From: Nostoc sp. NMS8
GTDB taxonomy: Bacteria > Cyanobacteriota > Cyanobacteriia > Cyanobacteriales > Nostocaceae
Direction: 5' to 3'
Length of the DNA: 64,000 nucleotides
Assembly: GCF_017115045.1 (NCBI RefSeq)
Contig: NZ_JABXKK010000105.1
Coordinates: 30,253 to 94,252 of the forward strand
Shown here: one piece after another, positions 1 to 64,000 of the stretch
How the letters are laid out: every line of letters begins with the position of its first letter
Position numbering within the stretch: the stretch's first letter is position 1
Program-made: the position numbers and the translations under genes
Notes under the pieces: generated by a model
Seen by the model: only the letters and a program-made list of their open reading frames with translations
Told to the model about the DNA's origin: nothing
Databases searched by the model: none

Positions 1-1334
1 TGATTTAGTTGCCCTGCAAAACACTGGATTTGAGGCATTTCAGCATATTGTGTCACTACTTGAATTTCCGGGCGATTATTTTGTGCCTTTAGACGATGTT
101 GCAAAATTAATAGGGTACTGTCGATTCCTTCATGGAGATCGGCAGTTTTGAACTCAGCTTCATCCAAACGAGAGAAAATTCGGAGACTAAGAACAATTTC
201 TCGGATGCGTTTAGCCCCCATCTTCATCGAGGTTAACATCTTAGGCAAATCTTCTGTTAGATACTCAATATCTGCTTCTTCGTTAGCATTTTTAATTTCT
301 GGCTCTGGGTTAGGATAATAATTTTGATAAAGCTTAATTAATAGCAGCAATTGTTGAGTGTAATCATCAATGTGTTGGAGATTACCGTAGATAAAATTAA
401 CCGGATTGTTAATTTCATGGGCAACTCCTGCCACTAGCTGACCCAGACTCGACATTTTTTCTGATTGAATTAATTGGATTTGGGTTTTTTTCAGGTCTTT
501 TAAAGCTTGCTGAAGTTCGGCTTCTGCCAATTTTCGCTCGGTAATTTCGTCTCGTAATTGTTCGTTAGCATTGATCAATTCATTTCTGGAAGATTGCAGA
601 TCGTCTGCCATTTTGTTGAATGAGGTAGCTAACTCGCCAATCTCATCGTGGGAGCGAATACTAACTCTGGTATTCAGCTTACCTTCAGCCAGATTCATTA
701 CAGCTTGTTGGAGTTGTTTAATTGGTTTGGAAATGGTTATAGAAAGTAGATAACCGGCTATTAAGGCAAATATGCTACATCCCAAACTGATGACCGATGT
801 CACGAGAATGTTTTTATGGGCTGTTGCTAGTGCTGCTTGATAAAGCGGTGTATATTCTAAAATTACTGCACCAATTGTTTCATGTTTGCTAGTCTTAAAA
901 ACAACAGCAATTAATTGAATTCCATTTGGGTATTCAGGACTAGTTTCAATATATGTTCTTGTTATACCATCTTGAATAGTTTTACCAACTTCATTATTGC
1001 GATCACGATCTAATCGTGTAGCGATATCTTCCGTAACTACATCTGCCAGAATGATTTTATGGGGGTCTACAATTTCCAAATCGCGCTGACGTTGTTTGTG
1101 TAGCGATTCAACATGCTTTTGCAGATGGGCTAGCATCTCATTTTGCGATCGCATTTTATGGTCTTCAAGCTCATGACTTACGAAATATCCCAGTAGTCCA
1201 GCAACTTCTTCTGCCTCTTGTTGAGCAAGATACTTAGCTATCTCTAATTGTTGATGGGCACTAATCGCACCAATAATTCCTGAGAGAGTAGCTATTCCTA
1301 GAATACCCGAAATTAATTTTTGACTAATTTTCAT
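1..1334 (-). CDS. Sensor histidine kinase, 5' part (TM, periplasmic sensor region, HAMP, HisKA); the ATP-binding end lies beyond the window
   Basis: Missing from the ORF track because there is no stop codon in the window. The reverse complement from ATG 1334-1332 reads MKISQKLISGILGIATLSG... and stays open to position 1. HAMP-like ..KPIKQLQQAVMNLAEGKLNTRV.. is present, as is the H-box region QSEKMSSLGQLVAGVAHEINNPVNFIYGNL. The last residues are ..YAEMPQIQCFAGQLNQ. Confidence 0.85.
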   Translation of the reverse strand, partial: MKISQKLISGILGIATLSGIIGAISAHQQLEIAKYLAQQEAEEVAGLLGYFVSHELEDHKMRSQNEMLAHLQKHVESLHKQRQRDLEIVDPHKIILADVVTEDIATRLDRDRNNEVGKTIQDGITRTYIETSPEYPNGIQLIAVVFKTSKHETIGAVILEYTPLYQAALATAHKNILVTSVISLGCSIFALIAGYLLSITISKPIKQLQQAVMNLAEGKLNTRVSIRSHDEIGELATSFNKMADDLQSSRNELINANEQLRDEITERKLAEAELQQALKDLKKTQIQLIQSEKMSSLGQLVAGVAHEINNPVNFIYGNLQHIDDYTQQLLLLIKLYQNYYPNPEPEIKNANEEADIEYLTEDLPKMLTSMKMGAKRIREIVLSLRIFSRLDEAEFKTADLHEGIDSTLLILQHRLKAQNNRPEIQVVTQYAEMPQIQCFAGQLN

Positions 1335-1526
1335 TCCTTGCTCAAAACCTCAATTGCCACCTACTGTGCTGATTTAGTTTTAGGGACTTTGCCCCTTTCC
1401 TAAAATTCCCATTTTTCCGGCTGAAAGCCACATATTTAGCAGATATGAGCAAAATTTTTAATTTCGCAAGAGAGCCAGAAGGCAGTCCCTGTTTCATCGG
1501 GACTGGGGATTGGAGATTGGTATTTT

Positions 1527-1550
1527 TACTCATTACTCATTACTCAGCAC
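1527..1550. repeat. STRR heptamer tandem repeat (TACTCAT units)
   Basis: tactcattactcattactcagcac read directly. The same heptamer family recurs at 19315, 58038, 58185 and 60786. Confidence 0.8.
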
Positions 1551-1614
1551 TTAGAAATACTACCCGACCCCATTTTTTCAGTAGATTAGCAATAGATTAT
1601 CTCAAGGGCACTTT

Positions 1615-2436
1615 ATGACTTCTTTTGAAACTTCAGTTGAAGATTTGGTACTAGTTGCTGGTGCTACTGGTGGCGTAGGGCAACTGGTGGTAGGCAAGTT
1701 ACTAGAGAAAGGCTTGAAAGTTCGTGTCTTGACACGCAATACCGTAAAAGCTGAAGAGATGTTTAACCAGAGAGTGGAAATTGCTGTTGGTGACATTCGC
1801 CAGCCAGCGACACTGCCAGCTGCAACCCAAAATGTTACCCACATCATAAATTGTACTGGAACTACCGCCTTTCCCTCTGCGCGCTGGGAGTTTGACCAAC
1901 CCCCGAACTTGATTGAATGGGGAATCACTTTCCTTAACCCCAAATCTAGTGAAGCAAAAGCAAAGAATAGTCCGGCAAAGGTCGATGCCCAAGGTGTTAG
2001 AAATCTAGTGGCAGCAGCACCCCGGAATTTGAAACGATTCGTTTTCGTTTCTTCTTGTGGAATTCTCCGTAAAAATCAGTTTCCTTTTAGTATTCTTAAT
2101 GCCTTTGGTGTCTTGGATGCCAAACAAAAAGGTGAGGAGTCCATTATTAATTCAGGATTGCCCTACACCATTATCCGCCCAGGACGCTTGATAGACGGGC
2201 CCTATACCTCATACGACCTCAATACCCTTCTGAAGGCAAAAACAGGAGGTAAATACGGTGTAGTCGTAGGTACTGGCGATACACTTTCAGGTGATACTAG
2301 CCGGATTGACGTAGCCAGCGCTTCTGTAGAATCCCTTTTTCAGCCAAGTAGTTCTAGGAAAATTTTTGAAATAATCAACCAAGGACAAAGACCGTCTGTT
2401 ATTGACTGGGAAACTCTATTCTCTAAGCTGGAGTGA
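1615..2436 (+). CDS. NAD(P)-binding atypical SDR / NmrA-like (Tic62/Ycf39-like) protein
   Basis: N-terminal Rossmann motif VLVAGATGGVGQLVVGKLLEKG. 273-aa ORF with no competing frame. Confidence 0.8.
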   Translation: MTSFETSVEDLVLVAGATGGVGQLVVGKLLEKGLKVRVLTRNTVKAEEMFNQRVEIAVGDIRQPATLPAATQNVTHIINCTGTTAFPSARWEFDQPPNLIEWGITFLNPKSSEAKAKNSPAKVDAQGVRNLVAAAPRNLKRFVFVSSCGILRKNQFPFSILNAFGVLDAKQKGEESIINSGLPYTIIRPGRLIDGPYTSYDLNTLLKAKTGGKYGVVVGTGDTLSGDTSRIDVASASVESLFQPSSSRKIFEIINQGQRPSVIDWETLFSKLE

Positions 2437-2480
2437 GTAATGCCTAATTCTGGGTTGACCATCTCACCGAAGAGGCATAG

Positions 2481-2653
2481 GGGAAGGGAGCAGGGAGCAG
2501 GGGGAGCAAGCCCTTCCCCTCTGCGCCAAGCATTGCGGAGCATAAGTACGTTCGCGGAGCGTCTCGTAGAGAAGAGAAGCCCTTCCAGGGCGCTTGAACT
2601 GGGGCGGAATACAAGTCTTCTCCCTTGCTCCCTGCCCCCTGCGCCCTGCTTCT
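2481..2653. repeat. MITE-like small dispersed repeat with a G-rich left arm and a C-rich right arm
   Basis: Left arm ggggaagggagcagggagcagggggagcaag (2481-2510) is an imperfect inverted repeat of cttgctccctgccccctgcgccctgcttc (2625-2653). The core carries gcgtctcgtagag, which is also seen at 35740. Related elements lie at 9170-9297 and 47884-47990. Confidence 0.65.
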
Positions 2654-2731
2654 TTTGAGCCAGGTCTTTCCGTTTCAGTTACCCTGAAGTTAGTTGTCCA
2701 ACTAGTATTGACTTTCCCATAGATAGAATAG

Positions 2732-3925
2732 ATGACTCAACAAACTTCTAGAATTTGTATCCTTGGCGGGGGCTTTGGTGGTCTATACACAGCCCTGCGC
2801 TTAAGTCAATTACCTTGGGAATCTACGCAAAAGCCCGAAATTGTTTTGGTAGATCAAAGCGATCGCTTCCTATTCTCTCCTTTACTTTACGAATTACTCA
2901 CTGGCGAACTGCAAACTTGGGAAATTGCCCCACCCTTTGAAGAACTTTTACAAGGCACTGGTATACGTTTCTATCAAGGGGTTGTATCTGGTATTGACAT
3001 CGACCAGCAACGGGTAAATATCCAAGAAGGGCCAGAAATCCCTTACGACCGATTAGTACTGGCGCTAGGAGGTGAGACACCGTTAGATTTAGTACCTGGT
3101 GCAGCAGCCTACGCCTATACATTCCGCACAATCTCTGATGCCTATCGTTTAGAAGAACGCCTGCGATTTTTAGAAGAATCGGATGCTGATAAAATTCGGG
3201 TAGCGATCGTTGGGGCTGGCTACAGTGGTGTAGAGTTAGCCTGTAAGTTAGCTGACAGACTAGGCGAAAGGGGACGCTTTCGGATCGTTGAAATCGCTGA
3301 CCAAATCTTACGAACTTCCCCAGAGTTTAATCGGGAAGCAGCAAAGAAAGCAATAGAAGCCCGTGGTGTGTTTCTTGATTTAGAAACTAAAGTCGAATCT
3401 ATAGAGCAAAATTCCATTTCCCTAGAGTACAAAAACCAGTTAGATACGATTCCCGTAGATTTGGTAATTTGGACAGTAGGAACTAGGGTTGCGCCCGTAG
3501 TCAAATCTCTTTCCCTCAAGCAAAATCAGCGTGGTCAAATCAGCACTACATCCAATCTGCAAGTTATCGATCATCCAGAAATCTTTGCCTTGGGAGATTT
3601 AGCAGACTGTCATGATACTGAAGGACAGCAAGTCCCCGCTACCGCACAAGCGGCTTTCCAACAAGCTGATTATACTGCTTGGAACATCTGGGCAAGTCTG
3701 ACTAATCGCCCTCTTCTTCCCTTCCATTACCAACAGTTAGGAGAAATGATGGCACTAGGAATAGACAATGCTACTCTCACTGGTTTAGGAATTAAACTAG
3801 ATGGGCCATTGGCATACGTCGCCCGCCGTGCTGCTTATTTATACAGGCTACCAACTTTAGACCATCAGCTTAAAGTTGGTTTTAATTGGCTAGTCCGTCC
3901 GATCATAGAAACACTTTCTCGCTAA
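2732..3925 (+). CDS. Type II NADH dehydrogenase (NDH-2) family FAD/NAD(P)-dependent oxidoreductase
   Basis: Two dinucleotide-binding motifs: ICILGGGFGGLYTALRL and VAIVGAGYSGVELACKLA. 397 aa. Confidence 0.8.
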   Translation: MTQQTSRICILGGGFGGLYTALRLSQLPWESTQKPEIVLVDQSDRFLFSPLLYELLTGELQTWEIAPPFEELLQGTGIRFYQGVVSGIDIDQQRVNIQEGPEIPYDRLVLALGGETPLDLVPGAAAYAYTFRTISDAYRLEERLRFLEESDADKIRVAIVGAGYSGVELACKLADRLGERGRFRIVEIADQILRTSPEFNREAAKKAIEARGVFLDLETKVESIEQNSISLEYKNQLDTIPVDLVIWTVGTRVAPVVKSLSLKQNQRGQISTTSNLQVIDHPEIFALGDLADCHDTEGQQVPATAQAAFQQADYTAWNIWASLTNRPLLPFHYQQLGEMMALGIDNATLTGLGIKLDGPLAYVARRAAYLYRLPTLDHQLKVGFNWLVRPIIETLSR

Positions 3926-4064
3926 CTTAAGGTTGGGCATTGGGCATTGCTGAAAAACCAAGACATCTATGATGATTTGTTTTATTTCCGTCAACCTATT
4001 TAGTAGATGTTAGACTCTACCCACAGAAACTTTCTAACAAGCCAAAATCTAAAATTCAACACTG

Positions 4065-4712
4065 ATGGAACAACCGAAAGTTATTTTTTTAGATGCTGTG
4101 GGTACACTCTTTGATGTCAAAGGTAGTGTGGGTGAAGTCTATAGTCAGATAGCCCAAGAATTTGGCGTTATAGTTTCAGCCAAAACATTAAATACAGCCT
4201 TCATCCAAAGCTTTAAAGCATCGCCGCCGCCGATATTTCCAGATGCGGAACTGCAAGATATTCCCCAGCGCGAGTTTGATTGGTGGCGGATAATTGCCTT
4301 GAATACTTTTGAAAATGCAGGTGTTCTCAAGGAATTTTCTGACTTTTCGGCTTTTTTTAGCGAACTTTACATCCACTTTGGCACTGGCGAACCGTGGTTT
4401 GTCTATCCTGATGTCTTACCTGCTTTAATCAACTGGCGGCGCTTGGGAGTTAGCTTGGGGGTGCTATCCAATTTTGATTCTCGGATTTATTCAGTATTGC
4501 AAAGTTTGGGATTGAGAGAGTTTTTTACCTCCGTCACCATTTCTACCCAGGTACGTGCAGCTAAACCCGATCCTCAAATTTTTGCGATCGCTTTAGATAA
4601 ACATAAATGTTCCCCAGAAGCCGCATGGCATATTGGCGATAGCATTGTAGAAGACTATCATGCAGCGAAAGCCGCTGGATTGAGAGGCGTTTGGATCAAC
4701 CGGGGAAAATGA
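4065..4712 (+). CDS. HAD-superfamily hydrolase (subfamily IA-like)
   Basis: Motif I FLDAVGTLF, motif II VLSNFDS, motif IV GDSIVEDYHAAKAAG. Confidence 0.8.
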   Translation: MEQPKVIFLDAVGTLFDVKGSVGEVYSQIAQEFGVIVSAKTLNTAFIQSFKASPPPIFPDAELQDIPQREFDWWRIIALNTFENAGVLKEFSDFSAFFSELYIHFGTGEPWFVYPDVLPALINWRRLGVSLGVLSNFDSRIYSVLQSLGLREFFTSVTISTQVRAAKPDPQIFAIALDKHKCSPEAAWHIGDSIVEDYHAAKAAGLRGVWINRGK

Positions 4713-4892
4713 GAGTTGATCGACAGTGAAAACTGTGCAATCTCAACTGTAATACACGAAAACATAAACTACTTAGTTAGCGATCGCAGCAGAGTTAATT
4801 GACCAGATGCGAGATTATTTGCCGTTGTAGACGGTGGGCAGTAATGTATTATTAGCTCAAAAAAGGTATGCCAGCCCTCTAATTATCGTTAA

Positions 4893-6626
4893 ATGCTGAA
4901 GCAAACTTTTCCTTCCCCTGAGGCACTCCGACGGTTCCCTTTTGGTCTGGCTGATATTGCCCTCATTCTTGGCACATTAGTACTGCTGGCGTTGATTGCG
5001 CGTGTTGGTGCTGGAACATTAGTGAGCTTTGTACCACCAGATGTAGTACCAGGTATTAGTCTTGACCCGCGTAATTTACCCTATTACGCTGGGCGCTCAA
5101 CCCTGCGAATGTTTATTGCCCTGTTTTACTCAACGCTGTTCACTTTAATTTATGGTTACATTGCTGCTAAAAGCCGCCGTGCTGAAAGAGTTCTGATTCC
5201 CCTACTCGATATCTTGCAGTCGGTTCCAGTACTAGGCTTTTTGTCCATTACGGTTACAGGTTTTATTGCCCTGTTTCCCGGAAGCCTATTAGGACTAGAG
5301 GCAGCATCGATTTTTGCGATTTTCACCAGCCAAGTCTGGAACATGACCTTTTCGTTCTACCACTCACTGCGAACACTACCACCAGAACTAGATGAGGCCG
5401 TCAGGCTCTATCGGTTGTCGGGATGGCAGCGGTTCACCAAACTGGAATTTCCGACGGCCATGATTGGGCTGCTGTGGAATGCAATGATGAGTTTTGGAGG
5501 TGGCTGGTTTTTTGTCGCAGCGAGTGAAGCAATCAGCGTACTCAATCAGCAATACACTCTACCAGGAATTGGCTCTTATGTAGCCGCCGCAGTTGCCGCC
5601 AAGAATTTATCTGCCTTGGGTTGGGCGCTATTGACGATCGCGATCGTAATTATCCTAGTAAATCAACTATTTTGGCGACCATTAGTCGCTTGGGCAGATA
5701 AGTTCCGTCTGGAACAGAGTGCCGCAGCCCAAGCCCCCGAATCCTGGGTTTACGATCTGCTCAAAGCAGCCCGAATTCCGCGTCTACTGGGGCGGGTGTT
5801 AGCTCCTTTGGGTGAAGCTATCAATCGTATTCTCTCATTGCTAACGCCACCGCAAACTCGCCGTACTGTAAAGACTGGTGGGCAAGAAATAGGCGATCGC
5901 CTCTACAACTCGATCCTATTGGTAGTAATTGGTGGGTTGTTGGTTGTCGGGCTGCACTTCATTTTCACAACAGTGGGACTAAGTGAAGTCATCAAAACCT
6001 TTGGGCTAGGATTACTCACTCTGTTGCGTGTGCTGGTATTGCTGGTATTTTCAACTCTAGTTTGGACACCCGTTGGAGTAGCCATTGGGTTTAATCCCCG
6101 ACTAGCAACTTTGTTGCAGCCTGTGGTGCAATTCCTGGCTTCATTTCCAGCAAACTTTATCTTTCCCTTCGCTACCCTCTTCTTTATCCGTTCCCATATC
6201 AGCATTGATTGGGGTAGTATTCTGTTGATGTCCCTGGGCGCACAGTGGTATATCCTCTTCAACTCCATTGCTGGAGCGATGAGCGTCCCAACGGATTTGC
6301 GCGAGATGGCAACCAGCCTCGGTTTGCGTGGTTGGCTGCTGTGGCGCAAGTTAATCATTCCCGGCATCTTCTCCGCCTGGGTAACAGGTGGCGTCACTGC
6401 TACCGGTGGCGCATGGAACGCCAGTATTGTCTCTGAGGTTGTCGCTTGGGGTTCAACTACCCTGACTGCTAACGGATTGGGAGCATATATTGCTCACGCC
6501 ACCGGAGCAGGTGACTGGCCTCGGATTACCCTGGGGATTGGAATGATGAGCCTATTCGTTGTTGGCCTGAACAGAGTTTTTTGGCGACGATTGTATGAGT
6601 TAGCAGAAACCAAATACCATCTCTAA
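4893..6626 (+). CDS. ABC transporter permease, fused double permease (NitT/TauT-like family)
   Basis: 577 aa, highly hydrophobic, with two permease-like halves. The cognate ATPase follows 25 nt downstream. Confidence 0.8.
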   Translation: MLKQTFPSPEALRRFPFGLADIALILGTLVLLALIARVGAGTLVSFVPPDVVPGISLDPRNLPYYAGRSTLRMFIALFYSTLFTLIYGYIAAKSRRAERVLIPLLDILQSVPVLGFLSITVTGFIALFPGSLLGLEAASIFAIFTSQVWNMTFSFYHSLRTLPPELDEAVRLYRLSGWQRFTKLEFPTAMIGLLWNAMMSFGGGWFFVAASEAISVLNQQYTLPGIGSYVAAAVAAKNLSALGWALLTIAIVIILVNQLFWRPLVAWADKFRLEQSAAAQAPESWVYDLLKAARIPRLLGRVLAPLGEAINRILSLLTPPQTRRTVKTGGQEIGDRLYNSILLVVIGGLLVVGLHFIFTTVGLSEVIKTFGLGLLTLLRVLVLLVFSTLVWTPVGVAIGFNPRLATLLQPVVQFLASFPANFIFPFATLFFIRSHISIDWGSILLMSLGAQWYILFNSIAGAMSVPTDLREMATSLGLRGWLLWRKLIIPGIFSAWVTGGVTATGGAWNASIVSEVVAWGSTTLTANGLGAYIAHATGAGDWPRITLGIGMMSLFVVGLNRVFWRRLYELAETKYHL

Positions 6627-6651
6627 ACCATCGTTCGCTAGAGGAGCAAGG

Positions 6652-8001
6652 ATGACTTCTACCCAAGTTACTAATAACGTATTAATCTCTGTCGAACAAG
6701 TCAATAAGAGTTTTCCACTACCAGAGGGCAAAGGGGAATTTAAGGTTCTCCGCAACATTAATCTGACGGTAGCTGCGGGTGAAGTAGTAGCATTACTGGG
6801 GCGCAGTGGCAGCGGCAAAAGTACCTTACTACGGATTATGGCCGGCTTGATTCCAGCAAGTGAAGGTAGGGTAATCAGCAATGGTAAACGCCTGCAAGGT
6901 GCTAACCCTGGTGTCGCAATGGTATTTCAAAGCTTTGCACTGCTGCCCTGGCTGACAGTACAAGAAAACGTCGAGTTAGGGCTAGATGCCCAAGGTATTG
7001 GTCGAGATGAGCGACGACAACGAGCGCTAAAAGCTATTGACTTAGTGGGTTTGGATGGTTTTGAAAGTGCCTATCCTAAAGAGTTATCGGGGGGAATGAG
7101 ACAGCGGGTTGGCTTTGCTAGGGCATTTGTACTAGAGCCACAAGTACTATTTATGGATGAGCCATTCAGCGCCCTCGATGTATTGACGGCTGAGAACCTG
7201 CGGGGGGAAATTGATGATTTATGGAATGCTGGCACATTTCCATCCAAAAGTATTTTGATTGTCACCCACAACATTGAAGAAGCGCTGTTTTTGGCAGATC
7301 GGGTAATTATCTTGGGATCAAATCCGGGGCATATTCGCGGTGAGGTGGTGATTGATATGCCGCGGCCTCACGATCGCACCAGTATCCGCTTCAAATCACT
7401 GATAGATTATATCTACACGGTGATGACTAACCCAGATGTGGAAGTAACTGGGGCAGTTGCAACAACCACATCAACTATTATAGAAGTATCGCGATCGCCT
7501 GCTGCAATCCAAGAATCGCCCTATGCAAAGCCCTTGCCTCATGTCAGAGTCGGCGGTATTAGCGGTCTGTTGGAGTTAATTGTCGATCAACCAGAGGGCA
7601 AAGATGATATTCCCCGTTTGGCAGAACGAATCCGGCTAACCGTTGACGATCTCCTACCGATGCTTGATGCAACCGTGATGCTAGGCTTTGCTGAGGTTGC
7701 CCAAGGAGATGTTTTTCTCACCAAAATTGGACAAGATTTCGCAACTACAACTATTCTTCGCAGTAAAGACCTATTCCGGCAGCAAGTGTTATCAAATGTG
7801 CCAGTCGTCGTTAGCATGGTGCAGACATTGCGGGAAAAACGGAATCGCTCAATGCGAGCGGATTTCTTTATCGATTTACTTAATGAATATTATCCCCATG
7901 AAGAAGCCGAGCGGCAATTTGCCACAGCCGTAGATTGGGGGCGTTATGCCGAATTGTTTGAGTATGATGCTAGTGAAGATAGATTGTACTGCCAGAACTA
8001 G
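6652..8001 (+). CDS. ABC transporter ATP-binding protein with a roughly 190-aa C-terminal extension
   Basis: Walker A GRSGSGKST, signature LSGGMRQRV, Walker B LFMDEPFSALD. A long non-ABC C-terminal domain follows. Confidence 0.85.
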   Translation: MTSTQVTNNVLISVEQVNKSFPLPEGKGEFKVLRNINLTVAAGEVVALLGRSGSGKSTLLRIMAGLIPASEGRVISNGKRLQGANPGVAMVFQSFALLPWLTVQENVELGLDAQGIGRDERRQRALKAIDLVGLDGFESAYPKELSGGMRQRVGFARAFVLEPQVLFMDEPFSALDVLTAENLRGEIDDLWNAGTFPSKSILIVTHNIEEALFLADRVIILGSNPGHIRGEVVIDMPRPHDRTSIRFKSLIDYIYTVMTNPDVEVTGAVATTTSTIIEVSRSPAAIQESPYAKPLPHVRVGGISGLLELIVDQPEGKDDIPRLAERIRLTVDDLLPMLDATVMLGFAEVAQGDVFLTKIGQDFATTTILRSKDLFRQQVLSNVPVVVSMVQTLREKRNRSMRADFFIDLLNEYYPHEEAERQFATAVDWGRYAELFEYDASEDRLYCQN

Positions 8002-8166
8002 CAGCAACGCCAAGTAGTGAATCTGAGTCGATGGAATGACCGGAGGCAGATTGTCTCCGGCATAGTTACTGAATCTCTATTTTAGCTCCACTAATTCAGT
8101 GAACTAGTGGGCTATAGTTAATAACCATTCACTAGCAACCGTTGATAAATATGTGGGTGGGAAAAT

Positions 8167-9126
8167 TTATTTTTTGGAAATATTTAGTATTTTCAAAAGC
8201 GATCGCTCCATAACTTCGCTGACAAATTTATTGCCTTGCAAGTTGAGGTGAATATGATCGTGAAACAAACCTTGCGGGTTGGTAGTTGAATTGAAAGCTG
8301 GTAAAAAGTCTATATAGTTAATTTGCTGTGCTTTGGTAAAATCGCTCAAGCGCTGACGTGCTTTAATTTCGTAATCGCGGGGGCCCGGTTCACCAATTTC
8401 TCGTAGTAAGGGAGTCATGACAAGAAGAAATTGGCTGTTGCTTTGGCGAGTCAAGGCTTGAATTTTAGCGATCGCCTCTAGATTAATTCCCACGCGATCG
8501 CCTGGTTCATTTTGCACGGCTTGTAGTTCGGGAATTGACTTTTGTTTAAGGATATAACGCTGCCAAACTTCTGCTAACGCCAGAGGCGGTTTCCGATCTG
8601 GATAGTTGCGATCGCGTCCTACTGGTAAAGAAGTCGGAAGAGTAGCAAACAAATCATCTGTATTAATTAATAACACCACTGCTTGCGCGTTGAAATTGCC
8701 AAATTTCTCTAAATAAGCTAATTCGTTCCTTGGCCCCCAAGAGTTAGCTGAAGCATTTAACACTTCTACTTCCTGGTAATTACTATTAGTGGATGATACT
8801 AGAGAACGCATTATCAAACTAGATATTGTATTCGTCTGATCTGTCCACCAGCCACCATTAGCGATAGAATCACCTAATAGTAGAATTCGCAACCCAGAAG
8901 GTGCAGGTATCTTTTTGATCGGACTACCTCGCATAGAATATTCATTAATTTCAATGCGATTACCAAAACGGCGGGTACGTTGATTAGGAGCTAATAAATA
9001 ACCAATCTGCTCATCACCAATATAAATTAGGGGATTACCAAAACCGAAGAGCGATCGCAGTCCGATCTCAACTACCACAAACAATCCCACAACCACCGCC
9101 GAAATTACGATCAGTGCTATTTTCAC
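8167..9126 (-). CDS. SGNH/GDSL-family hydrolase with an N-terminal membrane anchor
   Basis: Block I ILLLGDSIANG, block V DHIHLN, N-terminal TM MKIALIVISAVVVGLFVVV. Confidence 0.75.
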   Translation of the reverse strand: MKIALIVISAVVVGLFVVVEIGLRSLFGFGNPLIYIGDEQIGYLLAPNQRTRRFGNRIEINEYSMRGSPIKKIPAPSGLRILLLGDSIANGGWWTDQTNTISSLIMRSLVSSTNSNYQEVEVLNASANSWGPRNELAYLEKFGNFNAQAVVLLINTDDLFATLPTSLPVGRDRNYPDRKPPLALAEVWQRYILKQKSIPELQAVQNEPGDRVGINLEAIAKIQALTRQSNSQFLLVMTPLLREIGEPGPRDYEIKARQRLSDFTKAQQINYIDFLPAFNSTTNPQGLFHDHIHLNLQGNKFVSEVMERSLLKILNISKK

Positions 9127-9169
9127 CTACTCATACCCTCTTATACCAAGTTGCTCTTCAATGATACTG

Positions 9170-9297
9170 GGGGATTGGGGATTGAAAAGAGGCAAGGAAG
9201 CGGGGTGCGGGGTGCAAGGGGGATGAAGAAAAATCTCCTCTTATTCCCAATTTCCTCTTCTCCCTGCTCCCTGCCCCCTGCTCCCAATGCCCATTCC
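9170..9297. repeat. MITE-like small dispersed repeat (G-rich and C-rich arms) flanked by STRR-like units
   Basis: ggcaaggaagcggggtgcggggtgcaaggggg (9191-9222) opposes ctccctgctccctgccccctgctccc (9260-9285). Flanks are gggggattggggattg and aatgcccattcc. Confidence 0.6.
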
Positions 9298-9359
9298 TAA
9301 ATTCTTAGAGTGAATTTAACATCATCAGCAAAGAGAAAGACTACAATCAAAACGGACAA

Positions 9360-9536
9360 ATGTTTCATGCTCCAAAAACAGAGGATTACAAAGCTATGTC
9401 CGATTTAAATCGAGGAATTATGAAATTTGAGGGTGCAGATTCCCCAAAAGTAGTCACTATATCTACCGTGTTGCTTCTGGGATCGATCGCTGCTCTCATC
9501 GTCTGGGCGCTGCAAGCGGCCTATGCGCTAAACTAA
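9360..9536 (+). CDS. Small (58 aa) tail-anchored membrane protein, hypothetical
   Basis: Below the 60-aa cutoff of the ORF track. ATG 9360 to TAA 9534-9536 gives MFHAPKTEDYKAMSDLNRGIMKFEGADSPKVVTISTVLLLGSIAALIVWALQAAYALN, with one C-terminal TM helix. A hairpin ggacacttg..caagtgtcc follows. Confidence 0.45.
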   Translation: MFHAPKTEDYKAMSDLNRGIMKFEGADSPKVVTISTVLLLGSIAALIVWALQAAYALN

Positions 9537-9620
9537 AACCATTAGTAGTTTAGAAGGACACTTGTCTTAAACGGTTTCCGTCTTAGCCAAGTGTCCATTT
9601 AGGAACTAGTAATTGAAGAA

Positions 9621-9653
9621 GAATACAGAATACAGAATCCAGAATCCAGAATG
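9621..9653. repeat. STRR heptamer array (GAATACA/GAATCCA units)
   Basis: gaatacagaatacagaatccagaatccagaatg. Confidence 0.8.
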
Positions 9654-9721
9654 CTTTTCTTTGGGGGATTCAAACCCCTAGCTGATTGTAGACCTCTAAA
9701 TCTATAATTTGGATTGTTTTT

Positions 9722-9845
9722 TAAGTAAGTCGGCACAATAAAACCAAACTGTGTAAAGAGAAGTAAACAAGGCTCAAACTCTCTTTCCTCCTGCTCCCTG
9801 CTCCCTACCTTATCCCAACGATAATTATTTACGCCGACCTACTTA
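9722..9845. repeat. Small element bounded by inverted repeats (MITE-like)
   Basis: taagtaagtcggc (9722-9734) versus gccgacctactta (9833-9845), matching at 12 of 13 positions as an inverted repeat. The interior carries cctgctccctgctccct. Confidence 0.55.
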
Positions 9846-9870
9846 ACTCTTGTGTTCATGCCCTAGCCAT

Positions 9871-9903
9871 CATTCTGAATTCTGACTCCTGACTCCTGAA
9901 TTC
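9871..9903. repeat. STRR heptamer array, inverted relative to 9621-9653
   Basis: cattctgaattctgactcctgactcctgaattc. Confidence 0.8.
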
Positions 9904-10002
9904 TTTCTATAAAAAGCCCCCTAATAACCATCAAAAATTTCAGTAAAACTTTAGATTTGAGGTTTTAGATGGAAAATTTAAATCTAAAATCCAAAATCCA
10001 GA

Positions 10003-12906
10003 ATGTTTGAACCTTGGGGTGTCTTAGTTATTGTAATTATCTGCCCCCTCTTGGGCGGATTACCCCTGATTGAATGGATTACTTACGCCCTCAAGCGGAA
10101 GCGATTATCACAAGTTGGTACAAGAAATATTAGTGTATCGGCTGCATTTTATCATGGTGGTAAATTTGTCGGCATTTTGGCAGTCTTGTCAGAAGCTTTT
10201 AAAGGAGTTGCGGCAGTTTTACTCACCCGCGCTTTCTTTCCTGATGGATCGTCTTGGGAATTGGTTGCCCTGATTGCTCTAGTAATTGGTAGATACTGGA
10301 TTGGTAGAGGGGCAGGTACGACAAATGTTGTCTGGGGATTTGTCGTACACGATCCACTAGTGGCAATGTTTGTGTCTTTCTTTGCAGGTATTAGTTTTAC
10401 AATTCTGCAATCAAGAAAGGTAGTCAAATTCGGAGTTTTGCTTCTTTTCCCTCTGTTTGTGGCAATTCTGCACTTTAACGATATTCCCAGAATACTTGTT
10501 GCTGTTGCCTTAGCGGGTTTAATGGGCTGGATTTATCGCAAAATTCCTGATGATATGAACCTGCCAGCCCAAGAGGCACAAACAGAATCGCAAGCAATGT
10601 TGGAATTTTTACGCGGCGACCGCACAACGGTTTCTTTAGACGAAGAGTTGGATGCTGCCATTGTCGGAGAAAAGGCGGCGACGTTATCGCAAATCAAGCG
10701 CTGGGGCTATCCAGTACCGAAAGGGTGGGTACTCGCGCCAATCGATAATCCCGAACTGTTGACATTTCTCCAGCCATCAGAATTATCTCCCTTAGTAGTG
10801 CGTTCCTCTGCGATTGGAGAAGATTCTGAACGCGCTTCTGCTGCTGGACAATATCAAACAGTTTTAAATGTTATCAGTGTAGAGGGATTGCAACAAGCGA
10901 TCGCTCAAGTCCAAGCTTCCTACAATCATCCCTCTGCTATCCAATATCGGCGCGATCGCGGCTCAAATGATACAGCAATGGCTGTGTTGATTCAACAACA
11001 AGTCCAGAGTGTCTTTTCTGGTGTTGCTTTCAGCCGCGATCCCATTACCCAGCAAGGTGATGCAATTATCATTGAAGCCCTTCCAGGCAGCGCGACGCAA
11101 GTTGTTTCGGGAAAAGTCACACCAGAACAATATCGCGCTTTTGTTATTGAAACAGAAAATTCTTACTCTGTACAATTAGAGGGTCAAGGACGAGTCCCAC
11201 AAGCATTAATCAAACAAGTTGCATACTTAGCCTACCGACTGGAAAAACGTTATCATGGCACTCCCCAAGATATTGAGTGGAGTTATGATGGTCAAACGCT
11301 TTGGGTATTGCAATCTCGACCAATCACTACTCTGCTGCCCATCTGGACACGCAAAATCGCCGCCGAAGTGATTCCTGGAGTCATTCACCCCTTAACATGG
11401 TCGATTAATCGTCCCTTAACTTGTGGAGTTTGGGGAGAATTTTTTACTTTAGTTTTGGGCGATGCCTTCGGCAACGGCAAAGCCGAACGCGCCTTGGGGT
11501 TAGATTTCACCGAGACAGCAAGTCTGCATTACTCCAGAGCCTATTTTAATGCCTCCCTCTTAGGAGATATTTTTCTCCGTATGGGATTGCCACCGGAAAG
11601 TCTGGAATTTTTAACCAGAGGAGCTAAATTAAGTAAACCATCCTTGCAGTCAACCTGGAAAAATTTGCCAGGACTAGGGAAGTTACTGAAGCGGGAATTA
11701 AGTTTAGAAAAGGACTTCAAGGAGGATTATTATAAACTGTTTATTCCTGGATTGTCGCAGCTGGCACAGGAAAACGTCGATAATTTGGATGGTTCCAAGC
11801 TGTTAGCAAGAATTGACTTTATTCTGGAGTTGCTGCACCGAGGAACATATTACAGCATTTTAGCTCCCTTGAGTGCTGCTCTGAGACAGGCGATTTTCCG
11901 GGTGAAAGATAGCCAAATGGATTATAGCGTCACACCAGAGATTGCAGCATTAAGAACACTCAGTGCGATCGCAACCGATGCCAAGCAGATATTGCCTGAG
12001 TTTGAGCCACAGCAGGTATTTGAGCAATTGAAGCAAACCCCAGAGGGTGAAAAAATCCTCCAAGAATTTAACGAATTACTTCAGGATTACGGTTACCTAA
12101 GTGAAGTTGGAACCGATATCTCCGTTCCTACTTGGCGGGAGAATCCCCAGATGATTCAGCAGATGTTTGTGCAGTTAATGCAGGGGAACGAACCACAAGC
12201 AGGCGCTAAAGATGCAATTAATAGTATCTTTGCCAGTAAGCGCAAACGTGGATTTGTCCAGCGGCGTGTAGATATTAAAGGACGAGTCACCGAAGTTTAT
12301 TCGCGGCTTTTAGCTGAATTGCGTTGGAGTTTTCTGGCTTTAGAGAAAATTTGGTTAGAGTCTGGTTTACTCAGAAAAACAGGCGATATCTTTTTTCTAG
12401 AGTTTGATGAAGTGCGGCGTTTAGTTTTAGGTGAAGATTCCAACTTAGATGAGTTAGTGGAATTTAGGCGATCGCAATTTCTGCAAGATAGTGAGATTAT
12501 TCAAGTACCTCTTTTAGTCTACGGCAATACACCTCCTCACCCCTTAGCGCCCTCTGAGGTTTACTCTGACCAAATTTTACAAGGTATTGGAGCCAGTCAT
12601 GGGCAAGCTGAAGGGAGAGTAAAGGTGTTGCGAAATTTACAAGACGTGCCGGAGATTAATCGGGATACAATTCTAGTAGTACCTTACACAGATTCCGGCT
12701 GGGCACCATTGTTATTAAGGGCTGGCGGATTAATTGCCGAAGCTGGTGGAAGACTTTCTCATGGTGCGATCGTTGCTCGTGAGTATGGAATTCCCGCAGT
12801 GATGGATGTTCACGGTGCTACATGGCTTCTGCAAGATGGGCAACGAGTCAGGATTGATGGGTCTAGGGGTATTGTGGAATTATCTAATGATTTAAGACCC
12901 GAATGA
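10003..12906 (+). CDS. Fusion protein: PlsY-like polytopic membrane domain, ATP-grasp (PPDK_N-type) domain, helical middle domain, and C-terminal swivelling phosphohistidine (PEP-utilizer mobile) domain
   Basis: The N-terminus GGLPLIEWITYALKRKRLSQVGTRNISVSAAFYHGG...SEAFKG resembles PlsY motifs 1 and 2 but is degenerate. VVRSSAIGEDSERASAAGQYQTV and DIEWSYDGQTLWVLQSRPIT are PPDK_N-type. The C-terminal GGRLSHGAIVAREYGIPAV is the phosphohistidine loop. No PEP/pyruvate TIM-barrel segment is recognisable. Confidence 0.8.
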   Translation: MFEPWGVLVIVIICPLLGGLPLIEWITYALKRKRLSQVGTRNISVSAAFYHGGKFVGILAVLSEAFKGVAAVLLTRAFFPDGSSWELVALIALVIGRYWIGRGAGTTNVVWGFVVHDPLVAMFVSFFAGISFTILQSRKVVKFGVLLLFPLFVAILHFNDIPRILVAVALAGLMGWIYRKIPDDMNLPAQEAQTESQAMLEFLRGDRTTVSLDEELDAAIVGEKAATLSQIKRWGYPVPKGWVLAPIDNPELLTFLQPSELSPLVVRSSAIGEDSERASAAGQYQTVLNVISVEGLQQAIAQVQASYNHPSAIQYRRDRGSNDTAMAVLIQQQVQSVFSGVAFSRDPITQQGDAIIIEALPGSATQVVSGKVTPEQYRAFVIETENSYSVQLEGQGRVPQALIKQVAYLAYRLEKRYHGTPQDIEWSYDGQTLWVLQSRPITTLLPIWTRKIAAEVIPGVIHPLTWSINRPLTCGVWGEFFTLVLGDAFGNGKAERALGLDFTETASLHYSRAYFNASLLGDIFLRMGLPPESLEFLTRGAKLSKPSLQSTWKNLPGLGKLLKRELSLEKDFKEDYYKLFIPGLSQLAQENVDNLDGSKLLARIDFILELLHRGTYYSILAPLSAALRQAIFRVKDSQMDYSVTPEIAALRTLSAIATDAKQILPEFEPQQVFEQLKQTPEGEKILQEFNELLQDYGYLSEVGTDISVPTWRENPQMIQQMFVQLMQGNEPQAGAKDAINSIFASKRKRGFVQRRVDIKGRVTEVYSRLLAELRWSFLALEKIWLESGLLRKTGDIFFLEFDEVRRLVLGEDSNLDELVEFRRSQFLQDSEIIQVPLLVYGNTPPHPLAPSEVYSDQILQGIGASHGQAEGRVKVLRNLQDVPEINRDTILVVPYTDSGWAPLLLRAGGLIAEAGGRLSHGAIVAREYGIPAVMDVHGATWLLQDGQRVRIDGSRGIVELSNDLRPE

Positions 12907-13250
12907 TTACCACTTCCCTCCAAGATTTGCCTGAAGAGTCTGTTTCTCACAATGCCGCAATCAAGAAAAAGGTGATGCTACGCTTCGGCGATTTACCTCA
13001 CCTCACAAACTTTTCTCAAGCACGTTTTGCTCCTGGACAAACCGCACCAGCACACGCGCACCAAGATATGTGTGAAGTATTCTTTGTGGAAGCCGGTTCG
13101 GGAGTAATTCACATTGATGCTAAAGAATACCCCCTGCTTCCGGGAAACTGCGTAGCGATAGAACCAGGAGAAGTACACGAAGTTGTCAATAGTGGCTCAA
13201 CTGAGCTTGTTTTGACATACTTTGGTTTGCGAGTCGAAAAATCAAGCTAA
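12903..13250 (+). CDS. Cupin-domain protein
   Basis: Cupin motifs PAHAHQDMCEVFFVEAGSG and GNCVAIEPGEVHEVVN. The ATG overlaps the upstream stop codon (ATGA, 4-nt overlap). Confidence 0.8.
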   Translation: MITTSLQDLPEESVSHNAAIKKKVMLRFGDLPHLTNFSQARFAPGQTAPAHAHQDMCEVFFVEAGSGVIHIDAKEYPLLPGNCVAIEPGEVHEVVNSGSTELVLTYFGLRVEKSS

Positions 13251-13383
13251 TCATCAAGTAACTTGGTTTAAGGTACTTTCAGAAAATAAATTATCCAATT
13301 TGCTCAGATAATATTTTTCTTTCTCCCCCTGCTCCCTGCTCCCTGCCTACACAGCGATAGGATATTTTTTTAGTTAGAAGTCC

Positions 13384-13740
13384 CTAATATACCAAAGGTG
13401 TTGCACCGCGCATTTGACGTAAAGAATTTATACAAGCAGCACAGTCGCAACCAAATAAGTTGATTGCCATATCGCTTTCTTGGTCATTGAATTGTAGCAT
13501 CGGAGCATCTTCTTGAGAAAACTCTATTTCTGGCTGATATTTAGGAATTTGAGCCAATACAGAAGCCCTGGCACACACTAAACCAACTTTATGTTTATTG
13601 CGTATACAAGATAAACGGTCTGTGGTTTTGGCTTCTGATTGTGGCTCCATAGCTTGTGCTGGATTGAGCATCACTCCCATAGAGAGAATAGAGCTAATCA
13701 GTACAGGAGAAGAAAGCAAACTCAAGATGAATTTGTTCAT
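13384..13740 (-). CDS. Secreted hypothetical protein with a C-terminal GCDCAACINSLRQMRG cysteine motif
   Basis: Signal-peptide-like N-terminus MNKFILSLLSSPVLISSILSMGVMLNPAQA. 118 aa. Confidence 0.6.
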   Translation of the reverse strand: MNKFILSLLSSPVLISSILSMGVMLNPAQAMEPQSEAKTTDRLSCIRNKHKVGLVCARASVLAQIPKYQPEIEFSQEDAPMLQFNDQESDMAINLFGCDCAACINSLRQMRGATPLVY

Positions 13741-14293
13741 TAGTTTCTTTAGAAAATAGTTGCGAGCGCTCAGACTATTCGATTAAATCCTACGCGTCAG
13801 TAAACATCAAGGGAGTAGTAAACATACATTTCTGAAGGAGCTTTAATGCGTAAATACACGTATTAAACTAAATGATAATTACCTTATATGAGCGAAATAT
13901 TACTGTGATTTTGAAGGTATATATATTATATTGATGGCTCATTTCAGAAAATATACGGTAACAATAACCGAAGCGATCGCGGTACTTTAAGTTCAATAAA
14001 TCTTATATTATCGGGTTAAAAAACTCAGAACGTATGACAGGTAAAGGATGTAGAAGCCCCAGCCGCTAATCGAGTCTAGCCTATGGCTACTACGGGAAAA
14101 CTCTGACGGACAGCTTTTAGGTATTATCTCGTTCCCAGTCTCCGATTAAGAATGCATTCTCTATTCCCTTTCATCCCAATGACAGGATGCTTAACCCACA
14201 AGAGGTCTAATTTATTTCTTGTCAGTCCTTTAGGCTAAAAACCTCTTGCTTCGCACTTCAGGCTTTGGTGAAGACTTGTGCAATGTATAGGTT

Positions 14294-16252
14294 TTGATGA
14301 TGGAATTTTTAAGTAATTTTTTCTCTACTAGCCACTTTATTCCCCACGGTCATTGCTACCTCTGGAAACCAGAATTAATATGGCTGCACCTGGTTTCGGA
14401 TGTGTTAACTGGACTTGCTTATTATTCAATTCCATTAATGTTGATCTATTTTGCCCGTAAACGGCGAGATATGCCTTTTGGATGGATATTCCTAATGTTT
14501 GGCATATTCATCGTTGCTTGTGGTACAACCCATTTAATGGATGTATGGACGCTTTGGTATCCTACTTATTGGCTATCAGGTTTACTCAAAGCTATCACCG
14601 CTTTTATCTCCGTATTGACGGCTATAGAACTTGTGCTATTAATGCCCCAGTTATTAGCTCTACCGAGTCCTGCCCAACTAGAGGCTGCAAATTGCCAACT
14701 AGCAAAAGAAATTGCTGAACGTATACGCACTGAAGAGGTATTGAGAGAAAGTCAACAACGCTGGCAATTAGCTTTACGCGGCAATAATGATGGAATTTGG
14801 GACTGGAATGTTAAAACCAATGAAGTTTTTTTCTCACCTCGCTGGAAAGAAATGCTTGGTTACGAAGAACACGATATTTCTAACCATTTAGATGAATGGG
14901 TAACACGAGTGCATCCAGATGATGTTGAATGGGTGACACAAGCAGTTCAAGAGCATTTTGCTCAAAAAAAGTCATTTTATGTTGCCGAGTATCGAATCAA
15001 ATGTAAAAACAACGCTTATAAATGGATTTTAGATCGGGGACAAGCGCTGTGGGATGAAGATGGTAACGTACTACGGATGACAGGTACACAAAAAGATATC
15101 ACTGAGCGGAAACAAGCAGAGGAGGCACTAAGCAGCCTGCTGGAGCAACTAGAAAGCAAGGTTGAGGAACGGACAGCAGAGTTAACTAGGATTAACGAAT
15201 CACTACAGGCAGAAATTACAGAGCGCCAGCGAATAGAACAAGCATTGCGAGAGAGCGAACAGCGATTTCGTGCTACATTCCATCAAGCTGCTGTTGGTAT
15301 CGCCCATGTAGCAATAGATGGAAGCTGGTTGTTAGTTAACCAGAAGCTTTGTAATATTCTCGGTTACACACCCGAAGAACTACAGTTGCTAACTTTCCAA
15401 GATATTACTCACTTTGACGATCTGAACACCGATCTAGAATATGTTGACCAGATTTTAGCAGATAACATTCAAACTTATTCCACTGAAAAGCGGTATTTCC
15501 GCAAAGATAATTCCATCATTTGGGTTAATGTCACTGTGTCTTTAATGCGTGAACTTTCTGGAGAGCCAAAGTATTTTATTTCTGTGATTAAAGACATTAG
15601 CGAACGGCTACAGTGGGAGCAGCAAATTCAAGCATCATTGTTAGAGAAAGAGGTGTTATTAAAAGAAATTTACCATCGTGTCAAAAATAATTTACAGGTT
15701 ATTTCCAGTTTACTAAACTTGCAATCTGCTCATATTAAAGACGAACACGATTTGGTAATATTCCGGCAAAGCCAGCAACGGATCGAATCAATGGCTCTAG
15801 TTCACGAAAAATTGTATCAATCTCAAGACCTAGCAAAGATTAATTTTGGTGAATATATTCGAGATTTGGTAACAAGTTTATTTGCTGCTTATGAAGTCAA
15901 TGAAGATGCGATCGCTCTCATAATAAATATCGACGATCGCGTATTTCTCGGCTTGGATACAGCAATTACTTGCAGCTTAATTATTCATGAGCTTGTATCC
16001 AACTCCTTAAAATATGCATTTCCCATAGGTAGAAATGGTACAATTTCTATCAACCTTAAAAAAGACCATAAAAATCAGGTTACACTTGTAGTTAGTGATG
16101 ATGGAATTGGTTTAGCATCAAACTTTAATTTCAAAAATCTAGCCTCTTTAGGTTGGTTGTTAGTAGATGCTTTAAGCAATCAAATCTCAGGAAATATCAA
16201 TATCCAAGGTGCTATGGGAGTGGAGTGTCATCTGACATTTACATTAATATAA
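14294..16252 (+). CDS. Sensor histidine kinase: ethylene-binding-domain-like membrane module, two PAS domains, HisKA_2-type kinase core
   Basis: The N-terminus [24 protein letters not shown]...[20 protein letters not shown] parallels ETR1 [24 protein letters not shown]...FGAFIVLCGATHLINLWTF. PAS motifs are present ([26 protein letters not shown]). The HisKA_2 H-box is [24 protein letters not shown]. The likely true start is ATG 14297. Confidence 0.85.
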
Positions 16253-16413
16253 AAAACTAAAATATGACAAACGGAAATATTCAAGTAGAAAGTGGCAATG
16301 GATGGACAATATTTACCCTCACCTTAACTGATTTATAGTACTCAAAAAATCCAAAATTGTTGGGTAAGGGTGGGGATATGAGATAATTAAAGCAAATTAT
16401 TAAATCCCGAAAA

Positions 16414-17583
16414 ATGTCATCAACAATATCTTCCACACCTCAAGGTTTTAGTGCATTTATTACTAATTTGGGAATCCGAGATACAACAGATGATTTTGTA
16501 TTTATTAAATCATCAGTTCCTTGTGTTGCTGATGGAGTCTTCACTCAAAGTCTTTTTGCTGGCCCAAGTGTTACTCTTAGCCGCGATAACTTAAAAGATT
16601 CACAAGCACAAGCAATTGTTGTTATATCTAAGAATGCAAATGTCGCTAATGGTGCTGCTGGCATCGCTGATGCTCAAGAAGTTCTACAATTAGTTGCAAC
16701 TGAAACTGGAATTGCTGCACATAATATTGCGATCGCTTCTACAGGTGTAATTGGCAGACGTTACCCAATTGAAAAAATCAGAACAGGTTTATTAGGATTG
16801 GGAAAAAAATTAACTGATGCTGATTTTCATGCCGCAGCCCGTGGTATTATGACCACCGATACAGTACCAAAACTAGTTACACGGCAAATAGGAAACGTCA
16901 AGCTGGTAGGAATTGCCAAAGGTGTCGGCATGATTGAGCCGAATATGGCTACCCTCCTAACTTTCTTTTTTACTGATGCGGCAATTTCTGCAAATAGCCT
17001 TCGTTCTATTTTTCGCTCTACTATAGATAAAACCTTTAACTGTCTGAGTGTAGACACTGACACTTCTACTAGTGACTCTGCCGTGATTCTAGCTAACGGT
17101 TTAGCTGGTGAAGTTTCAGAATCAGATTTTACCATTGCATTGCAAGAAGTTGCACAAGAACTAGTACTGAAAATTGCACGAGATGCAGAAGGTGCTACTA
17201 AAGTTATTGAGGTAACTGTCGATTCGGCGATTAACTATGCACAAGCTAAAAAAGTAGCTAAAGCAATTGTGAATTCACCATTAGTAAAAACCGCCGTCTA
17301 TGGAGCAGATCCGAATTGGGGAAGAGTTGCTATGGCTATAGGCAAATGTGAAGACGAACAGGAGATAAATCCAGAACTAGTGGTTATCAGTTTTGATAAT
17401 GTGAAAGTTTATCCTAATAGCTTAACTAATGAAAATCTGGAACAGTTGCGGCAAATTATGTCAAAAGATCAAGTAAAGATTCATGTTAGTCTCAATATTG
17501 GCGTTGGCGAAGCCTCTGCAACTGTATGGGGTTGCGATCTTTCAGAAGGCTATATAGAAATTAATGGCAAATATTCGACTTGA
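16414..17583 (+). CDS. argJ: ArgJ-family protein (ornithine acetyltransferase / N-acetylglutamate synthase fold), divergent paralogue
   Basis: Autoprocessing-site motif GMIEPNMATLLTFFFTDA (canonical PNMATML), plus SVDTDTSTSD, DPNWGRVAMAIG and a C-terminal WGCDLSEGYIEINGKYST. Confidence 0.7.
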   Translation: MSSTISSTPQGFSAFITNLGIRDTTDDFVFIKSSVPCVADGVFTQSLFAGPSVTLSRDNLKDSQAQAIVVISKNANVANGAAGIADAQEVLQLVATETGIAAHNIAIASTGVIGRRYPIEKIRTGLLGLGKKLTDADFHAAARGIMTTDTVPKLVTRQIGNVKLVGIAKGVGMIEPNMATLLTFFFTDAAISANSLRSIFRSTIDKTFNCLSVDTDTSTSDSAVILANGLAGEVSESDFTIALQEVAQELVLKIARDAEGATKVIEVTVDSAINYAQAKKVAKAIVNSPLVKTAVYGADPNWGRVAMAIGKCEDEQEINPELVVISFDNVKVYPNSLTNENLEQLRQIMSKDQVKIHVSLNIGVGEASATVWGCDLSEGYIEINGKYST

Positions 17584-17652
17584 TTAAGTCGGTAAGGAAT
17601 AAGAATTAAATAACATACAATTTATTCCACGTTCTTAAGTGTGAACAATTAA

Positions 17653-17714
17653 AGGTTTGTAGTAAAAGCTTTAACTCTTAAAATAGTACTCAAGAAAGCC
17701 TTTACTACAAACCT
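17653..17714. repeat. Long imperfect hairpin downstream of the ArgJ-like gene
   Basis: aggtttgtagtaaaagc (17653-17669) pairs with gcctttactacaaacct (17698-17714) at 16 of 17 positions, leaving a 28-nt loop. Confidence 0.5.
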
Positions 17715-17884
17715 AGCGAGCAGTAAAAAAACTTTGGCGTTAGCTAAACATCGGGTTTGGTGCTTTATTTTACGAGCAATTATACGGAGATTGATATTAG
17801 TCCTGATGAAGAGATGGATAAGTGGTGTCGGTACATCAATAGTTAAAAGTAAATTCTCACTCACCAATTACTCTATCAAAAAAG

Positions 17885-17914
17885 TTGACACAGGTAATCA
17901 ACATGTATTATAGT
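17885..17914 (+). promoter_or_regulatory. Candidate sigma-70-type promoter upstream of the AAA+ gene
   Basis: TTGACA (17885-17890), an 18-nt spacer, then TATAGT (17909-17914), in an AT-rich 516-bp intergenic region. Sequence match only. Confidence 0.3.
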
Positions 17915-18099
17915 GTAATACATAAAGAATGAGTTAAATTAAAAAGACTTCATAGCCAGTACAGTACGGTGGAAATAAAATTGTCATTTGTACGTAATTA
18001 CTTGAGATTGCATTGAAAAAGAATTCTGTTCGATAAAAAATTTTCCAAATATTCTACTTAACACAAAATAACTCGATTAACGCTGCATAACTAATAAAT

Positions 18100-19302
18100 A
18101 TGGATTTCGATTATTTTAGAAGCAATGAAGGTACTCCTACAAATAATACCAGGCAAAGCTTGCTAGCTTGTGGTTGGCGGCCATTTAACCGAGAATTAGA
18201 CTGGGGGTTTTTGTGGCAACTATTGCACAGTGACTCACGCGAATTAAGTCAAAAAAGTTTGAATTTAGTGAGTAATGTCACTGAGATTTTAGGAAGAAAT
18301 AATTATGCTTGGTGGGCTAATTTATTAAGTATTGTATCTGATAATACCCGCTACGAAGTTGAAAAGTTTTGGAATTACATCACGCCAGATCCCGAATCAC
18401 CAGATCATCGCTACAAAGATGTTTTGAGTACCGAAACACCCATTGTTCAATTTGTAAATCGTAGTAGTATTCCTATTGATTATGTTCTTAACCGACTACA
18501 AGAAATTACTGTACTGCGAGTTTTAGGTGTTTTGGGTAATCCCGACATTATTACTCAGTATTATTCAGAAAGAGATTTTTATTTACCTATAGATAAATTT
18601 GTAACCTGGGAACGCTTAGACGTTATCAATACTGTTTATGCTTATTGGTCTAAATATGATATTTGGTTGCAAATTGATCCCTACGATCGCGGGCGACGAC
18701 AATATACTTTAATGGCGAGAAATCTCGCACCACTCATTAACAAAGCGACTTACGACTTAGCGGTGATGCTGAGTGGATATCAAAGTCGTGTAGGCAAAGT
18801 TCATAGTCAATTTGCGATTCGGACATTTCCCGCAGATATCCAAAACTTTACTGATTCTGTACAGCAAGCGATTCTGAATCAAAACCAGTTAGCGGTTGTT
18901 GTGCATGGGGAGCCGGGTACTGGTAAAACAGTCTGGACACAGGCAGTAGCAAAAGAAATTCTTGTACCTTTGGGGTATGTAATTTTTATTCTAGATCATG
19001 ATGCGATCGCTAACTTTGTCCCACCGACTTACATAGAGCGTATTTGTATAGTAATTAACGAAGCTGATAATCTGGCGCAAAATCGTGCTTCGGAAGTAGC
19101 CCAATACAATAATAAAACCGAACACATTCTCAGTTTGCTAGACGGCACTTTATATCAGAGTGTAATTGATGATTCTGGTATTCAAATGCAGCAACGGTTA
19201 GTTATCTTGATGACTTGCAACACTACTGAACGATTAGATCCAGCTATGTTACGTAAGGGTAGGGTGGATTTGATATATGAGTTTACGCAACTATTTGTAT
19301 GA
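18100..19302 (+). CDS. Classical-clade AAA+ ATPase with an unassignable roughly 250-aa N-terminal domain
   Basis: Walker A VVVHGEPGTGKT, Walker B ICIVINEAD, second-region-of-homology-like CNTTERLDPAMLRKGRVD. Confidence 0.75.
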   Translation: MDFDYFRSNEGTPTNNTRQSLLACGWRPFNRELDWGFLWQLLHSDSRELSQKSLNLVSNVTEILGRNNYAWWANLLSIVSDNTRYEVEKFWNYITPDPESPDHRYKDVLSTETPIVQFVNRSSIPIDYVLNRLQEITVLRVLGVLGNPDIITQYYSERDFYLPIDKFVTWERLDVINTVYAYWSKYDIWLQIDPYDRGRRQYTLMARNLAPLINKATYDLAVMLSGYQSRVGKVHSQFAIRTFPADIQNFTDSVQQAILNQNQLAVVVHGEPGTGKTVWTQAVAKEILVPLGYVIFILDHDAIANFVPPTYIERICIVINEADNLAQNRASEVAQYNNKTEHILSLLDGTLYQSVIDDSGIQMQQRLVILMTCNTTERLDPAMLRKGRVDLIYEFTQLFV

Positions 19303-19314
19303 GAAGGCAGGAGG

Positions 19315-19376
19315 ACTGAGTAATGAGTAATGAGTAATGAGTGCTGAGTAAAAATACTAGTCCCCAGTCCCCAGTC
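19315..19376. repeat. Two adjoining STRR arrays (GAGTAAT units, then CCCCAGT units) between convergent genes
   Basis: actgagtaatgagtaatgagtaatgagtgctgagta ... agtccccagtccccagtc. Confidence 0.8.
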
Positions 19377-19432
19377 ATTTTCATTCAAGGCTGTGAAACT
19401 TGTTTCATCAGGACTGCCTTTGTTGATAACAA

Positions 19433-21730
19433 TTACAAATTACGCCCAGCGGCAACTTGGTATAGTGATTGGATCGTTAGTCCATCACTGGGATATTCAA
19501 CTACAGCAAAATTACATGTTACCTGAAAGCGATCGCCATCGAAGGCTGTAAATATTTGCTGGCGGAGGGTAGTTAAAATGTCGTTAAGGCGATCGCTGAT
19601 TTCTGTTTTGGTTAACCCAGAAACTCCCATGACAAATTCACCATTACCCCAATAACCTAGCACTTCACCACTGCAAAATCCCAATTGAAATAAACGACTC
19701 CATCTTTGTAATACCTGGTTTCCAGCCTGATGACCATATTTAATATTAGTTTGCCGAAAATCAGTCACGCTTAAGATCGCCAAGCAAACAGATTGCTGAT
19801 TTTTCTCGGCTTGAGCAATTAGATGCTGCAAGTCGCGATTAGACTGAAACTGATTTGCTAGTCCGGTTAAAGAATCTTTGCTAGAAAGAGACTGTAGTAA
19901 ACGGCTGCGTTCTAAGCGATGGGTAATGCGTGTCAACAATTCTGCCCCAACAACAGGTTTAACCACATAATCATCGGCCCCAACAGCAAACACTTGCTGC
20001 ACAGTTTCCATCTCTCGGTGAGCAGTCAGAAACACAATTGGTAATTCCTGCCATCGGGGATCGGTACGAACTGCTTGGCAAAGTTCGATACCAGTTACAT
20101 GAGGCATTTCTACATCCAAAATCAACAAATCTGGTGCAGTAGATTGCAGTATTTCCCAGAAACGTAGCGGATTCTCTAATCCGGTCATTCGTATACCCCA
20201 AGGTTCTAACATTGGGCGCAGTGTTGCTAAAATTAGTGGGTCGTCATCTACTGCTAGTATATTTAGCCGTAAAGAACGAGTACGTTGTAATAGTTGAGAC
20301 GAAACATCCCAAACCTGAGCAGCTGTTACAGGCTTAACTAGAAAACCCCGCGCCCCGTACTGAGCGAAAGTTACCCGTTCTACTAACTCATCAGTGGCAG
20401 CCAGCACGAGAACGGGTACGGGTGGGGTACGTGTTGCTAAGTCCGAAAGTAATGCCAAGCTTTCTTTGCGCCACCCGGCATCATCGACATTTAAGACTAC
20501 TAAATCGGGTGATGTGGTTTGTAGAAAGTTTTTTGCTTCTTCTAAGTTGGAGATTTGCTGCCAGCCCTCAACCAGTTGTTGCAGCTGATCGCCTAGTTGC
20601 GGATTAGGGTCAACTAATATCAATCGAGTACTAATTTCGGTTGCGATCGCACTCGAAATCTGATTATCTGCATTTTGCCCCATCAGATTGATTAAGGTAC
20701 CCAAATCTTCAATCAACGACAGCAATTGCCGCTTTTCACCTGCGGAGAAATCACCATCTTTACCTAAAATTTGTTCAATCTTCCGCGCTATTTGAGTGCC
20801 ATTGTCTTGCTCAAACATTCCCAAGACACCAGCTAGTTTGTGCGCCTCTCGTTCTGCCGATTGCCGCAATTCTTTAGTCAGCGTTTTACTTGATAATGCT
20901 GCTGCTAATTCTTGCAATACCGTCAATCGCTGCACCATCAAGCCCTGATATTGCTGCCACAAACCGCCCATCGCTTGCTTAAACTGCTGTTCAACATCAC
21001 GATTAGGGATTTGAGATTTTTCTTTTTCCCCCTGCTCTCTGCGCCCTGCTCCCTCTACTATTCCAGGATTCAGCCGATATCCCAAACCATAAACATTTTC
21101 AATCCAGTCTACTGCTCCAGCAGCTTTCAACTTTTGTCGTAAGTATTTAATGTGTGATTTTACAGTCTCCTCTTGGGGTGGATCGTCAAAAGTCCACAGG
21201 TGTTCAATGATATCCCCCCGACTAAAAACACGCGATGGATTCCGTAGAAATAGCTCTAGCAAGCTGTATTCTTTGGCTGTTAATTCTAACAATTTGTTGT
21301 TATATTTAACCTCGCAACTACTGGGGTCTAGTCGTAGTGCGCCTACTTCCAGTATTGGGGTACGGGGGCGATCGCCCCGACGGATTAGTGCCCGTATCCG
21401 TGCTTGCAGTTCTTCCAAATCTAAAGGTTTAATCAGATAATCGTCTGCACCTGCATCGAGTCCCTGAATGCGCTCTCTATTACCATCTTTCGCCGTCATC
21501 AGCAAAATGGGAGTGAAACAACCACCAGAACGCAATCGCTGACACAATGTAATACCGTCCAGTTTCGGAAGTCCAACATCTATTAGGAGCAAGTCGTAGT
21601 TAGTACTTTGCGTGTATTCCCAACCCATTTGTCCGTCTTGTACTACATCAACAACATAGTGTTGTTTAGTAAGCGACTTCAACAAGACACTTGCTAAAAC
21701 CTCTTCATCTTCGATTAGCAAGATTCTCAT
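19433..21730 (-). CDS. Multi-domain response regulator: REC, OmpR-type winged helix, HPt, REC-like, REC, degenerate GGDEF
   Basis: REC1 MRILLIEDEE..DLLLIDVGLPKLDG..KP. wHTH LTAKEYSLLELFLRNPSRVFSR..VYGLGYRL. HPt AEREAHKLAGVLGMFEQDNGTQIARKIE. REC3 ILAVDDDPL..DLLILDVEMPHVTG..VVKP. The GGDEF-like domain DSLTGLANQ.. has GNGEF in place of GGDEF. Confidence 0.85.
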   Translation of the reverse strand: MRILLIEDEEVLASVLLKSLTKQHYVVDVVQDGQMGWEYTQSTNYDLLLIDVGLPKLDGITLCQRLRSGGCFTPILLMTAKDGNRERIQGLDAGADDYLIKPLDLEELQARIRALIRRGDRPRTPILEVGALRLDPSSCEVKYNNKLLELTAKEYSLLELFLRNPSRVFSRGDIIEHLWTFDDPPQEETVKSHIKYLRQKLKAAGAVDWIENVYGLGYRLNPGIVEGAGRREQGEKEKSQIPNRDVEQQFKQAMGGLWQQYQGLMVQRLTVLQELAAALSSKTLTKELRQSAEREAHKLAGVLGMFEQDNGTQIARKIEQILGKDGDFSAGEKRQLLSLIEDLGTLINLMGQNADNQISSAIATEISTRLILVDPNPQLGDQLQQLVEGWQQISNLEEAKNFLQTTSPDLVVLNVDDAGWRKESLALLSDLATRTPPVPVLVLAATDELVERVTFAQYGARGFLVKPVTAAQVWDVSSQLLQRTRSLRLNILAVDDDPLILATLRPMLEPWGIRMTGLENPLRFWEILQSTAPDLLILDVEMPHVTGIELCQAVRTDPRWQELPIVFLTAHREMETVQQVFAVGADDYVVKPVVGAELLTRITHRLERSRLLQSLSSKDSLTGLANQFQSNRDLQHLIAQAEKNQQSVCLAILSVTDFRQTNIKYGHQAGNQVLQRWSRLFQLGFCSGEVLGYWGNGEFVMGVSGLTKTEISDRLNDILTTLRQQIFTAFDGDRFQVTCNFAVVEYPSDGLTIQSLYQVAAGRNL

Positions 21731-21957
21731 CTCACCCGTCCAAAATATAATTTGCTACTTCACCCAAAAAAATAGTACAGTAGGTGGTTATTTTTCTACA
21801 AGAAAAAGATATCAGAAGTTAGCTGGTTCCAGGAATTGTGTAAAGTTGTGTAAAATAATTCCCTTAACCTAATGTTAAAACCCTTCATCCAAAGGAAGGT
21901 TTTGAACCCTAAACTTTCAGTTACCCTGAAGTTGATATATAAAAGAGCAATTTTCAA

Positions 21958-22428
21958 ATGACCATTTACTTTTATAAGGTTTGGCAGCCTTATGGCTGTT
22001 TTTCTAACTTTTCTCCCCACAGAATCCACATCGAGGGTACTTATTGGTCAACGGTTGAGCATTACTATCAAGCACAAAAGTTTGTCGGCAGCACAGATGC
22101 AGCAATTATACCCCTCATCCATGCCGCTACCACCCCAGAAGAAGCTGCCATTTTGGGAAGATGTAGCACTCGCCAACTCCGTCAAGACTGGAATTTGGTC
22201 AAAACTCAAATTATGCGAGAAGCTGTACTCAAAAAGTTTCTTACTCATACTGATATTAGAGAAGTTCTCTTGAAAACAGGTGATGAGATTTTGGTGGAAA
22301 ACTCCCCAACCGATTCTTTTTGGGGCTGTGGTGCTAATCAAGCCGGTCAAAACTATCTCGGTAAAACTCTCATGAGTGTGCGTGAAGAAATTCGTAATTT
22401 ACTATCTTTAACGGTAATTTACGAATAG
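21958..22428 (+). CDS. NADAR (YbiA/DUF1768) family protein
   Basis: FYKVWQPYGCFSNFSPHRIHIEGTYWSTVEHYYQAQKF and NSPTDSFWGCG match the family signature as I remember it. Confidence 0.7.
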   Translation: MTIYFYKVWQPYGCFSNFSPHRIHIEGTYWSTVEHYYQAQKFVGSTDAAIIPLIHAATTPEEAAILGRCSTRQLRQDWNLVKTQIMREAVLKKFLTHTDIREVLLKTGDEILVENSPTDSFWGCGANQAGQNYLGKTLMSVREEIRNLLSLTVIYE

Positions 22429-22967
22429 TTTAATCAAAATAGTTACATTCAATATAAAGTCAGCAATTAAACGGGGAATATAGAAATTCCCCAGTCAAAA
22501 ATATTTGAAAAAGTTACCACTAATTTAGTAAGTGATTTGAAAAAATCTTAATTAATTGAATTCATGGGCAAAAATGATCAAAAATATTTTTAATTTCACT
22601 AAATTATTTAGGCACTAATTTAAGTGAAATTACTGGAATAGTTTAATGGGTGAGAATATAAAATTAATAAGTGTCAATGATTAAACATTTTCTGAACTTT
22701 AGATTTGAGATGATACTTAAAAGTCTTTAATGATACAGCGTTTTGATATCTCTTTAAATCCACTTGTATAAGGGCTACAGGGATCAAGCAAAATATCTGA
22801 TGCTTTTCAAATATCCTCTGATCCATTTCCAAAAGTATCTACAATAAATGAGTGTACGCCTCTAGCAATACATTTTTAGTAGAAAGTTTTGGAAATATGG
22901 TGAAAATCAAAGCATTCTAAGTTAGAAATTATTATCATGGACAATTATATAAAAAATTATACTTCCA

Positions 22968-25739
22968 TTGTGGTGTATAGCAGTAATGACACTTAGCGAT
23001 AAACCAAACGGGTTGCAGCAAAGTTTAGACCAAGAAAGTTTACTGCATCGGATGACAAAACAGATCAGGCGATCGCTCGACCTTCAAGAAATATTAACGA
23101 CTACTGTGAGCGAAGTGCGTTTATTTTTGGGTGCAGATCGGGTAAAGGTATATCGCTTTGATGCTGATGGTAGTGGTGAAGTTATTGCTGAATCTATTTA
23201 TGAGCAACGTCTGCCGTCTTTATTGGGGTTACGCTTTCCAGTTCATGATATTCCAGAAGCCGCCAGAGAGATGTTTTTGTTACTTGGGCAACGCTCAATT
23301 GTGGATGTGGCAAATGAGAAGATTGGGCTATCGCCTCTACGGTCAGAAGAAACTGGTAAACGTCTAGAAACTAATATCTACTATCGGCAGGTAGACCCGT
23401 GCCATATTCAATACTTAAAGGCAATGGGGGTGCAGTCTTCATTAGTAGTGCCAATTTTACATTACGATCCACAAGAACAATCAGCAAAGGCGAAATTGTG
23501 GGGATTATTGGTATGTCACCACAGTAAACCGCGAGAGATTTTGAAGCGGGAACTAAAAGTATTGCAGCCAATTGCTGATCAGGTAACGATCGCGATCGCT
23601 CAAAGTAATCTACTCACCACAGCCCGCGCCAAACAAGAGCGAGAAGCTACTATTAATCGAATTACCACACTATTGCACAAACTGCCGACAATCCAATTAC
23701 AGGGAGCGCTAGAAGAAGTTATTGCTGCCTTTAGTGGAGTCGGTGGCAGACTTTACATTGAACAGACTGGGGAACTATATACTTGGGGCGACCAACCGAC
23801 ACTTCCTTACGAATTAGATAACAGTATTCTCGAACAGCATCCCATCTGGCAAAACTGGATGGCTGACTGTAAACAAGGTAATATCTGGTCAACCCCTGAC
23901 CTATACAAAGAACCACGTTTACGAGTTTTGGCTTTAGCGTTTCGTTCTACTCAAATTCGCGGACTCATGGTGATTCCTCTACATTACCGTGAAAAATTTA
24001 TCGGTGTATTAAGTATTTTTCGCTCTGAATTTGAAACAGAAATCTTATGGGCGGGACAATGCGATCAAAATCGGCGACAACTATTACCCCAGGTTTCCTT
24101 TGATGTTTGGCGAGAACAAAAAAAGGGGCAAGCATCTGAGTGGAAGCCAGAAGAAATCTTATTGGCACAAGCCTTATATGAGCATTTCTCAATGGCAATT
24201 GAGCAACAGCAAATGTATAAACAGGTACAAGTCCTGAATGCCAACCTAGAACAGCGAGTGCAAGAGCAAACTGCTGAACTTGAAAAATCATTATTGTTTA
24301 CCAAAGTACTCAAGCAAGTTACAGAGCATATTCGCCGTACATTAGACTTACAGACAACCTTGCAAACTATCGTCCGGGAAGTCCGTTCCCTACTAAATTC
24401 CGACCGACTGCTGATTTTTGAACTGAAGACTAAATCGGTAATTGTGGAAGAGATTAATGGCGATTGGCAGTCAGTTATAGGAGTGAATGCACCACCAGAA
24501 TGCTTTCCTGATGAGTATACCCCTCTATACTTTCAGGGCCGGGTGCGGGCAATTAACAACGTTGCAGCTGCTTCTTTAAGAGATTGTCATCGAGAGTTTT
24601 TGGAGAGTCTGCAAGTGCAAGCAAACTTAATAGTTCCAATTAATATAGGTATGGAACTATGGGGTTTATTAATTGCCCATGAATGTGAGGCTCCTCGAAA
24701 TTGGCAGGATGCAGAAATTGATTTATTGCAACAGTTAGGAGATCAAGCTGCGATCGCCATTCAACAAGCACAACTCTACAAACAAACCTACGATGCTGAA
24801 ATTGAAGCTAGGAATCAAGCTGTTCAGGTAGAGCATACCCTACGTGAACTCCAAGAAACACAGACAAGATTGGTTCAGACCGAAAAAATGTCTGGCTTAG
24901 GACAGTTAATAGCAGGTATCGCTCACGAAATCAATAACCCCGTTAACTTTATTTACGGTAATCTCTGCCATGCCAGTGACTACACCGAACAACTTCTAGA
25001 AATTTTACGTCTCTACCGACTACACTATCCCCATCCCCATCGTGAAATTAGCGCCGCGATCGAAGCGATCGATTTTGAATTTTTGATAGAAGACCTCCCC
25101 AAAATCCTGACATCAATGCAAGTAGGAAGCGATCGCATCCGTTCAATAGTGTTGTCATTACGTAATTTTTCTCGCTTAGATGAGGCTGAAAACAAGCGCG
25201 TAGATATTCACGAAGGTCTTGACAACACCTTATTAATTTTGCAACATCGGCTAAAAGGAAGCGCTGGATCTCCACGCATTGAGATAATCAAAGACTATGG
25301 CAACATTCCACGGGTAGAATGCTATGCCGGTCAAATGAATCAGGTATTCATGAATATTTTCAGCAATGCCATAGATGCTTTGGGAGTGGCGAGTCGCAAG
25401 TGGGAAGCAGGGAATAGGGATGAGGGAGATGAGGAGAATAACTCATGCCCAATTCCAACTATTCAGATTTCTACTAAAGCCTCAGCAGACAACTTGCGTC
25501 TGTTGATTCGTATTAGTGACAATGGGCCTGGAATGACTGAAGAGGTGAAAAAGCGAATTTTTGACCCGTTTTACACTACCAAACCCGTAGGTAAGGGTAC
25601 AGGTTTGGGACTGTCAATTAGCTATCAGATTATCGTCGAAAAACATGGGGGAATAATGGAGTGCATTTCAGAACTAGGCAAAGGTACAGAGTTCTGGATT
25701 GAGATTCCCATTAAGCCTCCAGCCAAAATAGTTAACTAA
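22968..25739 (+). CDS. Knotless (Cph2-type) phytochrome-like photoreceptor histidine kinase: bilin-type GAF, PHY, CBCR-like GAF, HisKA, HATPase
   Basis: GAF1 has RFPVHDIPEAAREMF (DIP motif) and DPCHIQYLKAMGVQSSLVVPI..LWGLLVCHHSKPR (compare Cph1 HCHLTYLKNMGVGASL..LWGLIACHHQTPK). The PHY tongue has LWAG and PQVSFDVWREQKKGQASEWKPEEI (compare Cph1 NWGG, PRQSFDLWKE..LPWQSVEI). GAF3 has ECF and DCHREFLESLQVQANLIVPI..LWGLLIAHECEAPRNW. H-box AHEINNPVNFI, G-boxes DNGPGM and GTGLGLSI. The true start may be ATG 22986 (MTLSDK). Confidence 0.85.
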   Translation: MWCIAVMTLSDKPNGLQQSLDQESLLHRMTKQIRRSLDLQEILTTTVSEVRLFLGADRVKVYRFDADGSGEVIAESIYEQRLPSLLGLRFPVHDIPEAAREMFLLLGQRSIVDVANEKIGLSPLRSEETGKRLETNIYYRQVDPCHIQYLKAMGVQSSLVVPILHYDPQEQSAKAKLWGLLVCHHSKPREILKRELKVLQPIADQVTIAIAQSNLLTTARAKQEREATINRITTLLHKLPTIQLQGALEEVIAAFSGVGGRLYIEQTGELYTWGDQPTLPYELDNSILEQHPIWQNWMADCKQGNIWSTPDLYKEPRLRVLALAFRSTQIRGLMVIPLHYREKFIGVLSIFRSEFETEILWAGQCDQNRRQLLPQVSFDVWREQKKGQASEWKPEEILLAQALYEHFSMAIEQQQMYKQVQVLNANLEQRVQEQTAELEKSLLFTKVLKQVTEHIRRTLDLQTTLQTIVREVRSLLNSDRLLIFELKTKSVIVEEINGDWQSVIGVNAPPECFPDEYTPLYFQGRVRAINNVAAASLRDCHREFLESLQVQANLIVPINIGMELWGLLIAHECEAPRNWQDAEIDLLQQLGDQAAIAIQQAQLYKQTYDAEIEARNQAVQVEHTLRELQETQTRLVQTEKMSGLGQLIAGIAHEINNPVNFIYGNLCHASDYTEQLLEILRLYRLHYPHPHREISAAIEAIDFEFLIEDLPKILTSMQVGSDRIRSIVLSLRNFSRLDEAENKRVDIHEGLDNTLLILQHRLKGSAGSPRIEIIKDYGNIPRVECYAGQMNQVFMNIFSNAIDALGVASRKWEAGNRDEGDEENNSCPIPTIQISTKASADNLRLLIRISDNGPGMTEEVKKRIFDPFYTTKPVGKGTGLGLSISYQIIVEKHGGIMECISELGKGTEFWIEIPIKPPAKIVN

Positions 25740-25992
25740 AGGTAGAGGAGGTAGGGGCACAGGGCATTGGTGTCAACTTAAGCAAAAGATGTAATCAATG
25801 TTATTAATAGCAATAATTCAATAAATATACTTAGGATTTTAAAGTATAACTATAAAGCTTAAGTGTTTATAATGATTTTTTTAAGCATTGAAATAATTGA
25901 GTAAAAAATCATCTTCAGGTAATGACGATCATTGATTACAAGTATTAACCTGTGAATATGCAGATTAATGAAAATATCAAAAAATAAGCAAC

Positions 25993-26940
25993 ATGGCTAA
26001 AATTATTATTACTGGAGCCGCTGGCTTTATTGGCTCTCATCTTGCAGAAACATTGCTGCAACAAGGGGAAGAAGTGATCGGGATTGATGAATTCAATGAT
26101 TACTACGATCCGATGTTAAAGTTTAAAAATATTGCACACTTGCATCAGTCACCTGGCTTTACTTTAATTGAAGGAGATATGCAGTTTTTAGATTGGCAGC
26201 AACTCCTAAAAGATGTTGATGTAGTTTACCATCAAGCAGCCCAAGCAGGTGTTAGAGCAAGTTGGGGTAAATCTTTTCGAGGTTATACAGAACGAAATAT
26301 TAATGCTACACAAGTTTTGCTAGAAGCAGCTAAGGATGCTAAACACCTGAAAAGGTTGGTGTTTGCTTCTTCATCAAGTGTATATGGTGATGCGGAAACA
26401 TTACCTACCCATGAGAGAATTTGTCCTCAACCAGTTTCTCCTTACGGCATTACGAAGCTAGCAGCGGAGTTTTTATGTGAAGTGTATCACAAAAACTTTG
26501 GCGTACCCTGTGTGGCATTGCGTTATTTCACAGTTTATGGCCCTAAACAGCGCCCAGATATGGCATTTAATAAGTTTTTTAAATCCATTTTGCAAGATGA
26601 GGCGATTCCTATTTACGGCGATGGGCAGCAAACGCGGGAGTTTACCTTTGTTAGTGATATCATTGCCGCTAATTTAGCAGCCGCCATCGCACCCGAAGCC
26701 GTGGGAGAAATCTTTAATATCGGTGGTGGTAGCAGAGTAGTTTTAGCAGAAGTTTTAGATACGATTGAAGAAATTGTCGGGAAACCAATTAAAAGAAACC
26801 ACATAGAAAAGGCGATGGGAGACGCCCGCCACACGGCTGCTGATGTATCTAAAGCGCAGAAACTCCTGGGATATCAGCCGCAAGTTTCCCTAAGAGAGGG
26901 TTTGACACGGGAATGGGAGTGGATTAAGTCGTTGTATTAA
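25993..26940 (+). CDS. NAD-dependent sugar-nucleotide epimerase/dehydratase (extended SDR)
   Basis: IIITGAAGFIGSHLAE and the catalytic SPYGITKLAAE (YxxxK). Confidence 0.8.
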   Translation: MAKIIITGAAGFIGSHLAETLLQQGEEVIGIDEFNDYYDPMLKFKNIAHLHQSPGFTLIEGDMQFLDWQQLLKDVDVVYHQAAQAGVRASWGKSFRGYTERNINATQVLLEAAKDAKHLKRLVFASSSSVYGDAETLPTHERICPQPVSPYGITKLAAEFLCEVYHKNFGVPCVALRYFTVYGPKQRPDMAFNKFFKSILQDEAIPIYGDGQQTREFTFVSDIIAANLAAAIAPEAVGEIFNIGGGSRVVLAEVLDTIEEIVGKPIKRNHIEKAMGDARHTAADVSKAQKLLGYQPQVSLREGLTREWEWIKSLY

Positions 26941-27119
26941 CTTTAGACAACTAGGGATTGGGTTTTAGGTTTTATCTCACAGTCAAGCAGGCTTTGGTGT
27001 TGGGCCGTTTCAGCAAAAGTTAGACATTACGATATCCTCACAAAACATTCCTGATAATTACTGGTTCCAAAAATCACTTCGGTACAGGAAGCTAGAGGAG
27101 GTAAATTTTTTCTGGATAT

Positions 27120-27422
27120 ATGAAATTAATCCAAATACTAAAGGTAGCTGTAATTCCTGTTTTGACTGTATTTAGCTTTGTATCTACATCCAATACAGCA
27201 CTAGCTGACTATTTAAATAGTCAGGGTTCAGGAGGTAATTACCGTTATGAATTATGGTCTACCGATGATAATAGTGGTTACTACTTGAAAATTTGGTCAT
27301 CTGAAGCAAGTCAAAACAGTGACGCACACTCCACAACTAGAGCATTTGCTTCTAGTAGGGAAGCTCTAATTTATTTTGATTGCAATTACGCTGAGAGAAG
27401 TTTACCAGAATGTCCGCGATGA
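27120..27422 (+). CDS. Small secreted hypothetical protein
   Basis: Signal-peptide-like MKLIQILKVAVIPVLTVFSFVSTSNTALA. 100 aa. Confidence 0.5.
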   Translation: MKLIQILKVAVIPVLTVFSFVSTSNTALADYLNSQGSGGNYRYELWSTDDNSGYYLKIWSSEASQNSDAHSTTRAFASSREALIYFDCNYAERSLPECPR

Positions 27423-27445
27423 GAATTGTGAACACCTCTCAGCAT

Positions 27446-27485
27446 AATTCGTAATTCGTAATTCTTTAATTACGAATTACGAATT
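27446..27485. terminator. Perfect 18-bp palindrome built from opposed STRR arrays; candidate bidirectional terminator between convergent genes
   Basis: aattcgtaattcgtaatt (27446-27463), loop cttt, then aattacgaattacgaatt (27468-27485). It lies between the stop of 27120..27422 and the stop of 27491..30019. Confidence 0.45.
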
Positions 27486-27490
27486 AGTAA

Positions 27491-30019
27491 TTACACTTCG
27501 GTGGGTTGATATTCTTGTTGTCTTTCCACAAACGATTGGACACGGGTGCGGTAGTTTCTCACAGTCTCATCTACCCATTCGCGATCGTTGCTATTTGCAT
27601 ACAAATGCACCAGTGGTTCGCTGGCATCTGGTAAAACTAACAGCCAACTGTCATCATAAGGTTGACAAATTTTCACTCCATCGATTAACTCAAGGTTTTG
27701 GGCGGGGTGAGTTTCCACTAAGTAACGCATCAAAGCACCCTTAGCTGTCCACGGACAGCGGACTGTATAAGTTTTGTGAATTACACGGGGTAATTCCGAT
27801 CGCGCCGCCGCAAGCGATCGCTCTTGTATAGTCAACATCTCAATGATCTTGGCAATGCAGAACATGGAATCAAATCCCGGATGCAGTTGCGGGAAAATAA
27901 AACCAGTCTCTCCACTACCTCCTAATACCACATTTGGGTTTTTCTGGCAAGCTTCCATTAAAGCTGTCGGGTTGGCTTTGGTGCGAATCACTCTGCCATC
28001 ATGGCGACGGGCGACTTGTTCAATCGCACTGGAAGCATGAACTGGCACTACTACTGTTCCTCTGGGGTTAGCCGTCAGAATCATATCTACCATCAGTGCT
28101 GTTAAAGTTTCTCCACGAATTGGGTAGCCTGATTCATCAACTAAAATTAGTTGTTCCCCATTCGCGGATACTTGCACGCCAAAGTTAGCTTTTAATGCTT
28201 CCACAACATGGCCTAACTGAGTCAGCAATGCTTCGCGGTCAGTGATTGACATTGCCGTTTTATTGACACTGGCATTCAACACTACTGCATCAGCGCCAAA
28301 TTTATCTAACATTTGGGGTAAAACTGCCCCGGATACTGCATAAACATAATCAATCACCACTTTTGCCCGACTGTTGCGGAGTGTATGAACATGCAACAAT
28401 TTTTCAAAAGCAGTGCAGTAGCGCTCCATGACTTGGCTAGGATAAGATACATCACCAATTTCATGAATTAGCGCCCGCCGCATATCTTCCTTAAAGTAAG
28501 CCCCTTCAATTTTCTTTTCCAGGGCTTTGGAGATATTAATGCCCTTAGCATCCATGAATTCAATCAAAATGTAGTCAGGGCGATCGGGGTGTACCCGCAC
28601 ATGGATACCACCAGCTACCGACATTGTGGGTATAACTGTGCGGGCAATGGGAATAGCTGTGGCATCGAGGTTTTGAATATCAATACCTACTGACATTAAA
28701 CCAGCAATGAGCGATCGCGTCACCATCCGAGAGACATTACGCTGGTCACGGGAAACCGTTACTTTAGAACCAGGTTTCAAGGTTGAACCGTAAGCAGATC
28801 CCAATTTCACGGCGAATTCTGGGGTGATGTCGATATTAGCTAATCCTTGGACACCACGTTGCCCAAATAAATTTCGTTGGGCGGTGTTGCCCCAAATCAA
28901 GTTAATGTTTAAAATTGCCCCTGACTCAATCTTTTTACTAGGCCAAACACGCACACCAGGGCTAATTTGGGCTTCTTCTCCCACTGTGGAAAGCGAACCC
29001 ACAACAGCAGCTTCTAATACATGGGCGCGGCGGTCTACACGAGTGCCACGGGAAATTACACAGGCAGAAAGATGCGCTTCTTCGCCAATAAATGCCCCAT
29101 TCCACACTATGGGACGTTTGAGATTAGCATCAGCGCCAATAGTGACATTATCTCCAATGACGGTTCCCGCCTCAATTTGGACTCTTGCACCGATGCGGCA
29201 ATTATCACCAATCACTACTGGGGTTTCAATCACAGCCGTCTGGTCAATGTAAGTATTTTGGCCTACCCATAACTCATGAGAAACTTCTTTGTAGGCAAAA
29301 TCGAGATTGACTTTCCGATCTAGAGCATCATACTGAGCTTCCCGATAGGCGTCTAAGTGACCAACATCACACCAATAACCTTGAGCAATGTAACCATACA
29401 TTGGCTCATCTTTTGCTAATAGTAAGGGGAATAAGTCTTTGGAAAAGTCACATTCAATATTTGCTGGCAGATATTCCAAAACTTCTGGTTCGAGAATGTA
29501 AGTACCAGTATTGACGGTATCAGAAAAAATTTCACTACTAGAGGGTTTTTCTAAAAATCGCCGAATTCGTGCTTCCTCATCGGTAATCACTACCCCAAAC
29601 TCAATCGGGTTGGGAACCCTGGTTAAAATCAAAGTAGCTTTTGACTTCTTTTGTTTGTGAAATGCGATCGCAGCTGTGAGGTCGAAATCTGTTATGCTAT
29701 CACCGCTAATGACTAAAAAAGTTTCATCAAGAAGTTCGGCAATGTTTTTTACACAGCCGGCTGTACCCAAAGGCTGATCTTCTTCAACCGCATAAGTCAT
29801 TTGGACGCCGAAATCGCTGCCATCTTGAAAATAGTCTCGCAAGACATCAGGTAAATAATGCAATGTCGCAATAACTTCCGTAATTTGATGTCTTTTGAGG
29901 AGATTGATAATATGTTCGGCAATTGGTCGATTTAGAATCGGCACCATCGGTTTCGGCAGATCGCAAGTTAATGGGCGAAGCCGCGTTCCCGAACCCCCTG
30001 CCATCAGTACTGCACGCAT
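27491..30019 (-). CDS. Sugar-phosphate nucleotidyltransferase (mannose-1-phosphate guanylyltransferase-like), left-handed beta-helix, and a phosphomannomutase-like C-terminal half
   Basis: N-terminus [28 protein letters not shown], followed by hexapeptide repeats. The PGM/PMM-like region [31 protein letters not shown] lacks the canonical TASHNP loop. Confidence 0.8.
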
Positions 30020-30280
30020 AAATTCTCCTTAACTAGTTACAGCCTTCGCTACTGCAAGACTTATGAGATATTTTTTATTCTTCCTTCTTTAGTCTCCTAT
30101 GGATATTGATATTTGAGGAAATTCCATAAGATGCATCTAGATTAGGGTATTGGGCATCTGACCGAAACAGATTGAAGAAGAATTCAGGAGTCAGAATTCA
30201 ATAATCAGTGGGGGATTCAGACTTGCCAATGGAAACCATCAATCAAACCACTTCTTAAATATTAATAGTTTTCTCCTAAT

Positions 30281-30856
30281 TTATACTAAGTTACAAACAC
30301 GTTGTAACGCTTGTTGAAGTAGGATTTGATATTCTTTATCCCCAACCCGACAAGCACCAAACCTTTCCAAATGGGGATTCATCATTTGGGCATCAAAAAA
30401 CACAAATTTCCTCTGGCGCAATCTTTCTACCAACTTCACCATCGCCACCTTTGAACCTTCGGGAATGCGGTAGAACATCGACTCACCAATGAAAGCGCCA
30501 CCAATGACAATCCCTAAAATTCCCCCAGCTAATTCGTCACCCTGCCAAGTTTCAAAACTATAAGCATAACCATTCTGGTAAAGTAGCGAATAAATCTCTC
30601 GTAATTCCGGTGAAATCCAAGTTGTCTCTCTGTCAGCACACCCAGCTACCACAGCTTGAAAATCCCGATTAATCGCCACTGTAAAACGTTCTTGATTGAT
30701 AACGCGCTGTAAAGATTTGGGGTAGCGAAACCGTTCATCCAAAGGAATCAAAGTCCGATCGCGACTTCCGTACCAACTCAGGCGATCGCGCTCATCAGCC
30801 ATGAGAAAATAGCCTTGTGCATAGCCCTCAACAATAGCGGCGATATCATATTGCAT
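30281..30856 (-). CDS. aat: Leucyl/phenylalanyl-tRNA--protein transferase
   Basis: [10 protein letters not shown].., [45 protein letters not shown]. Confidence 0.85.
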
Positions 30857-30958
30857 AAATAAATATAAAAAAACACTCTTAGAAACGCAATTTGATGCTA
30901 ACAGTCAACCTCAGCGTTCCTCTGCGTTTCCCTCCGCGTCCCTCTGCGTTTAAAAAAG

Positions 30959-31288
30959 ATGACTCAACCAATTCCACCCATCACCCTACCACCGCCCGAA
31001 AACCCTCTACTCGAAGGTGAATGGTTACGAGAACGCTTACAACGGTGGTTAGATACAGAATTTATCCCCGAAGCAGTCAACCAAAATATTGCTCAACGAG
31101 CCGCACAGATTTTTGTGCGTCAACGGATGGAGGGAGAAAATGACCTTGGTTCTCTGGTAATTGCCATTGTCACAGAGATGCAGTCCTATGATTTTTCTAA
31201 TAGCTTTTACGGAGAGTTTGCGATCGCCAACGCCGTCAGCGATCTACTCTTAGAAAGTCTGGGAATTGATAAATGTTGTGGTCAATAA
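30959..31288 (+). CDS. Conserved hypothetical protein
   Basis: 109-aa ORF with coding-like composition. No motif recognised. Confidence 0.5.
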   Translation: MTQPIPPITLPPPENPLLEGEWLRERLQRWLDTEFIPEAVNQNIAQRAAQIFVRQRMEGENDLGSLVIAIVTEMQSYDFSNSFYGEFAIANAVSDLLLESLGIDKCCGQ

Positions 31289-31291
31289 TAT

Positions 31292-31340
31292 TTTGTCATT
31301 TGTCATTTGTCCTTTGTCATTTATCCTTTGTCCTTTGTTA
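31292..31340. repeat. STRR heptamer array (TTTGTCA/TTTGTCC units)
   Basis: tttgtcatttgtcatttgtcctttgtcatttatcctttgtcctttgtta. Confidence 0.8.
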
Positions 31341-31400
31341 TTTACCAATGACGAATACAACTCTTGGAGAGGCTGCGCCAACGACTACGCTCAGTACAAG

Positions 31401-31433
31401 TGACTAATGACTAATGACCAATGACTAATGACT
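31401..31433. repeat. STRR heptamer array (TGACTAA units)
   Basis: tgactaatgactaatgaccaatgactaatgact. Confidence 0.8.
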
Positions 31434-31438
31434 CTTAA

Positions 31439-31741
31439 CTACCAACTAGACTTAACAACTCCAGGCAAAAGACCTTCATGTGCCCATTCTCGTAGCACGT
31501 TCCGAGACAACCCAAAATCGCGGTAAACACCTCTAGAACGACCAGTCAACCAACAACGATTGCGGTGGCGAGTGGGCGCACTATTCCGGGGTAGCTGTTG
31601 AATCTTCCGATGGATTTCCAGCTTATCCAAAGGAGATGCCGCACTTCTGAACTCTTCTAGAAGGGCTTCTCGCTTGTCAGCATACTTTTCTATCAACCTG
31701 GTGCGCTTTTTCTCGCGCTCAATCAAGCTCTTTTTTGCCAT
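31439..31741 (-). CDS. rpsN: 30S ribosomal protein S14
   Basis: [13 protein letters not shown]...[41 protein letters not shown]. Confidence 0.95.
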
Positions 31742-31818
31742 AAATTCTCTAACTTAATTTAAAGACACCGTTTTCCATTCTACAGTCTCGCCATCAATTC
31801 TGGGGTTACTTGTGTCGC

Positions 31819-32538
31819 TTACCCTACAACCACTGGCTGATTCGCAGCAGGACATAAATCAGCAAGCTCACAAGCAACACAAACGGGAGAGCGGGCTTTA
31901 CAAATAGCACGACCATGATAAATCAGCCGAATTGACCAATTTTCCCAATCAGGCTGCGGCAATAAACCCATTAAATCTTGCTCAATGCGAACGGGGTCTT
32001 TTGCTTCAGTTAAACCCAAACGTCCGCTGAGGCGCTTGACGTGAGTATCTACTGTCACGCCGGCATTAATTCCATAAGCATGAGCCAAGACTACATTTGC
32101 TGTTTTGCGCGCCACACCTGGAAGCTTTAACAATTGCTCCATTTGGTTGGGGACAACAGAGTTAAACTCAGTGACAATCATCCGACAGGCGGCTTGAATG
32201 TTTTTAGCTTTGTTGTGATAAAATCCGGTTGAACGCACCAAACTTTCTAATTCTACCAAGTCAGCGATCGCTAAACTTGCAGCATCAGGAAACTTACCAA
32301 ATAAAGCTGGTGTTACCTTATTCACTCGCTCATCAGTACACTGAGCCGAGAGAATCGTTGCTACCAATAGTTGTACTGGTGTTGAGTAGTTCAAAGAGCA
32401 GGTAGCATCTGGATAAAGACGCTTCAGACGAGCTAAAATTTCTAGCGATCGCTTCTTTAAAGGTGAAAGTTTCTCTTTCCTACTCCCCACTCCCGACTTC
32501 CCACTCGCTATTTTCACTGGAATAATTTTTGCACCCAT
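31819..32538 (-). CDS. nth: Endonuclease III
   Basis: HhH motif LPGVARKTANVVL and Fe-S cluster motif CKARSPVCVACELADLC. The annotated start overlaps the end of rseP by 25 nt, so the true start may lie downstream. Confidence 0.9.
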   Translation of the reverse strand: MGAKIIPVKIASGKSGVGSRKEKLSPLKKRSLEILARLKRLYPDATCSLNYSTPVQLLVATILSAQCTDERVNKVTPALFGKFPDAASLAIADLVELESLVRSTGFYHNKAKNIQAACRMIVTEFNSVVPNQMEQLLKLPGVARKTANVVLAHAYGINAGVTVDTHVKRLSGRLGLTEAKDPVRIEQDLMGLLPQPDWENWSIRLIYHGRAICKARSPVCVACELADLCPAANQPVVVG

Positions 32539-33614
32539 TCCAATTGGCTAGTTAATTGGGTAGTTTCTTTGACTATCAGAAAAATTCCTAAGCCTAAGAG
32601 TAGCACCAAACCAGTTTGCATTACACCTTCTTGAATCCGGGCAGGTACAGGCTTACCGCGCAAACCTTCAATTAGCAGAAAAGCCAGTTGTCCGCCATCC
32701 AAAGCTGGTAAAGGCAAAATGTTGATAATAGCCAAGTTAATGCTGATAATTGCGGCAAAAGACAACAGATTTACGCTATTGTCCTCAGCTAACTTTGCAC
32801 CTATTTTGACAATATTAACTGGCCCAGAAACTTGTCCAGCAGTTTGTTGAAAGTTGGTAATCAACTGTCCAAAACCGCTGAGTGTTCCAACAAATAATTG
32901 TTGAAATCTATTGGCAGCAAGACCGAAAATTTCAAAAGGACTATTAGGACGGCGATAAATTGCTGTAGCATTTGGACTGAGTGCCACACCAACTACACCT
33001 TTACCATCAGCTCCCAATTTTGGTGTTAATTTCAGGATTTGTTGTTGTTTTTCACGCAGAATTTTCAGTTCGATTTGCTGATTGGGATGAGTTTGAATTT
33101 CTTTTGTCAGCAAAGGAGTTGATTTATCAGAAGCCGGGAGTTCTTGACCGTTAACAGCCAGAATAATATCTCCTTCCCGAATTCCTGCTTGATAGGCAAC
33201 AGATTCTTGATTAACAGGCTGTACAAGGACACCAGCTTGATAGGTTAATTCCTTGGGAATGCCGACAATACCCAATTGCAGAGCCAACACCAAGTAAGCA
33301 AATATTAAATTGGCAATTACTCCGGCACTGATAACTATCGCCCGGTCTAAAACTGGACGATTACGCAGCAGATTTGGGTCATTGGGTGGAACATCGCTAT
33401 CGGGGTCATCATCGGGAAAGCCCACAAAACCGCCCAAAGGAAAAGCGCGGACAGCATATTCGGTTTGTGAACCTTGGTACTTCAAAAGAACTGGGCCAAA
33501 ACCCAAAGAAAAACGGTTAACAAGAATGCCTTGAGAACGTGCTGCAACAAAATGTCCCAACTCGTGTACCAAGATCAAAACAGCCAAGACTGCGATCGCT
33601 GCTAAAACTGACAT
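32514..33614 (-). CDS. rseP: RIP (site-2) zinc metalloprotease RseP family
   Basis: HELGHF zinc motif, a PDZ-like middle region, and a C-terminal NLLPLPALDGG-type motif (NILPLPALDGG). Confidence 0.9.
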   Translation of the reverse strand: MSVLAAIAVLAVLILVHELGHFVAARSQGILVNRFSLGFGPVLLKYQGSQTEYAVRAFPLGGFVGFPDDDPDSDVPPNDPNLLRNRPVLDRAIVISAGVIANLIFAYLVLALQLGIVGIPKELTYQAGVLVQPVNQESVAYQAGIREGDIILAVNGQELPASDKSTPLLTKEIQTHPNQQIELKILREKQQQILKLTPKLGADGKGVVGVALSPNATAIYRRPNSPFEIFGLAANRFQQLFVGTLSGFGQLITNFQQTAGQVSGPVNIVKIGAKLAEDNSVNLLSFAAIISINLAIINILPLPALDGGQLAFLLIEGLRGKPVPARIQEGVMQTGLVLLLGLGIFLIVKETTQLTSQLEWVQKLFQ

Positions 33615-33660
33615 AGAGTAAATTTAGTGAAGATATTAAGCTATAGTTATCTTCATTCTA

Positions 33661-33700
33661 ATTGGGTATTGGGCATGGGGCATTGGGCATTGGGCATTGG
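33661..33700. repeat. STRR heptamer array (CATTGGG units)
   Basis: attgggtattgggcatggggcattgggcattgggcattgg. Confidence 0.8.
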
Positions 33701-33718
33701 TAAAAGACTAATGACAAA

Positions 33719-34999
33719 TTACAAAACTTCACGTCCCAAGTAAGGTTGCAATACTTCTGGTATCTTCACCGTCCCATCAGATTGTTGATAGTTTTCCAAA
33801 ATTGCTGCCATTGTCCTTCCCACCGCCAAACCCGAACCATTAAGGGTGTGTACGAACTGAGTTCCTTTCTTCCCCGCCTCCTTGAAGCGAATATCAGCCC
33901 GTCGTGCTTGGAAATCTATAGTATTGGAACAGCTAGAAATTTCGCGGTATTTGCCAGAAGAGGGCAACCAAACCTCTAAATCATAAGTTTTGGTAGAGGC
34001 AAATCCCAAATCTCCAGTACTTAAATTTACTACTCGATAAGGCAACCGCAACGCCTGTAAAATTGCTTCTGCATTCCCTACCAATTTCTCTAATTCATCA
34101 AAAGACGTACTGGGTTCGACAAACTTCACCATTTCCACCTTGTTAAATTGATGGAGACGAATTAATCCCCGCATATCGCGTCCATAACTACCAGCTTCGC
34201 GGCGAAAACAGGGGGTAAAGGCACAGTGGTAAATAGGCAAATCTTCAGCAGCGAGAATTTCACCCCGGTAGAGATTTGTAACTGGAACTTCCGCCGTCGG
34301 AATCAGCCACAAGTCATCATCAGCGCATTTAAAGCTTTCTTCCGCAAACTTAGGTAACTGACCAGTCGCCGTCAAAGACTCAGTATTCACCAACAGCGGC
34401 GGACTAACTTCTATATACCCTGCTTGAGTATGGAGACTCAGCATAAATTGAATTAATGCCCTCTCCAATGCCGCACCAGCACCTATCAATGTCACAAAGC
34501 GACTTTGGGCAACTTTTACAGCTCGTTCGACATTGAGAATACCTAGCTTTTCGCCAATTTCCCAGTGAGGGAGAATATTCGGATTTTGGGGAATATACTC
34601 ATCACCCCAACGACGCACTTCTACGTTATCTTCCTCATTCTTACCAAGGGGTGTAGAGTCGCTTGGCAAGTTGGGAAGTGCCAACACAAGTTGAGCAATT
34701 TCAGCTTTGAGTTCTTTTTCTTGGGGTTCAAGTTGGCTCAAAGTAGCTTTAACAGAGTTACCTTCATCCCGCAAAGCTTGAATTTCTGGGTCTTGAGGAT
34801 TGATCCCAGATTTAATTTTCTGCCCGACAATTTTACCAATTTCGTTGCTCCGGGCTTGGAGTTGACTACGTGTCCCCTCAAGTTCCCGTTGTTGCCGATC
34901 TAACAGTAATATCGGTTCAATGTCGTATTTACCACTACGACTATTCAATCGTTCTTGAACGAATTGCGGATTTTCTCGTATTTGCTTGATATCCAGCAC
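33719..34999 (-). CDS. serS: Serine--tRNA ligase
   Basis: [11 protein letters not shown].. coiled-coil arm and class II core ([34 protein letters not shown]). Confidence 0.95.
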
Positions 35000-35192
35000 A
35001 GATTTTTCTCAGTTTTTAGCCTATTATCTTTTTGTCAATACAGTTAACACATAAGCATCCAGCATATAGTAATTTCGGTTTGCTGTGACTGGAAAAACAA
35101 AGTTTTTTAGAAAAATTAGTCTTAACCTATTATCAAAATTTTACCCTAGCATCACTGCCAGGGCTACGAAAGTAGATAATGCATTTAACCAA

Positions 35193-35543
35193 TCATGGAT
35201 TGGTATTTGAAGTCACTGTCGTTTCAGCAACCTGAGCTAGAATCTGACCATTGCCATTAGCGTTTTCAGTTGCGGCAAACGTCTTTTGAGTGATACTCGG
35301 TTGTTCCCTATCGTCTCTAGTTTGTCCAAGTGAAGGTAGCCAGTATGCAAGCACACTTGATAAACCACCCCAGTAAAGGGCAACATTCTTATCGTTATCT
35401 GGTGAACCAAGTTTGAAAATGCACAGTCCCAGTACGATGCTACTAAAGAAAACCTGTACGCTAAATCTCCAAGCTTCTTGATTAAATTTCCGTTCTGGTT
35501 GATTTTTCATAATGTTAAGACTTTCAAAAAAGATGTGTATCAT
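35193..35543 (-). CDS. Hypothetical membrane protein
   Basis: Two predicted TM segments (FSVQVFFSSIVLGLCIF and WGGLSSVLAYWLPSL). The start is possibly at the internal MKNQPERK. Confidence 0.4.
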   Translation of the reverse strand: MIHIFFESLNIMKNQPERKFNQEAWRFSVQVFFSSIVLGLCIFKLGSPDNDKNVALYWGGLSSVLAYWLPSLGQTRDDREQPSITQKTFAATENANGNGQILAQVAETTVTSNTNP

Positions 35544-35692
35544 CCCTGTGCCACTTTTTAGCAGGATGTTTTTTTCAAATAATCTATAGTTGTCTTCACA
35601 CCTTGGGCTATATGTTACGGAAAAGTAGAATAGGATTACGCAATTAATTTGCTAAATAAAAAAAGATAAGGAGAAATTATTTACCGAAGAAA

Positions 35693-35795
35693 GGCAGAGG
35701 GCAGGATAGCGCAGCGTTAGCGAGTCCGCGTTCGCTTTTAGCGTCTCGTAGAGGGCGTCGGCAGGAGGAAGAAAATATATTTTTTGCCCTCTGCC
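35693..35795. repeat. MITE-like small dispersed repeat
   Basis: Terminal inverted repeats ggcagagggca (35693-35703) and tgccctctgcc (35785-35795). Core modules agcgagtccgcgt (also at 62880) and gcgtctcgtagag (also at 2558). Confidence 0.6.
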
Positions 35796-35853
35796 AAACG
35801 GGTTTAAAGCAAGTAAATTTATTTATAAAAAACAAAGAAATATGTATAACTAG

Positions 35854-35920
35854 TGGCGCAGTGAACCAGTGCTGTAGGCGGGTTTCCCGCCGTAGGCGAC
35901 TGGTGAACCCGAAGGGCGCA
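35854..35920. repeat. Small dispersed repeat with a central gcgggtttcccgcc hairpin
   Basis: ccagtgctgtaggcgggtttcccgccgtaggcgactgg. Architecture is similar to 57655-57722. Confidence 0.5.
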
Positions 35921-36007
35921 AGAAATACGGCGTCCTTATTAAATCCACTAAGTATTATTTATGGGGATTCCTTCCGCCTCCTTAATCTCCTCAATTCCCC
36001 ACTTGTA

Positions 36008-36586
36008 TTAAGGACGGTTAATGCGATTGAGTAGCCAAAGCGATGCTACAAGCCCTGCAAAGTGTGCTGAGACGGTGTTGGTGTTTGCCTGTACGACAAG
36101 CATATCTAGACCGCTAATAATTCGGGTAGGGTCAAAAAATTGGGTAGTTATCGCTTGCGGAGAGATGGATCTTGCTACCAGTGTGCCAACGATCGCTTGC
36201 GCCCCCAATAGAGTCACCAGCGTTCCCCCTAAATTCACCCACAGCCCTAAGCGTAATACTTGCACAGTCTCACTTTTGCGAGGGCGGTTGCTGGGATTGG
36301 AGGATTCCAATAGCTTGCCAATTCTAGTATAACGGTAGGCTAAATAAATTCCCCCACCCAAAACAACCAGTCCACAAATTGCTAAAAATACACCAAAGCC
36401 AGTCCCAGGATTATTAGTAGGACTGCCAGTTTTTTGATTAAAGACGGCGAACAGCAGCACAATTATGCTAGAAACAACGCCTAGCACTAGCTGAATCCAG
36501 AAGCTAATCCAACCTGTAAGGCGAAAAGTTTGGGCAATTACCCTAAGAGTTGAGGAAGATGATGGGGCATCGGGAGTTTGTGACAT
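36008..36586 (-). CDS. DUF3611-like polytopic membrane protein
   Basis: The ORF runs to 36643, but MSQTPDAPSSS at 36586 is the more plausible start. TGWISFWIQLVLGVVSSIIVLLFAVF is present, with 4 predicted TM segments. Confidence 0.55.
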   Translation of the reverse strand: MSQTPDAPSSSSTLRVIAQTFRLTGWISFWIQLVLGVVSSIIVLLFAVFNQKTGSPTNNPGTGFGVFLAICGLVVLGGGIYLAYRYTRIGKLLESSNPSNRPRKSETVQVLRLGLWVNLGGTLVTLLGAQAIVGTLVARSISPQAITTQFFDPTRIISGLDMLVVQANTNTVSAHFAGLVASLWLLNRINRP

Positions 36587-37209
36587 AGTACCAATGTGCT
36601 GCGCTTTATTAAGGGACAAGAGTAAACAGGGACGTGGGGACATGGAGAGTTCTTTACCCGCGTCCCTTGCGTCTTATTTGATAAATTTACTATCACACTT
36701 GCCACAACAGACAAGAGATTCTCTTGTCGAGGAAACCAGCAATGGTTGCTACTTAAGTGTTTTCACTGGCGTAGCAGCTTTAACCCAGACATATCCCTTA
36801 GCGTAAGCTTTTAGAATTCGCATTGGGAAAATTACTGTAAAACAAAGTGTTTATTAACATTTACAGACAAAATAGCATTTTACCTGTAAAATTTCTTCGA
36901 TGGCATTTTATTGCTTAAGCGGTTCTAACCACTCTGGCATCACTTAACACCAAGATAGTGACTTCGCCACTGTCTGTTGGCTCCTCAAGACACTGTATCG
37001 AGCTTAGGTAGGGATACATTATTTTGTACCCCTAAAACTCGCAAACTCTTCCCACTATTTCACAGATGTGGGTGATTATTTGGTCTTTACGCAATGGATA
37101 TCTAGTCTAAGTAGCTTTATATGTATTACTCACTTAGCAGTAGCACTGTATACTGACTACAAGGATTGTAGACCTTACCCTAAGGCATTTTTTTAGCCAT
37201 TCACTAACC

Positions 37210-37557
37210 ATGAAACTTGAGGATATATATCAATTTTTTGAGAATCCTCCGCCAACTTACCTTTGTCAGGAACTTGCAGTTTGTTACATACTGTTTGTTT
37301 TATTACAAGGGGAATCCTACGGAACCGAGTTGATCGAGCAATTAGAAACGGAATATCCCATCTATCGGCTTTCAGATACCGTACTTTATAGTGCAATCAA
37401 ATTTCTGGAAGACCAAGGGGCAATCACTGGATATTGGAAGAAACTCGAAGGACGGGGACGCCCCAGGCGGATGTACCAAGTTTCTCCCGAATGGCAAGTT
37501 CAAGCTCAGGATTTAGCTTTTCTTTGGCAACACTACATTAACGGGAGGACAAAGTAA
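37210..37557 (+). CDS. PadR-family transcriptional regulator
   Basis: GESYGTELIEQLE..YRLSDTVLYSAIKFLEDQGAITGYW, a winged-helix signature. Confidence 0.8.
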   Translation: MKLEDIYQFFENPPPTYLCQELAVCYILFVLLQGESYGTELIEQLETEYPIYRLSDTVLYSAIKFLEDQGAITGYWKKLEGRGRPRRMYQVSPEWQVQAQDLAFLWQHYINGRTK

Positions 37558-37560
37558 TAG

Positions 37561-37587
37561 GATTTTAGATTTTAGATTTTGGATTGT
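37561..37587. repeat. STRR heptamer array (GATTTTA units)
   Basis: gattttagattttagattttggattgt. Confidence 0.8.
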
Positions 37588-37705
37588 GGAAGAGTCGCTA
37601 GTAATCGCTTTTTGGCGCTCTATTTGTCGCAATCATTGTTCAAATCGGTATAACGAATAATTGATAATGAATAAGTCTCCTCCAGTCAAACATTAACAAT
37701 TCGTT

Positions 37706-38236
37706 ATGGATACTGCTATTCTGCCATCTACGTTCCTGCTAACTTTGTTGTTATCGGTTGGGCTGTTTTTCTTTATTCGTGCCTCGACTAAAGACCGCAC
37801 AGAAATAGTGCAACTGGTATCTGAGCAAGACGAAGCTGCTTTGATGTCTCAATTAAAAGAGTATTTTCGATCGCGGTCTTACCGAGTGGCAGCGGTAGAC
37901 CGAGAACAAAACCAAGTGACTTTTGAAGGTTTTGTTCGCCCCAGCTGGTTCTTAGCTATATTCCTAACTTTACTTGCAGCTACCGGGATTGTTTGTTTAT
38001 TTCTGGTTGTATACCTGCTTTTTCCTCGCCTGAGTACTGTTGTTCTGGCGATGGTTCTGCTGTCGCCTTTAAGTGGTCTATTTTATTGGAAAAAGTCTGG
38101 AAGACTTGAGAAGGTGTTGCTCAAAGTAGAAACAACTCAGAGCGAACAAACCTCCTCAAGTAGGATCACCGTAGTTGCCCATCGAGATGAACTCAGTGAG
38201 TTGCAAAGGACTCTACAGCTAAAGCCTGGGAAATAA
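37706..38236 (+). CDS. Conserved membrane protein, possibly a CCB1-like cytochrome b6f cofactor-assembly protein
   Basis: N-terminal TM followed by FFFIRASTKDRTE. Three predicted TM segments. The family assignment is from memory only. Confidence 0.4.
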   Translation: MDTAILPSTFLLTLLLSVGLFFFIRASTKDRTEIVQLVSEQDEAALMSQLKEYFRSRSYRVAAVDREQNQVTFEGFVRPSWFLAIFLTLLAATGIVCLFLVVYLLFPRLSTVVLAMVLLSPLSGLFYWKKSGRLEKVLLKVETTQSEQTSSSRITVVAHRDELSELQRTLQLKPGK

Positions 38237-38684
38237 TTGTTGATTTTCGTGACCATCTTTTAACTATGATATGCAGACTTCTGACCTGACCTACTCTTTA
38301 GGCAATGGAAAGTAGGAAGGAGGAAATCAAGACCAATGCTTTGTCAGTTTTCCCCGCGACATAAGTCGTGGGGAAAAAATTTAAATTCATTAACTTAAAT
38401 TCATTGACAGAGCTTTCTCAATATCTACGGCATAAGAGCGCAACTTCACTAGCACTTTTAAACGCGCCTGGCTCTATACCAACTCCCTTCTGCATCATCA
38501 AAATAGTATCAACCCATGCAATCTAGCGTGGTTTGAGACAAATTTACTTTCCAACTACCTGGACTAGATTTACTGGCAATCAGCTACAAACTAAAAAAAA
38601 ATTAAATTTTGCATAAACTTAGCAATTTTGCCAGTTAATGATAGTCAGGAGCCACATTCAATGCCTAAGATGACCATTGATGGT

Positions 38685-39062
38685 TCACCTACCAGCTAAA
38701 GCAAGAGGTTCCTGACCTGGCGAAGGTTCTAACACCCTCAAACTAGGAAACAAGAAATGGTTTTCCTCTACGTATTGAGCACCAAACAGTCCCTTTTCTG
38801 CCCAGAAATAACGATCTGTAGTGTGTTCATTGCGCTTTACGAGTAGCAACGCTGGTGGCAAAATCCCTTCAGCTTGAATGAATCTTCTCGCTGCTGTCAC
38901 AGGCTTTTCTTCGCCACTTTCGATGCTATATTGAGGCACGTGTTCCAAAATGCGCCGTCCTTCCTGACGACGACGACTCTTCCTTTTGCGTCTCCTTGCC
39001 AATTTATTGTCCTCCTCTTTCAAGCTATAGATTGTAGTTATAGCTACAAAATCCGTCGTCAT
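38685..39062 (-). CDS. Hypothetical protein with an Arg/Lys-rich N-terminal tract
   Basis: 125-aa ORF containing KLARRRKRKSRRRQEGRR. No family recognised. Confidence 0.45.
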   Translation of the reverse strand: MTTDFVAITTIYSLKEEDNKLARRRKRKSRRRQEGRRILEHVPQYSIESGEEKPVTAARRFIQAEGILPPALLLVKRNEHTTDRYFWAEKGLFGAQYVEENHFLFPSLRVLEPSPGQEPLALAGR

Positions 39063-39287
39063 TATATAGGTTCTAGTTCAGAATATCAATAGTTTTTAAC
39101 CTTTTAATATAAGAAAGTTAATATCTTTGAAAATAGACAAAACAAAATCACCTAAGAATATAATCCCTTAGTAGAAACTATCTCTAAGAAAATTTTAGTT
39201 AAGCTTTATTAAATGAGTGAGGTAAAAATTAAGTATCCTCTCTTACATCATGCCTCAAAATCTATAATCTTGAGCAAGAGCTAAAAA

Positions 39288-40634
39288 ATGTTAATGTCTG
39301 CCAGTTCCGATTTTCTTGCTTTGTGTCGAGAGCAAATAGCGCTGCTAACCCAAGGGCTGGGAGCAACTTTAAGTATTGTGTACTTAACACAAGAATTGGT
39401 AGAAACTCCTTCAGGCGATGCAAAACTTATTCCTGTAGTGATTTACCCAGAAACAGCATTACTACCGCCAGGAGAGGAGAATGCTGAGGGGACAGCATAC
39501 AAGCAACTTCAAGTTGAAAATGCGTTGATATTACCCAATCATCACCGAAGGTTATTGACAGCAGGTTTAGAATCTCCAACTTCGTCGCGGGAGTCTGAGA
39601 TACCAGATGCGTCTCAACCCGATCTAAAAGAGGAATACCTACTTAGTGGCAACCAAATTGTTTTACCTCTGGTCTATGAGGGTGTGATGATGGGGTTACT
39701 AGTGACAGGTAGGAATGATCGGGCATGGAATGAACATGAGCAAAGTCAGATTCAAAGGATAGCCCAAACATTAGCGATCGCATGTATTTTAGATCAGAGA
39801 CGAGCATGGTTTGAGCAGCAGTTGCGTGAGCAACAAATTCTCCAAGAAAAACAGCAGGATTTGCTGGATAATCTGTTGCATCAGTTTCGTAACCCATTAA
39901 CGGCGTTGCGGACTTTTGGTAAACTGCTGTTAAAACGATTACGACCAGCAGACGCTAACCGGGATGTGGCAAATAGTATTGTCCGAGAAAGCGATCGCCT
40001 CCAAGAATTGCTGCAACAATTTGAGCAAGTAATTGACTTGACAGAGACAGATTTAGCACCACTTCTGACAGAAGATGAAGTATTTGTAGAAGCAACGATC
40101 CAAAAAGACGCGAAACCGCCGCTATTATTGCCGGGAACGGGAGATAAAGCAGTTGACTGCTCCCTAGCAGATATATTGGAACCATTATTAATATCAGCCA
40201 AAGCGATCGCCCAAGAGCGAAAGCTAAAACTCATAACTGAAATTCAACAAAATTCATCTCTAGTACGTGCCAATGTCAAAGCATTACGAGAGGTGTTAAC
40301 TAACATTATTGATAATGCTTTAAAATACACTCCCACTGGTGGCAAAATTTTGATTCAGGCGGGGCAAGAAAAAGCGAATTTTCAGGGAATAGTCATTAGT
40401 GATAACGGGCCTGGAATTCCACCCCAAGATTTAGAACATCTTGGAGAACGGCATTATCGGGGTGTACAAGCGCAAACAGAAATTCCAGGTACAGGTTTGG
40501 GGTTAGCGATCGCTAAACAATTAATAGAGCAAATGCAGGGCGAAATTGAGGTTTTCAGCCCTGCAATCAACTCTAAGTTAACTTCACCCAATGCACCGGG
40601 AACTACATTTATTATTTGGTTGCCGGAAGTTTAG
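39288..40634 (+). CDS. Soluble GAF-containing sensor histidine kinase (Hik2/CSK-like)
   Basis: GAF-like N-terminus (LCREQIALLTQGLGATLSIVYL..MGLLVTGRNDRAW). H-box LLHQFRNPLTALRTF, N-box NIIDNALKYT, G-boxes DNGPGI and GTGLGLAI. Confidence 0.8.
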   Translation: MLMSASSDFLALCREQIALLTQGLGATLSIVYLTQELVETPSGDAKLIPVVIYPETALLPPGEENAEGTAYKQLQVENALILPNHHRRLLTAGLESPTSSRESEIPDASQPDLKEEYLLSGNQIVLPLVYEGVMMGLLVTGRNDRAWNEHEQSQIQRIAQTLAIACILDQRRAWFEQQLREQQILQEKQQDLLDNLLHQFRNPLTALRTFGKLLLKRLRPADANRDVANSIVRESDRLQELLQQFEQVIDLTETDLAPLLTEDEVFVEATIQKDAKPPLLLPGTGDKAVDCSLADILEPLLISAKAIAQERKLKLITEIQQNSSLVRANVKALREVLTNIIDNALKYTPTGGKILIQAGQEKANFQGIVISDNGPGIPPQDLEHLGERHYRGVQAQTEIPGTGLGLAIAKQLIEQMQGEIEVFSPAINSKLTSPNAPGTTFIIWLPEV

Positions 40635-40674
40635 AATTTGTCATTTGTCCTTTGTAAAGACTAATTACTAATGA

Positions 40675-41937
40675 CTATCTTAGTGAAACCAACAAGTTTT
40701 GATTGATTGTCATTTGTAAATCGGTATTTGGGTCAATGGCAATTAAGTCAACACTCTTCTTACCGAAGAACAGACCAATCAATGCACCGATACCAGCGCC
40801 ACCCAAGACTTCTTCTGTGGCAATGGCGCGATCGCCTGTGACAGCAGATACTGCTGCGGCTGCACCTGCACCCAATACAGTATTTCTGATAATTGCACCA
40901 GTACTAGTACCCTTGTTGACGGTTTCAGTTTTGGTAATTACGTCAGAACTAGCGTTAAGCTGATACTCTTGACCATTGGTCAAAACCAGCTTCTCAGCAA
41001 CAAATTGAGAACCGCCTGTAGCAGGTTTGAGTTGGCCAATAACTTGACTACCAGCAGGAATCACTACAGATCCGTCTTGCGTAACCACGTTTTGGGATAC
41101 TGTCAATGTCAAAGGTGATGTTTCATCTTTGGTAACTAGAATTTTTTCTGCCTTCTCATACTTCACAGGAATAGCAGTCCCTTGGGGAATTGTGACTGAA
41201 ACAGGTGTTAGGGTAGTAGACCCGACAGCCACAACATAAGGCGAGTTAATTGCTGAAGCTTGATTAGAACTAACCAATGCTTGATAGATAAAAGCTGCTA
41301 CCTGGGCGCGAGTGGCAGTTGCAGTTGGATTCAGGAACTTCACGTTTGGATAGTTCACTACAATTTGCTTTTCGGTTGCTGCTGCGATCGGGCTACGGGC
41401 ATAGCTAGCGATGCTAGAGGCATCGTTGAAATATTGCAGAGTGCTTTCGGTATTACCACTGGGGCTATATTGCAGACCGTTAGCGAGGGAAACTAAAACC
41501 TGTTGGCGGGGAATAGCTTGGTTAGGCTCAAAGCGATTACCAGGATATCCTGATAAGAAACCAATAGTATAAGCTTGCCCAATAGCACTGGATGCCCAAT
41601 AGTTGCTAGGCACATCAGCAAAATTGATTGGCTGCCGTTGCTGTGCTTTTTGGAAAGCTTTATTGACCATCGCGGCAAATTGAGCGCGTGTCACCGGTTC
41701 TTCTGGGCGGAAGCTACCATCAGGAAATCCGGCAATAACACCTCGCTGTGACAATTGTTGAATAAATTGTGTCGCCCAGTAGTTAGATGAAACATCAGAA
41801 AAAGTAGTTTGAGCTAAAGATGGCGAAGCTGTCATGAAAGGCGCTACAGTTCCGACTGTGACGCTCAAAGCCATAAGTGCAGCTGTTCTAGATTGCCAAC
41901 GATTTAAGTTAAACATTATTTTTTTACTCCAGTTCAA
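40675..41937 (-). CDS. Secreted SLH-domain protein with a C-terminal VirB10/TrbI-like beta domain and glycine-zipper tail
   Basis: Signal peptide ..SPSLAQT. Three SLH repeats (FSDVSSNYWATQFIQQL, FADVPSNYWASSAIGQA, FNDASSIASYARSPIAAA). The C-terminus has IPQGTAIPV...VVIPAGSQVIGQL and GAGAAAAVSAVTGD..GGAGIGALIGLFFG. Confidence 0.8.
   Translation of the reverse strand: MNWSKKIMFNLNRWQSRTAALMALSVTVGTVAPFMTASPSLAQTTFSDVSSNYWATQFIQQLSQRGVIAGFPDGSFRPEEPVTRAQFAAMVNKAFQKAQQRQPINFADVPSNYWASSAIGQAYTIGFLSGYPGNRFEPNQAIPRQQVLVSLANGLQYSPSGNTESTLQYFNDASSIASYARSPIAAATEKQIVVNYPNVKFLNPTATATRAQVAAFIYQALVSSNQASAINSPYVVAVGSTTLTPVSVTIPQGTAIPVKYEKAEKILVTKDETSPLTLTVSQNVVTQDGSVVIPAGSQVIGQLKPATGGSQFVAEKLVLTNGQEYQLNASSDVITKTETVNKGTSTGAIIRNTVLGAGAAAAVSAVTGDRAIATEEVLGGAGIGALIGLFFGKKSVDLIAIDPNTDLQMTINQNLLVSLR
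41231..41822. repeat. SLH-cassette nucleotide repeat, copy 1 (paralogous to 42444-43034)
   Basis: Direct alignment by eye shows long identical runs, for example tcgcggcaaattgagcgcgtgtcaccggttcttctgggcggaag and gcttggttaggctcaaagcgattaccaggatatcctgataagaaac. Confidence 0.85.
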
Positions 41938-42203
41938 TTATTTTTTTTACTTTTAATTAATTAGACATGTACTAAAGTATTAGGTTCCATTCTTTTGTGC
42001 TTTTTGTAAAAGCCATGACTTTAGTCATACAGTGACAATCTAAAAATATTCATCAACCGAAGTAGGTAATAGAAGTAGTATCATCACCCTATTACCTCTT
42101 TACAGAATTAAATTAGTATTGTAATAAATGTCGATACTTAGTAAAGACGATACAAGAATAGAATAGTTGCCGAAAAATTGATTTTTTTGGGTTAAAAATT
42201 TAG

Positions 42204-42236
42204 GCGATCGCCACTTTAAACATAGTGTGCGATCGC
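42204..42236. repeat. HIP1-HIP1 hairpin (GCGATCGC, 17 nt, GCGATCGC) in the 5' region of the SLH gene
   Basis: gcgatcgc cactttaaacatagtgt gcgatcgc. The partner at 44664-44696 carries the spacer in reverse-complement orientation. Confidence 0.8.
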
Positions 42237-42424
42237 CTATTGAATAACTATACTAAATCAACAGATTTTAATTGTGACCGATACAGGTGTTGCGGTAGTA
42301 GACTCGATACAGTGCTTCCGGCTATTATGCAATACAGTTTTTCTCCTTGCCCTCTCCTATCAAAGCTTTCAGATTTGAGGATGTACCTCATAGCTGCCGA
42401 AAGTGCTGTACTGTATATGGTGAA

Positions 42425-44470
42425 TTAATTGCTGAGTCTTAACACAACATAAGGCGAGTTAATTGCTGAGGCTTGATTAGAACTGACTAATGCTTGGTAG
42501 ATAAAAGCTGCTACTTGGGCCCGTGTAGCATTTGCAGTTGGCTTCAGGAACTTCACATCAGGATAGTTCACCACAATTTGCTTTTCAGTAGCGGCTGCGA
42601 TCGGGCTACGGGCATAGCTAGCGATGTTAGAAGCATCGTTGAAATATTGCAGAGTACTTTTGGTATTGCCGCCAGGAGTATATCCCAAACCATTAGCGAG
42701 AGAAACTAAAACCTGTTCGCGGGGAATCGCTTGGTTAGGCTCAAAGCGATTACCAGGATATCCTGATAAGAAACTAATCGCATAAGCTTCCTGAATGGCA
42801 CTAGATGCCCAATAGTTGCTAGGCACATCAGTAAAATTGATTGCCTGCCGTTGCTGTGCTTTTTGGAAAGCTTTATCGATCATCGCGGCAAATTGAGCGC
42901 GTGTCACCGGTTCTTCTGGGCGGAAGGTGCCATCAGGAAATCCAGCAATTACACCTCGCTGAGATAATTGTTGAATAAATTGTGCTGCCCAATAGTCAGA
43001 TGAAACATCAGAAAAAGCAGTTTGAGCTAAAGATAGCGGGGAACATCCCACTTTGGTAACTTTCTCTTGTGAAGGATAAGTCACTGGTTCACAAACAAAA
43101 CTTGCCAACTTAGACTCTACATCAGTCCGTGTGGGCGGATTTTGTTTATCTAGTTGCGATTTCCAATCACCAGATATTTTTTCTATAGTGGGATGCTTAC
43201 TTAAAAACTCTGAGTCTGCAACAATATCGTGAGACCCCTTAACACTGATCTTAGAACTATTTATGTAGATATTATAATCATAAACAACATTTGTATTCTT
43301 AGTGTTGTTATTAATATCCTTCCCAGGAAAAGCATAGAGAATGTTTCTGAGAATTCTGACATCCGATGATGTATGAGCAAATATTTGCCCACCTTTAATT
43401 TCTGGACTTTGATTATTTAAAACTGCTGTGTTATTTACAATATCAACATGATCGCTGAAAAAGGCATGAATACCCGACCCGCCATTATTAAATGCAAGAT
43501 TGTTTTGAACTAAAGTACGTCCTTTATATGCACCCAATTTGGGGTTGCCATCATTTCTTGTACTATCAATAATAATGCCATTACCGTCTGTAATCTTTCC
43601 AACTGCAATCCAAGGGATGTACATACGATTGTTGTAAGTCTTATTGTTGGTAATAAACATCTTGTATCCCTGGTTGTTGTCAAAATTCCAATTGCTCAAC
43701 ATCGAAATGCCACTGCAACCATAAACGCTATACCAGGCATTATTGAACACCACGTTATTATCTACTGTCACATAGTCTGATTGAATCGCTGAAATACCTG
43801 CTCCTCCGCAGTCATGCACTTTGTTGTTGACAATACGGATGTGATGAACATGACCATTAATTCGTCCATCAAGGTTGATACAGTTTCCACTTGTCAGCGG
43901 ATTTTGTTTGTTGGTTTTCTCACTCATCGCATAATCAAGGGTTATATTGGCATTGTTTCCTACTACTTCCAGCCCGTTGATCTCGATATACGAAGCTCCA
44001 CTTGAAATTAGGATACCGTTCCATGTATTGTGTTGGATTTTTGGGAAATTCCCAGGATATGCTTTATACCTAATCCAGGCATTTGCAGTTCCAGAACGTT
44101 TAATATTTATTACACTCCCATCTTTGGGTGAATTTGTGTATACTCCGTTCATAATCAAAACTGTATCGCCAGGGTTGGTAAGGTCTGCTGCCTTTTGAAT
44201 TGTCCTAAAGGCGGATGATGTAGAGAGTCCGCTATTTTTGTCGTTTCCACTACCACTAACATAGTATGTTTTTGGTGTTGAATTCGCGCTGATTAGCTCA
44301 CGACTGGATAAGCTTATTTCCTTGTTAGTGGAAACCTGACGGACGTTTTCAGCTAAAGATACTTTTATCCTTTCTCCCGGAGCCAAAATATTTAATACTA
44401 CGGGAATTGCCAGATATGCGCTTAAACCAAAACTTTGAAGTACCACAATAAAAGACTCCTTTATCGTCAC
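42425..44470 (-). CDS. Secreted or anchored right-handed parallel beta-helix (pectate-lyase-like) protein with three C-terminal SLH domains
   Basis: N-terminal hydrophobic anchor, then YYVSGSGNDKNSGLSTSSAFRTIQKAADLTNPGDTVLIMNGVY and beta-helix repeats (NNKVHDCGGAGISA, NLAFNNGGSGIHAF). The C-terminal SLH cassette is near-identical to that of 40675..41937. Confidence 0.8.
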   Translation of the reverse strand: MTIKESFIVVLQSFGLSAYLAIPVVLNILAPGERIKVSLAENVRQVSTNKEISLSSRELISANSTPKTYYVSGSGNDKNSGLSTSSAFRTIQKAADLTNPGDTVLIMNGVYTNSPKDGSVINIKRSGTANAWIRYKAYPGNFPKIQHNTWNGILISSGASYIEINGLEVVGNNANITLDYAMSEKTNKQNPLTSGNCINLDGRINGHVHHIRIVNNKVHDCGGAGISAIQSDYVTVDNNVVFNNAWYSVYGCSGISMLSNWNFDNNQGYKMFITNNKTYNNRMYIPWIAVGKITDGNGIIIDSTRNDGNPKLGAYKGRTLVQNNLAFNNGGSGIHAFFSDHVDIVNNTAVLNNQSPEIKGGQIFAHTSSDVRILRNILYAFPGKDINNNTKNTNVVYDYNIYINSSKISVKGSHDIVADSEFLSKHPTIEKISGDWKSQLDKQNPPTRTDVESKLASFVCEPVTYPSQEKVTKVGCSPLSLAQTAFSDVSSDYWAAQFIQQLSQRGVIAGFPDGTFRPEEPVTRAQFAAMIDKAFQKAQQRQAINFTDVPSNYWASSAIQEAYAISFLSGYPGNRFEPNQAIPREQVLVSLANGLGYTPGGNTKSTLQYFNDASNIASYARSPIAAATEKQIVVNYPDVKFLKPTANATRAQVAAFIYQALVSSNQASAINSPYVVLRLSN
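42444..43034. repeat. SLH-cassette nucleotide repeat, copy 2
   Basis: See 41231-41822. At the protein level I count about 21 substitutions over about 196 aligned residues (manual count). Confidence 0.85.
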
Positions 44471-44663
44471 TACTTAATAAAAGTACCAGGATATTTCGTA
44501 AGTTTGAATACTCTTTTGGATAGAGAATACAATAGAGTCAAATTTACTGGCTTTCCCATAGCATACTTAAATAATTATTCCAATAAATATTGATACTAAT
44601 TAAGACAATATAGAGGTAAAAGAGATGCTGTTAAATATAATTTTTTCTGGTTAAAAAATGAAG

Positions 44664-44696
44664 GCGATCGCACACTATAGTTAAAGTAGCGATCGC
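44664..44696. repeat. HIP1-HIP1 hairpin, partner of 42204-42236 with an inverted spacer
   Basis: gcgatcgc acactatagttaaagta gcgatcgc. The spacer matches the reverse complement of the copy-1 spacer at 14 of 17 positions. Confidence 0.8.
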
Positions 44697-44738
44697 ATAT
44701 AAGAGATGATTAAATTCACAATTTGAATGAAGTGAAAT

Positions 44739-45461
44739 TTAGTAGCGGGATTGTGGTACTAAATTCAAGTTAGAATTTAGTGTGAGCCTTAAATCTTGTG
44801 CAGGTCTGAGGACAAAAGCATTTGCTTCTTTTTTCCGCAACAAGACACTCGCACCCGCACCCGCAGCCGCACCAAGAACAGGTTTTAAATCGTCAATTCT
44901 ACGATTACCAGTAAGTAGTGAACCTAAAAGACCAGCACCCCCACCAATAGCTGCGTCAGTTAAAACCTGACTGGTGTTGGGCCCCTGTTTAACTCTTTGA
45001 GTTGTGGTGTATGTCCGAGAAGTTGCATTAATCGACTGACGCTGACCGTTAGAAAATTCTAATTCTTGAGCTACAAACCTTACGCCTTTTCCTTGATTAT
45101 CATCTGTATTTCTTGTATCTCTTGAATAACTATCTAAGTCAACCGATTCTAGCCGTCCATTAACTTTAGTACCAGCAGGAATTAAGACATTTCTATTTCT
45201 GTCGATAATGTCATTGGCTATTCTCAAGGTTATAGATTTACTTTCCCCAGGGGCAATAGTAATTGTCTCTTTTTCGTAGGTGACAGGAAAAGCAACTCCA
45301 GAAGGAATGGTCACGTTTCCGTATTGCCCATTTCTGTTTTGCCCAATGTTGTATTGAGCATTAGCAGGAGCCAAGCTGAATAAGGGGCTAATGGTACTTG
45401 TAGTAACGGCCATTGCCATAAATGCAGCGGTTCCATATTTCCATTGATGTAGGCGAGTCAT
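44739..45461 (-). CDS. Secreted VirB10/TrbI-like beta domain and glycine-zipper protein (paralogue of the C-terminal half of 40675..41937, without SLH)
   Basis: Signal peptide ..LAPANAQ. VTIPSGVAFPVTYEKE..VLIPAGTKVNGRL..RFVAQELEFSNGQRQSINA..GGGAGLLGSLLTG..GAAAGAGASVLL parallels the C-terminus of the 420-aa protein. Confidence 0.7.
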   Translation of the reverse strand: MTRLHQWKYGTAAFMAMAVTTSTISPLFSLAPANAQYNIGQNRNGQYGNVTIPSGVAFPVTYEKETITIAPGESKSITLRIANDIIDRNRNVLIPAGTKVNGRLESVDLDSYSRDTRNTDDNQGKGVRFVAQELEFSNGQRQSINATSRTYTTTQRVKQGPNTSQVLTDAAIGGGAGLLGSLLTGNRRIDDLKPVLGAAAGAGASVLLRKKEANAFVLRPAQDLRLTLNSNLNLVPQSRY

Positions 45462-45872
45462 AAGAGCATTATCCTTTGTGTATGTGATGTATTTAATGAC
45501 GAGGATTCACTGAGTTTGTTTCTGACTGTTTTTAAACCTCTCTATAGGCGTATTCTGAAGATAAAAGTACTTATGATGATGGGAAGTCTGTGCGATCGCA
45601 ATCACTCTTCAGAATTTTTATCCTGCTAATGTGCGTCACTCCAAATTAGGGGCGAGACACTTATAAGCTGTTGTGATTATAGTTTGCACATTGAGGCGGC
45701 AGGGGAGTAGGGTGCAAGGGAGAGGATTTAGAGGTTTTGCCTAATCATGCTTGTGATGCAATTTGCAGACGCAACAGCCTAAAACGTAAGTGAGTATCAT
45801 TTTGTTCCAAAATGCTGTTTTACTACTCATGTTTACATATCTAAGCCATTGATATAGAGGCGAATCGGCTGA

Positions 45873-46163
45873 CTGCGAACTCTTACTTCATTTATAAGGC
45901 TAATTTACGGTCAATTTAAGGTTAGACGGCAAGCTGAGGCGGCTGTCGTGGAGGCTTTAGAGGCAGCGCAACGAGAAATCAAAAGCTTGTTGGCTTCAAT
46001 TCCTACGGATGCTCATGATGGAGAGCGCAATCGTGTGTTGAGTCAATTGCAAAGTATTATTCATCAATTAGAAAAGGTACAAAATGGCACAACAACCTAT
46101 TTGAAAGCTCAAGAATTACTACTATCAGCAAATAATAAATTAAGACAACTACAGATTAAATAA
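45873..46163 (+). pseudogene. Possible 3' remnant of a larger gene (helical C-terminal fragment)
   Basis: The frame is open from 45873 (..LIYGQFKVRRQAEAAVVEALEAAQREIKSL..YLKAQELLLSANNKLRQLQIK*) with no ATG and no RBS. It is the only ORF of 60 aa or more in a 1.35-kb gap. Confidence 0.3.
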
Positions 46164-46310
46164 ATGGTAGCGATCGCCTGGGTATGTTAATATCTCCGCC
46201 AAGAATATTTACAGCAGAATGAATCGACTGTAGGCCCCTACATCCATATCAGATATTTCCTGAAATGGCATAAGTCCATTTGTACTATGTGTTTTCTGTT
46301 TGATTTCTAG

Positions 46311-46387
46311 CCAGTTGTCGTGAAGCGGTGACGTTGGCGCTGCATCCACCTTAAGGTGGTTCGGAGAGCGTCAGCGTCAACAACTGG
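46311..46387. repeat. MITE-like long imperfect hairpin
   Basis: ccagttgtcgtgaagcggtgacgttggcgctgcatccaccttaaggtggttcggagagcgtcagcgtcaacaactgg. The ends ccagttg/caactgg and the centre ccaccttaaggtgg are palindromic. Confidence 0.6.
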
Positions 46388-46816
46388 CCATTGGGTGGGA
46401 TTTTTGAGATGGGAATTAATCCCTTGTAGAATTTTCTCAATATCCCTGTAACCCTGCTGATATATCAATTAAAACTGCAACAAAAAAATTTTGGATGCCA
46501 AATTGCCAAAAGCACTCAACATAATTACAAATTGCTAATGAGGGTTCTGGCAAATGGGGGTAATTTACGTTTTGGTCAATTTTTCCTCAATGAATGTCCT
46601 GTTTTGTCTTTTGACTAGCTGTAGATGTGATTAGAAACGCAAGGATTATTGGGGAGAATTCTTTGAGCATCGAAAACGACGGTCGCGGCAGTGGCAGGAT
46701 TTATATTAGTTATAGAATAGCGTAGGCGCAGCCTAAACTAGGCATCGCTATCGCCTAGTGAAGCTCCTATATTAAGCCGGTGTTATGTTGAATGGGGCAA
46801 GAGTGATTAAGAAAGA

Positions 46817-47545
46817 TTAATGTCTCTTACCCGCTCCCAGATATAGTTCACCCACTTTCGGGTCATTCAACAATTCTTCACCAGGGCCGGAGATCGCATC
46901 ACGTCCCGACTCTAATACATATCCACGATTAGCCATCTCTAAAGCCTTACGGGCATTTTGTTCTACTAATACGATCGCAGTACCAGCCTGATTAATTTGT
47001 TTAATCTGCTCAAATACTTGTGTCACTAAAATCGGCGACAAGGCAGCAGATGGTTCATCTAAAATCAGCAAACCAGGTTCCAACATCAAAGCTTTGCCCA
47101 TCGCTAACATCTGGCGTTCTCCTCCAGAGAGAGTACCAGCGCGTTGACGACGGCGATCGCTTAGTCTGGGGAACATGGTAAATATTTTATCTTTAATTGG
47201 CTTCAGGGGAACGTTAAGCACAAAAGCACCCATCTCCAAGTTCTCTTCAACACTGAGAGAGGGGAAGACATTGGCGATTTGCGGTACATAGCACATTCCT
47301 CGTTGGACAATTTGATTGGACTTTAGCCCCACGATATTTTCACCTTTGAAGGTAATTGTGCCTGTGTGGGGAATCAAAAGCCCAAAAATTGCTTTTGCTA
47401 AAGTAGATTTCCCCGCACCGTTGGGGCCAATCACTGTCACTAATTCTCCTGGTGAAACCTGAAAATTCACACCTTGCAGGATATCTACATCTTTGATGTA
47501 TCCAGCGTGGACATTTTGAACATCTAATAAATAGTCATTTGTCAT
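46817..47545 (-). CDS. ABC transporter ATP-binding protein, LivF-type (branched-chain/neutral amino acid family)
   Basis: Walker A GPNGAGKST, signature LSGGERQMLAMGKAL, Walker B LLILDEPS, C-terminal YLG motif. Confidence 0.85.
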   Translation of the reverse strand: MTNDYLLDVQNVHAGYIKDVDILQGVNFQVSPGELVTVIGPNGAGKSTLAKAIFGLLIPHTGTITFKGENIVGLKSNQIVQRGMCYVPQIANVFPSLSVEENLEMGAFVLNVPLKPIKDKIFTMFPRLSDRRRQRAGTLSGGERQMLAMGKALMLEPGLLILDEPSAALSPILVTQVFEQIKQINQAGTAIVLVEQNARKALEMANRGYVLESGRDAISGPGEELLNDPKVGELYLGAGKRH

Positions 47546-47571
47546 TGGTCATTTGTCATTGGTCATTTGTC
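47535..47571. repeat. STRR heptamer array overlapping the livF-type start codon
   Basis: tcatttgtcattggtcatttgtcattggtcatttgtc. The ATG-ACA-AAT (MTN) start is the reverse complement of one repeat unit. Confidence 0.8.
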
Positions 47572-47608
47572 AACAGTCAAACATAACTTATTGACTGTTG
47601 ACTATGGA

Positions 47609-47836
47609 CTATTGTGGGGTTTTTTGCAACTCTGGTCGTTCTTCTGCAAGAATCGCCCCTTCTACTGGGCAAACTTGGAGACATATACCACAGTCGATGC
47701 AAGTGGCAAAGTCAATCCAGTACCAATCAGTTCCCTTGGCGTTTTTGCCTGGGCCATCATGAATACAAGCAACTGGACAGGCATCTACGCAGTCAGCAAC
47801 GCCTTCACAGACTTCTGTAACAATTGTGTGCGGCAT
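47609..47836 (-). CDS. Small dicluster (7Fe-type: 3Fe-4S plus 4Fe-4S) ferredoxin
   Basis: MPHTIVTEVCEGVADCVDACPVACI...CIDCGICLQVCP. I take the start at ATG 47836, because the longer track ORF (to 47995) reads through a MITE. Confidence 0.8.
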   Translation of the reverse strand: MPHTIVTEVCEGVADCVDACPVACIHDGPGKNAKGTDWYWIDFATCIDCGICLQVCPVEGAILAEERPELQKTPQ

Positions 47837-47883
47837 GTTTGTTCTCGATTCCCTCTTTTCTGTATCGGCTATTTCTAGCCTAG

Positions 47884-47990
47884 CAGGGCAGGGGGAAGAA
47901 GCAAGGGAGCAGGGAGCAGGGCGCAAGGGAGGAGAGTTTTCCCTCTGCCCCCCGCACCCTGCCCCTCTGCCTCTTTCCCATGCCCAATCC
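47884..47990. repeat. MITE-like small dispersed repeat (G-rich and C-rich arms)
   Basis: cagggcagggggaagaagcaagggagcagggagcagggcgcaagggaggag opposes ccctctgccccccgcaccctgcccctctgcctc, followed by catgcccaatccc. Confidence 0.65.
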
Positions 47991-47999
47991 CCCACTCAC

Positions 48000-49214
48000 T
48001 TAACGCAATGATTCGATTTCTGGTGAGCCGTCAGCTTTGATCCAGGCAATTTGGGCTATGCTGCGATCGCCTGCATATTGGCGAATAGCATCAGCATCCC
48101 TTCCTCCTAAATCAATTTCTACCCGCACCAAATCAGTGGAATCTCTGAGTTTTTGCGCGTAGGCAAAAGCGGCCGCGTTAGCACTGGCTGTCTCTGGTGC
48201 TACTAACCAGTCACTCGCTGGAGTTACCTGTGGTAATTGCTGAGTAGATAATAAAATCTGGTATAAATCTTCGATATTCAGTCCAAAACCAATTCCGGGA
48301 ATGTTTTCTCCTTGAGGATGATATAGCCCCAAAAGCTGGTCATAGCGACCACCACGCCCTAAAACTCTGGCTTGGGATTCGGTATCGTTGACAACCTCAA
48401 AGACAATACCAGTGTAGTAATCGATGGTCTGGATCAGGCTGAGATCGAGGATTAACGGCAGTTTTTTCTCGGATTCTAGTAATTCTACTAGGGATTTGAG
48501 GTTATTCACTGCCTCTCGCTGTTCTTCATCAAGATCCAAACTACTGACTTTTTGCAACACATCTGTACTTGGCCCGCGTAAATCCAGGATGATTTGGGCG
48601 CGATCGCGTAGTTTGTCACTCAGAGGTAAATTATCTATGGCAATGCGATCGAGATGAGCGATCGCACTGCGAACTTGATGTTGGAGATTGTCAGGAAAGG
48701 CACTCAGGAGCGATCGCGTAATTCCCGCCTCACCTAAAATTAAATGCCATCCCTGCAAACCCAGTGCTTCTAAACAGTCTGCTACTAACAGCAGTACTTC
48801 GGCGTTTGCTAGCAACCCACCAGCACCTAGCAACTCTACCCCAGCTTGATAAAACTCTTGTTGGCGATTGTGTCTACTTTCCCAAGTGCGGCGAAACACA
48901 TTGGCATTGTAGTACAGCCGTTGTGGATAACGTAGACCTGCCATCCGAGTCACAACAGTACGAGCAATAGATGCTGTTAATTCTGGACGTAGCCCTAATT
49001 CATCATCTTCGCCATTTTGTTGTAGTTGAATCACCATCTGACGCTGAATTGCTTCCCCTGCCATTAGGGTATCCATTCGCTCTAAAGTCGAGGTGATAAT
49101 CCTGTGATATCCCCAACGGTGAAACACCTGTTGTAACCGCTCTTCAATCCAGCGTTTTTTCTCTACATCCAAGGGCAATAAATCCCTGGCTCCCGCTGCT
49201 GGTTGATACACCAT
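48000..49214 (-). CDS. hisZ: ATP phosphoribosyltransferase regulatory subunit (HisRS paralogue)
   Basis: MVYQPAAGARDLLPLDV..RWGYHRIITSTLERMDTL.., a class II HisRS-like core without an anticodon-binding domain. 404 aa. Confidence 0.8.
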   Translation of the reverse strand: MVYQPAAGARDLLPLDVEKKRWIEERLQQVFHRWGYHRIITSTLERMDTLMAGEAIQRQMVIQLQQNGEDDELGLRPELTASIARTVVTRMAGLRYPQRLYYNANVFRRTWESRHNRQQEFYQAGVELLGAGGLLANAEVLLLVADCLEALGLQGWHLILGEAGITRSLLSAFPDNLQHQVRSAIAHLDRIAIDNLPLSDKLRDRAQIILDLRGPSTDVLQKVSSLDLDEEQREAVNNLKSLVELLESEKKLPLILDLSLIQTIDYYTGIVFEVVNDTESQARVLGRGGRYDQLLGLYHPQGENIPGIGFGLNIEDLYQILLSTQQLPQVTPASDWLVAPETASANAAAFAYAQKLRDSTDLVRVEIDLGGRDADAIRQYAGDRSIAQIAWIKADGSPEIESLR

Positions 49215-50173
49215 TATTTTTTCTTCCCACCAAACAAACCACCGAACAAACCACCACTACCAGATTTATCTGGTTGCTTATCTCCATTATTGGGGGATGA
49301 AGTCACCTTATGATCGCTAATTTGTTGTCCTAAAGCCTTATCTATTTTAGGTTTCCATTGCAGAGCCGTTTCGTCACTGGGGTCTAGTTTTAAAGTATTG
49401 TCAAAGTGGATTTTTGCCATTTTTAGCTGATTTTGCTTCAAATACACCATTGCAATTAAGCTATGGCAGCGACTATTTTTAGGTTCTAGCTTTAGGGCCT
49501 CTTGCAACTCTACTTTGGCTTGGGCAAACTGGTTTTTCTCAATCAAAGATTGAGCGCGACGAACATACTGTTCTACAACCAAGTCTTCTTTTGGTGGCGC
49601 TGGTGCTGGTGCTGGTGCTGTATTTTTTGGTCTATTTGGCTGAGGTGTACCTGATTGGGCTTTGGGTTGAGTAGGTGGCGGCGCTGCGGATGATTTGCCT
49701 GCACTCCGCATTAAATACACTAAATTCAGCTCACTAGCTTGGGCAATGACTTGCAGTGCTTGTTCTAAAGAATCATATTGAGTTTGGGCTAGTTTTGCGA
49801 TCGCAGTTTTATAGAAATGATCGGTATTACCTGCTTCAACTAACTGTTTCGCCAAGTCAGTGTTGAGAGTTACCGAAGTAGACTCTTGTACTAGACGCTT
49901 GCCAATTTGCGACAAAATTAGAATATATTCAGTGCGAGTGCGATCGCCGACAAGTTTTTCGTAAGCTGGGTTAACCAGCTTTGATAACAATTCGTTACCT
50001 AGCTGTTTTTGAGCAGCCGTTTCAGTAAAACTACTGTCTGGATGCAAACGGCGGGCGACTTGGAGATAGCGTTTGCGAATCTCTTTGACATCCGCATCAA
50101 CTGGAACGCACAATACTGCGTGATGATCTATGAAATCATATTTAAATAGTCCGCGGTCTATTTTAAAAGACAT
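49214..50173 (-). CDS. J-domain protein with C-terminal TPR repeats
   Basis: DHHAVLCVPVDADVKEIRKRYLQVARRLHPD (HPD motif) and a Pro/Ala-rich linker. TPR-like AQAKVELQEALKLEPKN..AKIHFDNTLKLDP. The stop overlaps the hisZ start by 1 nt (TAATG). Confidence 0.75.
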   Translation of the reverse strand: MSFKIDRGLFKYDFIDHHAVLCVPVDADVKEIRKRYLQVARRLHPDSSFTETAAQKQLGNELLSKLVNPAYEKLVGDRTRTEYILILSQIGKRLVQESTSVTLNTDLAKQLVEAGNTDHFYKTAIAKLAQTQYDSLEQALQVIAQASELNLVYLMRSAGKSSAAPPPTQPKAQSGTPQPNRPKNTAPAPAPAPPKEDLVVEQYVRRAQSLIEKNQFAQAKVELQEALKLEPKNSRCHSLIAMVYLKQNQLKMAKIHFDNTLKLDPSDETALQWKPKIDKALGQQISDHKVTSSPNNGDKQPDKSGSGGLFGGLFGGKKK

Positions 50174-50247
50174 ATAGAGGTTTTACACCAAAGGAGCAGT
50201 TGGATTCCTCTTAGTTTACCCAAAGTCGGGGGTAAAGCCCCCACCTA

Positions 50248-51060
50248 CTACACCCAGGCTGACAGTGGTGGAACCTGTAAAAGTTCGCTACTGAGGGAGT
50301 CGTGAATATAACCATTTGTAGCCAGAATTCTACCTGACTCAATTTTTACAGGAGTACCATCGTAGGCGGTGACTTTGCCCCCACCTTCTTGTACCAAAAT
50401 TATTCCGGCGGCAATATCCCAAGGGGAAAGCCCCCGTTCCCAGTAACCATCCACACGTCCACAGGCAACATACGCCAAATCTAGCGATGCCGAACCGCTA
50501 CGTCTAACTCCTTGGGTAAGATGGGTGAGGTGACTAAATTCTGCGTAGTTGTTATCAGAGGTTTCACGGCGATCGTAGGCAAATCCCGTTACTAGTAGGC
50601 TTTTACCCAGTTCAGATGTTGCTGAAACCTTGATGGGCTGATGGTTACGCGTTGCTCCTAAGCCAGCAGCAGCACTGAATAGCTCATTATGAAAGGGGTC
50701 ATAAATGACACCAACTTGGGGAACGCCATTAATTAACAACCCGATGGAAACAGCAAAAAATGGATATTGATGAGCGTAGTTGGTTGTGCCATCTAGAGGA
50801 TCTATTGCCCAGAGGTATTCATTTTCTTGATTACCTAATTTTCCTGATTCTTCAGCGAGGATCGAGTGCTGAGGAAAGTGGCGACGCAAAATTTCTAAAA
50901 TCAACTCTTCCGAGGCTTTATCAGCAGCCGTGACTAAATCACCAGGGCGTCCTTTTTCAATAATTGCGTCTTCTAACTTACCCAAGTAACCTTGTAAAAT
51001 AGCACCAGCAGCTAAGGCTGCTTCTGTAGCAATATCTAGAAAAATTTGTAGATTTGTCAT
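50248..51060 (-). CDS. Inositol monophosphatase family protein
   Basis: WAIDPLDGTTNY and the WDIAAG motif. Confidence 0.85.
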   Translation of the reverse strand: MTNLQIFLDIATEAALAAGAILQGYLGKLEDAIIEKGRPGDLVTAADKASEELILEILRRHFPQHSILAEESGKLGNQENEYLWAIDPLDGTTNYAHQYPFFAVSIGLLINGVPQVGVIYDPFHNELFSAAAGLGATRNHQPIKVSATSELGKSLLVTGFAYDRRETSDNNYAEFSHLTHLTQGVRRSGSASLDLAYVACGRVDGYWERGLSPWDIAAGIILVQEGGGKVTAYDGTPVKIESGRILATNGYIHDSLSSELLQVPPLSAWV

Positions 51061-51117
51061 TTGTCATTTGTCATTGGGCATTGATTCATCTCTCCTAGTC
51101 CCCAGTCCCCAGCCCCC
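51054..51117. repeat. STRR arrays (TTTGTCA units, then CCCCAGT units) overlapping the IMPase start codon
   Basis: tttgtcatttgtcatttgtcattgggcattg ... agtccccagtccccagccccc. The ATGACAAAT start (MTN) lies inside a repeat unit. Confidence 0.8.
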
Positions 51118-51122
51118 ACTCC

Positions 51123-51644
51123 TCAAAGATTTTGGCGGCGGAACTCGGCGGGAGTGAGGCGCATGGGTTTTTCTGAGTTCCAGATTCCTTGGCTCATGAG
51201 TCTAGCCCATTGTTGGGCACGTTCTAAACGCTGGTCATATTTGTGGTTGGGCGATCGCCCCACAAACATTGCATTCCCTTGTTTGACTAGTTCTTCATTC
51301 AACAACACCTTATTTTTCCACACATAAGCTAGAGTTCGCCCGATTTTGTCTTTTGCTTCTAAATCAAACTCCAGCGTTACCGATTGTTCTACACCACCAA
51401 TTAGATTCTCTAACTGTTCTTTTGCTGCTTCCCCCCAAGGACGCTGTCGCAAATCTGGTGCATCAACACCCACTAACCGCACTTGGGAAATCAAATTTGG
51501 TTGTTCAGCCATGCCTAAAACTTCCAAACTTTGCCCACTAACTACCCGTGCTACTTTCACCTGGGCTTCATTGTTTGGCAGCTGGTTTTTGGCTTGGCAA
51601 CTCACCAAGAGCAATAAACAAGCCAAAATAGCTATTTTTCGCAT
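51123..51644 (-). CDS. Thermonuclease (SNase-like) family lipoprotein
   Basis: Start taken at MRKIAILACLLLLVSCQ (lipobox LVSC). SNase-like VRLVGVDAPD..GRTLAYVW. The upstream extension of the track ORF crosses an STRR. Confidence 0.7.
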   Translation of the reverse strand: MRKIAILACLLLLVSCQAKNQLPNNEAQVKVARVVSGQSLEVLGMAEQPNLISQVRLVGVDAPDLRQRPWGEAAKEQLENLIGGVEQSVTLEFDLEAKDKIGRTLAYVWKNKVLLNEELVKQGNAMFVGRSPNHKYDQRLERAQQWARLMSQGIWNSEKPMRLTPAEFRRQNL

Positions 51645-51766
51645 CCAGTCACCAAAATGTAAAGGCATCAGAAATTCGGTGATTTTGAATTGTTTATCGA
51701 GACAGAATTCTGAATTCTGACTCCTGTTAGCGGTAGCGGGGCGTTTAGCCCATTCTGAATTCTTCT

Positions 51767-52135
51767 TCATTCCTCATCTAAGGGTAAACCCGCTTTAATT
51801 TTCCCCCTAGCAAAATAGCGTCCAAACTGGAGTTCGTAGACTTCATCTTCGTCTTGTGTCTCCACTTCCAAGTCAGAACGGGGATAACTCACACACAACA
51901 AGGCATAACCTTGGCGACGTAAATCTGGCGACAAGCCGATCGCCTCTGGTTGATAAATTTCTCCTGACAACACTCTCACAGCACAAGCGGTGCAAGCCCC
52001 GTTGCGACAGGAAAACGGTAGTTCTACCCCTTGTTTTTCGCCAGTGTGCAGGATGTAGCGGTCTTCTGGCACTTCTAGGGTGTATGTTTTGTCAGTGGCG
52101 CGATCGCGAACTTTAATTGTGTATGTACGGGACAT
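51767..52135 (-). CDS. Plant-type 2Fe-2S ferredoxin with a C-terminal extension (FdC2/Fed2-like)
   Basis: SCRNGACTACAVRV...LLCVSYP cysteine pattern. 122 aa. Confidence 0.85.
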   Translation of the reverse strand: MSRTYTIKVRDRATDKTYTLEVPEDRYILHTGEKQGVELPFSCRNGACTACAVRVLSGEIYQPEAIGLSPDLRRQGYALLCVSYPRSDLEVETQDEDEVYELQFGRYFARGKIKAGLPLDEE

Positions 52136-52241
52136 CTGGATTTGCGTTTTGGGATTAGGACTATCAGATTCAATTTAGAATATCTTTCTTTATCTTTGCA
52201 TTTTCTAGGATTCTATAGTATGATCGTAACTTGTGGCACCT

Positions 52242-52328
52242 GGAGAGGTGGCCGAGTGGTTTAAGGCGCAGACCTGGAAAGTCTGTGAAGCGGAAACGTT
52301 TCCGAGAGTTCGAATCTCTCCCTCTCCG
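52242..52328 (+). tRNA. trnS: tRNA-Ser (anticodon GGA), class II with a long variable arm; CCA not encoded
   Basis: Acceptor GGAGAGG/CCTCTCC plus discriminator G. D-arm GCCGAGTGGTTTAAGGC. Anticodon stem CAGAC/GTCTG with loop CTGGAAA. Variable arm TGAAGCGGAAACGTTTCC. T-arm GAGAG TTCGAAT CTCTC. Confidence 0.95.
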
Positions 52329-52494
52329 TTTTCAGACCTAATTCTAAATATATAGTTTGAACCATAGTTCTACAAATAGTCAGGTTTAGTAAAAAGCATA
52401 TCTGAAACTTAGACTAAACATTGCCTAAATTGAATCTTTTTAGGCGATATTAAATTGCTTTGTAACGGAATAATCAGGGTTGTGGCTTATCCAC

Positions 52495-52530
52495 AAAATA
52501 CTGCTTAATTTCTCTTTTAAGCAGTATTTT
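52495..52530. terminator. Bidirectional intrinsic terminator (serves the alpha-amylase gene on the minus strand and possibly tRNA-Ser on the plus strand)
   Basis: aaaatactgcttaa, loop tttctctt, then ttaagcagtatttt. Perfect 14-bp arms that include an A-tract and a T-tract. Confidence 0.6.
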
Positions 52531-52573
52531 GTCAAGTGCGTAACTTTCTTCGTGAATGCTACTAAAAGCTCGA

Positions 52574-54052
52574 CTAAGACTGTGGAACCCACACAGAAAC
52601 AGAACCAGCATCGCATCGAAAATCAGCCCAGCCCTCATCATTGGTTGTGACAGGTTCGCTGATATGTTCAGTAATGTCAATGTAAGTGCTGTTGGGTTGC
52701 CCAACTTCCATCCACTTAGTCCCTTCTCCTCCATTACTCAGAACAACCGCGATACCGCCAGGGTGTTCTTCATCTCCTAAGCGTGTCCAGGCGATTGTAT
52801 TGGCGTGATCGAAGTAATCGTATTGGTCGCCATAGGCATAGGTTTGACGAACGTGCAAAAATTTATCAATTATCCATTTATGACTATCTAGCCAAATTTC
52901 ATACTCATTGCCATCTGGGGCTTTATCCTTGTAATTAGCACCATAGTAATCTGCATAAAAGATACAGGGATAACCATCACTTCGCAGTAGAATCAACGCA
53001 TAAGCCAACGGTTTAAACCAGCTTTCTACTACAGACTCCAACGACTGCAAGGGTTGAGAATCATGATTCTCTACTAAGGTGACGGCTAAAGCAGGTTGCT
53101 GTTGCACCAAGGTGTTATCAAATATCTGCCGCATGTCGTACTCATTGCCTTGTTTGCTGGCAGCGCTAAAGTTATAATGCAATGGCGCATCAAACAGCAA
53201 CACATCGCCACCAGTGACGTCAATGAAATGGTGCAGCGCTTCAACTTCATAAGACCAATACTCACCGACGGCAAAAAGATCGCGACCTGCTTTTTGGCGA
53301 CAGTGTTGCAGCCATTCTGGGAAAAAGCCGGCTCTGACGTGTTTAACGGCATCAAAACGAAAGCCATCTATATCAGTGGTTTCTACAAACCACTCACCCC
53401 AGCGATTCAACTCGTCGCGAACTTCTGAACTTTCCATATCCAGATCGCATCCCATGAGATAGTCAAAAGCGCCTTTTTCTAGGTCAACCTGTTCGTCAAA
53501 TTGTTTATCTTTAAACAGGTAAACTGCATTCTCTCCTTCGTTGTAAACATTGTAATCAACCGCATCGAAGTGCCACCAGTGCCATTCCATATCGGAGTAT
53601 TTGCCCTTCCGACCTGGGAAGGTAAAGTGAGTCCACACTTTTATTGTTTGCATCTCACCGATTGGCTCGTGCCGATTGTCTGGATTGTAAGGAGTTGCTT
53701 CTACCTCTTCTTCTAAGTCTGCACCTAACTTGTGGTTGAGGACAACATCAGCATAGACTCGAATGCCAGCAGCTTTTGCCGCTTTGATAGCAGCGATATA
53801 CTCGTCTTTTGTGCCGTACTTTGTCCGAACCGAGTCTTTCTGGTCAAACTCACCTAGATCGTACATATCATAGACTCCGTAGCCGACATCGTAGCCACCC
53901 CCTGTTCCTTTGTAAGCTGGGGGTAACCAAACAGATGTAACACCTGCATCAGCTAACTCTTTGACTTTATCTTTAAACTCATTCCAAAGATTGCCATCTG
54001 GAGGGATATACCAATGGAAGTACTGCATCATTACACCATTCAGCTGAGCCAT
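52574..54052 (-). CDS. Cytoplasmic GH13 alpha-amylase
   Basis: Start taken at MAQLNGVMMQYFHWY (no signal peptide). GH13 regions DVVLNH, GFRFDAVKH, FAVGEYW and LVENHD. Confidence 0.9.
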   Translation of the reverse strand: MAQLNGVMMQYFHWYIPPDGNLWNEFKDKVKELADAGVTSVWLPPAYKGTGGGYDVGYGVYDMYDLGEFDQKDSVRTKYGTKDEYIAAIKAAKAAGIRVYADVVLNHKLGADLEEEVEATPYNPDNRHEPIGEMQTIKVWTHFTFPGRKGKYSDMEWHWWHFDAVDYNVYNEGENAVYLFKDKQFDEQVDLEKGAFDYLMGCDLDMESSEVRDELNRWGEWFVETTDIDGFRFDAVKHVRAGFFPEWLQHCRQKAGRDLFAVGEYWSYEVEALHHFIDVTGGDVLLFDAPLHYNFSAASKQGNEYDMRQIFDNTLVQQQPALAVTLVENHDSQPLQSLESVVESWFKPLAYALILLRSDGYPCIFYADYYGANYKDKAPDGNEYEIWLDSHKWIIDKFLHVRQTYAYGDQYDYFDHANTIAWTRLGDEEHPGGIAVVLSNGGEGTKWMEVGQPNSTYIDITEHISEPVTTNDEGWADFRCDAGSVSVWVPQS

Positions 54053-54165
54053 ATCTATCCCTCTGGTTAAATATACGATAAATTGTGATTTCCGACACAA
54101 AGACTGTACATTAAGTTTTATTTTTTGTCTTTCAATAGAAACAAAAATCTACTAAAAAACTGCGC

Positions 54166-54792
54166 TCAACTCATATTGTTTTCTTCTGTGGGTGACAGTT
54201 CTTCAGCCAGGTTTTTCTGGAGTGCTTCCAATACTGCGATCGGGTCAGCCGGTTCCTGCATCGATTTCGCTTCCGAATCATGCCGATTTATTACATCAGG
54301 CAAATCGGTACGGAGTTCTTCTAATAGAGCAATAATCTTGGCAATTTTTTGCTCGGACAACAGGTTAAGCTGTAGCGTCAATTGCGCCCGTTGTTCGGCA
54401 AAGTTTTCTTGGCGAGTTTGTCGTACCAGTACTCCGGTTGAAATCACCAATGACGCTGCGTCTAAGCCTTGACCTGACCAGCTAAACGAGGGGAGATTGA
54501 ATGGCAAAAAGCGATCGAAAAAACTGCTAAAAATCCAGATAGCCAGTATGACTAGCAAACTATACATAAATATCGATCGCCCAAAGAATGTAGCGATCGC
54601 TTCTAGTATCCGCTGGTGGACGGGAATATCTCGAACTTCCTGGGTATGAAGTGAAATAATCGCTTCAATATTTTTTGCAATCGGGTCTGGTAATGGAGCC
54701 GTGATCACTTGATTTCGAGAAGCTTTCTCTTTGATTTTTTTAGTACCTGAACTGAAGTGTCTGTTCGCTGTACTATCTGCGTTATCGGTCAT
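54166..54792 (-). CDS. DUF1003-like membrane protein
   Basis: Two TM segments followed by a ..VLVRQTRQENFAEQRAQLTLQLNLLSEQKI.. coiled region. Family call is from memory. Confidence 0.5.
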   Translation of the reverse strand: MTDNADSTANRHFSSGTKKIKEKASRNQVITAPLPDPIAKNIEAIISLHTQEVRDIPVHQRILEAIATFFGRSIFMYSLLVILAIWIFSSFFDRFLPFNLPSFSWSGQGLDAASLVISTGVLVRQTRQENFAEQRAQLTLQLNLLSEQKIAKIIALLEELRTDLPDVINRHDSEAKSMQEPADPIAVLEALQKNLAEELSPTEENNMS

Positions 54793-54948
54793 GCACCAAC
54801 TCCTGAATCTGGATGTTATCGATTATTGCTTATCTTCCACCAACGATCACGTTTTACCCCACCGTAGGCAATCGCATCCCAATACTGCTCGATTATTTAG
54901 ATTTAGAACTAGAAAAATTAAATATGATTTCCAAATAAATCGATTTTA

Positions 54949-54970
54949 GGGGCATACAGATGTATGCCCC
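54949..54970. terminator. Hairpin downstream of the GH57 gene (candidate terminator)
   Basis: ggggcata, loop cagatg, then tatgcccc. The flanking T-tracts are weak. Confidence 0.35.
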
Positions 54971-55005
54971 TAATAGGTATTTCGTAAAACCAACAGTATT
55001 GAGTT

Positions 55006-57240
55006 CTAAGGCACCTCAATGTGAATCAAAGCATTTTCTGGCAAGTAGTTGGAAAAACGCCCTTCATCAGCAAGTACCAAAATCAGGCGCAGAGGATAAT
55101 CTGGCGGCACTTGCAAATCTGCCCACGGCACCGCCAACTCTAAACAATTATTTAAAGCTACTTGAGCGCGACTGAAACGGGGATGCCATTGATAATTGTC
55201 TCCAGCTTCCCGAAACTGAATCGATTGCGTCAGCAAGTTAACTTCTAAAAGATGGTGGAAAAGGTAATTTAGTGGGGCTGCATCTGGTAAATCTGCCAAG
55301 GGGACTGGGCTATTGACCATTGCTTTTTCTGGATAGAACCACAGTAAATTCAACTCTGCTGGCAAATCTTGTCCTGGTGCAGCGCCACTTTTAAAGTCCA
55401 GTCGCAAATAGAAATTTAAGTGATCGACTCCATACCAAAGTCGCTGGATGACGCTGCTATTGTGCATTGTCCCCCGCGCGCCGCCGATTTCTATACGCCC
55501 AGCTTTATCCCAATCTTGCTCATCACCCTTACCATCAATGACGGGATGAATAAATCCTTGTGGGATCTGGCTTCCCTGTGCTTCGTGGTTTTCCACTGGT
55601 TGCTTGAGATAGGGCGGTACAGCTTCATTTAATGCCTTGTAAATGCCAAACAGATGTTCTCGAAACAACTGGTCAAAGATGGCATCTTGATTTGAGGAGT
55701 GTCCTGCACCAAACCACCAAAACCAGTCTGAACCCTCGGCGGCATACAAAGCCTCCCATGCTTCGGGGTTGTTTTCTTCTGTCGCTTCGGGATGACTTGC
55801 AAGCATTTTTCTTGCTTCTGTCAAATAATCCCAAGCACGATTTTTGGCAGGATCGCCGATCCAAGTGGTGAAGCTGCCATCTACCCAAGAACCACTATGT
55901 AGCTGTCCTCCGGGGATAGTGGCTGTGGCTGGAAATTCTTCCAGAAATTCGGAGACAGTGACGAGTTTGAGGCGGGGTTCATCGCTCAAACTTTGATACA
56001 AAGCTTCTAGGAAGGGTTTGCCATCTTGGGGATAAAATTCCCAGCAATTCTCCCCATCTAAGGCGATGGTAACTAGCCAAGGTTGTTCACTTTGACTATC
56101 TCTTTGCATTTTAGCGATCGCTTGCAAATGTCCTACTAAATCCGCTGCTGCCTGTTTTGCTGGCATTGCACTATAAGTAAAGCCAATCAAGTCTGATAAT
56201 CTGTGGTCACGAAACACAATTGACAAGTCACCCTCGGCGGTTTGTAGGCGATAGGGTCGGTACAATAGTTCAGGTTGCTCCACATTCCCCGCCCCATCCC
56301 GACGAAAAAAGTGTTTCAGCGTCCACCCTAAGACGGCTTCATCTGAGCATATCCACTTAAAGCCTTGGTTAATAATATGTGGAAGTACCGCCGGACTTAC
56401 TGATTGTTCCGAAGGCCACAAACCACGAGGTATCTGTCCAAAGCGGTCTTGATAAAAGTCCCAAGCTTTCCGCAAGTGGCGGGGAATATCTTCTGCCCAC
56501 TCAAAGCGTTGCTTAGGTAGCGTCATATTGGGCACGGCTACTCGCCCAGAGTTAGTATCAGCTAGTAAGGGTAAAATCGGATGGGTGTAAGGCGTGGTGG
56601 TGACTTCTAGCTGCCCCGCCTCCTGCATTTTCCGATGTTGGGGGATAATCCGGCTGAGAATTTCTCGTTGTTTGGAATAAATGCGCTGGCGATCGCTTAA
56701 AGTAAAATTCCGACCCTGTTTTAACCAAGCAGCAATTTCCGGGTCATCCCAAAACAACGGATCGATCCAAGCCAAATTGTGCCAAGCTAGCAAATCACCA
56801 TAATCTGGCAATTCCCAATTTGCTAAACACCAAGCTTGCCCTTTTTCCTGCCTTTGCTGGTACAACTCGGCATAGCGGGCATGAGGGTCAATCAGGGTAT
56901 GGTGATTGGCATCAAAAAAGTGTTGGATGATGAATTCCCTCTGTTGCTGGGTGAGTTGTTCATCTGGTGTCAAACTGGCTGTCAGGTAAGGGTCAAAAGC
57001 AGTGCCAGCAATATAATCTTCTAGTTGCAATATCAGCGATGGAACTAAATTCACCGTTTGGTGTAACTTAGGATACCGCTCTAAAAGCAATACCAAATCT
57101 AAATAATCTTTAGTTCCATGTAAACGTACCCAAGGTAGACGGTAGTGCTGACTTGGAGATAGCGAAACGCCGCTGCCAGGGGATTTGTACAGCGGCTGAT
57201 GTTGATGCCAGATAAAAGCAATGTAGAGAGGATGGGACAT
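55006..57240 (-). CDS. Glycoside hydrolase family 57 protein (alpha-glucan-active)
   Basis: N-terminal YIAFIWHQHQPLY signature and a large catalytic (beta/alpha)7-type region. 744 aa. Confidence 0.8.
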   Translation of the reverse strand: MSHPLYIAFIWHQHQPLYKSPGSGVSLSPSQHYRLPWVRLHGTKDYLDLVLLLERYPKLHQTVNLVPSLILQLEDYIAGTAFDPYLTASLTPDEQLTQQQREFIIQHFFDANHHTLIDPHARYAELYQQRQEKGQAWCLANWELPDYGDLLAWHNLAWIDPLFWDDPEIAAWLKQGRNFTLSDRQRIYSKQREILSRIIPQHRKMQEAGQLEVTTTPYTHPILPLLADTNSGRVAVPNMTLPKQRFEWAEDIPRHLRKAWDFYQDRFGQIPRGLWPSEQSVSPAVLPHIINQGFKWICSDEAVLGWTLKHFFRRDGAGNVEQPELLYRPYRLQTAEGDLSIVFRDHRLSDLIGFTYSAMPAKQAAADLVGHLQAIAKMQRDSQSEQPWLVTIALDGENCWEFYPQDGKPFLEALYQSLSDEPRLKLVTVSEFLEEFPATATIPGGQLHSGSWVDGSFTTWIGDPAKNRAWDYLTEARKMLASHPEATEENNPEAWEALYAAEGSDWFWWFGAGHSSNQDAIFDQLFREHLFGIYKALNEAVPPYLKQPVENHEAQGSQIPQGFIHPVIDGKGDEQDWDKAGRIEIGGARGTMHNSSVIQRLWYGVDHLNFYLRLDFKSGAAPGQDLPAELNLLWFYPEKAMVNSPVPLADLPDAAPLNYLFHHLLEVNLLTQSIQFREAGDNYQWHPRFSRAQVALNNCLELAVPWADLQVPPDYPLRLILVLADEGRFSNYLPENALIHIEVP

Positions 57241-57256
57241 AGCAAGTAATTAGGAG

Positions 57257-57360
57257 TTAGGGATTGGGGATTACAAATTAGGGATTAGGTATTAATGATA
57301 AATTATGAATGAAAAAATCCATTCTTCCCCAGTCCCCAATCCCCATTACCCCTTATCCCC
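57257..57360. repeat. Opposed STRR arrays (GGGGATT units versus AATCCCC units)
   Basis: ttagggattggggattacaaattagggattagg ... ccccagtccccaatccccattaccccttatcccc. Confidence 0.75.
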
Positions 57361-57386
57361 AGAGGGGGCCCCACCTTCCCCAATCC

Positions 57387-57617
57387 CTAGACTACTTGCT
57401 CAATTTCTGCAATTTCGGGAATCATTTCCTTAAGACGGCGTTCAATACCCATTCTTAGGGTCATTGCAGAACTGGGACAAGAACCACAAGCACCTTGCAG
57501 CCGCAGTTTTACAACAGGCCCATCAAGTTCTACGAGTTCCACATTGCCGCCATCAGACATAAGATAAGGGCGCATTTCATCTAAAACTGTTTCAACGTTG
57601 TCAATTGTGAGTTCCAT
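57387..57617 (-). CDS. NifU C-terminal-domain (Nfu-type) Fe-S scaffold protein
   Basis: [22 protein letters not shown].. and the CGSCPSS CxxC motif. 76 aa. Confidence 0.9.
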
Positions 57618-57654
57618 AGTTTAGACCTGCTAAGTTAGGGATGGGCATTGGGGA

Positions 57655-57722
57655 GGCAGTGCGGTCTTCTCCCAAGGGGAGACGCCAAGGGCGATGGGGT
57701 CTCCCCAAGTGGAGCAACTGCC
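57655..57722. repeat. MITE-like small dispersed repeat
   Basis: Ends ggcagt and actgcc. Internal tctcccaaggggaga and ggggtctccccaag hairpins. Confidence 0.55.
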
Positions 57723-58037
57723 GTCATGGAGCATTGGGCATTGGGCATTGAATAATCATGATCCCTTGACCAGATGCGCCGTTACTCATTTACCATTATC
57801 CAAAATTTTATTTTTCAGCTTTGTTAAATCGATCCTAAATCTAATTGCCGCTAGATTGTCAGGTGTCAGTTTTTAATGACTTTTGACTAAACCACTGCTG
57901 ATTTTAGCAACTTGATAGTTAGATTAGCTGAACAATTTTTAGTGCAAGCCCTCCTACTCTACTTTAGCCTTTAAAGTACTGAAGAGAACGTAAGGAGGTG
58001 AGGATAAGGAAGGTTTTTTCCCAATACCCCTCAAGAG

Positions 58038-58066
58038 TACTGAGTAATGAGTAATGAGTAATGAGT
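58038..58066. repeat. STRR heptamer array (GAGTAAT units)
   Basis: tactgagtaatgagtaatgagtaatgag. Confidence 0.8.
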
Positions 58067-58184
58067 TTGGATACTTGGTAATACTGGGTTTTGAGTTTTA
58101 AACTTTAAAGTTTTTTAGTAATTATTATTTAATAACCATATTAGGCATGGGGCAAAACAGTTCCGAGTTGTGAGTAAGGAATCC

Positions 58185-58236
58185 TACTCATTAGTCATTA
58201 CTCAGCACTCATTACTCATTACTCAACATTCAGCAC
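58185..58236. repeat. STRR heptamer array (ATTACTC units), inverted relative to 58038-58066 and overlapping the kinase stop codon
   Basis: tactcattagtcattactcagcactcattactcattactcaacattcagcac. Confidence 0.8.
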
Positions 58237-59989
58237 TGTTTGTTAAGTCGCTATCATTAGACGAAACCATGACTGGTTGTTGATATAGTGGCACTGTGAA
58301 TGTGACTGTTGAGCCAAGACCTTCGCCCAAACTATAAAAATGTACCTCGCCACCCATTGCCTCTACTAGCTTCTGGGATATTGCCAGTCCTAAACCTGTG
58401 CCGCCGTACTGGCGAGTGCGGGAGCCATCCACCTGAGAGAATAATTGAAATAGTTTATCTTGTTTATCTAAAGAAACACCGATACCGGTGTCTGCCACGC
58501 GTACTCTCACCATGCCAGGAAATTGCTGATCTTGAAAGTTCGCCTTTTTGAGTACTAAATCAGCGCTAACGGTGACACCACCCTCATGTGTAAATTTGAT
58601 CGCATTACCTACCAAATTGAGCATCACTTGTAGTAACCGTTGGTAGTTGCTTTGGACAATGATTTCATCGGAGATAGCAGGCATTTGCATCCGAAAGCTG
58701 AGGTTTCTCACTTCTGCTTGGGGACGCATGAAACTTTCGACAGCACTGAATAATTCATCTAGTTTGACTGGAGCGTAAGCTAGCTCCATTTTGCCGGCTT
58801 CGATTTTGGCAATGTCCAAAATGTCGTTGATGATATTTAGCAGATGTATCGATAAGTGGTGAGCTTCTGCTAAAAACTGGTTTTGTTCTTCTGGATCATC
58901 TGCCATACCTTCTAAAATAAGCTTCAAAAAGCCAATCATCCCGTTAAGGGGGGTACGAATTTCATGGGATACATTGGCCAGAAACTCACTTTTGAGGCGG
59001 GAAGCTTCTTCGGCTTTTTGACGCGCTATTTCTAATTCTTCATATAAAGTAGCATGTGCGATCGCAGTTCCCAATTGATCTGCTGCTTCTTTCGCTAGTT
59101 CTAATTCCGATTCTGTTAATGTGTAGCATTCATCTTGCCAATTCAAGGCAATCAATCCATTAGCTTGGTCTTGATAGCAAGTAGCAACCACCAAAGTTTT
59201 TTGCCGCCCAGAAGATCCCATATATCCAGACACTTCCATCACAACTGGTTCTAGAGTTGCCAAGGCTTGAGCAAAGGCAGCCTCAGAAGCTATATCTATG
59301 TCTGAGCCAAGCATTGATTTGAGGTCTGGCTGGCGATACTCAGCTTTCACTTGCACTTTTGAGCTTGAGGGCTGATAAGGACAAATAATGCAGCGTTCTA
59401 GTCGCAGTGCTTTTCCCAAACTGTCAACTGTTTGCTGCCAAATAATATTTAAATCTAATGTCCGGCGAATATTTCTGGTAATGCGATTTACCAGTTTTTG
59501 GTGTTGCTGTGAACGTAGAGCCAACTCTATTTGCGTGGGTGTTTTTGATGCCACACGCGCTTGTTTTTTATTGAGTGTCGCTTGCATTAAGCGTCCCATC
59601 ACTAAAACTGTAGTGGCAGTGGTTCCCAAACTCGGCATAATTGGACTAATCACTAAGTCCAACTCAAATAATTCCTGGTGGTAGCTAAACCAGCACTGAA
59701 ACCTTTCTGGCACTAAATTTGTCAAAATTCGGTGCAATCGTTCCAAATAACTAACCTTATCCACTGGGGCAAAGGTTTGAGTCTGGTTCAGATCGTCAAC
59801 TATTTTTTCAGTATTTAACCCCAGAAGTTCGCTGTACTGCCAACAAAAGGTCAGATAGCGCCCTGCCCCATCTTGCGTATAAATCAACTCGGCTCCTAGA
59901 GTTGGTAATAAGCCGTCAGTCTTACTGGTAATAGATTCCAGATTTTGGGAAAATACATTCGGCAATTGGGAATTGGCAGTAATAGTCAT
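58223..59989 (-). CDS. Soluble sensor histidine kinase (PAS-like, GAF, HisKA, HATPase)
   Basis: GAF ITRNIRRTLDLNIIWQQTVDSLG... H-box FLANVSHEIRTPLNGMIGF, N-box NLVGNAIKFT, G-boxes DTGIGV and GTGLGLAI. Confidence 0.85.
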   Translation of the reverse strand: MTITANSQLPNVFSQNLESITSKTDGLLPTLGAELIYTQDGAGRYLTFCWQYSELLGLNTEKIVDDLNQTQTFAPVDKVSYLERLHRILTNLVPERFQCWFSYHQELFELDLVISPIMPSLGTTATTVLVMGRLMQATLNKKQARVASKTPTQIELALRSQQHQKLVNRITRNIRRTLDLNIIWQQTVDSLGKALRLERCIICPYQPSSSKVQVKAEYRQPDLKSMLGSDIDIASEAAFAQALATLEPVVMEVSGYMGSSGRQKTLVVATCYQDQANGLIALNWQDECYTLTESELELAKEAADQLGTAIAHATLYEELEIARQKAEEASRLKSEFLANVSHEIRTPLNGMIGFLKLILEGMADDPEEQNQFLAEAHHLSIHLLNIINDILDIAKIEAGKMELAYAPVKLDELFSAVESFMRPQAEVRNLSFRMQMPAISDEIIVQSNYQRLLQVMLNLVGNAIKFTHEGGVTVSADLVLKKANFQDQQFPGMVRVRVADTGIGVSLDKQDKLFQLFSQVDGSRTRQYGGTGLGLAISQKLVEAMGGEVHFYSLGEGLGSTVTFTVPLYQQPVMVSSNDSDLTNSAEC

Positions 59990-60161
59990 TAATTGAGTTG
60001 GATAGACAAAGGGTGTCCGACCGTAATTTTACTAAAGCCGCTCAAATTTATATATAAATTTTTACAGCTTTTTTGTGTTTGATTGGGTATTTTTTGGCGT
60101 TCTGGAAACCAGATTGGCAAACTTTACTTTTTTGACTTGCATTGACAGTTGACTAATGGCG

Positions 60162-60467
60162 TCAATCGTTCCATTCACCGCGAGGAGGAACAGGAGTACG
60201 CACAGGTGTGCGCGTTAGTTCATCATCTCTGAGGATTTCACCCCGCAACCACTGGCGAATCGCCACTTCAATCACCTTACTTGGATCATTCGTAAGATGC
60301 TGAATTTGCTCTAGTAACTCTGAGTCCAAGCGGACAGCAATTTCTACCTTATCGGTTTGTGTGTTTCCCGCTTTGGTAGTTTTTTCTTGCATATTCATAG
60401 GTTTATATACTCTGAATTCTCTGAATTGGTTTTGTCTAAAGTTTTGTAAAGTAGTTATATTCATCAT
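60162..60467 (-). CDS. Hypothetical ribbon-helix-helix-like protein
   Basis: KVEIAVRLDSELLEQIQHL..SKVIEVAIRQWL fits a strand-helix-helix pattern. The start is more likely MNMQEK at 60398. Confidence 0.45.
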   Translation of the reverse strand: MMNITTLQNFRQNQFREFRVYKPMNMQEKTTKAGNTQTDKVEIAVRLDSELLEQIQHLTNDPSKVIEVAIRQWLRGEILRDDELTRTPVRTPVPPRGEWND

Positions 60468-60994
60468 TTGGGCTAATTTACGCGAGAAATCTTTAAGGGC
60501 ACAGTTAAATAGTTCCCTGAAATAGCACCAAAGTAACAGCTTAAAGTTTCAAATCGCATTTTTCATATAACTGACTAGACAATGACTTTAGATGTTTGGC
60601 CGATCAATCAGTGATTCTGAGCAATTACAGGTTGCAATTGCTCGCGATCGCTACACGATCCCTACATGTACTTATTTACATTTATTGTACGCTCCCAGCT
60701 GTTGAATACTAGCAACGACAAATAGACTTTCATAATATTCTTAAAAGTCCACCTATTGAGATCGAAAGTTAAAGATGGCGTGAAGGGAGTGCTGAGTTAG
60801 GAGTGCTGAGTAATGAGTAATGAGTTAAGGGTTATTTCCCCTCTGCCCCACTCAGCACGGGCTAAACCTTAGCTATCCGCTAACGGAACTCAGAACTCAG
60901 CACTAAAACCGGAGCGTCTTGGCTAAGAAAGCATTAAAATACATTAAGTAAATTGCCCTTTTAACTTTGGTTGCTGCTAAGGCAAAGATAGTAT

Positions 60995-62806
60995 ATGACT
61001 GACGTTCCCGCAGTTCGCATTCGCAATTTTTGTATTATTGCTCACATCGACCACGGGAAATCAACCCTCGCCGATCGCTTGCTACAAGCTACTGGCACTG
61101 TTGAAGACCGACAGATGAAGGAACAGTTTCTCGATAACATGGATCTGGAACGGGAGCGCGGCATTACGATTAAGCTGCAAGCTGCCCGGATGAACTACAC
61201 AGCCAAAGATGGTCAGCAGTATGTGCTGAACTTGATTGACACTCCGGGACACGTGGATTTCTCTTATGAAGTCTCCCGCTCTCTTGTTGCTTGTGAAGGA
61301 GCGCTATTGGTAGTAGATGCGTCCCAAGGTGTGGAAGCACAAACTTTGGCGAATGTATATTTAGCGTTAGAGAGTACCCTGGAAATTATTCCGGTTTTGA
61401 ATAAAATCGATTTGCCGGGGGCTGAACCAGAACGGGTAATTGGCGAAATTGAAGAAATTATTGGTCTAGATTGTAGTGGGGCAATTCTGGCTTCTGCTAA
61501 AGAAGGAATTGGGATTGATGAGATTTTAGAAGCAGTTGTGGAACGGATACCGCCACCGCCCAATACCATAAATGAACGCTTACGAGCGTTAATTTTTGAT
61601 AGCTATTACGACAGTTATCGGGGAGTAATTGTCTATTTCCGGGTGATGGATGGCACAGTGAAAAAAGGCGATCGCATCCATTTAATGGCATCCGGTAAAG
61701 AATTTGAAATTGATGAGTTGGGTGTCCTTTCTCCGACTCAAAAGCAAGTTGATGAACTGCACGCCGGGGAAGTAGGCTATTTGGGAGCAGCAATAAAAGC
61801 TGTCGCTGATGCACGGGTAGGAGACACAATTACCCTCAGTAAGGCGAAAGCAGAGTCACCCTTACCAGGTTACGCAGAAGCGAACCCGATGGTTTTTTGC
61901 GGGATGTTCCCTATTGATGCCGATCAATTTGAAGATTTGCGGGAAGCCTTGGAAAAGCTAGAACTCAATGATGCAGCGCTACATTACGAACCGGAAACTT
62001 CCAGCGCGATGGGGTTTGGCTTCCGTTGTGGGTTCTTGGGTTTGCTGCACATGGAAATTGTTCAGGAACGCTTAGAGCGAGAGTATAACCTAGATTTAAT
62101 CATTACAGCTCCATCGGTGGTTTATAAGGTCATTACCTTAAAAGGTGAGGAACTGTACATCGATAATCCTAGCCGCTTACCTTCTCCCAACGATCGCGAA
62201 AGAATTGAAGAACCCTACGTCCAAGTAGAGATGATTACGCCGGAAACTTATGTTGGCAGCTTGATGGAGTTGTCACAAAATCGCCGGGGCATCTTCAAAG
62301 ATATGAAATATCTCACCCAAGGACGAACCACACTTACTTATGAACTACCTTTGGCGGAAGTTGTAACTGACTTTTTCGACCAGATGAAATCGCGATCGCG
62401 CGGTTATGCCAGTATGGAATATCACATCATCGGCTACCGTGAAAATCCTTTGGTAAAGCTGGATATCATGATTAACGGCGATCCTGTAGATTCTTTGGCG
62501 ATGATTGTGCATCGAGATAAAGCTTACAACGTCGGGCGGGCAATGGCAGAAAAACTTAAGGAACTAATTCCCCGTCATCAATTCAAAGTGCCAATTCAAG
62601 CATCTATTGGTAGTAAAGTTATTGCCAGCGAACATATCCCGGCTTTGCGGAAAGATGTACTAGCAAAATGCTACGGTGGTGACATCAGTCGGAAGAAGAA
62701 ACTTTTACAGAAGCAAGCAAAAGGTAAAAAACGGATGAAATCTGTGGGGACTGTAGATGTACCCCAGGAAGCCTTTATGGCAGTACTTCGGTTAGATCAA
62801 AACTAA
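60995..62806 (+). CDS. lepA: Translation elongation factor 4
   Basis: [35 protein letters not shown], and the LepA-specific C-terminus ..[24 protein letters not shown]. Confidence 0.97.
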
Positions 62807-62808
62807 TA

Positions 62809-62841
62809 GGAGTCAGGAGTCAGGAGTCAGAATTCAGAATG
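62809..62841. repeat. STRR heptamer array (GGAGTCA units)
   Basis: ggagtcaggagtcaggagtcagaattcagaatg. Confidence 0.8.
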
Positions 62842-63207
62842 AATTTGATTCCGAGGGGCGGATATCGCTACGCAAAGCGAGTCCGCGTACTCCTGCAAAG
62901 AAGCAAGCTAGTACCGCAAGGCGGAAGTCAAAAGTCAAAAGAATTGTATTCCAAGCTCTTACACTATTTGAAATGGTCTGTTTATTTACGCCGTGCTGTA
63001 CTAGCAAGAGCATCTAAATCTACTATTTTCAGTCCCACACCAAATTTTGTTATTCTGTATTCTTCTTCAACATTCATTAATTTTCATTACAAAAGCCTCA
63101 AATGAGTTCCAGCCTGCTGTTGGTAGGTTTAACCATTCTTAAGTGTGTCTCTCGTGCAGGATTTCTAACAGAAAAAATGATAATTTATTTTAGAAATTCA
63201 AAACATC

Positions 63208-63587
63208 ATGAGTCGCAAGCAGGCCCAAGAACAACTCTCTGAGGCAGAACAAAAGTATCGCACTCTGGTAGAACAAATTCCCGGTGTTGTTTATGTCTCA
63301 CCCATTAATGACACAACTAAAGAAGCTTATATTAGTCCACAACTGCAACAATTATTAGGCATTGCCCCCGAAGGGTGGAATTCTGGTTTCTTCAAAAGTT
63401 GGTTAGATTTCACTCATCCAGACGATCGCGATCGCGTTACCGTTACTCTAGGCGTTGTCAGCATTGTACCAAATTCCGAAATTTCGCCGACTTGATTAAT
63501 GCAGCAGATAAAGCACTTTATATCGCTAAACAGCAAGGGCGCGATGATTTCATGCTGTTTCCGTCGTTACTCCTTCTTAAAGCCTGA
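63208..63587 (+). pseudogene. Decayed PAS-GGDEF gene: PAS N-terminal part joined directly to the last roughly 40 codons of a GGDEF domain, plus a frameshift
   Basis: Frame 1 reads ..YRTLVEQIPGVVYVSP..FTHPDDRDRV|TVTLGVVSIVPNSEISPT*. The shifted frame continues ..ADLINAADKALYIAKQQGRDDFMLF*, a typical GGDEF C-terminal end. The junction lies in gacgatcgcgatcgcg. Confidence 0.6.
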
Positions 63588-63611
63588 GTTGCAAAACGGG
63601 CAATAGTCCTA

Positions 63612-63640
63612 AATTACGAATTACGAATTACGAATTAGTA
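63612..63640. repeat. STRR heptamer array (AATTACG units)
   Basis: aattacgaattacgaattacgaattagta. Same family as 27446-27485. Confidence 0.8.
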
Positions 63641-63810
63641 TCATATTGCTTCCTATCCTTAGCCTACAGTTGACAACCTTTAATGAAATCACTGTTAAAA
63701 AATCTAAAAATTTTAGTAAAAGTACTCACTGCATTCGCTAGACCTGTATTTTTAGGTAAATGTGGTTGTTTAGATATTAGATATTTGTAATACGTCGGGG
63801 AGTCTAGTAG

Positions 63811-64000
63811 ATGAAGATACTGGTATTGAGTTGGGAGTTTCCACCAAGGATTATTGGGGGAATTGCGCGGCATGTAGCGGAATTGTACCCGGAGTTGGTA
63901 AAGCTAGGACATGAAATCCATCTGATTACAGCGGAGTTTGGTCAAGCGTCGATGTATGAGGTAGTTGAGGGAGTAAAAGTACATCGAGTACCAGTAGCAC
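63811..64000 (+). CDS. GT4-family glycosyltransferase, 5' part (continues beyond the window)
   Basis: ATG at 63811. MKILVLSWEFPPRIIGGIARHVAELYPELVKLGHEIHLITAEFG.. is a typical GT4 N-terminus. No stop codon in the window. Confidence 0.75.
   Translation, partial: MKILVLSWEFPPRIIGGIARHVAELYPELVKLGHEIHLITAEFGQASMYEVVEGVKVHRVPVA

Follow-up and report, generated by a model that had tools for sequence, protein, structure and literature searches.

A widespread fusion of a PlsY-like membrane domain with a rifampin phosphotransferase-type dikinase in Nostoc

The rifampin phosphotransferase of Listeria (RPH-Lm, PDB 5fbs/5hv1) and the prodiginine ligases PigC, HapC and RedH share the order of an ATP-grasp domain, a central helical domain (Rph_4th) and a C-terminal swivelling His domain. 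In PMC4844700 and PMC13534948, Rph and PigC are described without a fused membrane domain or a PlsY-like partner. The dikinases of phenolic compounds HpeHI, MarK and phenylphosphate synthase belong to the same superfamily and their modules can be split over adjacent genes (PMC12167813); they are soluble, act on small aromatic substrates and are without a PlsY-like partner. For PlsY of Aquifex (PDB 5xj5-5xj9), single substitutions at positions of the glycerol-3-phosphate (G3P) or acyl-phosphate site nearly abolished the activity, and H92, an acyl-phosphate-binding residue outside the three defined motifs, could not be functionally replaced (PMC5700162). FakA/FakB are known to feed PlsY, and PlsY with a C-terminal FakB-like fatty-acid-binding (DegV) fusion has been discussed as a case of acyl-phosphate channelling (PMC5700162).

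In the window analysed here, the whole stretch of 64,000 nucleotides from Nostoc sp. NMS8, both kinds of module are found in one ORF. The 967-aa ORF and the cupin ORF overlapping it, as described in an earlier note made from the sequence, agree with the ORF list, including the shared ATGA. The features are as follows:

10003..12906, + strand: fusion ORF, 967 aa, ATG start, complete; N-terminal PlsY-like membrane domain with an Rph-type dikinase behind it (ORF list)
10003..10557, + strand: PlsY-superfamily seven-helix membrane domain, aa 1-185 (PF02660, AF2 and Foldseek)
10558..10647, + strand: acidic flexible linker, aa 186-215; low pLDDT, D/E-rich, least conserved segment
10648..11343, + strand: ATP-grasp nucleotide-binding domain, aa 216-447 (PPDK_N, alignment to RPH-Lm)
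11344..12582, + strand: central, mostly helical domain (Rph_4th), aa 448-860; equivalent of the rifampin-binding domain of Rph
12583..12882, + strand: C-terminal swivelling phosphohistidine domain, aa 861-960 (PEP-utilizers)
12760..12762, + strand: codon of His920 (GGRLSHG), the predicted phospho-carrier, aligning to His825 of RPH-Lm
12903..13250, + strand: single-domain cupin ORF, 115 aa (Cupin_2); its ATG overlaps the stop codon of the fusion ORF within ATGA

The AF2 model of the whole fusion protein reached a mean pLDDT of 84.4 and a pTM of 0.70. The linker is predicted to be disordered (pLDDT <50 at aa 187-207) and is acidic, with 9 D/E vs 2 K/R within aa 181-215; its disorder counts against the mechanism proposed below. 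Homologues in Nostoc spp. are 96% identical, and P0211 shows identities of 50% in the N-terminal, 57% in the ATP-grasp, 54% in the central and 71% in the His domain. The His domain is the most conserved segment of the protein and the linker the least conserved one, and the N-terminal membrane domain has changed no faster than the central one.

The assignment of the first 190 or so residues to PlsY, proposed by eye in the earlier note, was substantiated by a match of PF02660 (G3P_acyltransf/PlsY) at aa 13-179 with 62.1 bits against a gathering score of 24.1, the scores for this domain ranging from 62 to 67 bits. Using aa 1-200 as a single sequence, phmmer did not find PlsY in the PDB, and a shallow cyanobacterial profile reached it at an E-value of 1.4 only; a significant relationship came only from Pfam, the deeper profile A2 (E 2e-14 against 5xj5) and the fold comparison. 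Modelled alone, the domain has a pLDDT of 93.5, and Foldseek retrieved PlsY structures only (5xj5/5xj7; TM 0.73-0.79, rmsd 2.6-2.9 Å). The seven-helix fold, a motif-1-like G(S/T)GN, a D/ExxKG motif and the glycine-rich loop 3 are shared with Aquifex PlsY, as apparently is the orientation in the membrane with a cytoplasmic C-terminus. Clusters of K/R at positions 31-34, 138-139 and 179-180 match this layout, which would place the kinase on the side of the PlsY active site, where it has access to ATP (PMC5700162). The fusion protein differs from Aquifex PlsY in being about 780 aa longer and in a loop that is 4 residues shorter after the H92 position.

The quoted motif strings GTRNISVSAAFY, EAFKG, GRYWIGRGAG and GGRLSHGAIVAREYGIPAV are all present in the translation, and the degeneration of the PlsY motifs could be confirmed residue by residue. 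S35, T41, R45, H92, H177, N180 and R183 of PlsY correspond to T40, S46, Y50, R97, Y178, I181 and D184 in the fusion protein, and the position of K104 is deleted. The reading of GRYW as the motif-3 His position has to be corrected: R97 aligns to His92 of Aquifex PlsY, which lies outside the motifs, and motif 3 (H177..N180) corresponds to Y178..I181. With the roles of the PlsY residues taken from PMC5700162, the clamp for the phosphate of G3P (S35/R45/K104/N180) has become T40, Y50, a gap and I181, and the binders of the 2-OH group (S142/H177) have become K and Y178. In addition, the exchange of R183 for D184 is a charge reversal and the other basic residues of the pocket are lost. The lost G3P-site pattern is also present in all 13 other fusions aligned. 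The side-chain binders of the acyl-phosphate, T41 and H92, are S46 and R97 here and A and T/V/A/N in non-cyanobacterial fusions. These changes in the domain itself (T41 to S, H92 to R), as well as the complete loss of motif 1 in some cyanobacterial members (P0219, P0228), speak against the mechanism proposed below. The glycine-rich backbone loop of PlsY is retained, with GKGAGTT as the phosphate-hole loop. Among 19 cyanobacterial sequences, the polar residues T40, N42, S46, Y50, H51, E64, K67, R97, T107 and N108 at PlsY active-site positions are invariant. Residues 1-185 form a PlsY fold without the glycerol-3-phosphate pocket.

The cytoplasmic C-terminal 750 residues are a dikinase of the Rph/PigC class, in which the ATP-grasp site is followed by a central domain for substrate binding and by the swivelling domain that carries His920. 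The domain order of Rph rather than PEP synthase, already recognised in the earlier note, was found again in the Pfam layout with PPDK_N (149.9 bits) spanning aa 262-444 and PEP-utilizers (78.5 bits) spanning aa 886-956, and homologues bear a precomputed match to PF27448 (Rph_4th). In sequence and fold, Rph gave the best matches. The profile reached RPH-Lm at E 2e-102, and the best structural match was 5hv1 (E 5e-31, about 913 columns); Foldseek alignments to 5hv1/5hv3 span around 900 columns, and those with PPDK and PpsA are limited to the ATP-grasp and His domains. HpeI (PDB 9goj) was also among the structural matches. The ATP-grasp residues K22, R117 and T136 of RPH-Lm, whose roles are described in PMC4844700, are kept as K224, R267 and T286, and His920, aligned to His825 of RPH-Lm (GGLMTHG), is invariant across 25 diverse fusions. 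The same stoichiometry, ATP to AMP + Pi + phospho-substrate, is to be expected as for the RPH-Lm/PigC group. Compared to this group, the fusion protein shows only about 20-22% identity and the Arg666-Glu667 pair is not kept as such. R666-E667..K670 of Rph aligns to K759-G760-R761..T763 with basic residues present and the Glu absent, the alignment being uncertain by 1-2 positions; this partial retention of the phosphate-positioning pair is another point against the proposed mechanism. The NCBIfam equivalogs for Rph (NF041857 / NF000283) scored below their cutoffs with 233 vs 999 bits and, for the second model, 163 vs 1700 bits, and so did that for PigC with 219 vs 1300 bits. The fusion extends the known range of the Rph homologues, which were noted as a 'large unexplored group' (PMC4844700).

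The fusion is not a rarity. It is present in representatives of most cyanobacterial orders as well as in Thermotogota, Saccharibacteria and Pirellulales MAGs, with full-length fusions from these three groups among those found down to 27% identity. No orthologue from Synechocystis 6803 or S. elongatus was among the matches listed. In a split form at L086, the PlsY-like gene is located upstream of the kinase gene; the two ORFs at L070, which overlap by 70 nt, are best read as a frameshift-broken fusion and were rejected as a split system. For the closest unfused soluble kinases, a PlsY-family gene is directly adjacent in 7 of the 10 representatives looked up, and it also adjoins an unfused kinase at three genome loci (L072, L074 and L076). 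These adjacent partners represent a second PlsY subfamily ('type B', the fused domain being 'type A'), which lost the G3P determinants N37, R45, H177 and N180 and keeps those for acyl-phosphate (T41 in 8/9, H92 in 9/9, P95 in 9/9, GGRG loop). In several phyla, PlsY-like and Rph-type modules occur either as a fusion or as the products of neighbouring genes, with two PlsY subfamilies paired with the kinase in several gene orders and independent lineages. The literature search yielded no paper on the fusion or an orthologue, in line with the earlier note, which knew of no characterised member.

A coupling of the two modules in general is rather probable, and the two parts probably work together on a membrane lipid; their conserved pairing speaks for an undescribed membrane-lipid reaction. 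Our main reading, with a probability of roughly 0.45, is a two-module integral membrane enzyme that transfers phosphate from ATP via His920 to a lipophilic substrate, with the PlsY-like module handling this substrate. Following the Rph mechanism, His920 would take the beta-phosphate of ATP with release of AMP and Pi, and phospho-His920 would then swing to the central domain and phosphorylate an oxygen of the lipophilic substrate. The partnership suggests that the PlsY-like module, with a pocket open to the cytoplasmic leaflet, may supply the lipid substrate or accept the phosphorylated intermediate. The chemistry that we favour is speculative: a free fatty acid or another lipid carboxylate would be converted to an acyl-phosphate, and the PlsY-like module might then use it to acylate an acceptor different from glycerol-3-phosphate.

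This acyl-phosphate version is doubtful. The only known chemistry of the PlsY family is, to our knowledge, acyl-phosphate-dependent acyl transfer. A precedent exists in succinyl-CoA synthetase, whose phosphohistidine, adjacent to an ATP-grasp domain, gives rise to an acyl-phosphate; against this version, we know of no member of the Rph/PigC/PpsA family that phosphorylates a carboxylate. It is likewise unlikely that the PlsY-like/Rph-like pair represents an unrecognised broad lipid-activation system, in which a dikinase would make acyl-phosphate from free fatty acids that is channelled to a non-G3P acyltransferase. If true, it would be a third route of fatty-acid activation beside acyl-ACP/CoA synthetases and FakAB, with a new acyl-lipid product. 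FakA/FakB with PlsY and the PlsY-DegV fusions follow the same logic of an acyl-phosphate module at the C-terminus of a PlsY fold and are a possible functional analogue; FakA belongs to the Dak-type kinases and produces ADP; it is no phosphohistidine dikinase and is unrelated in sequence to the kinase of the fusion. The question can be tested directly in genetically tractable cyanobacteria and, in other phyla, in the split form.

As an alternative, the PlsY-like module could be a mere membrane anchor or docking subunit, with all chemistry in the central domain and the Rph-like kinase phosphorylating a hydrophobic xenobiotic or secondary metabolite that partitions into the membrane; as with Rph or PigC, this would serve detoxification or the activation of a pathway. 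This is possible but rather improbable. The central Rph-type substrate domain is kept and conserved, the catalytic residues of PlsY are replaced and some members lack motif 1, the linker is a long disordered stretch, and some soluble relatives (L085, L090) pair with a different small membrane protein, all of which would fit an anchor. Against this, the polar residues at the PlsY pocket positions are invariant across cyanobacteria, the phosphate-hole residues are kept in type B partners, and independent lineages repeatedly paired the kinase with specifically a PlsY fold, from two subfamilies and in several gene orders. A decayed anchor, as considered in the earlier note, is unlikely because the domain is as conserved as the central one and because a PlsY-family partner recurs fused or adjacent in several phyla.

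Quite unlikely is a lipid hydroxyl kinase, in which a membrane lipid (such as monoacylglycerol, diacylglycerol, polyprenol or another isoprenoid alcohol) would sit in the PlsY-like pocket with its head group exposed and phospho-His920 would turn it into the phosphate ester. For such lipids, other kinases exist in cyanobacteria, and the retained central domain would be left without an obvious role. The swivel domain would also have to reach a pocket that is located half-way into the cytoplasmic leaflet in PlsY (PMC5700162). In its favour, the characterised Rph-class enzymes all phosphorylate hydroxyl or carbonyl oxygens (PMC4844700, PMC13534948, PMC12167813), the PlsY pocket takes monoacylglycerol and lysophosphatidic acid (PDB 5xj5 and 5xj8, both Foldseek matches) and the phosphate-hole loop is retained.

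The protein is systematically misnamed, and inconsistently so, by the automatic annotation of the databases (glycerol-3-phosphate acyltransferase, PEP synthase, pyruvate phosphate dikinase, PPDK), so that metabolic reconstructions may count a lipid or central-carbon enzyme that is absent. A genuine glycerol-3-phosphate acyltransferase, as in the automatic NCBI name, is very improbable: database names follow the PF02660 match above the gathering score, but the PlsY equivalog TIGR00023 reached only 20.9 bits with the full protein, or 26.9 bits with the isolated domain, vs a cutoff of 137.2, and the essential PlsY homologue reported for cyanobacteria is another gene, Sll1973 (PMC10114076). Since R45, K104, H177, N180, H92 and T41 are replaced or deleted, with Thr in place of S35, this name is almost certainly wrong and the domain almost certainly not a canonical G3P acyltransferase. 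The reading as an ordinary PEP synthase or PPDK, suggested by the PPDK_N and PEP-utilizers domains and some database names, can practically be dismissed, given that the PEP/pyruvate TIM barrel (PEP-utilizers_C, PF02896), which the earlier note had not found either, has no match in the protein up to an E-value of 1, the His domain lies at the C-terminus instead of the centre, Rph and not PpsA/PPDK is matched best, and the PEP_synth equivalog scored 188 vs 740 bits.

An all-vs-all clustering of the ORFs from 80 loci revealed no conserved neighbour of the fusion gene in cyanobacteria, including for lipid metabolism, which is a further point against the proposed mechanism. ABC ATPases (12/80 loci) and FtsX-type permeases (9/80 loci) were rejected as partners, as a rough estimate puts their adjacency at about chance for such abundant families. 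No RNA elements were found near the gene with Rfam, and scans for promoters and terminators gave no more than expected from shuffled sequence.

The cupin ATG lies within gaATGAtt, where ATGA is common to the stop of the fusion and the start of the cupin, and the earlier note took this coupling as a sign of stoichiometric co-expression. A cupin adjoins the fusion gene in 6 of 80 loci, all Nostocales, with a spacing from overlap to about 320 nt, and is absent at three Nostoc loci with 88-89% identity (L004, L006, L060). A conserved partnership can therefore not be deduced from the overlap; the cupin, which adjoins the fusion in this lineage only and does not belong to the conserved system, was rejected as a partner. 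The 115-aa ORF itself matches Cupin_2 with 57 bits, its closest solved structures are small cupins of unclear function, and the His/Glu metal motif strings HAHQDMCE and PGEVHEV are present in its translation.

The fusion ORF is a real gene. Its architecture had been described correctly in the earlier note: PlsY-like and dikinase domains in the order of rifampin phosphotransferase (Rph) were confirmed by Pfam, and no PEP/pyruvate TIM barrel (PEP-utilizers_C) was matched in the fusion by Pfam even at E<=1. Inspection of the sequence also verified that the cupin start and the fusion stop have four bases in common, within gaATGAtt.

10003..12906, + strand: fusion ORF, 967 aa, ATG start (ORF list)
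aa 13-179 of the fusion: G3P_acyltransf/PlsY (PF02660), Pfam 62.1 bits, gathering score 24.1
aa 262-444 of the fusion: PPDK_N, Pfam 149.9 bits
aa 886-956 of the fusion: PEP-utilizers, Pfam 78.5 bits
12903..13250, + strand: cupin ORF, 115 aa (ORF list), Cupin_2 in Pfam (57 bits)

A fourth precomputed Pfam match, PF27448 (Rph_4th), is found on homologues of the fusion, and the closest proteins among the matches listed are from Nostoc spp. (96% identity).

By sequence and predicted structure, the kinase part is assigned to the rifampin-phosphotransferase/PigC class. The top-ranking NCBIfam models were PRK06241-type 'PEP synthase' subfamilies, RIF_Ptrans_rph, PigC and RedH, all scoring far under their curated cutoffs (e.g., 233 bits vs. 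999), so that the fusion is not an orthologue of any of these. The best PDB matches by sequence were structures of the Listeria enzyme (5fbs and 5hv1, E 7.5e-50), and the family profile matched this protein with E 2e-102. An AlphaFold2 model of the whole fusion (mean pLDDT 84.4, pTM 0.70) aligned to it across about 900 columns (E 5e-31), whereas PPDK and PpsA structures align through the ATP-grasp and His domains only. Together with the missing TIM barrel, this bears out the earlier preference for an Rph-type kinase over a PEP synthase. The first half-reaction of Rph requires K22, R117, T136 and the phospho-carrier H825 (PMC4844700); in the alignment all four are kept in the fusion, as K224, R267, T286 and H920, and H920 is invariant in 25 diverse fusions. 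The second-site pair R666-E667 of Rph (GYREYPK) is aligned, to within 1-2 positions, with K759-G760-R761, where basic residues are present and the Glu is missing.

The membrane domain (aa 1-190), modelled alone with a pLDDT of 93.5 and a pTM of 0.88, matched only PlsY structures in the PDB (5xj5 to 5xj8, TM 0.73-0.79, rmsd 2.6-2.9 A; next E>2). It was aligned to E. coli and Aquifex PlsY, with residue roles taken from PMC5700162.

Aquifex PlsY residues, their roles and the equivalent positions of the fusion
S35, G3P phosphate clamp: T40
R45, G3P phosphate clamp: Y50
K104, G3P phosphate clamp: gap
N180, G3P phosphate clamp: I181
H177, 2-OH binder: Y178
T41, acyl-phosphate side chain: S46
H92, acyl-phosphate side chain: R97
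R183, conserved basic residue of motif 3: D184

The degenerate motifs previously noticed by eye thus lie on a true PlsY-like domain with replaced active-site residues. Identical losses occur in 13 of 13 other aligned fusions, cyanobacterial and non-cyanobacterial, and the scaffold is retained (S/T35, N37, D/E59, K62 and the glycine-rich loop 3). With the PlsY equivalog model TIGR00023, whose cutoff is 137 bits, the fusion reaches only 21-27 bits, and the essential PlsY homologue of Synechocystis is Sll1973 according to a recent review (PMC10114076). The automatic name 'glycerol-3-phosphate acyltransferase', carried by most fusion homologues among the matches listed, is therefore almost certainly wrong.

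Clusters of K/R (31-34, 138-139 and 179-180) lie on one side of the membrane domain and the opposite loops are acidic or neutral, a distribution consistent with the topology of PlsY, whose C-terminus is cytoplasmic. The kinase accordingly lies in the cytoplasm and faces the side to which the PlsY pocket opens. The linker (aa 187-207) is acidic and predicted to be disordered in the AlphaFold2 model. In two cyanobacterial fusions (P0219 and P0228), the whole GTGN..SAAF motif-1 segment (aa ~30-60) is missing and the kinase part is intact, which suggests that the membrane domain is less constrained in certain lineages.

The family is widespread and misannotated, not rare. An exhaustive search of 50%-identity representatives revealed full-length fusions down to 27% identity, and the three Pfam domains are present in 10 of 10 very distant members checked. 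Among cyanobacterial reference genomes, the fusion occurs in Nostocales, Chroococcidiopsis, Leptolyngbya, Nodosilinea and Coleofasciculus, as well as in Microcoleus, Lyngbya, Microcystis, Pleurocapsa, Crocosphaera and Thermosynechococcaceae; further carriers are one Saccharibacteria genome, one Pirellulales MAG and Thermotogota MAGs. At least five incompatible database names are in use. In line with the earlier note, which knew of no characterised member, literature searches returned no publication on the fusion or an orthologue, and the family is uncharacterised as far as these searches show. The PlsY structure paper, which surveyed PlsY fusions, reports PlsY-DegV (FakB-like) only (PMC5700162). 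One full-length fusion (44% identity) in an MAG labelled Actinomycetota (L042) has several flanking gene clusters in common with the Microcoleus-type loci L045, L047 and L052; its contig probably comes from a cyanobacterium and was misbinned. In a Thermotogaceae MAG (L070), PlsY-like (5313-5957) and kinase (5887-8295) ORFs overlap by 70 nt in different frames; this was rejected as a split system and is most likely a single fusion disrupted by a frameshift or through misassembly.

The pairing of the two modules is the main new result. The closest unfused kinase relatives have about 780 aa and 30-36% identity over aa 210-960 of the fusion. For 7 of 10 unfused representatives looked up, and in three further unfused genome loci, a PF02660 gene is directly adjacent, in the following arrangements.

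L086: upstream of the kinase, 16-nt overlap
L087/L088, L091, L092/L093, L094, L072 and L076: downstream, 4-nt overlap or gap of 4 to 31 nt
L084: downstream PlsY-like ORF, contig-truncated, identified via custom HMM and tblastn only
L082/L083: convergent with the kinase
L074: divergent from the kinase

With about one to two PF02660 genes per genome, chance adjacency would be near 0.1%. The combination, across lineages, of fused and closely adjacent genes in several gene orders is a classic sign of proteins acting together. The membrane and kinase parts are a conserved pair, and the family represents an Rph-class dikinase with a conserved PlsY-fold membrane partner. The separately encoded partners form a second PlsY subfamily (type B, as opposed to the fused type A). 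The nine sequences compared retain the acyl-phosphate determinants (T41 in 8/9, H92 and P95 in 9/9, and the GGRG loop) as well as D59 and K62 (9/9), and lack N37, R45, H177, N180 (replaced by D, E or Q) and R183.

In six non-cyanobacterial loci, one of them in a Saccharibacteria genome, the kinase is adjoined by a protein of about 400 aa that combines transmembrane helices at its N-terminus with a ferrochelatase/CbiX-like domain.

L066 8984-10213, - strand (tblastn)
L074 728-1921, - strand (tblastn)
L085 1-960, - strand (tblastn)
L086 5355-6560, + strand (tblastn)
L089 3609-4598, + strand (tblastn)
L090 1628-2863, - strand (precomputed Pfam matches only)

The first five are 41-56% identical (tblastn with the L086 and L066 queries). 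This protein appears to be a third component that recurs at these loci, and none was seen in the window or in cyanobacterial loci. At L085 and L090, the soluble kinase has no PlsY-like gene and is adjoined by a polytopic membrane ORF of about 200 aa (3381-4040, + strand, and 5663-6256, - strand, respectively). These ORFs, similar to each other by eye and matching neither Pfam nor the PlsY-like HMM, may be an alternative membrane partner.

By analogy with Rph (PMC4844700), His920 would attack the beta-phosphate of ATP, with AMP and Pi leaving, and the His domain would swing to the central domain to phosphorylate an oxygen of the bound substrate. From the pairing, a lipid would be the substrate or the phosphorylated product, and the PlsY-like module would handle it at the cytoplasmic leaflet. 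This two-module model is given a probability of about 0.6; a membrane-lipid reaction not described so far is predicted from the pairing and is open to simple experiments. The tentatively favoured chemistry, doubtful in itself, would be the phosphorylation of a lipid carboxylate; the PlsY-like module might use the resulting acyl-phosphate for the acylation of some acceptor that is not G3P. It is favoured because acyl-phosphate use is the sole known chemistry of the PlsY family, because type B keeps exactly the acyl-phosphate-binding residues, and because in succinyl-CoA synthetase an acyl-phosphate arises from a phosphohistidine located next to an ATP-grasp domain. A precedent for channelling is likewise set by the PlsY-FakB-like fusions (PMC5700162). 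Against it count the changed T41 and H92 of type A, the loss of motif 1 in some fusions, the fact that no family member is known to phosphorylate a carboxylate and the lack of any lipid-metabolism gene consistently linked to the fusion in cyanobacterial loci.

In the strongest rival, the PlsY-like module is an anchor only and the kinase acts on a xenobiotic or metabolite. The replaced residues would agree with the decayed anchor considered earlier. Such an anchor poorly explains the recurrent fusion and tight adjacency in several gene orders; moreover, the N-terminal and central domains have diverged at similar rates (the His domain being slowest), and 19 cyanobacterial sequences share invariant polar residues where the pocket of PlsY lies. 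An anchor-only role is possible, but clearly the less probable reading; a docking subunit is also possible. A lipid hydroxyl kinase is considered unlikely. A true G3P acyltransferase is very improbable with the G3P pocket lost and TIGR00023 far below cutoff, and a true PEP synthase, lacking PEP-utilizers_C and resembling PpsA in two domains only, is practically negligible.

The remaining features of the neighbourhood are as follows.

4893-8001, + strand: ABC transporter pair, double-length BPD_transp_1 permease (577 aa) and ATPase with C-terminal AAA_assoc_C (449 aa)
8167-9126, - strand: GDSL/SGNH-type hydrolase with N-terminal hydrophobic segment, divergent from the fusion
9360-9536, + strand: putative ORF of 58 aa in the upstream intergenic region, C-terminal hydrophobic helix, MFHAPKTEDYKAMSDLNRGIMKFEGADSPKVVTISTVLLLGSIAALIVWALQAAYALN
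13384-13740, - strand: ORF of 118 aa, N-terminal signal-peptide-like hydrophobic stretch, several cysteines

The earlier note had taken the cupin overlap to suggest stoichiometric co-expression; a conserved partnership was not borne out. The cupin adjoins the fusion in 6 of 80 related loci (tblastn; L002, L003, L005, L008, L009 and L061), all Nostocales, with a spacing from overlap to ~320 nt. It was not found by tblastn in the Nostoc loci L004, L006 and L060 (88-89% identical) nor in any non-Nostocales locus among the 80. The ATGA overlap is real, yet it marks no conserved two-protein system, and the cupin is incidental. Unbiased clustering of all flanking ORFs revealed no neighbour conserved across cyanobacteria, and the upstream ABC transporter pair has no linkage to the fusion in other genomes. 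The 58-aa and 118-aa ORFs have no Pfam match; the latter is found together with the cupin at L002, L003 and L005, and at another place in L008. The hydrolase has a homologue at the equivalent site of three loci, L006, L008 and L061, all from Nostocales; this lipase-like neighbour is suggestive, yet without wider conservation. Upstream of the fusion, the intergenic region of 876 bp contains seven separate 7-bp tandem-repeat arrays (9170-10004; e.g., AGAATAC x4.7, CTCCCTG x3.7 and ATTCTGA x4.7), which resemble the heptamers repeated in short tandem runs in Nostocales genomes.

Follow-up and report, generated by a model that had tools for sequence, protein, structure and literature searches.

A chimeric SLH-bearing gene within an old pair of VirB10-like envelope genes of Nostoc, and the recurrent exchange of its SLH cassette

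The window, by which we mean the whole stretch of 64,000 nt of Nostoc sp. NMS8 that we analysed, carries at 40675-45461 three minus-strand ORFs that we call A, B (42425-44470) and C (Table 1). The host type of this Nostoc locus is lichen cyanobiont. The ORFs lie exactly at these positions and have the lengths and domains that an initial annotation, made from the sequence alone, had assigned to a three-gene cluster. Homologues of A begin 7 codons downstream (413 aa) and those of B 8 codons downstream (673 aa), and the likely starts are the ATG at 41916 and position 44446, respectively. The ten flanking ORFs encode a GAF-HisKA kinase, DUF3155, CCB1, PadR, DUF3611, an ABC ATPase, a ferredoxin, a HisRS-like protein (PF13393), a DnaJ-TPR protein and a protein of the inositol-monophosphatase family. 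RNA-type contigs of related Nostoc span the coding regions of each of the three genes, and none of them bridges the intergenic regions. Promoter and terminator scans found sites no commoner than in shuffled sequence.

Table 1. Features of the A/B/C locus in window coordinates.
Feature	Position	Strand	Basis or remark
Gene C	44739..45461	-	240 aa, ORF list
HIP1-17 nt-HIP1 element, spacer copy 1	44664-44696
C-A spacer copy 1 (duplicated part of ancestral intergenic region)	44567..44700	-	blastn against C-A spacers of B-less genomes; repeats D5, I1
Upstream sequence brought by beta-helix paralogue	44471..44552	-	likeness to upstream region of N. punctiforme paralogue
Gene B, beta-helix part, aa 1-477	43040..44470	-	AF2, Foldseek, unfused paralogues
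Gene B, SLH cassette, aa 478-676	42443..43039	-	178/201 aa and 90.4% DNA identity to A; Pfam SLH x3
Microduplication, ~34 nt	42415..42474	-	copies 42415-42440 and 42449-42474; repeat D3
Insertion with terminal inverted repeats, 106 nt	42309..42414	.	pairwise alignment with sister genome L008
Untranslated linker remnant of duplicated A copy (A')	42270..42311	-	repeat D4 and tblastn
HIP1-17 nt-HIP1 element, spacer copy 2	42204-42236		inverted relative to copy 1 and most other genomes
C-A spacer copy 2	42108..42240	-	blastn against B-less C-A spacers
Gene A	40675..41937	-	420 aa; ORF list, Pfam, NCBIfam

Genes A and C encode related proteins. Both start with similar signal peptides of ~36-43 residues that end in AxAQ, are predicted to be cleavable and are followed by no Pro-rich region. 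In C, the signal peptide (aa 1-36, ..APANAQ before YN) precedes a VirB10/TrbI-like beta-barrel (aa ~47-158 and 211-237) interrupted by a Gly/Ala-rich helix-loop-helix, the Gly-zipper (aa ~160-210, 44832-44984); the AF2 model has pLDDT of 80-88 in the beta parts and <50 in the Gly-zipper. In A, three SLH repeats (41230-41820; Pfam PF00395, E 1.6e-32, 111.6 bits against a cut-off of 20.8) and a short linker separate the signal peptide from the barrel (aa ~247-342 and ~395-420) and its Gly-zipper hairpin (aa ~343-394, 40756-40911). The beta domain that the two proteins had been proposed to share is evident in their alignment (33% identity across 185 aa, E 2e-22). A is kept at 88-97% identity in 80 Nostoc genomes, and in 24/84 related loci, including those of Calothrix NIES-2100, Desmonostoc and N. 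linckia, C and A are direct neighbours and B is missing. The common apparatus that the initial annotation pictured for the three genes is putative, with B missing from these 24 loci where C and A persist. C and A are thus paralogues that encode secreted envelope proteins and have long been neighbours in conserved synteny in the Nostocaceae; the pair is ancestral to B. The partnership is not general, since a distant cyanobacterium has an A-type gene without a C-type neighbour; the A/C family itself extends across cyanobacteria, in about 388 clusters at 50% identity. Through its SLH repeats, A is probably a peptidoglycan-tethered envelope protein.

The resemblance of the A/C beta domain to VirB10/TrbI, which the initial annotation had suggested, holds at the levels of fold and profile. 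Foldseek comparison of the C model with the PDB gave VirB10-family C-terminal domains at all ranks from 1 to 15 (probability 0.94-1.0, E 5e-4 to 6e-2, TM normalised to the target 0.27-0.48), and matches after rank 15 had probabilities <0.1. The targets include TraF (3jqo), TrwE (7o3j), CagY, ComB10 (2bhv), Xanthomonas VirB10 (6gyb) and the F-plasmid OMCC (7spc, 7spj, for which the output names no chain). Using hhalign, a 120-member profile of the A/C family matched nine plasmid VirB10/TrbI C-terminal domains with 92.2% probability (E 6e-7), in an alignment that covers only the first 81 columns, i.e. the first half, of the barrel; this value needed the nine-sequence VirB10 alignment, and against a single VirB10 the probability was only 51%. 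Pfam TrbI was the commonest match among the family representatives (14/120, best E 3.9e-5), yet the scores of our proteins are far below the curated cut-offs: C reaches 13.4 bits on PF03743 (cut-off 35) and A reaches 17.2 bits on NF038091, the NCBIfam T4SS_VirB10 model (cut-off 220; E 0.003, aa 243-305). Sequence searches of PDB chains with A/C profiles returned no meaningful match, and the link was thus revealed only by fold and profile-profile comparison. Taken together, the core of A and C is a remote homologue of the VirB10/TrbI C-terminal beta-barrel.

The ~50-residue Gly/Ala helix-loop-helix follows the main part of the barrel and precedes its last two strands, at the chain position of the VirB10 antenna. 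Since the hairpin has pLDDT <50 and falls outside the hhalign alignment, this match is one of chain position and of the length of the Foldseek alignments, which are nearly complete (207 columns on a 193-residue target). Residues 350-394 of A match NF053611 and NF007830 (YiaD/OsmB Gly-zipper; E 0.0018 and 0.0057, with scores well short of the cut-offs), and each Pfam Gly-zipper model is matched by only 3-4 of the 120 family representatives. The families matched below threshold (YiaD, OsmB, YMGG, Omp, Rick_17kDa) are typical of outer-membrane lipoproteins. Which membrane the hairpin enters is the point on which the best surviving alternative turns: after export, A and C could be anchored by it in the cytoplasmic membrane, and would then link the inner membrane to peptidoglycan or simply be membrane-anchored periplasmic proteins. 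The hairpin does contain two hydrophobic stretches of 15-20 residues each, with Kyte-Doolittle means (15 residues) of up to 2.1 in A and 1.7 in C. Such values are nevertheless marginal for inner-membrane helices, the sub-threshold matches are to families of the outer-membrane type, and the VirB10 insert at the equivalent position enters the outer membrane. The beta segment past the hairpin rejoins the barrel, placing both hairpin ends on the same side, which is compatible with either membrane. We regard the inner-membrane placement as unlikely.

Gene B, with 681 aa, has a different build. A hydrophobic N-terminal signal or anchor leads into a right-handed parallel beta-helix and a tail ending ..KVGCS, followed by three SLH repeats (PF00395, E 9.7e-34, 115.5 bits, cut-off 20.8). 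The pectate-lyase-like beta-helix described by the initial annotation is seen in the AF2 model, with its N-terminal cap (mean pLDDT 75.6, core >90), and in the Foldseek matches to GH136 lacto-N-biosidases, PL9 rhamnogalacturonan/pectate lyases and alginate epimerases/lyases (E 1e-9 to 1e-7 for GH136, PL9 and AlgE). B scores 24.3 bits on PF13229, the right-handed beta-helix model (cut-off 25.9), a precomputed PF22842 (Pel9A-like) match exists for its homologues, and phmmer of the beta-helix against PDB sequences yielded only weak similarity, to the GH120 XylC N-terminal cap. The family alignment contains invariant Asp, His, Lys and Arg columns. From the modelled fold, B is probably a polysaccharide lyase, hydrolase or epimerase, wall-anchored by a borrowed SLH cassette.

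Several junctions at the locus bear on how B arose. Both intergenic regions match by blastn the C-A spacers of B-less genomes, and part of that spacer is present in two copies. Unfused 470-aa paralogues of the beta-helix part, which lie elsewhere between cbiC and dapB, end in ..KVGCSR and a stop codon. In B, ..KVGCS is joined to PLSLAQT.., and the copy of A begins there, in the c-region of the signal peptide, and runs to ..INSPYVV. In N. punctiforme (L002), the unfused paralogue has an upstream region and gene start that match the sequence upstream of B at 74.6% identity (138 nt). At the other end, the 34-nt microduplication causes a frameshift by which ..SAIN.. turns into LSN-stop and B ends at 42425, directly after the SLH cassette; most B-bearing loci have a second, untranslated AINSPY..VVGSTTSTPVSVTI 10 nt after PYVV. 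Further on, the A' remnant reads ..STTATPVSVTI and matches residues 237-250 of A (87% identity over 38 nt to 41188-41225), and it reaches residues 250-256 of A in at least 40 loci. Between the microduplication and this remnant lies the 106-nt insertion, which is missing in the sister genome and found in this genome only, with no second copy in the window or in the compared loci. Contigs from relatives, of RNA as well as DNA, are interrupted at 42308 and 42410.

Sequence comparison shows that B was born in early Nostoc as a chimera younger than the C-A pair. A tandem duplication copied part of the C-A spacer, beginning near its position 36, together with A as far as roughly codon 250-256, including the upstream region, signal peptide and SLH part of A. 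The resident 470-aa beta-helix paralogue was copied in with ~80 nt of its own upstream sequence, and its last codon was joined in frame to the second copy of the signal peptide, within the c-region. The microduplication after ..PYVV gave the frameshift and the stop codon of B. Since then, the two SLH cassettes, ~1.2 kb apart in direct orientation, have repeatedly converted each other in different Nostoc lineages, and here they have drifted to 90% identity. In the coarse result of a flank-based species tree, which is all that we used because insertions downstream of A cause long-branch artefacts, the outgroups lack B and the gene was lost several times. The tree of the beta-helix places 18/24 fused genes in one clade and the other 6 among unfused copies, and a single origin therefore needs later events of conversion or truncation. 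The locus represents an unusually well documented gene birth, with all junctions of the chimeric gene still readable.

The beta-helix module had been proposed to be a later arrival because it lacks HIP1 octamers. Synteny shows that it is late, but HIP1 says nothing of the kind, and the source is a resident Nostoc paralogue, not an outside donor. With 63 sites in the window (0.98 per kb), the absence of sites from the 1436 nt at 43035-44470 is expected by chance (P=0.24), and three other HIP1-free gaps in the window are longer. All 71 scanned copies of gene C, itself an ancestral gene here, are likewise HIP1-free, and the absence of HIP1 is a heritable property of individual genes. A recent foreign acquisition of the beta-helix part, to which the missing HIP1 and a G+C of 38.3% (42.5% for the window) could point, is thus very improbable: unfused Nostoc paralogues are as low in G+C (37.3% in N. 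punctiforme) and reach 87% protein identity (~76-87% in about forty of the nearest clusters and lower in more distant ones), the upstream sequence of B resembles theirs, and 56/79 Nostoc loci with sufficient flank carry B.

Similarity between A and B is confined to the SLH cassette (178/201 aa), from the signal-peptidase site (SLAQT) to PYVV, and the two proteins are otherwise unrelated, as anticipated. The shared DNA amounts to 591 nt with 57 mismatches (90.4% identity), corresponding to 21 non-synonymous and 30 synonymous codon differences, close to the ~590 nt and ~21 amino-acid differences of the initial annotation. The long perfectly identical runs to which the initial annotation also pointed do not exceed chance: they reach at most 46 nt, as expected from 57 random mismatches in 591 nt (P=0.39), and we rejected them as conversion tracts. 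The best reading for this genome, whose own A is only the 8th of 60 in closeness to its B, is the lack of recent A/B conversion.

Other genomes give a different picture. Across 60 Nostoc genomes, A and B cassettes of the same genome are 86.2% to 99.8% identical in DNA, with a mean of 0.923 against 0.9015 +/- 0.0013 for shuffled genome pairings. The own A is the nearest to B among 84 A copies in 19/62 cases, and the SLH tree, which contains many same-genome (A,B) sister pairs, requires 10 or more switches between A and B on branches with good support. One old duplication followed by purifying selection, with no conversion, would suit the evenly spread mismatches and the low rank of the own A in this window, but it is barely credible given that some genomes have cassettes 97-99.8% identical while orthologues differ by 5-15%, that sister cassettes from one genome are grouped with SH-aLRT values of 96-99, and that none of 5000 shuffles reached the observed mean. 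The cassettes have, on this evidence, been repeatedly homogenised by gene conversion across Nostoc lineages, and the initial proposal of cassette transfer or gene conversion instead of whole-gene duplication is supported by both a partial tandem duplication with fusion and recurrent conversion. This amounts to domain-restricted concerted evolution across dozens of species after the birth of B.

The TrbI likeness had been called unexpected, but it is no surprise to annotators: NCBI names homologues of C 'conjugal transfer protein TrbI', and one record reads 'Type IV secretory pathway, VirB10 components'. Such names, and the similarity of fold and profile, might suggest that C and the C-terminal half of A are working TrbI/VirB10 subunits of a type IV secretion system, an idea with almost nothing left in its favour once the context is considered. 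No VirB7/VirB9/VirB4/VirB11-type partner or relaxase is encoded within ~10 kb, no type IV secretion genes occur at the corresponding loci of six related genomes, and the locus is chromosomal, vertically inherited and syntenic across the Nostocaceae. The proteins widely miss the curated TrbI/VirB10 cut-offs and have a cleavable signal peptide where a cytoplasmic tail, inner-membrane helix and Pro-rich linker belong. Furthermore, Larsson et al. (2011; PMC3141437) include TrbI-like proteins among the ancestral genes that are found in cyanobacteria alone, and theirs was the only paper returned by a literature search for TrbI with SLH and cyanobacteria, which found no functional study. We conclude that neither A nor C belongs to a type IV secretion system. 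The NCBI label is misleading for hundreds of cyanobacterial genes, because they are orphan VirB10-like envelope proteins that lack a secretion system.

As a whole, the locus is explained best, and with somewhat better than even confidence, by an old VirB10-like C-A pair, a chimeric B, gene conversion and a putative function in tethering the envelope. Once exported, A would use its SLH repeats to bind either peptidoglycan or pyruvylated wall polysaccharide, its barrel may oligomerise beneath the outer membrane, and its hairpin may dip into that membrane by analogy with the VirB10 antenna. In this role A would serve as a tether from the wall to the outer membrane or as a pore scaffold, C as its untethered partner or variant, and B as an enzyme held in the same wall layer. 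More speculatively, and with the odds against it, the A/C family could stand alone and derive from the VirB10 outer-membrane core, or be related to it, forming a ring under the outer membrane with inserted hairpins, whose SLH-fused form bolts that membrane to peptidoglycan. If so, Terrabacteria-type diderms would have a second class of outer-membrane tether or pore, a non-porin one, and the family would hint at what the outer-membrane core of type IV secretion systems was built from.

These proteins combine traits of several known systems. With the C-terminal domains of VirB10, TrbI, TraF, TrwE and ComB10 (PF03743; 3jqo, 7o3j, 2bhv), A and C share a modified beta-barrel fold, the N-terminal barrel motifs IPaGT.I.. 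and ..G.vlIPaGS.i.G.l, a ..DL.f/L.. strand at the end and, ahead of the final strands, a helix-loop-helix insert that in A and C is modelled with low confidence. Unlike VirB10, they carry a Sec signal peptide in place of its N-terminal regions, their insert is a Gly/Ala zipper where VirB10 has an amphipathic antenna, A has SLH repeats joined to it, the curated HMM thresholds are missed and secretion partners are not encoded nearby. The Gly-zipper outer-membrane lipoproteins (OsmB, YiaD, SlyB/Pcp; Gly-zipper_Omp, Gly-zipper_YMGG, Rick_17kDa_Anti) have a Gly/Ala-rich, two-helix hydrophobic hairpin, which that of A and C matches below threshold, but A and C lack a lipobox and place the hairpin inside the beta domain, not behind a lipid anchor. 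B shares the right-handed parallel beta-helix and the cap YYV..G.D.N.G....AF.TIQKA....PGDTV.I..G.Y with PL9 lyases (Pel9A 1ru4, 5olr), GH136 and the AlgE/AlgG mannuronan epimerases, at an identity of only 12-18%, and has a C-terminal SLH anchor that most members of its family lack, among which unfused forms of ~470 aa dominate.

The attachment of the outer membrane to the wall in cyanobacteria and other Terrabacteria is an active question (PMC10628300, PMC9388160), and OmpM, SlpA and the SLH-porins are the SLH-based tethers of these bacteria (PMC10628300, PMC9388160, bioRxiv 10.1101/2021.05.31.446380). They combine a wall-binding N-terminal SLH part with a C-terminal module associated with the outer membrane, a logic that A follows, its tether role being putative. 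Where OmpM has a porin beta-barrel, A has as its C-terminal module a small barrel of the VirB10 type that carries a Gly-zipper hairpin, and such an SLH-fused protein with a predicted membrane hairpin is a concrete new candidate for linking the outer membrane to the wall.

Our analysis recovered the three open reading frames exactly where the initial annotation had placed them (table below), and homologues suggest slightly shorter proteins for A (413 aa) and B (673 aa). Both A and B carry three SLH repeats (Pfam, E 1.6e-32 and 9.7e-34, respectively), and B has a slightly sub-threshold match to a right-handed beta-helix. A and C have related signal peptides and 33% identity across 185 residues (E 2e-22), whereas the similarity between A and B is confined to the SLH cassette, where 178 of 201 residues match. 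The DNA block shared by A and B, from the signal-peptidase site (SLAQT) to ..PYVV, is 591 nt long with 57 mismatches (90.4% identity). Its codons show 30 synonymous and 21 non-synonymous differences, the latter agreeing with the approximately 21 amino-acid differences counted previously. The long identical runs also remarked upon then are unexceptional: they reach at most 46 nt, which is the chance expectation for 57 random mismatches (P=0.39).

Coordinates of the genes of the A/B/C cluster in the window
Feature	Position	Strand	Remark
gene A	40675-41937	-	ORF, located by the initial annotation
gene B	42425-44470	-	ORF, located by the initial annotation
gene C	44739-45461	-	ORF, located by the initial annotation

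Among the 84 Nostocaceae loci that we compared, C and A are always present, and B lies between them in 60. The 24 loci lacking B include the outgroups (Calothrix NIES-2100, Nostoc sp. T09, Desmonostoc, N. linckia), and on the tree of the flanks B requires one gain and several losses. The relatives of its beta-helix are mostly unfused proteins of ~470 aa, with identity up to 87%; N. punctiforme has its unfused gene at another locus, between cbiC and dapB. The C-to-B spacer opens with 172 nt that correspond to the beginning of the ancestral C-A spacer, and the B-to-A spacer from position 182 corresponds to the same ancestral spacer from about position 36 on, which implies that ~135 nt of it were duplicated. 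The final 82 nt upstream of the start of B match instead the region upstream of the unfused paralogue. At the fusion junction, the unfused protein ends in ..KVGCSR-stop, B reads ..KVGCS-PLSLAQT.. and A reads ..ASPSLAQT... Past the cassette, B has a microduplication of ~34 nt following ..PYVV, with ..SAIN.. out of frame and read as LSN-stop; the untranslated continuation, AINSPY..VVGSTTSTPVSVTI(FPQGTAI), is kept in most genomes and extends to A residues 250-256. Together, the spacers, the junction and this remnant show that B is a chimera of a complete resident beta-helix gene and a partial tandem duplicate of A, the latter comprising the spacer, the signal peptide, the SLH repeats and the start of the linker.

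The chimeric gene itself goes on duplicating: some loci (L037, L062, L064, L067) have, between C and A, either two tandem copies of B or one copy accompanied by a fragment. In the window, the duplicated pieces are further separated by a 106-nt insertion (42309-42414) whose terminal inverted repeats are imperfect (ACAGTGCTTCCGGC...GCCGAAAGTGCTGT). The sister genome (L008) lacks this insertion, and neither the window nor 90 loci contain a second copy of it; it may represent a small element of the MITE type. Two elements made of HIP1 octamers separated by 17 nt (42204-42236 and 44664-44696) have this spacer inverted between the duplicated copies. Against the sister genome and most genomes lacking B, too, the copy upstream of A has the opposite orientation (blastn minus-strand matches of 36-38 nt, 92-95%), which looks like a polymorphic flip of an element bounded by HIP1. 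In the locus of the Nostoc sp. cyanobiont of Lobaria pulmonaria (L001, 9243-13713), two extra genes, encoding a 246-aa protein and a 908-aa Ser/Thr kinase, lie between A and the conserved convergent histidine kinase.

The SLH cassettes of A and B continued to exchange information after the fusion. Their DNA identity within genomes ranges from 86.2% to 99.8%, with a mean of 0.923 that compares with 0.9015 +/- 0.0013 when genomes are shuffled and that was reached in none of 5000 shuffles. The own A, among 84 copies, is nearest to the B cassette in 19 of 62 cases. The SLH tree has many sister pairs of A and B from the same genome and requires at least 10 switches between A and B on well-supported branches. 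The excess over shuffling and these switches show repeated homogenisation of the cassettes in separate lineages. Cassette exchange or gene conversion, proposed in the initial annotation, was the right reading of a similarity restricted to the cassette. The window genome itself shows no recent conversion: its B cassette stands with that of the sister genome alone on a long branch, and its own A ranks 8th of 60 by nearness to it. The beta-helix tree is also mosaic, with 18 of 24 fused genes in one clade and six (P0246, P0247, P0249-P0251, P0255) grouping with unfused 470-aa proteins (P0284, P0305 and others), which suggests either conversion with a distant unfused paralogue or secondary loss or truncation of the SLH part.

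The lack of HIP1 in the beta-helix part of B had been taken as a hint of late arrival. Given 63 sites in the 64 kb of the window, zero sites in this 1.4 kb has a probability of 0.24, and the window has three longer HIP1-free gaps. Neither 62 beta-helix segments of B (89 kb) nor 71 copies of C, the ancestral gene (50 kb), contain a site. The octamer is almost missing from the cluster beyond the C-terminal part of A (1.95 per kb there, 0.15 per kb in the SLH cassettes). One site, at 40828 in the Gly/Ala-rich (Gly-zipper) coding stretch of A, is kept in nearly all 84 genomes. HIP1 content is gene-specific and inherited. Since its density varies gene by gene and ancestral C lacks it too, it carries no information on arrival time, and the hint does not hold.

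Curated models recognise the beta domain common to A and C faintly (C on the TrbI model PF03743, E 0.07; A on the VirB10 model NF038091, E 0.003). The AlphaFold2 model of C has its beta parts (residues 47-158 and 211-237) at pLDDT 80-88 and the Gly/Ala-rich segment 160-210 at low confidence. In a Foldseek search of the PDB, its ranks 1 to 15 are all VirB10-family C-terminal domains (probabilities 0.94-1.0), namely TraF of pKM101, TrwE of R388, CagY, ComB10, Xanthomonas VirB10 and F-plasmid OMCC entries. The best alignments cover nearly the entire target, and unrelated folds follow at probabilities below 0.1. A profile search of 1.84 billion representatives gave a family of modest size (388 clusters), mostly of 220-250 aa with several SLH fusions of 410-460 aa, in which Pfam TrbI is the most frequent match (14 of 120 representatives, best E 3.9e-5). 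Compared with a profile of nine genuine plasmid VirB10/TrbI C-terminal domains, this family aligns over the first 81 barrel columns (92.2% probability, E 6e-7). The VirB10/TrbI motif, proposed in the initial annotation, is thus real, by fold and by profile-profile comparison. The Gly-zipper sits between the barrel body and the final strands (..DL.LTL..), and the VirB10 alignment has a variable two-helix region at the matching position, before ..RDLDF.., which in 3jqo is the outer-membrane antenna. As the Gly-zipper segment is poorly modelled, we can only infer that it may be the positional counterpart of this antenna.

Synechococcus sp. C9 and Leptolyngbya sp. FACHB-261 likewise have the architecture that combines SLH and TrbI-like domains. 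In a Synechococcales MAG (P0472/P0519), the VirB10-like and Gly-zipper module is joined to an N-terminal DUF3747, without SLH. Across cyanobacteria, this module combines with differing N-terminal domains. NCBI names the homologues of C "conjugal transfer protein TrbI", and Larsson et al. 2011 (PMC3141437) had counted TrbI-like proteins among the ancestral genes that only cyanobacteria have; our literature search found no functional study of cyanobacterial TrbI/SLH proteins. The A/B/C locus is not a secretion system. Its ten flanking ORFs, which recur in related genomes, encode a GAF-HisKA kinase, DUF3155, CCB1, PadR, DUF3611, an ABC ATPase, a ferredoxin, a HisRS-like protein (PF13393), a DnaJ-TPR protein and an inositol-monophosphatase-family protein. 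Moreover, VirB10 has an inner-membrane anchor and a Pro-rich linker, whereas A and C carry cleavable signal peptides.

The beta-helix of B (AlphaFold2 core pLDDT above 90) structurally matches GH136 lacto-N-biosidases, PL9 rhamnogalacturonan/pectate lyases, alginate epimerases and PL6 lyases (E 1e-9 to 1e-5), and is a putative polysaccharide-active module. Weak evidence of expression, drawn from contigs of related strains, comes from RNA-type runs of Nostoc in lichen and peat samples: each of the three genes is covered, and depth is zero in both spacers and greatest over C. In one lichen metatranscriptome (X14, window 44744-45467) it is ~100 over C versus 2-20 over A and B. Expression of C may be much higher than that of its neighbours A and B.

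Overall, the initial annotation was essentially right in what it observed, and in reading cassette exchange and VirB10 likeness from it, and wrong on HIP1. We propose a mechanism in which A would be exported and held at the wall through its SLH repeats, while its VirB10-like barrel probably oligomerises and its Gly-zipper hairpin probably inserts in the outer membrane, like the VirB10 antenna. Insertion of the hairpin in the inner membrane instead would be a less likely alternative. C would be the untethered partner of A, and B a wall-anchored glycan enzyme using an anchor borrowed from A. A would then stand beside the SLH tethers of the OmpM/SlpA type (PMC10628300, PMC9388160), from which it differs by its membrane module.
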